Shown one piece after another: positions 1-46,495 of a DNA stretch of 46,495 nucleotides. The position numbers and the translations under genes were made by a program. The stretch is from NCBI GenBank assembly GCA_042568285.1, contig JBHPIX010000003.1:1-46495 (forward strand), read 5' to 3'. This DNA comes from Patescibacteria group bacterium (GTDB taxonomy: Bacteria; Patescibacteriota; Patescibacteriia; JAZDEU01). Every line of letters starts with the position of its first letter. Positions within the stretch are counted from its first letter, which is position 1. The notes under the pieces were generated by a model. The model worked only from the letters and a program-made list of their open reading frames with translations. It was not told where the DNA came from and did not search any database.

Positions 1-1742
1 TCTTCCTCGCGCATTTTCTGTCCTCTAAAATTTACAGGTCCATTCTTCATTGCTTGAAAAATAGATACTTCATTTTCTTCTTTTTTTTCTACTTTAATAT
101 CACTCAGGCTTATCTCTTTTTCTTCCAAATTAGTATCATTTAATTCATTTTTAGTACTAATAACTTCTTTATCAGCTTTAGATGACGCAAGGAGAGGATT
201 AAAAACTATTGTTCCTTTTCTAATTTTTTTCAAACATTTTTTACAAAAAACGGGTCTTTTTCCATCAGGTTCAAAATTTAAACGAATTTTTTCTTCGCAA
301 TTAGCGCAAACTGCTAAAAATTCTCCTTCAGCTAATGGTTCCTTATCATCTGCAGATTCTTCAGAATCTATCTTATCATTATCTTTATTTACTTTTTTAG
401 TAGAAGTATTATCAACTTCTGTAAGTTTTCTATTATTCACAATTTTATTTTCATTCATATCCATCCCACTCCATTCAGCTATTTTTGCCTCCATATCCTC
501 CCTTTTAGTAGCATATCTTTCACGAGAAAGATTGATAATATTTTCTTTATTATTTGTAATTTCATTCTGCATTAATGGTGGTAATCCAGTAGCTGAAAAC
601 GGATCAGTTGAAATCCCATCAACCATCAACTTCATATAGCAATCCCATTTTTTAATGTTCACTAAATCTTCTTCTAAAAAAGTTGGGGTAAATTCCTTAA
701 CTAACTCTTCTGCGTCTTGAGCGCCAATTCTAAATGTTACAATTGTGCCTACATTGCCAAAAACAGCTGCTTGAACTGTTTCATCTAACTGTTCAATATA
801 TTGATGCGCGACAATTAAATTCAACCTATATTTTCTTGCCTCTGATAAAATATTCGCGAAACTTTCTGTGGCGAAATTTTGAAATTCATCTACATATAAA
901 TAAAAATCTTTCCTCTTATCTTCTTTCATATCAATTCTATCCATAACAGCCAATTGAATTTTAGTAATCATCATAGCTCCAAGCAAACTTGAAGTATCTT
1001 CGCCTATTCTTCCTTTTGATAAATTCATCAGCAAAATTTTCTGATTATCCATAATATCTCTCATATCAAAAGTAGATTTAACTTGACCTACAACATTACG
1101 GATCAAAAAATTAGATAAAAATTGACCTACTTTATTCTGAATTGGATTAATTGCTTCTGCCTGAAATTTATCAGGATATTTAGAATATTCATCAACCCAA
1201 AACGATTTAACAACAGGATCTTTAATATTGCTTATCATTTTTTTTCTATAACTTTTATCAACTAATATCCTCATTATCCCTAATAAAGTCGTTCCTTCAT
1301 TATCCATTAAAGCTAAAACAGCATTTCTTAAAACATATTCTAATCTCGGCCCCCAAGTATCAGCCCATAATTTTTTAAATATACCAATCAATCCTGAAGC
1401 CACTAAATGTTTATGCCCTATATCCAGACTCTCCAAAGGATTAAATCCAATTGGATATTCCATATCAGCTGGATTAAAATAAATGACATCATCAAGCCTA
1501 TTTGAAGGTATATATTCAAGCACTTTTTCAACTAAATCCCCATGAGGATCAACAACAGCAACGCCATTCCCTGCTTTAATATCAGAAATAATCATATTTT
1601 CTAACATTGTTGACTTACCCATTCCAGTTTTACCAATTAAATACATATGACGTCTTCTGTCATCTCTTTTAATTCCAAAACGTTTCTGCTCATTGCGGAA
1701 GTTTGTTTCTGCGAAAAGTGTTATATCGTTGTTATTATTCAT
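1..1742 (-). CDS. VirD4/TraG-like P-loop ATPase (type IV secretion coupling-protein type) with CxxC...CxxC zinc ribbon near the C-terminus; 3' end runs off the window
   Basis: Own translation from ATG at 1742: MNNNNDITLFAETNFRNEQKRFGIKRDDRRRHMYLIGKTGMGKSTMLENMII..VAVVDPHGDL. Walker A is GKTGMGKS. Mid-ORF reads YLYVDEFQNFAT..SEARKYRLNLIVAHQYIEQL. Around 240-320 it reads CANCEEKIRLNFEPDGKRPVFCKKC. The frame was open wherever I checked, down to position 3. It is absent from the ORF track because there is no stop inside the window. Confidence 0.7.
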   Translation of the reverse strand, partial: MNNNNDITLFAETNFRNEQKRFGIKRDDRRRHMYLIGKTGMGKSTMLENMIISDIKAGNGVAVVDPHGDLVEKVLEYIPSNRLDDVIYFNPADMEYPIGFNPLESLDIGHKHLVASGLIGIFKKLWADTWGPRLEYVLRNAVLALMDNEGTTLLGIMRILVDKSYRKKMISNIKDPVVKSFWVDEYSKYPDKFQAEAINPIQNKVGQFLSNFLIRNVVGQVKSTFDMRDIMDNQKILLMNLSKGRIGEDTSSLLGAMMITKIQLAVMDRIDMKEDKRKDFYLYVDEFQNFATESFANILSEARKYRLNLIVAHQYIEQLDETVQAAVFGNVGTIVTFRIGAQDAEELVKEFTPTFLEEDLVNIKKWDCYMKLMVDGISTDPFSATGLPPLMQNEITNNKENIINLSRERYATKREDMEAKIAEWSGMDMNENKIVNNRKLTEVDNTSTKKVNKDNDKIDSEESADDKEPLAEGEFLAVCANCEEKIRLNFEPDGKRPVFCKKCLKKIRKGTIVFNPLLASSKADKEVISTKNELNDTNLEEKEISLSDIKVEKKEENEVSIFQAMKNGPVNFRGQKMREE

Positions 1743-1816
1743 AATGTATATAATCCGAACCTACAAATTAATTCCTATTGAGCTATTTCCTCCCCGCATC
1801 ATCCTGCTTCCATCGC

Positions 1817-2035
1817 GTCATCCTGAGCTTGCCCGCCGATTCGGCGAGGCTTGCCGAAGGATCTCTCTGTCCATTGCGTCAATTCTCGGGATTCTTGTGC
1901 CACCGCTAAAGCTAAGGCGACACGCGGTCGTTGCTACTCAGAATGACGCTATATGCTTTGTAATTTGTTATTGATTATTGGTTATTTTTTTAAAATTCCC
2001 GTCTCGACTTGGCTGTCCGAGCCGAGGCGGATAAA
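1817..2035. repeat. Intergenic block of GC-rich palindromic mini-repeats (families A and C)
   Basis: Contains a gtcatcctgagc..gaaggatc unit, a ..cagaatgac unit and cccgtctcgacttggctgtccgagccgaggcgga. The family C core GTCCGCCTCGGC..CGAGACGGG recurs near 8812, 18183, 28577, 32652, 37418, 43035 and 43606. Confidence 0.85.
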
Positions 2036-2064
2036 ATTTAAAATTTGAAATTGTTGCCCCCCCC

Positions 2065-3477
2065 CTATTCAAATGGCAAATTAGCGGGAGGAGCGCCTTT
2101 TACCTCCTCCTCTTCTCCATTTTTTTTACTATCATCCTCATCTATTTCGCGCTTTTCGTGTTTAGGTAAATTATAAGGCGGTTCAGCTTTTCTAACCTCT
2201 GTTTTTCTAATCAAAGGCGTCTTAACTTGCTCCATAGGAAAATGCCATAAAGTAGCTAATTCTTCTATATTTAAAATCCCTATTTTAGCTGTTCCTCTTC
2301 CAAAACTTCTTAATTTATAAGCAGCCATCAATTTAGTCTGCCTTATAGCCACTCTAGTCTTCTTAAAAAAATAATTGACTTTTGTAATAATTCTTTGCTG
2401 TTCTGGTTTAATAGAATTTTTATCATTTGTATTAAATTGTTTTATAGCGCCAAAAATTCCAGAAACTCCTCTTTGTTTTGAAAAAACCTCTTTTTTACCA
2501 ATATACATTTGCCTAATTTTAGTTTCATAGCCTATTTTAGCAGCCTTTTTTTGAATACCAGAAATAATTTCCTTATCTCCTTCAGTCAAATTCATAACTA
2601 TATTATACATTTCATTTTTTTTCTTATCTTCAGAACCGTCAACCCCTGATTCAGGCACAATAATTTGCCCCATAGAATCAGCCACTGAATGCAAGCCACC
2701 TAATAAACTATCAATTGCTTTAGTAGGCAATGCCTTGCTTGATGGCGCAACTTCTTTAATGAGAGATCTAACTTCTTTATCAGATTTGGCTGTCCAATCC
2801 TGATTTATTGGATTGATAAGTATCTGCAACCATGCCTGTTCGCCATTCTGCAATTTACTCATCATTTCTAAAAGCGCCGCCATAGGATCCTTCATCTCTT
2901 TGCTTATGCTATGTTCAAACTCATCATACATTCTAATTGGATAACAATTTGGCTTAACTAAAATTAGCTCTGTTCCCCAAAAATCATATTCTTCATTTGG
3001 ATATTTTTGTGGTAATTTATCAACATAATCCTCAATTTCAGTTATTTCAGCGTCATGATACTGAGCGTATATTGCTGCCTCTACTAAATCTCTAAAAACT
3101 TCTGGCGTATATATTAAAAATTGCACATATCCGCCAATGCTAATTATTTCTAAACTAAACCATGGCTGGACATATCCATCCCAATATTTTTCAAGAAAAT
3201 TAGGAGTTGAATGAGCGCCAGCCAATTGCGCAAAAATCTGCTCAACCGCTTTAGGGGTTTGCAGATTATTTTTAGGAACATCAATAGCTAATAAAACAAA
3301 TTTAATTTGATCAACAAATTGATCCTGAATAAAATTCATCCAAACTTTCCATAAACCCCAAATAAGCACAAAAACTATAGGCACCCATCCAAACATCCTG
3401 AAAAGATGTAAAGCAATAATAAAAGGGTGCTTGCTACCTAATGTATATAATATAGTTGGATCAATTACAATATTCAT
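2065..3477 (-). CDS. Hypothetical membrane protein encoded upstream of the VirD4-like ATPase
   Basis: 470-aa ORF. Hydrophobic N-terminal segments (FIIALHLFRMFGWVPIVFVLIWGLW) and an acidic C-terminal tail. Same strand as, and adjacent to, the ATPase gene. Confidence 0.6.
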   Translation of the reverse strand: MNIVIDPTILYTLGSKHPFIIALHLFRMFGWVPIVFVLIWGLWKVWMNFIQDQFVDQIKFVLLAIDVPKNNLQTPKAVEQIFAQLAGAHSTPNFLEKYWDGYVQPWFSLEIISIGGYVQFLIYTPEVFRDLVEAAIYAQYHDAEITEIEDYVDKLPQKYPNEEYDFWGTELILVKPNCYPIRMYDEFEHSISKEMKDPMAALLEMMSKLQNGEQAWLQILINPINQDWTAKSDKEVRSLIKEVAPSSKALPTKAIDSLLGGLHSVADSMGQIIVPESGVDGSEDKKKNEMYNIVMNLTEGDKEIISGIQKKAAKIGYETKIRQMYIGKKEVFSKQRGVSGIFGAIKQFNTNDKNSIKPEQQRIITKVNYFFKKTRVAIRQTKLMAAYKLRSFGRGTAKIGILNIEELATLWHFPMEQVKTPLIRKTEVRKAEPPYNLPKHEKREIDEDDSKKNGEEEEVKGAPPANLPFE

Positions 3478-3540
3478 TTTAAATACAAAAAATTATGTAA
3501 AATTTAAACTTCCCCACCTTAACAAGAGGCAGATAAGTGT

Positions 3541-3625
3541 CGCCCCCCTCCTTTCGGAGGAGGCCTGCCCGCCGAATTGGAGGGGGGTAGGCCTGCCCGC
3601 CGTATTGGCGGGGGGAGGTGTGATT
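3541..3625. repeat. GC-rich palindromic repeats (family D: GCCTGCCCGCCGnATTGGnGGGGGG, two tandem units)
   Basis: cgcccccctcctttcggaggaggcctgcccgccgaattggaggggggtaggcctgcccgccgtattggcggggggaggtgtga. Related copies near 5130-5190, 31255-31300, 39445-39480, 39775-39825 and 43525-43545. Confidence 0.85.
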
Positions 3626-3650
3626 GAGTTAGCTAACAATAAATCAGTTT

Positions 3651-4880
3651 CTACACCAAGCTATATTTATTTTTATCATCCTTGCTAAAAATATTACGAT
3701 TAGTTAAGGATAAAAGAATAGTTGCTTTTCTAACCATTCTCTGAGAGAAGACTTTATCAATAATTTCATTTTTGCTAAGAGGTCTATTTTCTTTTTTAAG
3801 TATTTCTTTAATAACTTGAATCACTGTACCATCATTATACCCCCAATTACGCAAAGCGTAAACACCCCTGCCAACTAAAATATATTTATTGTCTAGAATT
3901 AGCTCATTATGTATAGTCGCTGGATATGCTACTTTTTTATCAAATGATACTTCATTAATTTTTTCAGCAATTTCTGTAAAATGAAGTGGCTTTTGATGTT
4001 GTTCAAGCACTAAATAAATTTTATCATTCATTCTTTTAGGAATAATTTGAACCCATTCTTTTAATCCCCATTGAGATAAAATATTTTCAGCTGTGCTTTT
4101 ACTAATATTTAAATGAGACGCGATAATTTTTTTAATTTTATCTGATTTGTTATTATCATCTTCAGGAACATAAAAAGCCGATAAAATATAATCTTTAAAA
4201 ATTTTATCTTCTTCTACTTTTATTTTTTCTATCTGAGTTGATAATTCATCTAACTGAATTGGTTTGCCATGATTATTCAAAAAATTTGTTATATGATCTA
4301 TGGATAATCTTATATTCTCAGAATTTATTTCTTTTAAATGCCAAAATGGTTCAAATGATCCATTATTACATAATTTATGCCATTTATCTTTTAACAAAAA
4401 AATCATTATAAAAAGCAAATTATTTTTATTAACTTCGCAGTTTTCCTTGGTTTCAAAAATAACTTCGCTATTTTCATAATCAAAAAAATTCAAAATGCTC
4501 TCTAAAAGCAAATCTTCCCTCATTAATCCACCATATTTCTGTAACATTTCAGTAATTGCTACTTCTGTTTCACTTAAGTTACCTAGAATAGATTCCTTTG
4601 CCATTGCTTCTATCTTTTTAATTCCGCTCAATTCTATTTGACGAATTCTTTCCCTTGTAATCCCATATTTTCTACCTATACTTTCCAATGTTTCCCTTGG
4701 CTTGCCATCAAGGGCAAATCTCCTGCGAACAACCTCCTGCTCCCTTTTTAACAATTTTCTCAATAACAAAGAAACCACCTCCGCAGGGTATAATTTTTCA
4801 TTTTGTTTTTTTTGATCATTCATAGAATATATAGAAAACAGTGTTGACAAGCTGGGCACTGTATTTAAGATAATAAACAA
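3651..4880 (-). CDS. Sigma-70 region-4-like HTH protein with a C-terminal winged-helix (HARE-HTH-like) module
   Basis: QEVVRRRFALDGKPRETLESIGRKYGITRERIRQIELSGIKKI is a region 4.2-type HTH. The C-terminal part reads FTEIAEKINE..ILVGRGVYALRNWGY. The more likely start is ATG at 4823 (MNDQKKQ). Confidence 0.6.
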   Translation of the reverse strand: MFIILNTVPSLSTLFSIYSMNDQKKQNEKLYPAEVVSLLLRKLLKREQEVVRRRFALDGKPRETLESIGRKYGITRERIRQIELSGIKKIEAMAKESILGNLSETEVAITEMLQKYGGLMREDLLLESILNFFDYENSEVIFETKENCEVNKNNLLFIMIFLLKDKWHKLCNNGSFEPFWHLKEINSENIRLSIDHITNFLNNHGKPIQLDELSTQIEKIKVEEDKIFKDYILSAFYVPEDDNNKSDKIKKIIASHLNISKSTAENILSQWGLKEWVQIIPKRMNDKIYLVLEQHQKPLHFTEIAEKINEVSFDKKVAYPATIHNELILDNKYILVGRGVYALRNWGYNDGTVIQVIKEILKKENRPLSKNEIIDKVFSQRMVRKATILLSLTNRNIFSKDDKNKYSLV

Positions 4881-5129
4881 GGGAAATTAGCTTAGCAAGT
4901 TCCCCTCTAATAGAGGGGACAGGGGTGTGTCGAAGTTAGCGGATGGATATTACTCATTAGCTGGGGTGGTGCTTTCGTATATTCAGAAAATTCCACTATA
5001 TCCCCAGTATGGCATATTCTTTTATAAAAGTCAAGAACAATGCCTATTTAATGCTTGACAAACCGCTATTTCTTTGCTATAAATAGCTATATCCACAAAT
5101 TTTTGGGGTTATGGGGGCTTATCATATAC

Positions 5130-5230
5130 GCCCCCCTCCTCCCTGAGGAGGGGGTTAGGCCTGCCCGCCGTGTTGGCGGGGGGTGGTGTGATTTCCCAGT
5201 TCCCCTCTTTGAGAGGGGTTAGGGGTGTGT
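5130..5230. repeat. GC-rich repeats (families D and B) in the 5' leader of the 5314-7087 cassette
   Basis: gcccccctcctccctgaggagggggttaggcctgcccgccgtgttggcggggggtggtgtga followed by agttcccctctttgagaggggttaggggtgtgt. A candidate promoter lies upstream: TTGACA 5055-5060, 17 nt, TATAAA. Confidence 0.8.
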
Positions 5231-5313
5231 TTCTTTGACAATTTAACAAAAAAAAGCTGTTTTTACAGTATTTTAGTATTTTTTATAAACTTTTAACAAA
5301 AAGGAGAAAAAAA

Positions 5314-5718
5314 ATGAACCACAGGCTAATTTCCTTAAATGCACAAGGAATAACAAAAAAAGAAAAAGGAATTCCTTTATCTTTAGAAATCAGCAGAAAA
5401 GACGACAAAATTATCTTTACTGGTCATTTTCATGAGTCTAACGACAGTAGTATTCAGAAAAATTGTGAACAAGTAAAAAATGCTTTAACAAAAAATGATA
5501 CTGCGCAGGAAATAACATATCTAATATGGAAAATGAAAATTGGTCTTGCTATGCAAAAAGTAGGAGTAGCATTTAATAAACAAAAACAACATGTGTGTAT
5601 TATATTTCCGCATAGAGAAGATAGTCCATATATTAATTATATTAATTTATATGTTAATTATCAAGAATTTATCAATGCATTAGAAAATCTACTGGATTTT
5701 CACCCTAACTCGCGCTAA
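5314..5718 (+). CDS. Hypothetical protein, first gene of the paralogous small-protein cassette
   Basis: RBS aaaggagaaaaaaaATG. The C-terminal motif YINLYVNYQEFINALENLLD resembles the C-termini of the next three ORFs. Confidence 0.6.
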   Translation: MNHRLISLNAQGITKKEKGIPLSLEISRKDDKIIFTGHFHESNDSSIQKNCEQVKNALTKNDTAQEITYLIWKMKIGLAMQKVGVAFNKQKQHVCIIFPHREDSPYINYINLYVNYQEFINALENLLDFHPNSR

Positions 5719-5766
5719 ATTAAGGCGCGCAGATATCAAAACTTTTTAACAAAAAAGGGGGGAAAA

Positions 5767-6147
5767 GTGGAAATAACAAAATTTGATGGAATTTGGCTTG
5801 ATTGCGAGCAGAATATTTTGGGAGTGCCGTATGATGCAAAAATAATTCTCTTGCGAATAGGGAATGAGGTCTTTATGTCGTTTTATTCAGTAGATATGAT
5901 AAACTTGTATGCCTCATGTCATAAGCATATAGTTCATTTCTCTAGAAATGAAAAAAAGATATATTTAAATGAAGGCAAGATTAATAAAGACGCAATTTTA
6001 GAATTTTCAGCTGATCAGGTTGCCATTAAGGCATTAGAATGTTCAGCTGAGAATGTCGCCATTAAAGCGACTGAAAGTTGCGCATATATTATAAATCGCC
6101 AAAATTTTGAAGAAGCGATTAACCAACTAATGGGGGTAAGCAAATGA
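5767..6147 (+). CDS. Hypothetical protein, paralog of 6663..7013
   Basis: GTG start after aaaagggggg. Shared motifs: GIWLDCEQ..DAKIILLRIGNEVFMSFYSVDM..CH..YIINRQNFEEAINQLMGV here, versus CIWLDCDE..DAKLVILRIGQQIFLMFYSVAM..CH..YIINRKKFEEAIDKLMEV in the paralog. Confidence 0.65.
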   Translation: MEITKFDGIWLDCEQNILGVPYDAKIILLRIGNEVFMSFYSVDMINLYASCHKHIVHFSRNEKKIYLNEGKINKDAILEFSADQVAIKALECSAENVAIKATESCAYIINRQNFEEAINQLMGVSK

Positions 6148-6641
6148 AAGAAAGAAAATACACAGGTGTAGAAATAGAGGGAACTAATGGAAAAGTAGCA
6201 TTTATAAAGTATCAAAATAGCATTATTGTTATAATGAATGCAGAACTTAGTAAAATCAGTGAAATTTTTATGGGTTCTATGGAAACTTTCAAAAACGCAA
6301 TACCTAATGAGCAAACTATTGAATGTGGATGCGGAAAAATTTCTTTTGAAGGAGAATATGCAAATGTTCAACGTTATAGCACAATTGCTATATACAAGGA
6401 GGAACTAAAAAATGCGTTTCAAATTATTTTTGAAACCAAGGAAAACTGCGGAACATGCGGAGTCGCGCCAGGAGAGCTTCATAACCAAGGATGCGATTTA
6501 GAAAAATGTCCTCTTTGTAAAGACAATCGCCAGTTAATTTCCTGTAATTGCCAAGGTATTATATGCAGGCACCAAAAATGGAAAAACATTAAAGGCACAT
6601 GGATGCCACCTAACAAAGACCGCGTCCCTTGGAGCGGTTGA
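6144..6641 (+). CDS. Hypothetical protein with a Cys/His-rich (zinc-ribbon-like) C-terminal module
   Basis: ATGA overlap with the upstream ORF. C-terminal sequence is CGTCGVAPGELHNQGCDLEKCPLCKDNRQLISCNCQ..DRVPWSG. The middle region (IAIYKEELKNAFQIIFE) resembles the cassette motif. Confidence 0.6.
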   Translation: MKERKYTGVEIEGTNGKVAFIKYQNSIIVIMNAELSKISEIFMGSMETFKNAIPNEQTIECGCGKISFEGEYANVQRYSTIAIYKEELKNAFQIIFETKENCGTCGVAPGELHNQGCDLEKCPLCKDNRQLISCNCQGIICRHQKWKNIKGTWMPPNKDRVPWSG

Positions 6642-6662
6642 TTAACAACAAAGGAGAAAAAG

Positions 6663-7013
6663 ATGATGGAAAGAAAAAAAATTGATTGTATTTGGCTTGA
6701 CTGCGATGAATCTCTACATGAAACGCAGGACGACGCAAAATTAGTTATATTGCGAATAGGACAGCAAATTTTTCTTATGTTTTATTCAGTAGCTATGTTA
6801 AAGCTACATAACACATGTCATGCTAATACTATATGTTTTCAAAAAAAGAATCATGAAATTGAATTAAACCCGTCTGGCTTTTTAGAATACATGGGGATTA
6901 TAATTAGCCTACAAATAAATTCTGACTGTTATTATATTATAAATCGCAAAAAATTTGAGGAGGCGATTGACAAATTAATGGAGGTCCAAAAATGTTCGGT
7001 TTCAGCGAAATAG
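6663..7013 (+). CDS. Hypothetical protein, paralog of 5767..6147
   Basis: RBS aaaggagaaaaagATG. See the shared motifs listed for 5767..6147. Confidence 0.65.
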   Translation: MMERKKIDCIWLDCDESLHETQDDAKLVILRIGQQIFLMFYSVAMLKLHNTCHANTICFQKKNHEIELNPSGFLEYMGIIISLQINSDCYYIINRKKFEEAIDKLMEVQKCSVSAK

Positions 7014-7087
7014 TTCTTGTGTTGACGATCTTTTTTGTAATATTAAGCATTGTCTTTATTGTAAAAAGCAAAAAGACAAGCAAATAA
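6992..7087 (+). CDS. 31-aa single-pass membrane peptide (not in the ORF track), last gene of the cassette
   Basis: GGAGG lies 7 nt upstream of ATG 6992. Peptide is MFGFSEIVLVLTIFFVILSIVFIVKSKKTSK. It overlaps the end of the previous ORF and is followed by a 10-bp hairpin. Confidence 0.55.
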   Translation: MFGFSEIVLVLTIFFVILSIVFIVKSKKTSK

Positions 7088-7094
7088 ACGAGTA

Positions 7095-7128
7095 GGGCTT
7101 TGGAAAAATTATTTTTCATCCAAAGCCC
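7095..7128 (+). terminator. Hairpin after the cassette (GGGCTTTGGA / TCCAAAGCCC)
   Basis: Perfect 10-bp stem. The downstream tract tctcttcttcc is pyrimidine-rich but is not a clean T-run. Confidence 0.45.
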
Positions 7129-7198
7129 TCTCTTCTTCCTTTAGCTCACTAAGATAGCAAATTCACAGACTGTCTAAAATGAAATAAACATCCTTTTT

Positions 7199-7286
7199 GT
7201 CATTCCGCACTTGATGCGGAATCCAAAAATTAACTGGATCCCGTGTCAAGCACGGGATGACAAGAATGTATCAAGCGCGGGATGAC
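7199..7286. repeat. Family A hairpin repeats, three units (GTCATYCCGnnCTTGAnnCGGRATCC type)
   Basis: gtcattccgcacttgatgcggaatcc .. ggatcccgtgtcaagcacgggatgac .. caagcgcgggatgac. Other family A clusters: 9531-9556, 13619-13699, 15733-15791, 16241-16403, 19808-19871, 23734-23771, 27061-27133, 33556-33647, 36160-36261, 37389-37520, 39610-39688 and 45749-45804. Copies inside CDSs are at 11197-11359, 32594-32746 and 33171-33235. Confidence 0.9.
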
Positions 7287-7381
7287 AAAAGACAGTTTAA
7301 ATTATAGCTAAAAATTATTAGCGGGCTGAAGACGAGAAAATAAAAGGAACAAAAATTTTTGTTCCCTACATTAAAAAAATA

Positions 7382-7645
7382 TTATCTATAAACATCCTTG
7401 CGATGCTTCACACGCAAAAGTTGAATTTTATCAGTATGAATAAACTGAAAAATCACCCTCCAATCACGGGTAATACGAAAAGAAAGAAGACCAGAAATTT
7501 CTCCTGTTAACCGTTTAGTATGTAAAAGTGGATGAAATGGATTTTCTTGCATCCGTTCAAGTAATTGAGATAATTTCACTTGTTGAAATTTTGGCAATTG
7601 CTTAGCTGACTTAAGAAAATCACGATGAAAGGCAATTTGAGTCAT
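7382..7645 (-). CDS. RelE/ParE-superfamily type II toxin
   Basis: 87 aa. LSFRITRDWRVIFQF..IQLLRVKHRKDVY is typical of RelE/ParE-fold toxins. It overlaps the upstream small ORF by 4 nt. Confidence 0.7.
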   Translation of the reverse strand: MTQIAFHRDFLKSAKQLPKFQQVKLSQLLERMQENPFHPLLHTKRLTGEISGLLSFRITRDWRVIFQFIHTDKIQLLRVKHRKDVYR

Positions 7646-7878
7646 ATTCTATTAAGTTCTTCTAAAAAAGATTTGCCATTACCAAATGAATTAGTTGGAT
7701 TTTCTTTTGTAGCTTTTAACATTTCTTGAACAAATTTCGGATTGTATTTGCCTTCATTATCTTCACCGAGCATACTAATAAGACAAGAACGGAGAAGTCC
7801 AACTTCTTGCTTAAGAATTTTGATTTCGCTGATTTTATCGCGAGTACGAACTGTTTTGTTTAAAGTTTTTTGTAGCAT
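7642..7878 (-). CDS. Putative cognate antitoxin
   Basis: 78-aa ORF, translationally coupled (ATGA overlap) to the toxin gene. Confidence 0.55.
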   Translation of the reverse strand: MLQKTLNKTVRTRDKISEIKILKQEVGLLRSCLISMLGEDNEGKYNPKFVQEMLKATKENPTNSFGNGKSFLEELNRI

Positions 7879-7932
7879 ATAATTAAGTTTATTATTTTAA
7901 AAAATAATGTATAAGATAATATGGATGGATTT

Positions 7933-8181
7933 TTAGACAGTTTCTAAAGCATGTTTATGAAGCAAAATTTCTTTTTTTCCGATAAGATGCTTCGCCTTGT
8001 CTAAGAATTTACTGGCTTCTAAAATTTCTATCAAAACAGGAACATTATTTGCGGTAAAATGGACAACAACATTATCAATTTCTTTAGCGTAATCAATTGA
8101 TTTATTAGAAATTTCCCACATTAAAACATCTGCTTCTGGTTCATACGAAATTTTTGCCCTGTTTGTATTTTTAATTTTCAT
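7933..8181 (-). CDS. DUF2283-like small protein (putative antitoxin partner)
   Basis: ISYEPEADVLMWEI..VVVHF..VPVLIEILEASKFL matches my recollection of DUF2283 signatures. It overlaps the upstream ORF. Confidence 0.55.
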   Translation of the reverse strand: MKIKNTNRAKISYEPEADVLMWEISNKSIDYAKEIDNVVVHFTANNVPVLIEILEASKFLDKAKHLIGKKEILLHKHALETV

Positions 8182-8422
8182 ATTTTTTTATTCTACCTGG
8201 ATAGAATGTAATTATTTTTATATTTCTATTTTCCTTCTTATATACTACACGCAAAACATGGGTTTCATCAATCTTTCGTTGAGCAATTAAAAGAGGTAAG
8301 CGAGAATAATCAATAAAATCTGATTTTTCTAATGTTTCTAAAACGTCGCTCTTAGAAATAACAAAATTATGATTTCTTAAAATATCAAATTTATCCAAAG
8401 AATGTTTAGTAAAAACTATCAT
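8171..8422 (-). CDS. DUF4258-like small protein (putative toxin partner)
   Basis: 83 aa with an 11-nt overlap onto the DUF2283-like gene. The family assignment is from memory and is tentative. Confidence 0.45.
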   Translation of the reverse strand: MIVFTKHSLDKFDILRNHNFVISKSDVLETLEKSDFIDYSRLPLLIAQRKIDETHVLRVVYKKENRNIKIITFYPGRIKKYEN

Positions 8423-8544
8423 AAATCATAAAATTATTATACCATACTATATAATTATGTCAAAAAAAATAAACAAAATTACAAGGGCATCTTTACAACT
8501 ATCAAAAAATATGTTTACATATAATATACGCACTTTGACAAAAT

Positions 8545-8715
8545 TTATAAAAGGACAAAATTGGATGTTATCACGTAGTTTCCTGTGGCTATCTAAAAAT
8601 TATCATACATCCTGCCTGCCGATTCAATGATAGGTATTGGTCTGTTAGTTCCCCTCTTTTAGAGGGGTCAGGGGTGTGTAAAAAATCCATAGCGCCCAAT
8701 TTTGTCCTTTTATAA
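8545..8715. repeat. Element of about 170 bp bounded by perfect 20-bp inverted repeats (MITE-like)
   Basis: TTATAAAAGGACAAAATTGG at 8545-8564 is the exact reverse complement of 8696-8715. The interior carries a family B unit, agttcccctcttttagaggggtcaggggtgtgt. Confidence 0.7.
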
Positions 8716-8909
8716 CAACATATTTTATAAATCCTAAAAAGAAAGGAGGGAGAGTGATTTTAGATTTTAAGTTCCTGCTGGAACACGCGAATTGACGCGA
8801 ATTGGAACACCCGTCTCGACTAGGCCGAGCCGAGGCGGACGAATTAACGCGAATAGGGAGGGGAAGATTTTTGATAATCCACACAAAAATAAACAAAAAA
8901 GGAGAAAAA

Positions 8910-9446
8910 ATGAAGTATAAAATAAAATTAAACTTTAAAAATGATCCAAATCAAATAAAAATTTATTTTGATAAAAAACTTTCATATTCAAAAGAATCAC
9001 AAACATTTTATACAGATATAATGCAAATCCCAAAAGACAAAGAATATATAAAAAATATATTTATCAAATATCAACTAATTAAAAGTATATCTGTTGATTT
9101 CGATAATATTCTTATAATAAAAGGAGAACTGGCCATATGGAAAAACATGAAAGAAGGAATTCTTAAAATTTTGTCTGAAGAATTAGGGGAAGATGGCGAG
9201 GAGGAGCTAACTGAAGTAAAAGATGAGGAGGATAACGACATTATTAATGTTTTTTCTAATGATGTTAATAAATTATTTGATAAAGCTGTTAATTTTCTAA
9301 CAGGATTCAGAACAAAATTAAGAAAAGATAGTGAGGAAATGAAAAAAAGTAATGAGGAAAGAAAAGAAAGGTGGGATAAGAACCACAAAGAATTCATGAA
9401 ACAAATAAATGATCTGAATCAAAAAATAGAGGATAAATTAAAATAA
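8910..9446 (+). CDS. Hypothetical charged, coiled-coil-like protein
   Basis: RBS aaaaggagaaaaaATG at 8910. The track ORF starting at 8802 begins inside GC repeats, so the internal ATG is preferred. A strong terminator follows. Confidence 0.55.
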   Translation: MKYKIKLNFKNDPNQIKIYFDKKLSYSKESQTFYTDIMQIPKDKEYIKNIFIKYQLIKSISVDFDNILIIKGELAIWKNMKEGILKILSEELGEDGEEELTEVKDEEDNDIINVFSNDVNKLFDKAVNFLTGFRTKLRKDSEEMKKSNEERKERWDKNHKEFMKQINDLNQKIEDKLK

Positions 9447-9464
9447 TCTACTCCTTAAACTAAC

Positions 9465-9513
9465 AAAGACCTTCCGATTTCATAAAAAAATGAAATCGCG
9501 AAGGTCTTTTTTC
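9465..9513 (+). terminator. Intrinsic terminator
   Basis: aaagaccttccgatttca / tgaaatcgcgaaggtcttt gives an 18-bp stem with one bulge, followed by a T-run. Confidence 0.8.
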
Positions 9514-9639
9514 TTTACCAAAACCTAGCTGTCATCCCGTACTTGATACGGGATCCAGTTTAAAAAATAGATACCTCTATAGAGTACTCTATGGGGGTTT
9601 CTACCGCGTCCGCCTTTGGAGGATAGAAACCCCTAAAAT

Positions 9640-10770
9640 TTACCAAAATATTAAATTTTTAACTAAAAACCAATATAAATTAAAAATTGGATTCGCCACA
9701 TATCGCAATAATGGATTATCAATTTCCTGATACATAATTTTGCCCACAAAACTATTAGTGAATTCCCTATCAGAAATTTTTCTTGTTTTCTGTATTTGTC
9801 GCCGTTTTTTTAAAATGTCAGCTAAATTTTTCGGGTTAATTATATATCCATAAGCCCTCAATTTTTCTTTAGCCCAGCCAGATTTAAAAGCAAACAGCCA
9901 CATTCCGATTTCCATAGCGAGGCAGGCAGGGAAGATTAAAAGCAAAGTTCGCCATTTATAATATGTCATCAATATTCTATATCTATTCCGCTCCATATAA
10001 TAGAATTTCTTAATGCTTCGCGAAAATTCATATTTATGATACATTATGGACTGCTTTGCGATAACCACTTTATATCCTGCCATTTTTACCTTAAAACTTA
10101 AATCAGTATCTTCATGATACAAAAAATATTCTTCATCTAATAAACCAGTTTGTCGTAAAACATTCGCCCTAAACAGCGCGCTCGCGCAACTTGCGTATGT
10201 TATTGATGGAATTTCGAATTTCGAATTTCGAATTTCGAATTTTTTCCCATTCCCCTTACAAAAACCAAATCCTAAAAAATGCAATTCATTACCTTCGCTA
10301 TTAACTATAAAATCACCATTCTTTAAAGATACATTTCCAGTCGTTTTGCATGCCCCCCTCCTTTCTGAGGAGGGGGTTAGGGGGTGGTGCGCTAAATATT
10401 GCAACATCAACGACTGAACTGCCCCTATCCGTTTATCAGACTCCGCCACTTTAACTAATTCAGAAAGCCAATTTTGCTCAACAGCAGTATCCTGATTTAA
10501 TAAAACAACATAATCATATCCATTATCTAACGCATATCTCATTCCTATATTATTTCCCTTGCAAAATCCGTCATTCTTATCATTTTTTATTATTTTAATT
10601 TCTGGAAAATTATCTTCGCAATACTTAACTGAATCATCAGTTGAACCATTATCAACCAAAATAAATTTGCAGTCATTTTTAGGATAATCCTGTTTTACAA
10701 GAGTTCCCAGACAATCAGGCAAATATTTCATCCCATTCCAATTTAAAATTACAACAGCTGTTTTTGGCAT
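9640..10770 (-). CDS. Family 2 glycosyltransferase (rhamnosyltransferase-like)
   Basis: VVILNWNG..LVDNGSTDDS..VVLLNQDT are GT2 signatures. The gene carries two internal repeat insertions, listed next. Confidence 0.8.
   Translation of the reverse strand: MPKTAVVILNWNGMKYLPDCLGTLVKQDYPKNDCKFILVDNGSTDDSVKYCEDNFPEIKIIKNDKNDGFCKGNNIGMRYALDNGYDYVVLLNQDTAVEQNWLSELVKVAESDKRIGAVQSLMLQYLAHHPLTPSSERRGACKTTGNVSLKNGDFIVNSEGNELHFLGFGFCKGNGKKFEIRNSKFEIPSITYASCASALFRANVLRQTGLLDEEYFLYHEDTDLSFKVKMAGYKVVIAKQSIMYHKYEFSRSIKKFYYMERNRYRILMTYYKWRTLLLIFPACLAMEIGMWLFAFKSGWAKEKLRAYGYIINPKNLADILKKRRQIQKTRKISDREFTNSFVGKIMYQEIDNPLLRYVANPIFNLYWFLVKNLIFW
10209..10243. repeat. Heptanucleotide tandem repeat inside the GT2 CDS: (gaatttc) x4 plus gaatttt
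   Basis: Read directly: ggaatttcgaatttcgaatttcgaatttcgaatttttt. It encodes KFEIRNSKFEI on the minus strand. Confidence 0.9.
10352..10392. repeat. In-frame GC-rich palindromic insertion in GT2
   Basis: gcccccctcctttctgaggagggggttagggggtggtgcgc, translated as AHHPLTPSSERRGA. Confidence 0.8.
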
Positions 10771-11066
10771 ATCTTATATATCTAAAATTTAGTCAGTTAG
10801 TGCCCCCCTCTATGAGGGGGGACAGGGGGATGTTTTAAAAGAGAATCCCCCTAAAAGGGGGAACTAATATCTAAATTATTCTTCACCCCCTCGCTCTATC
10901 AATCAACTCCTTTAACAACCTATAATTTTCTTCTAATTCTCTCTTACAAATATCTAAAGAAAGAATGTTATATTTTTCGTCTACTTTGCTATCTAAAAAA
11001 TTGAAAATTTAAAAATTGAAAATTGGGAATTGATTGAAAATTAAAAATTAAAAATTTATTTAAAAT

Positions 11067-12686
11067 TTAAAATTTAAAATTTGATATTGTATATATATCC
11101 CCAGCTCCCATCAACAACACTACATCGTTCTTTCTAATATTCTCTAAAATTATTTTGCGACACTTGGATAAATTACTGGCATATATAACCTTATTTGTCA
11201 TTCCGCCTGCCCCCTCCGATTCGGCGGGCAAGCGCCGATTTGGAGGGAGCTTGCCAAGGAATCTCTTGTCATCCCGCGCTTGATGCGTTTTTGTCATCCC
11301 GTGCTTGACACGGGATCCAGCACTATCCAATTCTAGATTCCCGCTTCCGCGGGAATGACATGTCAATAACTTTTTTCTATTTTCAGGAAACTTCCTCTCC
11401 CTTATAGCTTCTACCAATTCCTTACTGCTCACACGATCTTTTATATCCTCTCTACCCTCAACATGATAAACTTCTGACAAAATCACTAAATCAGCTTGAT
11501 CAAAACTTTCTACAAATTCATTAAAAAGCATTTTTGTCCTATTCCACGAATGCGACTGAAAAACCGCTACAATCCGTCGCTTTGGATAAAATTCTTTCGC
11601 GGCTTTTATTGTTTGTTTTATTGCGGTAGGATGATGAGCGTAATCTGAAACAATTATAGCGCCTTTATAATTTCCCACAATTTCAAATCTTCGCCATATT
11701 CCCTTGAACTCCCCTATCGCCTTTTGAATTTTTTTAAATTCAGCGTCTTCAGATAAAGCTGTTGCAATTGCCGCTAAAGCATTGTAAACATTAAATTTCC
11801 CAGGAATTTTTAATTTTATTTCTCCAATTTTTTTATTTTTAAAAATTAAATCAAAAATTTGACATTTTTTTTGAATTTTTAAATTTTTTGCGATTAAATT
11901 AGCTTTTTTTTCTATTCCGTAACTAATCTTCTTTCCATTATAAGTTTTAACTATTTCAGTTATATTTTTATCATCATTATTAAAAATCAACACTCCATTA
12001 TTTTGCGACACTTGACTAATATACTTTTTAAATGTTCTTTTTATATGATCTAAATTTTTATAATAATCTAAATGATCAGCTTCAATATTGGTTAAAACAA
12101 TTGTCTCTGCTTTTAACTTCAACATCGCTTCCCTATACTCGCACGCCTCCACCACAAACAATCCTTCTTTTTTTAGCTCCCCCATTCGTGTAGATTCGTT
12201 ATTAAATTCGTGCTCGCCCGCCGTATCGGCGGGTTGATTCGTGTCCCCCCACTTGCTTCCAACTATTACAGTGGGGTCAAGCCCAGCTTTTTCCAAAATC
12301 CATCCGAGCATCGCGGTTGTAGTTGACTTTCCATTTGTTCCAGAAACAGCGATTGTTCTCATTTCCCTGCTTAATATTCCAAGCAACTGTGGATAACTTA
12401 CCACTTTTATACCCAATTTCTGACTTTTTATTCTTTCCACATTATCTTCTGGCACAGCATTTGAATAAATCGCTAAATCCAGATCGGCATGAACATTTTC
12501 TGCTTTATGCCCAATATAAATTTTGGCGCCTTTCTTTTTTACCTCTTTTACAATTTCTGAATCAAAAGCGTCAGAGCCGCTCACCTGTTTCCCCATCGCC
12601 AGCATTAACTTAGCAATAGCGCTCATACCAATACCGCCTATTCCTATAAAATGTATTTTTTTTATTTTTGATAAATCCATTGACAT
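11067..12686 (-). CDS. murC: UDP-N-acetylmuramate--L-alanine ligase
   Basis: IHFIGIGGIGMSAIAKLM..GSD and VSGTNGKSTTTAM. At 539 aa it is lengthened by two repeat-derived insertions. Confidence 0.9.
   Translation of the reverse strand: MSMDLSKIKKIHFIGIGGIGMSAIAKLMLAMGKQVSGSDAFDSEIVKEVKKKGAKIYIGHKAENVHADLDLAIYSNAVPEDNVERIKSQKLGIKVVSYPQLLGILSREMRTIAVSGTNGKSTTTAMLGWILEKAGLDPTVIVGSKWGDTNQPADTAGEHEFNNESTRMGELKKEGLFVVEACEYREAMLKLKAETIVLTNIEADHLDYYKNLDHIKRTFKKYISQVSQNNGVLIFNNDDKNITEIVKTYNGKKISYGIEKKANLIAKNLKIQKKCQIFDLIFKNKKIGEIKLKIPGKFNVYNALAAIATALSEDAEFKKIQKAIGEFKGIWRRFEIVGNYKGAIIVSDYAHHPTAIKQTIKAAKEFYPKRRIVAVFQSHSWNRTKMLFNEFVESFDQADLVILSEVYHVEGREDIKDRVSSKELVEAIRERKFPENRKKLLTCHSRGSGNLELDSAGSRVKHGMTKTHQARDDKRFLGKLPPNRRLPAESEGAGGMTNKVIYASNLSKCRKIILENIRKNDVVLLMGAGDIYTISNFKF
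11197..11359. repeat. In-frame composite repeat insertion (about 56 codons) in murC
   Basis: Family A units plus a ccgattcggcggg hairpin, translated as TCHSRGSGNLELDSAGSRVKHGMTKTHQARDDKRFLGKLPPNRRLPAESEGAGGMT. Confidence 0.85.
12183..12250. repeat. Second in-frame repeat insertion in murC
   Basis: cattcgtgtagattcgttattaaattcgtgctcgcccgccgtatcggcgggttgattcgtgtcccc, translated as GDTNQPADTAGEHEFNNESTRM. Confidence 0.75.
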
Positions 12687-12816
12687 TTTTTTAAAATAGT
12701 TATAAAATAGTTATATAAAAAGTTCTCGGCCAGGAGTCTCGCTCTATATTAAGAGTTTCGCTCCACATCGGCGGAGGATTTTTTATTATCCAGCGACGAA
12801 AAAAAATCAATACCCT

Positions 12817-13227
12817 CTATTTGTCAGGGAAACAAGACATAAAATACTTTTTCCCAATTTTTCTATCTTCTTTAATTTGAACATAAAATAATTCTTTATC
12901 TTTTGTTAATCCTATAAAACGATAGAGTATCTCTTTTTTATTTGTAGATCGCTTTTCAATTGTAGGTTGATTTCTTGAACTCTTTATTAATTCTATCGCT
13001 ACTTTAAAATATTGCAACCTATAAAATCTTTTTTTAGGACTCTTTTGTCGTAAATGCTCCCAAAAATAGGTAAAAAAAACTTTATTCTTTTTAAAATATG
13101 CTGAACGGATATAAGGATTTCTTTTTGTTTTAGAAACAATATCCTTATAAATTATTTTTGCATTTTTACTAACCTCTTTTAAATTCGTCCCACTTATTTT
13201 TCCTGACTTTGATTGATAAGCTATCAT
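12817..13227 (-). CDS. Hypothetical basic protein
   Basis: 136-aa ORF, Lys/Arg-rich, 4 nt downstream of the preceding ORF. No family recognised. Confidence 0.5.
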   Translation of the reverse strand: MIAYQSKSGKISGTNLKEVSKNAKIIYKDIVSKTKRNPYIRSAYFKKNKVFFTYFWEHLRQKSPKKRFYRLQYFKVAIELIKSSRNQPTIEKRSTNKKEILYRFIGLTKDKELFYVQIKEDRKIGKKYFMSCFPDK

Positions 13228-13230
13228 ATT

Positions 13231-13572
13231 TTAAACCCTCCAAAACCCCTCAAAATAAATTTTATCATCATTAAATACTTCCACAACTTTATATTTGCCT
13301 TTGGTATATATTTTTTCTCCATCCAAAAAATGCGTTGCTTCTAAAATTAGAATACTTGCTTTTGGACGCGACAAAATCTGATTTCCTTTTGTTTGGATTA
13401 GAGGAATTTCTCCAAAAAGCCAAAAATTCCTTTGGTCTTTTTTTAGAAAAGGATAAATTTCACCAGCTTCAATATTTTCAGGAATGCACTCCTCTAATTT
13501 ACGATTACCATTTTTATATTCAGAAATACTCCTTAAAGCAAGATCTGGATTGTATTCTACTTGTATGCCCAT
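13231..13572 (-). CDS. Hypothetical protein
   Basis: 113-aa ORF, tightly linked to 12817..13227. No family recognised. Confidence 0.5.
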   Translation of the reverse strand: MGIQVEYNPDLALRSISEYKNGNRKLEECIPENIEAGEIYPFLKKDQRNFWLFGEIPLIQTKGNQILSRPKASILILEATHFLDGEKIYTKGKYKVVEVFNDDKIYFEGFWRV

Positions 13573-13763
13573 AAAAATTTAAGTGGTAAATTTATGTAAT
13601 GACAAATTTTATTTATTTGTCATCCCGCAAATCGTAGCAACGATTATGCGGGATCTATTTTTATTTTAATACTGGATTCCGTGTCAAGCACGGAATGACA
13701 AAAGTAAATTTTATTGCATTTTTATACAGCTAAAAATAAATTTTACATTTTGAACTTTGCATT

Positions 13764-14126
13764 TTAATTTTTTATAATATACCCCCAAAAAATCAAAATT
13801 CCAATTATCACAGCCGCGATAGAAGCAATTAAAACCATAGCCGCCATAATATCCTTAATTTCTTTTGCGTATTCATGTATTCTCGGCAATAAAACATCAA
13901 CCATTCTTTCAAACGCGCTATTGATAAGCTCTAAAACCAATACAAACATTATAACTAAAATTAGAGCTATTGTCTGATTAGCTGTAATTTTAAAATAAAT
14001 GGACATTAAAATCACACACAAAGCAGAAAAAATTTCTATGCGAAAATTTTGTTCTTTTTTAAAAACATCAACTACACCTCTTATAGCATACTTAAAACTT
14101 CTTTTTATATTTTTTATGTTTAACAT
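13764..14126 (-). CDS. dgkA: Diacylglycerol/undecaprenol kinase family protein
   Basis: 120 aa with three hydrophobic helices. FKYAIRG..EQNFRIE..LELINSAFERMVD is DgkA-like. Confidence 0.75.
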   Translation of the reverse strand: MLNIKNIKRSFKYAIRGVVDVFKKEQNFRIEIFSALCVILMSIYFKITANQTIALILVIMFVLVLELINSAFERMVDVLLPRIHEYAKEIKDIMAAMVLIASIAAVIIGILIFWGYIIKN

Positions 14127-14332
14127 ATATAGTAACTAATTTTAAATTTCTAATTTCTAATTTTCATTGAATTTCTAATTTTCAATTTTTAAACTTTAAC
14201 TATTTTGCTCTTCGTTTGAAAATTAATTCATTGGGAATTGTTTGAAAATTTGATACATTGAAAATTGATTGAAAATTAAAAATTGAAAATTGAAAATTAT
14301 TAAATATCTATTCGTATATTTGGATTATATGA
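14127..14332. repeat. AT-rich period-7 microsatellite blocks (aatttct / gaaaatt variants)
   Basis: ctaatttctaatttctaattttc .. ttgaaaattgattgaaaattaaaaattgaaaattgaaaatt. Similar blocks lie at about 10998-11092, 35341-35466, 37281-37380, 39721-39760 and 42540-42660. Confidence 0.8.
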
Positions 14333-15727
14333 CTATTTACAAACCAACACCTCCAAACTCTCCCTCCCGCACTTCTCCCAACTAAATTTTTGTGCCTGCT
14401 CTAATCCACCCTTCACCATCGCACATCTTAATTTTTCATCACTTAATAGCTTCAATATACCGTCAGCAATCTCTTTTGGCTCATTAGGATTTACAAACAG
14501 CGCAACGTCAGAAGCCACCTCTCGCAAAGCTGGAATATCCGAAGCTAAAACTGGAACGCCACAAGCCATTGCTTCTAATACAGGTATTCCAAATCCTTCG
14601 TAAAAACTAAGAAAAGTGAACAACTCCGCGCCTGCTAATAAATACGGCAAATCTTCCTGATCTGTCCACCCTAATTCAATTATATCATTTTCAAGCCCTT
14701 TCTCCTTAATAATTTTTTTAACTTTTTCATATCCATATCCCCGCCTGCCTGCTAAAACTAATTTAATTCTATTGACAAATTCTTGTGATATGCTATACTG
14801 TATTTGTGTATCAAACAGTGAAACCTCATCCGTGTTTCGCGGACCAACTAAAACATCTTCACATTCAGTGGGGATGTTTTTATTTTTGGCATCTTCAATT
14901 TTTATGTTATAATAATTTATGTGGCGGTGCGGAGAGTAAAGCGCCTCGGAGGCGCCGCTGTTTGATACACAGACGGTCTGCTTTACAGCGGATGGGGTTC
15001 GACTCCCCTTCTCTCCGCCGCTTTCAGAAAACACTTTCTTATCGGAAGTGTTTTTTGATCTCTTTAACAACCCAAACGCTTCCACCAGCCCCTTAATATT
15101 CTTCTTCTCTTCCAATCTGCCAATGTAAAAAATGTACGGACTATCTATTTTATACTTATCTAAAACCTGCTTAACTTTATTTTTTTCCAGCTGGATATTA
15201 TATTTTTTATCATCATATCCATTATAAACAACTTTTAATTTGTCAGATGAGACTTTAAACAAATCAATTATCTCATTTTTTGTAAATTCAGAAATAACAA
15301 TAATTTTTTTAGCATGTTTTAATGAATACCTGACTGTCCATTTATGATACAAATATGCAGGCAATGAATATAATTTTTTAAATCTTTCAAATCCTACGTC
15401 ATGCCATGTTACCACTGTATTTCTTGCGTAAATCAATGGAATAGAATGGGCTGGTATAAATAAAACATCTGGCTGATTAAAAAGCATTTCTAATGATAAT
15501 CTTCCTTGTGTCCAAAGATACTTAAATGGCCATTTTAAAATTTTGTTCTCCCAATTATCTGGCAGTTTCGCCAAGTCGCCAGACAATGGCTTTTTAGAAT
15601 ACAAAATAATTTTATGTTCAGAATTTTTAGTAATTTTTTTTAATTCTTCTATCAAAAAAAAAGAATACCACTCCGTGCCTGTCTTATTCAGTTTATCAGC
15701 TCTTGAAGCATCTATTCCTATTGTCAT
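14333..15727 (-). CDS. GT4-family glycosyltransferase carrying a 95-codon insertion
   Basis: C-terminal domain reads FLSFYEGFGIPVLEAMACGVPVLASDIPALREV. Residues about 224-319 are encoded by the reverse complement of the RNA module at 14772-15056. Confidence 0.8.
   Translation of the reverse strand: MTIGIDASRADKLNKTGTEWYSFFLIEELKKITKNSEHKIILYSKKPLSGDLAKLPDNWENKILKWPFKYLWTQGRLSLEMLFNQPDVLFIPAHSIPLIYARNTVVTWHDVGFERFKKLYSLPAYLYHKWTVRYSLKHAKKIIVISEFTKNEIIDLFKVSSDKLKVVYNGYDDKKYNIQLEKNKVKQVLDKYKIDSPYIFYIGRLEEKKNIKGLVEAFGLLKRSKNTSDKKVFSESGGEKGSRTPSAVKQTVCVSNSGASEALYSPHRHINYYNIKIEDAKNKNIPTECEDVLVGPRNTDEVSLFDTQIQYSISQEFVNRIKLVLAGRRGYGYEKVKKIIKEKGLENDIIELGWTDQEDLPYLLAGAELFTFLSFYEGFGIPVLEAMACGVPVLASDIPALREVASDVALFVNPNEPKEIADGILKLLSDEKLRCAMVKGGLEQAQKFSWEKCGRESLEVLVCK
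14805..14887 (+). ncRNA. Seed RNA A1 of RNA module copy 1
   Basis: Promoter TTGACA 14772-14777, 16 nt, TATACT 14794-14799. The 5' end TGTGTATCAAACAG (14805-14818) is the reverse complement of 14958-14971 in B1. Terminator is an 11-bp stem AACATCTTCAC/GTGGGGATGTT plus a T-run (14852-14887). Confidence 0.55.
14921..15056 (+). ncRNA. tRNA-like RNA B1 of RNA module copy 1
   Basis: Extended -10 TGtTATAAT at 14905-14913. Closing stem GCGGAGAG/CTCTCCGC (14929-14936 / 15011-15018) can extend by 3 bp after a 2-nt bulge. GC hairpin GCGCC-TCGGA-GGCGC. 7-bp arm CCGCTGT/ACAGCGG. T-arm GGGG-TTCGACT-CCCC at 14994-15008. Terminator AAACACTT/AAGTGTTT plus T-run at 15029-15056. Confidence 0.6.
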
Positions 15728-15802
15728 AAAATGTCATCCCGCACTTGATGCGGGATCTATTTTCTGGATTCCGCATCAAGTGCGGAATGACAAAATAAAT
15801 AA

Positions 15803-16192
15803 TCATCTTTTAAATATACTAAAAATCCTCTTAAATATCCCCCGCTTTTCTTTTTCCCCAGTTTTAACAGGAACAACAGTCTCCGTCCACATCCCCTCCA
15901 ATATCCCACTCATCCTATCTATTTCCCTACTCACAACATCACCATCATATTCAGCGCTATGCATATTAGAACCACCATAAGACGGTTTTTTTTGATCTAT
16001 ATGCAAATTAATAATACGATCATTCCCTTTTTCATCAATGTAAACATGATACCTTGGATAAAAATTCTGTCTGCTCAAACGTTTAATATAACTAATTTTT
16101 CCAGTATGCCTGTCATAATTCTCAAAAAAGCCAAGCTTTTGCATTACAGCTTTAGTCGGCTCTAAAACTTTTTGTGGTATATTTATTTTCAT
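15803..16192 (-). CDS. Hypothetical protein
   Basis: 129-aa ORF. No family recognised. Confidence 0.5.
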   Translation of the reverse strand: MKINIPQKVLEPTKAVMQKLGFFENYDRHTGKISYIKRLSRQNFYPRYHVYIDEKGNDRIINLHIDQKKPSYGGSNMHSAEYDGDVVSREIDRMSGILEGMWTETVVPVKTGEKEKRGIFKRIFSIFKR

Positions 16193-16415
16193 ATCAAAAC
16201 AAAAAATAAAAATAATGGATTACTAAATTATTAGGAAATTGTCATCCCGCAAAATGCGGAACCCAGAACATCAGCGAAATTTCAAACAATTCTCAAAATT
16301 ATGTTATGTGCAAAGCTCATAATACCAAGCGGAGCATTTATGCGGGATCCAGTATTATTGAACATTGACTTCAAAACTGGATTCCCGCCTCCGCGGGAAT
16401 GACATAAACAAAATA

Positions 16416-17657
16416 TTACTCCCCCAATAAAATCTTAATAGCCTCATCCATCTGCGGATCTATGTCGTTATTTACATTCTCAGCTGTAAATTCAATTTCC
16501 ATATCAGGGATAATTCCTTTTTCGCTAATGCAATTTCCATTAGGCGTAAGCCACTTAGCAACTGTCAATTTCACAGATGAACCTCCATCAAATTCAGATA
16601 AACTTTGAACAGACCCTTTACCAAAAGTAGTTGTCCCAATTAAAGTTGCCTTATTATAATCCTGTAAAGCGCCAGCAACAATTTCAGACCCGGAAGCGCT
16701 ACCACCATTTATTAAAACAACTGTTTTAAAATCTTTAAGCCGAGCTCTGCCAACAGCATTATGATCGCTTTGCTTATCATCAGAATAATATTCCACAACA
16801 ACAGGTCCCTCTTCTATCCATGAGCTAGCCACCTCTACTGCAGCATCTAAATATCCACCAGGATTTCCTCGTAAATCTAGAATTATACCAGAAGGATTTT
16901 CTTTCATAATATCTTTTACAGCTTCAGCAAATTTGCTTTTTGTATCAGTATTAAAATGTAATATCCTTATGTAAGCTGTGCCATCTTCTTTAAATTCCCA
17001 ACGAACACTGTCAAATTTAATGGCATCCCTTATAATATTTATATCAAACAATTCATCTCTTCCTTTTCTAGATATAAGCAAAACTACTTCTGTTCCTTTT
17101 TCTCCCCTTATTTTGCTTACCGCTTCATCTGTATACATTCCATAAGTATCTTCTCCATCAATGGCAAAAATTTCATCCCCTGCCTTTAACCCAGATTTTT
17201 CAGCTGGAGTATTAGGAAGAGGCGAAATTACTGTCAAACGATCATTTTTCATTCCTATTTCAGCTCCAATACCCTGAAACTCGCCAGACAATTCATCAGT
17301 AAATTCTTTTGATATTACAGGTCTAAAAAAAACAGAATAAGGATCCTTTAATGACGCAACCATTCCTTCCAACGCTCCATACAATAATTCTTCCTCATTG
17401 ATTGGTTTATTTACATAATCTTTTTTTAATAAATCCCAAACATCCCAAAATAAAGAAAAATCTATATTTTCATTAAGACTAAAAGGGGATGTCCTGTCTT
17501 TAACAATAACTTTCTTTGTACTTGTTCCATTTACAGAAGATACATTAGAATTAAACACAACCTCTTTCGTGCTTCCAATGTAATAGCCTAATGATAAACT
17601 AATTATCATTATTAGAAAAACTGTTAATACATTTAATATTTTTTGTTTTTTAGTCAT
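16416..17657 (-). CDS. S41 family carboxy-terminal processing peptidase with a PDZ domain
   Basis: N-terminal TM segment. PDZ-like GIGAEIGMKNDRLTVISPLPNTPAEKSGLKAGDEI. DLRGNPGG and GGSASGSEIVAGAL motifs. Confidence 0.85.
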   Translation of the reverse strand: MTKKQKILNVLTVFLIMIISLSLGYYIGSTKEVVFNSNVSSVNGTSTKKVIVKDRTSPFSLNENIDFSLFWDVWDLLKKDYVNKPINEEELLYGALEGMVASLKDPYSVFFRPVISKEFTDELSGEFQGIGAEIGMKNDRLTVISPLPNTPAEKSGLKAGDEIFAIDGEDTYGMYTDEAVSKIRGEKGTEVVLLISRKGRDELFDINIIRDAIKFDSVRWEFKEDGTAYIRILHFNTDTKSKFAEAVKDIMKENPSGIILDLRGNPGGYLDAAVEVASSWIEEGPVVVEYYSDDKQSDHNAVGRARLKDFKTVVLINGGSASGSEIVAGALQDYNKATLIGTTTFGKGSVQSLSEFDGGSSVKLTVAKWLTPNGNCISEKGIIPDMEIEFTAENVNNDIDPQMDEAIKILLGE

Positions 17658-17754
17658 ACCTTATATACTAATTCACACTGATTTAAAACTGATTTTCACT
17701 GATCCATTATCCGTGAAAATCAGTTTCTTATCCGTGTTCATCCGTTATTATATA

Positions 17755-18612
17755 CTAAATAACTCCATTAATATGCTTTACATCAGACCACTTAAACACA
17801 GGTCCGTCTTTGCATACATACTTTGAACCAATAGCGCAATGTTGGCAAACTCCTATACCGCAATGCATTCTCCGTTCCAAAGATATATAAATATCTTCTT
17901 CTTTAATTTGTAATTTTTTCAACTCTTTTAAAACAAATTTATACATTATCGGAGGTCCGCATAAAATAACAACTGGGTTTCCGCAAATTTTAGTGTCTTT
18001 ACATAAAGTAGTTATCATTCCAATATGCCCTTTCCAGCCTTGCTCTTTTTGATCTAAGGTAATGCGCATATCAATATATTTCTTCCATTCTGGATATTCA
18101 TCCTTAAAAATCATATCTTTCTGCGACTTCACTCCATAAAATAATTGTATTTTTTTAGTTCCCCCTTTTATAAAGGGGGTAAGTCCGCCTTGGCTCGTGC
18201 CAGTCGAGACAGGGGGGATTCTTTCCCTATTTATCAGAGGTCTTAATGGAATTAAGCCAATCCCGCCAGCAATAAGCAATAAATTTCTCTCTGTTTTAGG
18301 AAAAACGCCTAAACCATAAGGTCCGCGAAAAGTCATCCTATCTCCTTTTTTTAGCATACTCATCTTATTTGTCAAGCTACCGGCTCGTCTAACGCAAATT
18401 TGAAAATATTTATTCTCTGAACTGCAAGAACAAGGAGCAAAAGGCGCTTCTCCAAAACCAGGCACACCAATTTCCACAATCTGCCCGGGCAATGGCTTAA
18501 ATTTATTCTGTTCTTTTTTATCATCAAAAACTAAAGTAAAAAGCTTTATATTATCAGTTTCCTGTTTAATATCTTTTATCTTTACTGTTGTTGTTTTATA
18601 TGGATTTATCAT
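17755..18612 (-). CDS. FAD/NAD(P)-binding oxidoreductase subunit with a C-terminal 2Fe-2S motif (PyrK / sulfhydrogenase-gamma / AsrB-like)
   Basis: C-terminal CGIGVCQHCAIGSKYVCKDGPVF. Flavoprotein-reductase-like N-terminus. Carries the in-frame repeat at 18157-18221. Confidence 0.65.
   Translation of the reverse strand: MINPYKTTTVKIKDIKQETDNIKLFTLVFDDKKEQNKFKPLPGQIVEIGVPGFGEAPFAPCSCSSENKYFQICVRRAGSLTNKMSMLKKGDRMTFRGPYGLGVFPKTERNLLLIAGGIGLIPLRPLINRERIPPVSTGTSQGGLTPFIKGGTKKIQLFYGVKSQKDMIFKDEYPEWKKYIDMRITLDQKEQGWKGHIGMITTLCKDTKICGNPVVILCGPPIMYKFVLKELKKLQIKEEDIYISLERRMHCGIGVCQHCAIGSKYVCKDGPVFKWSDVKHINGVI
18157..18221. repeat. In-frame family B+C repeat insertion
   Basis: agttcccccttttataaagggggtaagtccgccttggctcgtgccagtcgagacaggggggattc, translated as IPPVSTGTSQGGLTPFIKGGT. 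Confidence 0.8.
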
Positions 18613-18698
18613 ATTTGTTCTCCCCCTCCCAGAGGGGGAGATACAGAGGGGGTGTGATTTTAAATTTCACTACAATACTACCATCTTGATTTAATTTA

Positions 18699-19739
18699 CT
18701 AAGAATAAGATAAAATGCTTTTAATAACCTCTTTAATATCAATTCCAACTGGACATACTTTCGCGCATCTGCCACAACTAACACAGCCGGGTACAGATAA
18801 TTCATCTGGAAATCTAACAAACTTATGCTCATACCAATTATATATTCTCTCCGCTGGATTTTTTAAAAATTTTTGCCCCCCAGCAACCTCGCTAAATTCG
18901 CTATAAAAACAAGATGTCAATATTCTCTCCCTATCTATCCCATCCTCTAAACAAAAACAATAACATAATGGGCATATAAGTGAACATCTTCCACATTCAA
19001 TGCACTTTTTGCCCAAATCCTGAAAAATTTTACTATTGGGAGACAATTTTTGTATTGCTGATTTAATTTTTTTCATAATTTCACTGGGTCCTTCCTCTTT
19101 TACTAAACCAGCAAACTGAACGTTTTCATAATTAGAATAACCAAAATTATCTAAAATTCTCTGTCCATCCTCTGAACCAGTAAAAATCTTAATTCCCCCT
19201 TTATCCTCAATAATAAATATATCAAACTGAAAATGTTCTAAATTATGTTCTTCATAACAAACTGCTAATGGTCCTTTATACTCACTTGGAAAAGAAGCAT
19301 AACCAACTGTTAAAAAATTTTTTATTCTCTTCTGATAAGACGGATCCTTTTCAAAAATATGATTTAAAATAGTAATTGCTTTTAAATCAGGGGCGTTCAC
19401 GCCAAACAACACCATTCGCTGCTTTGCAGAAACACACCCCTGTCCCCTCTTATAGAGGGGAACTAAATGATTACGCTCTTCCCTTTCTTGATTAGTTCCC
19501 CCCTTGAGGGGGGTCAGGGGGATGTTTTTTTTACTTTTGAAACAACCTCCCTCTAACACTTCCTTATCAGGAACTAAAAATTTCTTAAAAGAATGTAAAG
19601 GAATTTCATTAGTCAACTCTATGTCATCAAAATTTTCAACTTGTTTTAAAACCAATTCGTTCCCTTCCCTGCTTGGAGCAATAATTCTATTATCTTTTTG
19701 TAAATATTTTAAAAAATTTTTTAATTTTCTATTATTCAT
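18699..19739 (-). CDS. 4Fe-4S dicluster oxidoreductase subunit (sulfhydrogenase-beta / AsrA-like)
   Basis: CIECGRCSLICPLCYC and CVSCGRCAKVCPVGIDI. Directly upstream of the gamma-like subunit. Carries in-frame repeats at 19432-19525. Confidence 0.65.
   Translation of the reverse strand: MNNRKLKNFLKYLQKDNRIIAPSREGNELVLKQVENFDDIELTNEIPLHSFKKFLVPDKEVLEGGCFKSKKNIPLTPLKGGTNQEREERNHLVPLYKRGQGCVSAKQRMVLFGVNAPDLKAITILNHIFEKDPSYQKRIKNFLTVGYASFPSEYKGPLAVCYEEHNLEHFQFDIFIIEDKGGIKIFTGSEDGQRILDNFGYSNYENVQFAGLVKEEGPSEIMKKIKSAIQKLSPNSKIFQDLGKKCIECGRCSLICPLCYCFCLEDGIDRERILTSCFYSEFSEVAGGQKFLKNPAERIYNWYEHKFVRFPDELSVPGCVSCGRCAKVCPVGIDIKEVIKSILSYS
19432..19525. repeat. Two in-frame family B repeat units
   Basis: acacacccctgtcccctcttatagaggggaact .. 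agttcccccccttgaggggggtcagggggatg, translated as IPLTPLKGGTNQEREERNHLVPLYKRGQGCVS. Confidence 0.8.
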
Positions 19740-19928
19740 AAGAATATATTTAATTTAGATATATTAAAACTATTTTAGAATTGTTATCCCAAAATTGACA
19801 TACTTTTGTCATCCCGTGCTTGACACGGGATCCACTCTCTAATACTGGATTCCCGCTTTCGCGGGAATGACATAAATGAAAACTCAATTTGATTTCATAT
19901 AAATATATATTACCACATCTTACTCTAC

Positions 19929-20124
19929 TTGACAATTTTAAATGATAGAGTATAATAATTAACAATATGAAAATAATCGCGACAAAAAATTTAGCTCTCA
20001 ATTTAGGTCTATTATTATTGGCTTTATTATTATTGCCTTATGGGATAGCTAAATTGAGTTTATTGCGAAATTAAAACAAAAAGCAATTAAACAAAAATAG
20101 CTGTCCCAAAAGGACAGTTTTTTT
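19929..20124 (+). promoter_or_regulatory. Leucine leader-peptide attenuator upstream of leuA
   Basis: TTGACA 19929-19934, 16 nt, TATAAT 19951-19956. Leader ORF 19967-20074 encodes MKIIATKNLALNLGLLLLALLLLPYGIAKLSLLRN, with 14 Leu in 35 residues. Terminator CTGTCC-caaaa-GGACAG plus T7 at 20101-20124. Alternative pairing is GGGATAGCT (20042-20050) with AGCTGTCCC (20099-20107). Confidence 0.7.
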
Positions 20125-20212
20125 AATTGCGCCAGAAAGGGGAATGCTCTTTGAAAAATAAAAAATTTTAGCCATAAACACTATAAACCATTAAACAAAA
20201 AAGGAGAAAAAA

Positions 20213-21751
20213 ATGTCTCAAGATAGAATATTAATTTTTGATACTACTTTAAGGGATGGAGAACAATCTCCTGGAGTGAGCTTAACGCCGGACGAAAAAC
20301 TAACAATTGCTCAACAGCTTGCGAAGCTAAATGTTGACATTATTGAAGCTGGATTTCCAATATCTTCAAAAGGTGATTTTAACGCAGTACAAAAAATAGC
20401 GAAAAATGTTAAAGGACATGTTATCGCGGCATTGGCAAGGACGACAAAAAAAGATATTCAGACAGCTTGGCAGGCGATTAAAGATGCTGAAAAACCTCGC
20501 ATTCATACTTTTATTGCTACTTCTGATATTCATCTTAAACATAGATTAAAACTTACTAGAGATGCAGTATTACAAAAAGCAAAAGATGCCATATCATACG
20601 CGAAAACATTATGCGACGATATAGAATTTTCAGCAGAAGATGCAACACGTAGCGCCCCAGACTATCTCTGTCAAATAATTAAAACTGCTATTATGGCTGG
20701 CGCAACTACTATAAATATTCCTGACACGGTAGGATACGCTATGCCCGATAAATTTATAAAGCTTCTTCTTTATATAATTTCTCGTGTTCCTAATCTGCCA
20801 GATATAACATTAAGCGTTCACTGCCATAATGATCTTGGTTTAGCAGTGGCTAATTCTTTGGCGGCTCTGAAAGTAGGCGTTAGACAAGTTGAATGCGCCA
20901 TCAATGGACTTGGAGAAAGAGCTGGCAATGCTGCGTTAGAAGAAATTGTTATGGCTATACTTACTAGAAAAGATATTTTTACTACTAGTACGAAAATAAA
21001 AACTGATGAAATTATGCGCACTAGCCAACTTGTCAGCCATTTGACAGGAATTCCTGTCCAGCCAAACAAAGCGATAGTAGGCAAAAATGCTTTGCGTCAT
21101 GAGTCTGGCATCCACGCTCACGGAGTTTTAAATGAAAAAACTACTTACGAGATAATAACTCCTGAATCAATCGGGCTTAAAGAAAGCAGTATTGTTTTAG
21201 GAAAACATTCAGGACGACACGCACTTAATGACAAACTTAAAAAAATGGGATATAAGCTGACTAATGATCAAGTAGATGCTGTATTTGAAAAATTTAAAGC
21301 ACTTTGCGACAAGAAAAAAACAGTATTTGATGAGGATTTACAGCTCATTGTAGAGGAAGTGACTAATACTATACCAAAAATTTATATCTTTAAAAATTGC
21401 AAACGATTAAATAGTGTTAATGATAAAACAAATTATCAAGTTACACTACTGGTAAAACAAATTCACCAAAAATCCACACCTTATTATACAGACAAAAGGT
21501 CTAATACTGGTGATGGGACAGTTGATGCTATCTATAATGCGATTGATAGAATCACAGGCATTCAAAGCAAACTGATGGGATACAATGTGAATTCAGTAAC
21601 TGAAGGCAAAGACGCCCAGGCTGTTACGCATATTCAAGTTAAATTCAATGGAAAGATCATTCAGGGCAGAGCATCTCATCCTGACGTCATTGAATCAAGC
21701 GCGCTCGCATATATCAACGCTCTTAATAGATTTCTTTATTATCATAAATAA
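20213..21751 (+). CDS. leuA: 2-isopropylmalate synthase
   Basis: ILIFDTTLRDGEQSPGVSL..HCHNDLGLAVANSLAA, with a C-terminal LeuA regulatory domain. RBS aaaaggagaaaaaaATG. Confidence 0.9.
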   Translation: MSQDRILIFDTTLRDGEQSPGVSLTPDEKLTIAQQLAKLNVDIIEAGFPISSKGDFNAVQKIAKNVKGHVIAALARTTKKDIQTAWQAIKDAEKPRIHTFIATSDIHLKHRLKLTRDAVLQKAKDAISYAKTLCDDIEFSAEDATRSAPDYLCQIIKTAIMAGATTINIPDTVGYAMPDKFIKLLLYIISRVPNLPDITLSVHCHNDLGLAVANSLAALKVGVRQVECAINGLGERAGNAALEEIVMAILTRKDIFTTSTKIKTDEIMRTSQLVSHLTGIPVQPNKAIVGKNALRHESGIHAHGVLNEKTTYEIITPESIGLKESSIVLGKHSGRHALNDKLKKMGYKLTNDQVDAVFEKFKALCDKKKTVFDEDLQLIVEEVTNTIPKIYIFKNCKRLNSVNDKTNYQVTLLVKQIHQKSTPYYTDKRSNTGDGTVDAIYNAIDRITGIQSKLMGYNVNSVTEGKDAQAVTHIQVKFNGKIIQGRASHPDVIESSALAYINALNRFLYYHK

Positions 21752-21828
21752 AAAAAAATTAAGCAAAAAATAAGCCCAGAAAAGTTAAAATACTAACTAA
21801 CTTTCTGGGCTTTCTTATTGAAAAAAGA

Positions 21829-22668
21829 TCAACAGCTTCTCAGATAAGATCCAAGAAACTTTACTTTCGCTAAGCCATTATCTGTTAAATGGCTTATGCA
21901 CTTCAAAAAAGATTCATCTTGATAATGTGCTAGGCAATCAACAAAAAAGATATATTGTCCTATCTGCCCATTTATCCAAGATTCTATCTTTGTCAAATCA
22001 ATACCCTTTTTTGCAAACGGATCTAAAATATTATATAACACTCCTGATTTATTATTTTTAGGATAAAGTAAGATACTTGTCTTATTATGTTTACCTTTAA
22101 TTTGACTCGTAGCTTTACTAATTATTATAAATCTAGTCATGTTATTTTTACTATCCTGAATGTATGAATCTACAAGTTTTAAAGAATACAGTTCTCTTGC
22201 CAATTTAGGCACAATTGCTCCTTGTGTTTTATCATTAGGATAGCGAGCCAAAAGTTCTGCTGATTTAGAATTGCTGCTTGTTTCAATAATCTCCGCTTCA
22301 TTCAAATGTTCCTTTAAAAAATTGCGGCATTGAGCTCTGGTTTGAGGATGACTATATATTATTTTAATATCGCCAATATTCCCCCACCCTGCTAAATGAT
22401 GCTTAACACTTATCACAAGCTCTTCTATAATAAATAAATTTAATTTAAGCAAGGCATTCAATGAATCCCTAACTGAACCTCCCATAGAATTTTCAATAGG
22501 AGTTATGCCTAAAGACGCCTTTCTCTTTTGAACAAGTTCAAAAATATCCATAATGGTTGATGTGAAAATAATTTCATGATTTTCAGAATTCATACCATGA
22601 CTCTTAAAATATTCTAAGGTTGCCTGATGGCTAAAACTTCCCTTTGGTCCTAATGTTGCAATTCGCAT
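21829..22668 (-). CDS. pheA: Prephenate dehydratase with an ACT domain
   Basis: MRIATLGPKGSFSHQA.. is the PDT domain. The C-terminal ACT-like segment reads TSILLYPKNNKSGVLYNILDPFAKKGIDLTKIES. Confidence 0.85.
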   Translation of the reverse strand: MRIATLGPKGSFSHQATLEYFKSHGMNSENHEIIFTSTIMDIFELVQKRKASLGITPIENSMGGSVRDSLNALLKLNLFIIEELVISVKHHLAGWGNIGDIKIIYSHPQTRAQCRNFLKEHLNEAEIIETSSNSKSAELLARYPNDKTQGAIVPKLARELYSLKLVDSYIQDSKNNMTRFIIISKATSQIKGKHNKTSILLYPKNNKSGVLYNILDPFAKKGIDLTKIESWINGQIGQYIFFVDCLAHYQDESFLKCISHLTDNGLAKVKFLGSYLRSC

Positions 22669-22848
22669 TTTAAAATTCCCTCCTCATTTTTAAAAAATAG
22701 AAAAACGCGCAGGGCAAACGAAAATATATAAATTCGTTTGCCCCACAAAATTATGCCATGCCAAACCCTTGTGGCCGATCATTTTGATTTTTTAAATTTT
22801 CAATATTTTTGTATTTTTCAGCGAGTCCACTCTTTTGAGTGATTGGAC

Positions 22849-23697
22849 TTAAACTCTTAAACGTAAAAACGTAAATTTGTCAGATTTTTCATCTTCAAAT
22901 TTTGTTAAATAAGTTGCCGCCACATCAACTGTCCAATTATCATGAACAATACCACTAATCACCTGAACTAATTTTCTAGGATTCTTATGCTGAAAAACAT
23001 TCCTGCCAATTGAAACTCCTGCTCCGCCAGCGTCTAAAGAACCTTTTATCATCTCAAAAATCTCTTTCTCAGTTCCCATCTTCTCGCCTCCTGCTATTAC
23101 AACCGGGACTGCGCATCCTTCTACGACCTCTCTAAAAGTTTCAGATGATCCAGTATAAACAACTTTCACTATATCAGCTCCCAGTTCAGTGGCAATTCTT
23201 GCGGCATGTTTTACATATTTAACATCATATTCCTTTTCAATTTTAGCTCCGCGAGTATACATCATAGCAAGCAGTGGCATGCCCCATTCTTGGCAGGTTT
23301 TACTAACATTACCTAAATCCCTAAGCATCTCTTTTTCATCATCAGACCCAATATTCACATGAATTGAAACTGCGTCAGCTCCTAATCTTATCGCTTCTTC
23401 AACAGAGCATACCAAAACTTTAGCGTTTGGATCAGGCGCGAGACTTGTGCTTACTGAAAGATGAATTATAAGCCCTACATCTTTCCCTCCTTCCCTATGT
23501 CCGGAAGACACTATTCCTTTATGAATAATAATGGCATTGGCTCCTCCTTGAACTACTTCATTGATAGTCTTTTTAATATTTATAAGACCTTTAATTGGTC
23601 CCATAGATGTCCCATGATCCATTGGAATAATAACTGTTTTTCCAGATATACGATTCATAATTCTTTCAAGTCTTATGTTTTTCCCTATTTCAGACAT
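22849..23697 (-). CDS. DhnA-type class I aldolase family protein, probably 2-amino-3,7-dideoxy-D-threo-hept-6-ulosonate (ADH) synthase
   Basis: [74 protein letters not shown]. Co-oriented with pheA and preceded by the aromatic-rich leader. Confidence 0.65.
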
Positions 23698-23932
23698 TTT
23701 GTCCTCCCCAATTTTGTTTTTGTTATTTTTTTTGTCATCCCGTAAATCGTAGAAACGATTATGCGGGATCCAGAATCAAAACGCAAAAATCTTCAATCTG
23801 TCTCTAATCCGTGTAAATTAGTCATACATTCGTAAAAATTAGTGTTCCCCCATCACCCTCCTTTCCTTAGGCGCGAAAAACGCGAAATCTAAAAAATTAA
23901 ATTTTATTTGTCAATGAACATTAATGAACAAA

Positions 23933-24111
23933 CAAAAAACTGATCTCTATTTAGGAGACCAGTTTTTTGTTTTGAATAAATATTTTTTATTCTATACAAA
24001 ATTCCCGATCTCCAAGACCAGTAAAGAAAAAATAAAAGTTAAACCAATTTGTTGACCAAAAATTTTGTTTCATATTAAAAGATAGTATAACATAAAAAAA
24101 ATATTTGTCAA
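23933..24111 (-). promoter_or_regulatory. Aromatic amino-acid leader-peptide attenuator upstream of the aldolase-pheA pair
   Basis: Minus strand: TTGACA (24111-24106), 16 nt, TATACT (24089-24084). Leader ORF 24073-23987 encodes MKQNFWSTNWFNFYFFFTGLGDREFCIE, with 10 aromatic residues in 28. Terminator CTGGTCTC-ctaaata-GAGATCAG plus T-run at 23963-23933. Alternative pairing is GGAGATC (24013-24007) with GGTCTCC (23960-23954). Confidence 0.7.
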
Positions 24112-24141
24112 TAGCACTATGTAACGCCAAGTTATCCACAG

Positions 24142-24319
24142 TTGACATAATAGCTTATTATGCTATTATTAATAATAATATGAATATATCTCAAACCAAA
24201 ACCAATATGTTAGTGGTCGTGGAAGTCGTAGTATCAAACACGATCGGTTTTGGTTTAGAGCAAACATAAAAACATAAAAACAAACAAAACCAAATCCGAT
24301 CGCAAAGATCGGTTTTTTT
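24142..24319 (+). promoter_or_regulatory. Valine-rich leader-peptide attenuator
   Basis: TTGACA 24142-24147, 16 nt, TATTAT 24164-24169. Leader ORF 24180-24269 encodes MNISQTKTNMLVVVEVVVSNTIGFGLEQT. Segment 1 (24192-24203) pairs with segment 2 (24246-24257). Segment 2 extended (24241-24256) pairs with segment 3 (24287-24302) at 15 of 16 positions. Terminator CCGATC-gcaaa-GATCGG plus T7 at 24296-24319. Confidence 0.7.
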
Positions 24320-24444
24320 ATTTAACAGATAAAATAGTTCCATCTTTAAAAAAGAGGGCGGGGGGATTCTAAAATATAGAAAAATTTATAAACAATTTAA
24401 TGTTCTTTAAAACTTAACATCAACCATAATCTTTGGGGGAAACA

Positions 24445-24720
24445 ATGAAACAAAATATTTTAAAACAAATTAATCTATTGCTTGAACTTTACAAAAAACT
24501 TTACAAAAAACCTTTTAAAGTAATGATAGTTACTTTTTGTCAAGATGAAGCGACATCTCCTAAAAAAATTCTCATTTCAAACGGCAAAAAAATACAAGCT
24601 GATCCAAAAAAAATATGGGAATTATCACAAAAAGCTATAAAACCTGAAATGGAAAAAACAACATTGCGAAATTTAGCTAAAAACTTTTGCTACATCCAAA
24701 GAATAACTATTTGGAATTAA
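24445..24720 (+). CDS. Hypothetical 91-aa protein downstream of the Val leader
   Basis: ATG at 24445 after gggggaaaca. Lys-rich. No family recognised. Confidence 0.45.
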   Translation: MKQNILKQINLLLELYKKLYKKPFKVMIVTFCQDEATSPKKILISNGKKIQADPKKIWELSQKAIKPEMEKTTLRNLAKNFCYIQRITIWN

Positions 24721-24803
24721 GGTAAAAATTTCACTAAATGTTAACATTCTATCGCATAAACAAGGGGGGTTGACAAAAAAAATCATTAGTGTATAATAAA
24801 CAA

Positions 24804-24911
24804 CATAAAGGATGAGCAAGGTAATATACTAAAAACTCTACCTTGCTTCATATATATAGAGCCAACAAATTATAAGTATTCAATAAATATAATTTCTTGG
24901 CTCTTTTTTTT
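24804..24911 (+). ncRNA. Candidate small RNA or leader of about 105 nt
   Basis: TTGACA 24770-24775, 16 nt, TATAAT 24792-24797. Hairpin AGCAAGGTA/TACCTTGCT. Then a long terminator, AGAGCCAA-c-AAATTATA ... TATAATTT-c-TTGGCTCT plus T8, at 24858-24911. The only ORF is a 6-codon one. Confidence 0.35.
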
Positions 24912-24943
24912 ATGATAGCCTTGACACCTTCGCACACCAGCCC

Positions 24944-46495: not shown

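Follow-up and report, generated by a model that had tools for sequence, protein, structure and literature searches.

We detected a lineage-specific insert of 94 codons in a GT4 glycosyltransferase gene of a Patescibacteria group bacterium, and on the opposite strand the insert holds two predicted small-RNA genes, A1 and the allo-tRNA-like B1, with the 5' seed of A1 complementary to the B1 anticodon arm. The preferred reading, to which we give a probability of about 0.6, is a lineage-specific insertable non-coding RNA cassette that owes its persistence to an in-frame landing in a permissive loop, and that probably encodes an allo-tRNA masked by an antisense RNA. The sequence studied was the 46,495-nt contig JBHPIX010000003.1 (assembly GCA_042568285.1), the whole of which is called the window.

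The insert in the GT4 gene

The host gene and the insert are located as follows:

14333..15727, minus strand: GT4 (GT-B fold) glycosyltransferase ORF, 464 aa (ORF list, Pfam, AF2)
14774..15055, unstranded: lineage-specific insert of 94 codons (282 nt), encoding residues 225-318 (DNA and protein alignment)

The GT4 product has Pfam matches to Glycos_transf_1 (E=6e-36) and Glyco_transf_4 (E=2e-13), and MshA, BshA and WaaG are structural matches of its AF2 model. The nearest syntenic orthologue (L001) is 84% identical to the GT4 and has the same synteny, without the insert, which is also missing in L002, L003, L005 and the orthologues of ~80 GTDB Patescibacteria (~375 aa each). The orthologue loop at this position has 2-13 residues, in agreement with the short connector described by the first-pass annotation of this DNA, and in L006, L007 and L013 the same GT4 loop carries in-frame palindromes. 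In the alignment with the empty-site orthologues L001 and L002 the 94 insert codons replace nine codons (27 nt, ARIGTRINA) that are flanked by conserved codons for Ser and Asn, and the net gain of the gene is 85 codons, or 255 nt. The exact in-frame insertion of 95 codons that had been claimed thus stands as to frame and is revised as to length. The borders lie no more than 2-3 nt from the A1 -35 box and the B1 terminator end. These borders, the empty sites in relatives and the absence of two further copies (below) from related loci bear out the earlier view of a discrete insertable unit.

The minus-strand ORF stays open through the entire cassette with zero stops, as had been noted. AF2 gives a confident GT-B fold except for residues 225-312 (pLDDT ~21), which sit between the helix 211-223 and the strand 322-326; the insertion site is the loop between the first helix and the second strand of the C-terminal Rossmann domain. 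As the 282 nt keep the frame and contain no stop, the enzyme gains what is modelled as a disordered 94-residue surface loop. The inserted 94-aa peptide had no homologue among 5.8 billion proteins searched, and no orthologue in the alignment carried a homologous peptide segment.

Target-site duplications and terminal repeats were absent at the GT4 junctions, and no recombinase or transposase genes are encoded in the window. An intein was rejected on reading the translated insert, which has neither Cys/Ser/Thr and His-Asn residues at the junctions nor intein blocks, and a self-splicing intron was rejected in view of the absence of an Rfam intron match. Retro-mobility of a transcript was rejected because the insert contains the untranscribed -35 box.

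Compared with relatives, PGK and Dus of the same contig carry 26, 56 and 34 aa of additional sequence in repeat-derived inserts that keep the frame. Since other small elements are also inserted in frame, translatability is a filter imposed by host-gene selection rather than something intrinsic to the module. Small in-frame repeats are abundant throughout the genome.

The two RNA units

The features of the A1 unit are:

14772..14799, plus strand: A1 promoter, TTGACA, 16 nt, TGcTATACT (11/12 matches)
14805..14818, plus strand: A1 5' seed TGTGTATCAAACAG, perfect complement of the B1 anticodon arm
14837..14852, plus strand: motif common to the A RNAs, TCGCGGACC..CTAAAA (read from the A1, A2 and A3 sequences)
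14850..14887, plus strand: A1 intrinsic terminator, 13-bp stem, then T run

Host genes in the window have promoters of the same type as A1, and A1 would be transcribed as an sRNA of ~80 nt with a 5' seed. Besides the seed itself, TGTGTATCAAACAG recurs just once in the window, as its reverse complement at 14958-14971; other A-seed targets in the window are only scattered 9-mers.

The features of the B1 unit are:

14886..14913, plus strand: B1 promoter, TTGGCA, 16 nt, TGtTATAAT
14931..15019, plus strand: B1 allo-tRNA-like RNA, 89 nt (ARAGORN tRNA call)
14931-38 / 15009-16, plus strand: acceptor
14941-46 / 14950-55, plus strand: D stem, GCGCCU/AGGCGC
14958..14971, plus strand: region targeted by the A1 seed (anticodon stem 5' strand, loop and 3 nt of the 3' strand)
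14962-68, plus strand: anticodon loop, GAT at 14964-66
14977-81 / 14988-92, plus strand: variable arm, UCUGC/GCGGA
14994-15008, plus strand: T-arm GGGGTTCGACTCCCC
15017, plus strand: discriminator G73
15024..15058, plus strand: B1 intrinsic terminator, 15-bp stem, then T run

The promoters, seed, target, closing stem, T-arm and terminators that the first-pass annotation had listed were all recovered at their positions; the allo-tRNA-like (tRNA-Sec/Ser-type) nature of B1 was not recognised there.

The MFE structure of B1 is the cloverleaf (z = -3.05). Parsed as 8/4, B1 has seven of eight pairs in the acceptor (GGAGAGUA/UUCUCUCC, with a single U.U mismatch) and four of four in the T stem (GGGG/CCCC), 11/12 for the acceptor branch; the 7/5 parse gives 10/12 pairs with mismatches at 7:66 and 49:65, so that 8/4 is better by a single pair. 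The anticodon stem has 6 bp and one bulged A, and the 3' end is G-CCG, not CCA.

Rfam tRNA-Sec (RF01852) is the best clan member for B1, with 40.9 bits (E=7e-7) against a gathering threshold of 47. In the whole window no Rfam match reached the gathering score, and with permissive E-values the only relevant matches were tRNA-Sec for B1 and tmRNA tRNA-like ends for B2 and B3, the corresponding RNAs of the two further copies. A canonical tRNA-Ile(GAU), a class I 7/5 cloverleaf of ~76 nt with A73, was rejected on the 89-nt length, the long variable arm, G73 and the sub-threshold score, the ARAGORN label tRNA-Ile resting on the anticodon only. tRNA-Sec itself was rejected on the anticodon, GAU not UCA, and on the score below threshold.

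Allo-tRNAs are tRNA-Sec-like RNAs whose 12-bp acceptor branch is of 8/4 or 9/3 type and whose discriminator is G73 or U73. They are known from Clostridia, Proteobacteria and Acidobacteria and have been tied to toxin-antitoxin systems, transposable elements and disrupted copies (Mukai et al. 2017, PMC5389517). B1 shares with them the 8/4 branch, a tRNA-Sec-like D-arm with a long stem and small loop, the 6-bp anticodon stem, the long variable arm, G73, and a sub-threshold tRNA-Sec score combined with a non-UCA, non-Ser anticodon. It differs from the published allo-tRNAs in its Patescibacteria (CPR) host, in the anticodon GAU, which is not among the predominant ones, in being nested in a protein-coding gene, and in having a predicted dedicated antisense sRNA partner, a feature not mentioned in PMC5389517. 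The 5' GGAGAG start and the long variable arm resemble class II tRNA-Ser of phages and bacteria, whereas the anticodon GAU, the tRNA-Sec-type D-arm and the 3' CCG do not.

An identical copy of the B1 3' half occurs in soil allo-tRNA-like sequences and in a phage tRNA-Ser. The latter, from Erwinia phage IT22, is identical to B1 over 26 nt (T-arm, acceptor 3' strand, G73 and CC) and was the sole useful result of the plasmid and phage BLAST. By its sequence features B1 is allo-tRNA-like, a tRNA-Sec/Ser-type cloverleaf with an 8/4 branch, long variable arm, G73 and anticodon GAU, and the variable arm and G73, together with the Ser-type acceptor, make it a predicted SerRS substrate, which would decode Ile codons.

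Two further copies and cognate complementarity

Two intergenic copies of the module were found in the window:

33911..34125, plus strand: copy 2, order B2 then A2
33914-19, plus strand: B2 -10 box
33926-33991, plus strand: B2 mini-tRNA-like RNA (T-arm 33964-78)
34019-46, plus strand: A2 promoter
34057-67, plus strand: A2 seed, pairs with B2 33951-61
34093-34118, plus strand: A2 terminator
43104..43346, plus strand: copy 3, order A3 then B3
43104-31, plus strand: A3 promoter
43140-58, plus strand: A3 seed, pairs with B3 43260-79
43171-96, plus strand: A3 terminator
43217-22, plus strand: B3 -10 box
43231-43310, plus strand: B3 tRNA-like RNA (T-arm 43287-43301)

L090 and L091 lack copy 2 in the spacer between RuvX and HypA-like, and copy 3 is missing from the region downstream of dnaK in L088, L090, L091 and L092. 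All three copies are antisense to local genes. They have the architecture, promoter, T-arm and short motifs in common and otherwise differ in sequence, so the same RNA module, as it was first called, recurs in its layout and motifs but not in its sequence.

Each of the three T-arm-bearing elements of the window has, in its internal region, a 10-14 nt perfect inverted match to a neighbouring sRNA-like unit, a 3/3 pattern whose chance we estimate at ~2e-4 from the repeat background density in the window. The perfect complements are 14 nt for A1:B1, 11 nt for A2:B2 and 10 + 9 nt for A3:B3, and A1:B1 complementarity reaches 23 nt at 83% (14805-14827 vs 14949-14971). The cofold ddG of the cognate pairs is -7.3, -11.5 and -16.5 kcal/mol, compared with 0 to -3.6 for non-cognate pairs (cofold ddG was used, as duplexfold on the full-length RNAs did not discriminate). 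The predicted complementarity thus points to cognate-specific A:B pairing, directed in all three copies at the anticodon-arm region of the B RNA, which would also occur in vivo. In part, the common A motif complements the B T-loop (GGUUCG), over 20 nt at 80% in copy 3, and may pair with it.

No further A/B pairs were found by a motif-plus-complement scan of ~1.4 Mb (82 loci and the window) or, by the T-arm motif only, in the remainder of ~1.5 Mb of related loci. In the ~1.4 Mb ARAGORN reported ordinary tRNAs only. Viral contigs held no relevant match to the B promoter/leader pattern or to the 3' half of B1, and the neighbourhood of the soil allo-tRNA-like loci contained no convincing antisense partner. 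The cassette is a small lineage-specific family with three known copies, all in one 46-kb contig. The GTATCAAACA string at ~24230 was rejected as a module look-alike; it is part of a Val-rich leader-peptide attenuator.

Function of the cassette and alternative readings

The cassette probably encodes an antisense-masked, possibly mis-decoding allo-tRNA, as judged from the predicted folds and complementarity. The most likely mechanism would be that the A RNA masks or destabilises the B RNA; in copy 1, A1 would silence a SerRS-type tRNA reading Ile codons, and the cassette would be an RNA-only toxin/antitoxin-like or tightly self-regulated pair. Aminoacylation, toxicity and the mode of cassette movement are points that we infer. 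B2 is a stripped-down minihelix without any anticodon arm, so that toxicity of a mis-decoding tRNA cannot by itself explain the family.

The main competing interpretation, which we regard as unlikely, is an inert relic, that is, a tRNA-Ser-like or allo-tRNA pseudogene with flanking junk that was caught in a tolerant loop, not expressed or functionless, with complementarity left by a local inverted duplication or template switch. The mismatches of B1 and its lack of CCA, the reduced B2 and the abundance of small in-frame repeats in the genome fit such a relic, and many allo-tRNAs are disrupted and probably unused in translation (Mukai et al., PMC5389517). It does not account for cognate complementarity that is kept in three copies with unrelated seed and target sequences, nor for the near-consensus promoters and clean terminators of both units in each copy, together with the common A motif. 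The A blocks also depart from a plain reverse complement of B, since the block order is swapped in copy 3.

The 10-19-nt inverted repeats could instead be recombination sites of an inverton, whose flip would aim a promoter at the downstream minus-strand genes (the GT4 C-terminal part, HypA-like/PGK, DUF3467). A promoter does lie between the repeat arms in 3/3 copies, each facing away from the minus-strand genes, but we find this reading very improbable. The repeat arms are unrelated between copies and share no inverted-repeat consensus, so that no single invertase site is evident, and the window encodes no recombinase. The tRNA-like fold, the terminators and the conserved A motif would be left unexplained, and a flip in copy 1 would break the GT4 frame.

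State of the host gene

The exact 464-aa GT4 product has no entry in the public protein collection, which means that the gene caller of the source did not report one gene; exact look-ups of window proteins in public records likewise returned no entries. This absence, and the strong convergent promoters and hairpins within the gene, which should interfere with expression, would suit a dead GT4 gene with a frame left open across the insert by chance. We consider that scarcely credible. Of 20,000 dinucleotide shuffles of the insert only 78 (0.39%) have no stop in the GT4 frame. When a length that is a multiple of three is required as well, the joint chance is ~0.13% (0.4% x 1/3). Read on the GT4-sense strand, the A1 and B1 hairpins are not scored as terminators. 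No frameshifts were found in the GT4, the conserved EX7E region is intact in the alignment with orthologues, and dN/dS relative to L001 is 0.10 in the N part and 0.17 in the C part; by these substitution ratios purifying selection acts on the gene to either side of the insert. The intergenic copies 2 and 3 contain 1-6 stops in each minus-strand frame. The earlier proposal that the module has been kept translatable on the other strand is upheld by the rarity of stop-free shuffles, the purifying selection and the uniqueness of the peptide. The GT4 gene seems still to work, with the cassette carried as an extra floppy loop.

An assembly chimera or misjoin that put the tRNA-like region in GT4 is the least probable alternative: the contig comes from a metagenome assembly and sequences from unrelated organisms match the B1 3' half exactly, but two frame-preserving junctions with host-type promoters within the insert are very unlikely to arise in this way, and the contig has two further modules of this architecture at other positions.

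The preferred reading, an in-frame antisense-masked allo-tRNA cassette, would imply that a cassette of two ncRNA genes was inserted on the opposite strand into the GT4 C-terminal Rossmann loop, displacing 27 bp, and that selection on GT4 purges versions of the insert that break the frame. The same frame filter would account for the in-frame Rickettsia palindromic elements and the PGK and Dus inserts.

Relation to known systems

Rickettsia palindromic elements (RPEs) were reportedly described by Ogata et al. in 2000 as selfish DNA lying in frame in protein-coding genes. RPEs are discussed in PMC1779305 and PMC10969869. Like an RPE, the GT4 insert is lineage-specific, roughly 100-300 bp in size, in frame and stop-free, and it forms a surface loop of a conserved housekeeping protein whose gene is under selection; the PGK and Dus inserts are the classic repeat-derived RPE-like cases in the contig. 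RPEs are multi-copy, near-identical palindromic repeats without genes of their own, whereas the GT4 insert has a unique sequence, took the place of 27 bp of the host gene and carries two complete promoter-to-terminator RNA genes on the opposite strand. The near-identical multi-copy palindrome with terminal inverted repeats and target-site duplication that defines RPEs and MITEs was not found in the cassette.

RNA-RNA toxin-antitoxin systems include type I and type VIII, the latter for example SdsR/RyeA and CreT/CreA. The cassette resembles them in having two adjacent small RNA genes, predicted seed pairing with cognate specificity across paralogues, and scattered lineage-specific modules. It is unlike them in that it has no toxin ORF, the proposed toxin is tRNA-like, and the genes are in tandem on one strand, not overlapping or convergent.

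A more far-reaching interpretation, which we offer tentatively and hold to be doubtful, is a previously undescribed class of insertable RNA-only cassettes, each with an allo-tRNA-like RNA and a dedicated sRNA directed at its anticodon arm and perhaps its T-loop, which would act as an RNA toxin/antitoxin or a self-limiting recoding device and nest in frame in essential genes.

If the preferred reading is true, a small-genome CPR bacterium tolerates a complete RNA gene pair nested backwards in an intact, selected enzyme gene, and the idea of selfish DNA in proteins widens from simple palindromes to functional-looking RNA cassettes. It would also place an allo-tRNA-like gene in Patescibacteria and give a first candidate for the restraint of potentially mis-decoding tRNAs, a cognate antisense RNA masking the anticodon. 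For genome annotation, pipelines that mask tRNA-like genes ahead of ORF calling may drop or split such host genes.

A GT4 glycosyltransferase gene carrying two RNA-like units

The minus-strand ORF 14333-15727 encodes a GT4 enzyme of 464 aa (Glycos_transf_1, E=6e-36; Glyco_transf_4, E=2e-13) and runs stop-free across a plus-strand module of two units, the sRNA-like A1 and the tRNA-like B1. All the parts of this module listed in the first-pass annotation were found in 14772-15056:

14772-14799, plus: A1 promoter with near-consensus extended -10, TTGACA-16-TGcTATACT
14805-14818, plus: 14-nt A1 seed, TGTGTATCAAACAG
14850-14880, plus: A1 terminator, 13-bp hairpin followed by a T run
14886-14913, plus: B1 promoter, TTGGCA-16-TGtTATAAT
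14994-15008, plus: T-arm of the tRNA-like B1 body, GGGGTTCGACTCCCC
15024-15058, plus: B1 terminator, 15 bp

Elsewhere in the window the A1 14-mer occurs only as its reverse complement, at 14958-14971 within the B1 body, and the seed/target complementarity reaches 23 nt at 83%.

GT4 homologues were taken at E <= 1e-10 (6,467 among 8,000 scored candidates). In the best 120 of these 6,467, lengths are mostly ~365-415 aa, typically ~375, with a few of ~450 aa owing to inserts at other positions, and none has the segment found here. The closest of the 120, P0001 (379 aa), is 84% identical in the best local alignment and 79% in the full alignment, and the gene order of its contig matches the window (S41 peptidase, 130-aa gene, GT4, DAGK, two small genes, Mur ligase). 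Between conserved Ser (15056-15058) and Asn (14771-14773) codons, protein and DNA alignments place 94 codons in the window (14774-15055) versus nine (ARIGTRINA) in P0001 and the further homologues P0002 and P0003. The event is therefore an in-frame replacement of 27 nt by 282 nt, a net gain of 255 nt. An exact in-frame insertion of 95 codons had been proposed, with orthologue alignment as the means of finding boundaries and empty sites; the alignments supplied both and upheld the frame, while the exact size gave way to 94 codons replacing nine. The A1 -35 box and the final base of the B1 terminator each lie no more than 2-3 nt from an end of the insert. When the 94-aa peptide was searched by itself, no homologue turned up among 5.8 billion proteins; an orthologous protein segment devoid of RNA-like features was thus not found.

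The same loop has 2-13 residues in ~80 Patescibacteria orthologues from GTDB genomes, except in three loci (L006, L007 and L013, two of them Uhrbacteria), where it has 37-67 residues and carries in-frame perfect palindromes and GC-rich hairpins (L007 8578-8780; L006 10663-10775; L013 4498-4652; e.g., GACCAAAACTATCATACTATAGAGTATGATAGTTTTGGTC). These palindromes indicate that small structured DNA has landed in the GT4 loop repeatedly.

Open frame and selection on the host gene

Dinucleotide-preserving shuffling of the insert left the GT4 frame stop-free in 78 of 20,000 cases, block-wise shuffles agreed, and a further factor of 1/3 applies because the insert length must also be a multiple of three. 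Two further A/B pairs in the window, copies 2 and 3, are intergenic and have stops in all minus-strand frames, so the openness belongs to copy 1 and not to the module. Both flanks of the insert are under purifying selection: dN/dS against L001, the locus of the closest syntenic orthologue, is 0.10 over codons 1-223 and 0.17 over codons 320-464, with similar values against the related locus L002. A dead gene whose frame is open by chance fits less well than a cassette of two RNA genes within a selected gene.

AlphaFold2 predicted a confident GT-B fold (pTM 0.75) matching MshA, BshA and WaaG; residues 225-312 (pLDDT ~21) form a loop in the C-terminal Rossmann domain, joining helix 211-223 to strand 322-326. 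On the GT4-sense strand the module hairpins received no terminator score. Together, the empty sites, the open frame and the purifying selection support the first-pass annotation in its reading of an insertable unit kept translatable on the opposite strand, and it is well supported that a cassette of two RNA genes, specific to this lineage, was inserted in a permissive loop. The cassette persists in GT4 because copy 1 is in frame and stop-free. An inverton or an assembly chimera accounts for the locus less well.

B1 resembles allo-tRNAs

ARAGORN called 14931-15019 as tRNA-Ile(GAT). No Rfam family matched B1 at threshold; the top model was tRNA-Sec, aligned end to end at E=7e-7 and 40.9 bits against a gathering score of 47. 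By MFE, B1 folds into a cloverleaf with five arms (z = -3.05). The features that define allo-tRNAs according to Mukai et al. (PMC5389517) are all present: a tRNA-Sec-like long D stem, a 6-bp anticodon stem (with a bulged A in B1), a long variable arm, G73, a non-Ser anticodon and an acceptor branch that fits 8/4 (11/12 pairs) slightly better than 7/5 (10/12). The 3' 21 nt of B1 were matched in five soil contigs of a metagenome scan, three of them allo-tRNA-like (L083, with a 9/3 acceptor branch; L086 and L087, with a UAU anticodon loop), and over the 26 nt running from the T-arm through G73-CC, B1 is identical to an Erwinia phage tRNA-Ser. Disruption of allo-tRNAs is reported to be common, as is a location near toxin-antitoxin systems or transposon-related genes (PMC5389517).

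Copies 2 and 3 and the putative function of the pairs

Copies 2 and 3 share the architecture of copy 1:

33911-34125, plus: copy 2, order B then A
43104-43346, plus: copy 3, order A then B

Neither their seeds nor their targets resemble those of copy 1 in sequence, yet each seed is complementary to its own partner (perfect matches of 11 nt in copy 2, and of 10 and 9 nt in copy 3). Cofolding gave ddG of -7.3, -11.5 and -16.5 kcal/mol for cognate A:B pairs versus 0 to -3.6 for non-cognate ones. The A RNAs have in common the motif YCGRACY..CUAAA immediately 5' of the terminator, which is roughly complementary to the B T-loop, most clearly in copy 3 (20 nt, 80%). In B3 the acceptor branch is of 8/4 type, and a 6-bp stem resembling an anticodon stem bears the loop CUUGGCA. 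B2 is reduced to an acceptor/T minihelix with a 24-nt internal segment and has no anticodon arm; decoding is therefore not the function of every copy, and the conserved element of the family seems to be the A:B pairing itself.

Relatives lack both copies at the syntenic sites: the spacer between the RuvX and HypA-like genes, 232 nt long in the window, measures 63 nt in L091 and 110 nt in L090, and no copy-3-like sequence lies downstream of dnaK in L088, L090, L091 or L092. The mechanically called HypA-like ORF (91 aa) starts 12 codons early (33905-33941); in relatives the protein begins with MHDIHLANQ, which places the B2 promoter directly next to the true start codon and outside the HypA-like gene. 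A 23-nt inverted repeat (42995-43017 / 43513-43535, 91% complementary) brackets ~540 bp containing copy 3 and GC-rich direct repeats (TCCGCCTCGGCT...), and may delimit a composite element. Each of the three copies runs antisense to the local genes, and their promoters are near-consensus and of the same type as the host genes' own. The window has no reverse transcriptase, transposase or recombinase gene; no more A/B pairs were found in viral contigs or in ~1.5 Mb of related loci (~1.4 Mb scanned, the remainder by T-arm motif only).

A plausible mode of action for the cassette is that A, by pairing with its cognate B, masks the anticodon arm of this allo-tRNA-like RNA. A Ser-type tRNA decoding AUU/AUC would be expected to harm a genome of 33% GC; the predicted masking could make A and B a self-regulating or toxin/antitoxin-like RNA pair, and addiction would also help explain cassette retention. 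An inert relic fits less well than such a cassette of two RNA genes. All the evidence on cassette function is computational, and one contig supplied it. Allo-tRNAs and in-frame selfish DNA each have precedents; what is new is their occurrence together, the Patescibacteria host and the dedicated antisense partner.

Other in-frame inserts and elements of the contig

The minus-strand PGK gene (442 aa, versus 354 aa in the syntenic L091) carries two in-frame inserts relative to L091 and L092, one of 26 aa at 33185-33262 and one of 56 aa at 32558-32725; both are translated palindromic repeat elements (e.g., VIPCLTRNP, RRNDKK). Against the same relatives the minus-strand dihydrouridine synthase gene, Dus, has a 34-aa in-frame insert of GC-rich palindromes (38062-38163) and a repeat-derived C-terminal extension (CHPALDAGS..., 37468-37521). 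These inserts derive from the small palindromic repeats scattered over the contig (17 copies of GTCATTCC), and the GT4 insert is the same type of event under the same filtering by selection. Rickettsia palindromic elements are likewise in-frame inserts filtered by host-gene selection, but the GT4 passenger is very different.

The MITE-like repeats (GTCATTCC...GGAATGAC, 17 matches; e.g., 19782-19898, 13599-13724, 11267-11379, 15736-15756, 45728-45821) have weak Rfam matches to FtrB and WsnRNA46, and 11267-11379 lies inside the Mur ligase ORF. A stand-alone promoter/hairpin/terminator unit (12680-12785, plus) is antisense between the Mur ligase gene and a 136-aa gene, a junction of only 4 nt in L001; it has no complementary partner in the window. 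The match to Rickettsia sRNA47 (16599-16721, plus) stays below the gathering score (48 bits, E=2e-9); it lies antisense in the S41 peptidase gene and probably reflects conserved coding sequence and not an sRNA. Upstream of LeuA/CimA-like genes, 24142-24312 and 24944-25120 (plus) have strong promoters, then short leader ORFs, Val-rich (MNISQTKTNMLVVVEVVVSN...) and Ile-rich (MNISQGTFIISIIIGAI...), and finally terminators; in this CPR genome the arrangement resembles that of classical leader-peptide attenuators.

Follow-up and report, generated by a model that had tools for sequence, protein, structure and literature searches.

A putative leader-peptide attenuator with aromatic codons upstream of aroA'-pheA in a Patescibacteria group bacterium

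Background

The Escherichia coli pheL-pheA (Rfam RF01859) and trpL systems combine a short open reading frame (ORF) carrying a run of regulatory aromatic codons with four RNA segments, which pair exclusively as 1:2 and 3:4 or as 2:3, and a terminator ahead of the biosynthetic genes. The locus described here, on the minus strand of a 46,495-nt contig from a Patescibacteria group bacterium ([GenBank:JBHPIX010000003.1], assembly GCA_042568285.1; the whole stretch is called the window below), has the same anatomy, and as in pheL-pheA the genes that appear to be regulated include pheA. It differs from the E. coli leaders in falling outside the Rfam Phe_leader family (17.6 versus 55 bits), in mixing Phe, Trp and Tyr codons where the E. 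coli leaders each use those of a single amino acid, in lacking a Shine-Dalgarno sequence and being probably leaderless, in having a region 2 that nearly copies the whole terminator stem and can be predicted to sequester both of its arms, and in having as its first regulated gene aroA', which belongs to the DAHP-independent route to aromatic amino acids.

Mixed aromatic leaders have a precedent in Corynebacterium glutamicum, where, according to the summary in PMC11802643 (citing Neshat et al. 2014), the aroR leader with its Phe-Tyr-Phe run attenuates aroF, encoding DAHP synthase. As summarized there, a mixed aromatic leader controls the committing step of the common aromatic pathway, as we propose for the window; the enzyme in that case is a canonical DAHP synthase, as opposed to the 2-amino-3,7-dideoxy-D-threo-hept-6-ulosonate (ADH) synthase encoded here, and the window leader has ten aromatic codons including Trp, belongs to another lineage and bears no sequence relationship to the aroR leader. 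For the DAHP-independent route itself, a putative attenuator ahead of the aroA'>aroB'>...>trp supraoperon of Desulfovibrio vulgaris was tabulated in 2005 (PMC1173090, Table 7). That record resembles the window in placing a bacterial aroA' operon behind a predicted terminator/antiterminator attenuator; it is a prediction taken from a database and describes no leader peptide, and the window operon differs from it in lacking aroB' and the later genes. Aromatic attenuation is not treated by Rodionov et al. 2004 (PMC545781), and a literature search for DVU0460 returned no match. Leaderless leader peptides, 14 of them, have been predicted in Deinococcus deserti, with the leader ORF at or a few nucleotides from the transcription start and no Shine-Dalgarno sequence (PMC4007540), and the polycysteine leaderless short ORFs of mycobacteria, as outlined in 10.1101/834739, are a related case. 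The window leader resembles those of D. deserti in its start, with the difference that its leaderless status is deduced from promoter geometry and that ordinary genes of the window organism, unlike its leaders, use Shine-Dalgarno sequences.

Taken together, the sequence and the folding calculations make it very probable that a ribosome-mediated (leader-peptide) transcription attenuator controls the aroA'-pheA operon of the window. Most likely it senses charged tRNA-Phe, tRNA-Tyr and tRNA-Trp and switches the operon on during aromatic amino-acid shortage. The mechanism is classical and leaves the understanding of attenuation unchanged.

Promoter and leader ORF

A consensus scan of the minus strand finds a promoter at 24084-24111 that scores 11/12, with TTGACA as the -35 hexamer (24111-24106), a 16-nt spacer and TATACT as the -10 hexamer (24089-24084), along with a TG at 24092-24091 that makes it an extended -10 promoter. 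The ATG of the leader ORF (23987-24073, minus strand; 28 codons plus stop) begins at 24073, 10 nt 3' of the -10 hexamer, and the encoded peptide, MKQNFWSTNWFNFYFFFTGLGDREFCIE, contains 7 Phe, 2 Trp and 1 Tyr, so that promoter, distance and the count of ten aromatic residues in 28 are all as an initial annotation, made from the sequence alone, had read them. The regulatory codons (24023-24061, minus strand) are codons 5-6 (F W) and codons 10-17 (W F N F Y F F F). Reading of the sequence around the start finds no Shine-Dalgarno sequence. Together with the position of the ATG 10 nt past the -10 box, this geometry suggests that transcription starts at the leader ATG or a few nucleotides before it and that the ORF is probably translated from a leaderless mRNA; the case for its translation thus depends on leaderless initiation.

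Within the WFNFYFFF block the aromatic density of 7/8 ties for the highest among the 409 short ORFs of the window (ATG-started, 12-60 codons, all six frames); one other short ORF also reaches 7/8 and four reach 6/8. Because the window is 33% G+C and UUU Phe codons are common and cheap, aromatic composition by itself is unconvincing, and other arguments carry the case. Promoter, ORF and terminator follow one another in the correct order on one strand, and it is the structures that connect them that we consider now.

Alternative RNA structures

Region 1 (ACAAAAUUUUUGGUC; codons 2-7; 24054-24068, minus strand) would act as the anti-antiterminator strand, with region 2 as its partner. Region 2 (ACUGGUCUUGGAGAUCGGGAAUUUUGU; 23996-24022, minus strand) is made up of ACUGGUCUU (24022-24014) and GGAGAUCGGGAAUUUUGU (24013-23996) and is a near-copy of the terminator stem, able to pair with both terminator arms. 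The intrinsic terminator (23930-23972, minus strand) reads AAACAAAAAACUGGUCUC, a 7-nt loop and GAGAUCAGUUUUUUGUUU, with U6 at 23939-23934; its 18-bp stem (arms 23972-23955 and 23947-23930; inverted repeat I10, 94% complementary) has a predicted energy of -21.3 kcal/mol. A short A/U-rich hairpin lies between it and the leader ORF. The initial annotation had described a hairpin followed by a U-run and containing a G-U pair that forms only in the minus-strand RNA, and both features are present, with a strand preference that is small in the window (-21.3 kcal/mol in the minus-strand RNA versus -19.1 kcal/mol in that of the other strand). It had also pointed to pairing between GGAGAUC in the leader and GGUCUCC in the terminator 5' arm; this antiterminator helix extends to 9 bp (GGAGAUCGG with CUGGUCUCC) and is accompanied by a second helix of 6 bp between the AUUUUGU region and ACAAAA, for a total of -16.9 kcal/mol with the 5' arm, and ACUGGUCUU can in addition pair with the terminator 3' arm GAGAUCAGU at -10.0 kcal/mol.

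Folded whole, the leader transcript reaches -44.5 kcal/mol, as against -23.2 +/- 3.4 kcal/mol for 200 dinucleotide shuffles of the same transcript (z = -6.3), none of the 200 being as good. In this unconstrained fold region 1 ACAAAAUUUUUGGUC pairs with codons 22-26 (GAUCGGGAAUUUUGU, within region 2), forming with 23996-24010 a 15-bp helix of the minimum-energy structure (duplex energy -13.4 kcal/mol), and the terminator forms as well.

The effect of a translating ribosome was modelled by masking the RNA that it would cover, from about 12 nt before to about 14 nt past the first P-site nucleotide, a footprint size that is general knowledge. With the A site at codons 6-13, a composite antiterminator is the minimum-energy structure of the masked RNA (-31.1 kcal/mol), even with region 4 present; when stalling occurs at codons 14-17, a 2:3 helix of -22.1 kcal/mol is available ahead of region 4 transcription; and with a ribosome on the stop codon, or none at all, the terminator forms under the assumed footprint. 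Antiterminator and terminator are thus mutually exclusive by ribosome position in constrained folding. The modelled states match classical trp/phe logic, including 'superattenuation' in the absence of translation.

In the mechanism that we propose, a ribosome would load on the leaderless or nearly leaderless mRNA as transcription starts at or near the leader ATG, and would then trail RNA polymerase, the two being coupled. When aromatic aminoacyl-tRNAs are plentiful it would reach the UAA, either covering the 3' half of region 2 or freeing region 2 for region 1, so that the 18-bp terminator would form and transcription would end at the U-run. When they are scarce it would stall within W-F-N-F-Y-F-F-F, covering region 1 and leaving region 2 ACUGGUCUUGGAGAUCGGGAAUUUUGU free to pair with the emerging terminator 5' arm and possibly to take the 3' arm too, and the polymerase would read into aroA' and pheA. 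Since, at the assumed footprint, a ribosome on the UAA shields no more of region 2 than its 3' portion (nt 70-78) and leaves GGAGAUCGG uncovered, the replete state would depend in part on GGAGAUCGG being taken up again by region 1 or by ACUGGUC.

Conservation in a metagenomic homolog

The downstream protein, used to scan genomes and metagenomes, recovered 104 loci, with AroA' identities of at most 76%. Since no AroA' relative exceeds that value, fine-scale covariation is limited to the single direct sequence homolog of the leader, and covariation here means a comparison of two sequences. This homolog, L044 (metagenome contig Ga0154643_1061), has an AroA' that is 71% identical to that of the window and a leader that is 71% identical in DNA sequence over 177 nt (blastn, E 7e-17); the mini-ORF, on whose conservation the initial annotation had made its reading depend, therefore has a homologous counterpart. 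The L044 leader peptide, MQNFMSKNWYGFYFSFTGPLETGSFVLNN, keeps the aromatic block and an F-T-G motif. Its order of elements is also the same, namely leader, terminator, a long spacer (about 360 nt), aroA' and, directly after it, a pheA homolog, not aroB'.

A 2-nt indel just past F-T-G shifts the reading frame, and the tails of the two peptides differ, yet the RNA stretch GGAGAyyGGGArUUUUGUAUwGAAUAA is conserved across the indel. That the tail peptide was altered and the RNA kept argues that selection acts on the 3' half of the leader at the level of RNA and on the 5' half at the level of aromatic codons. The L044 terminator (CCGGUCUCC/GGGGAUCGG) shows one compensatory change relative to the window, from U-A to C-G, and is strongly strand-specific (-15.3 versus -6.8 kcal/mol); the region 1:2 helix is retained (-12.6 kcal/mol). 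The four helices all recur in L044, and the same masked folding yields its three ribosome-dependent states too, including the mutual exclusion of antiterminator and terminator. The complete anatomy of a ribosome-mediated attenuator is present and conserved. The term 'enterobacterial-style attenuation', which the initial annotation had used, is imprecise, as the leader ORF lacks a Shine-Dalgarno sequence and is probably leaderless.

The DnaA-box-like 9-mer TGTGGATAA, for which no enrichment was found in the window, is present 5' of the -35 hexamer in both the window and L044.

The aroA'-pheA operon

The gene after the spacer, aroA' (22849-23697, minus strand; 282 aa; Shine-Dalgarno GGGGAGG), encodes a protein that matches the NCBIfam equivalog TIGR01949 at 383.9 bits (cut-off 299.45) and NF005556 at 412.8 bits, and that aligns without gaps to the characterised ADH synthase MJ0400 of Methanocaldococcus jannaschii (PDB 2qjg) at 344 bits, compared with 131-134 bits for archaeal class IA FBP aldolase and LsrF (1ojx, 3gkf). 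In the gap-free alignment K178, D27 and Y147 correspond to Lys184, Asp33 and Tyr153 of MJ0400, which we take to have catalytic roles. The DhnA-type aldolase homolog is thus an ADH synthase by standard annotation. That it is not a glycolytic aldolase had been argued beforehand from the aromatic leader; the identification stands, and the leader is unneeded as an argument for it because ordinary family models already make the call.

The second gene, pheA (21829-22668, minus strand; 279 aa), which the initial annotation had likewise named, encodes a prephenate dehydratase (NF008865, 241 bits versus a cut-off of 219; Pfam PDT) with no chorismate mutase domain. The 180-nt gap between the genes contains a hairpin with a distal U-run (22709-22747, minus strand), identified by folding; it is the main helix of the 101-nt segment 22800-22700, which folds at -29.5 kcal/mol (z = -3.3), and it could serve as a partial terminator or provide another point of control. 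With this stable hairpin between the genes, co-transcription of pheA with aroA' is no more than likely. A terminator between the convergent pheA and leuA (21764-21820, minus strand; AGCCCAGAAA...TTTCTGGGCT plus a T-run; inverted repeat I17) closes the operon.

The gene directly after aroA' is aroB', encoding dehydroquinate (DHQ) synthase II, in 62 of 73 other loci, an identity that NF002627 confirmed for two of them. The exact ADH synthase protein matched no recorded contig, and public sequencing runs that contain this DNA were looked for with none returned. The window and L044 have pheA where most loci have aroB', and a tblastn search found no AroB' in the 46.5-kb window.

Aromatic leaders at other aroA' loci

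We surveyed the 90 other aroA' loci with at least 200 nt of upstream sequence for a sense-strand ORF having at least 6/8 F/W/Y within 450 nt upstream of the gene. Such an ORF is present in 27 of the 90, encoding about 23 distinct peptides, compared with 0/90 on the antisense strand and 40/3000 in random windows of the same loci. All 22 leaders checked have a terminator, a hairpin of -15 to -25 kcal/mol with a T-run, between ORF and aroA'. A short ORF at locus L002, MKIHFHSWGWPMYFWP (5/8 aromatic), has no hairpin and T-run and was left out of the count.

These leaders include a family with the motif ..W.RYYYFSYYYFTGPECASTFKRP, at loci labelled Syntrophales, Thermodesulfobacteriota or Deltaproteobacteria; a family ending in ..LGY.FWYYYYS-stop, with the NC10-labelled locus L029 among its members; and a family with ..FYFYWYFY.. 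(L023, L066, L067). The Syntrophales-type leaders are unrelated in sequence to that of the window save for a shared F-T-G/ACUGG motif region, and unlike it they carry an ordinary Shine-Dalgarno sequence, GUCGAGGA, which precedes the ATG by about 7 nt. At four Syntrophales-type loci (L014, L015, L018, L019) a Tyr/Phe/Trp leader precedes aroA'-aroB'-aroQ/pheA, an order partly matching the aroA' operon of D. vulgaris.

At gathering score no Rfam family was found in the window or in 14 related loci, apart from tmRNA genes in two of the loci. A permissive scan of 23500-24500 returned sub-threshold noise only, with Phe_leader (RF01859) matching the leader at 17.6 bits and E = 5, below its gathering score of 55. 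Aromatic aroA' leaders are spread over several lineages, uncultured and of deltaproteobacterial type, and make up at least three sequence families, of which Rfam 15 includes none. The initial annotation had called an archaeal-type aromatic pathway under attenuation an unusual combination. This was overstated given the 27/90 loci with an aromatic ORF and the 22/22 terminators, and with the D. vulgaris aroA' attenuator tabulated as early as 2005 the combination is neither new nor rare.

Three points have apparently gone undescribed: that such aroA' attenuators form families of leader peptides, that those of the window lineage are probably leaderless, and that the window has an aroA'-pheA operon lacking aroB'. 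In bacteria, the leaders can serve as a regulatory mark of the DAHP-independent aromatic route, and an aromatic leader before a DhnA-family gene would be strong contextual evidence for a role in aromatic amino-acid synthesis. Mini-ORFs and terminators of this kind are now unannotated in metagenome-assembled genomes, and the approximately 23 distinct aroA' leaders could seed a new RNA family model that would improve such annotation.

The spacer and an independent small gene

Between terminator and aroA' lies a spacer of 232 nt (23698-23929, minus strand). It contains a promoter-like site (TTGACA-17-TAGATT at 23914-23886, 10/12 matches) and a REP-like palindromic repeat (23770-23727) that recurs at 13612-13655 and 37384-37418. 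Comparison of the spacer with the other loci by blastn gave nothing convincing (best matches 16-20 nt, E 0.14-0.48), and with L044 one 20-nt match at E 0.48, located elsewhere in that locus, the spacer being otherwise unconserved. Since the spacer is without convincing similarity and consists in part of a dispersed repeat, a second conserved RNA element within it was rejected.

The promoter-like site could supply unregulated transcription, and if aroA' and pheA were expressed from it, the leader ORF might instead be an independent small gene for an aromatic/hydrophobic peptide or a small RNA. The position of the site just downstream of the terminator and the length of the spacer both suit such an arrangement, and a related 27-nt TTGACA motif after the terminator of another leader in the window (see below) hints at a recurrent post-terminator element. 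We nonetheless consider an independent small gene improbable, as the spacer with its promoter-like site is dissimilar to L044 save for the 20-nt match just mentioned, and as the peptide tail is unconserved in L044 where the RNA is conserved. The aromatic codons, moreover, lie exactly where stalling flips the fold, and aromatic ORFs with terminators recur before aroA' in unrelated lineages with different peptides.

Four leaders in the window

The aromatic leader is one of four within 5.3 kb (Leu, aromatic, Val, Ile). A Leu-rich ORF, MKIIATKNLALNLGLLLLALLLLPYGIAKLSLLRN (19967-20074), is followed by a terminator and leuA; an Ile-rich ORF, MNISQGTFIISIIIGAIISLNFNYPLRQQ (24982-25071), by a terminator (25099-25118) and cimA, which encodes citramalate synthase (TIGR00977, 724.6 bits); and a Val-rich ORF, MNISQTKTNMLVVVEVVVSNTIGFGLEQT (24180-24269), by a terminator (24296-24312). 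No other short ORF of the window is as rich in Leu, Ile or Val, respectively; each of the first two has a consensus promoter before it and, after it, a terminator immediately ahead of leuA or cimA, and the Val-rich ORF is built alike. Throughout the four leaders the ATG, in the context AAUAUGAA, is 9-10 nt past the -10 hexamer and lacks a Shine-Dalgarno sequence, unlike the structural genes of the window, which carry one (GGGGAGG, AAGGAG, AAAGGA). From this difference in start signals we infer leaderless or near-leaderless leader mRNAs, and all four leaders are probably leaderless.

These companions bear on a further alternative, namely that the switch is real and is thrown by a factor other than the translating ribosome (for example a metabolite, an RNA-binding protein or an uncharged tRNA), the aromatic ORF being incidental. 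Other lineages use T-boxes or TRAP on aromatic operons, and the ORF has no Shine-Dalgarno sequence, both of which count in its favor. The fold, however, has no specifier-loop/T-box architecture, and neither T-box nor riboswitch nor any other Rfam family reaches gathering score in the window or the 14 related loci, again with the exception of tmRNA genes. Each of the four leaders has codons among the most enriched in the window and three precede a gene of the matching pathway, a pattern that is hard to explain without translation; we therefore rate control independent of translation as slightly less probable even than a small gene. That a T-rich short ORF and an unremarkable hairpin came together by chance in an AT-rich intergenic region, as the 33% G+C and the other short ORFs at 7/8 (one) and 6/8 (four) might suggest, is scarcely credible given the fold score (z = -6.3), the conservation in L044 (E 7e-17) and the survey (27/90 sense versus 0/90 antisense).

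With attenuation by a translated leader as the preferred explanation, two linked broader readings suggest themselves, which we hold in even balance: that aromatic leader-peptide attenuators are the usual regulator of the bacterial aroA'-aroB' pathway, and that leaderless leaders are a general modular device of the window lineage. On the second of these, an AT-rich lineage that is uncultured and lacks close sequenced relatives would rely heavily on a leaderless version of classical attenuation. The -10 box, start context and first five codons (MNISQ) are common to the Val and Ile leaders, which suggests that new leader specificities arise through duplication and codon replacement. A 27-nt motif that contains TTGACA and is related to the site following the aromatic terminator also follows the Ile-leader terminator, where it forms part of the list of inverted repeats as I2.

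Branched-chain amino acid leaders

Besides the aromatic leader that precedes aroA' (ADH synthase gene) and pheA (prephenate dehydratase gene), the window contains three further predicted leader attenuators, all on the plus strand. The first, a Leu-leader attenuator (19930-20126), lies upstream of leuA (20213); its promoter reads TTGACA...TATAAT in the window sequence, its ORF (19967-20074) encodes MKIIATKNLALNLGLLLLALLLLPYGIAKLSLLRN, which has the highest Leu content among the short ORFs of the window, and its terminator at approximately 20100-20126 consists of GCUGUCC-CAAAA-GGACAG followed by a U-run. An Ile-leader attenuator (24944-25124) occupies the corresponding position upstream of cimA (25228), with a TTGACA-17-TATACT promoter, an ORF (24982-25071) encoding MNISQGTFIISIIIGAIISLNFNYPLRQQ, and a fold that predicts both a terminator (25099-25118) and a 1:2 (anti-antiterminator) helix, at an energy of -39.6 kcal/mol (z = -5.8). 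The third, a Val-leader attenuator (24142-24720), contains an ORF (24180-24269) encoding MNISQTKTNMLVVVEVVVSNTIGFGLEQT and a terminator at 24296-24319; the sole ORF downstream of it (24433-24720) has a 95-aa product that matches no family. Because the Val and Ile leaders have the -10 box, start context and first five codons in common, they are probably paralogous.

Aromatic leaders at other aroA' loci

Tyr/Phe/Trp-rich leader ORFs of at least three sequence families also occur upstream of operons of aroA' and aroB' (DHQ synthase II gene), located upstream of the aroA' match at surveyed loci L014, L015, L018, L019, L023, L029, L047, L050, L051, L058, L068-L082 and L100. These loci are labeled Syntrophales, Thermodesulfobacteriota or NC10, or belong to unclassified MAGs. 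Their leader terminators are GC-rich (GGCCGUGGG...CCCACGGCC), and none of these leader families is covered by Rfam.

Repeats and motifs around the leaders

A 27-nt motif, ATGTTCATTG(A/T)CAA.TAAA, follows both the aromatic terminator (23895-23921, minus strand) and the Ile terminator (25142-25168, plus strand), with an 81% match. The -35 element of the weak candidate promoter that the initial annotation had placed downstream of the aromatic terminator falls within this motif, which may bind a protein or serve as a secondary promoter. Copies of a REP-like palindromic element, GGATCCCG...CGGGATGAC, are dispersed at 23727-23770, 13612-13655 and 37384-37418, and also at 19800-19870, with copies in the window 91-93% identical to each other; the copy within the leader-aroA' spacer explains part of the spacer length. 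In each of the two homologous aromatic leaders, the -35 is preceded by the DnaA-box-like 9-mer TGTGGATAA, which lies at 24132-24140 (minus strand) in the window and at 3271-3279 in metagenome locus L044, at different spacings; the 9-mer shows no enrichment in the window, where 2 exact copies occur and the 16 copies with at most one mismatch equal chance expectation.

Other predicted RNA features

The aroA'-pheA gap contains a stable 15-bp hairpin (22709-22747, minus strand) with a U-run a few nt downstream, overlapping a weakly aromatic 30-codon ORF (MIGHKGLAWHNFVGQTNLYIFVCPARFSIF); this hairpin may act as a partial terminator or second checkpoint ahead of pheA. An 89-nt tRNA-Ile(GAU) called by ARAGORN (14931-15019, plus strand) falls inside a glycosyltransferase ORF (14333-15727), in the antisense orientation, and is probably a false positive. 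A transcript of ~110 nt is predicted at 24770-24912 (plus strand), with a perfect sigma-70 promoter (TTGACA-16-TATAAT), two hairpins and a strong terminator at its end (-32 kcal/mol, z = -7.0). It has no Rfam match, and its sole ORF is 6 codons long (MSKVIY), with a start codon that the first stem buries; the transcript could function as a further regulatory leader or as a small RNA.
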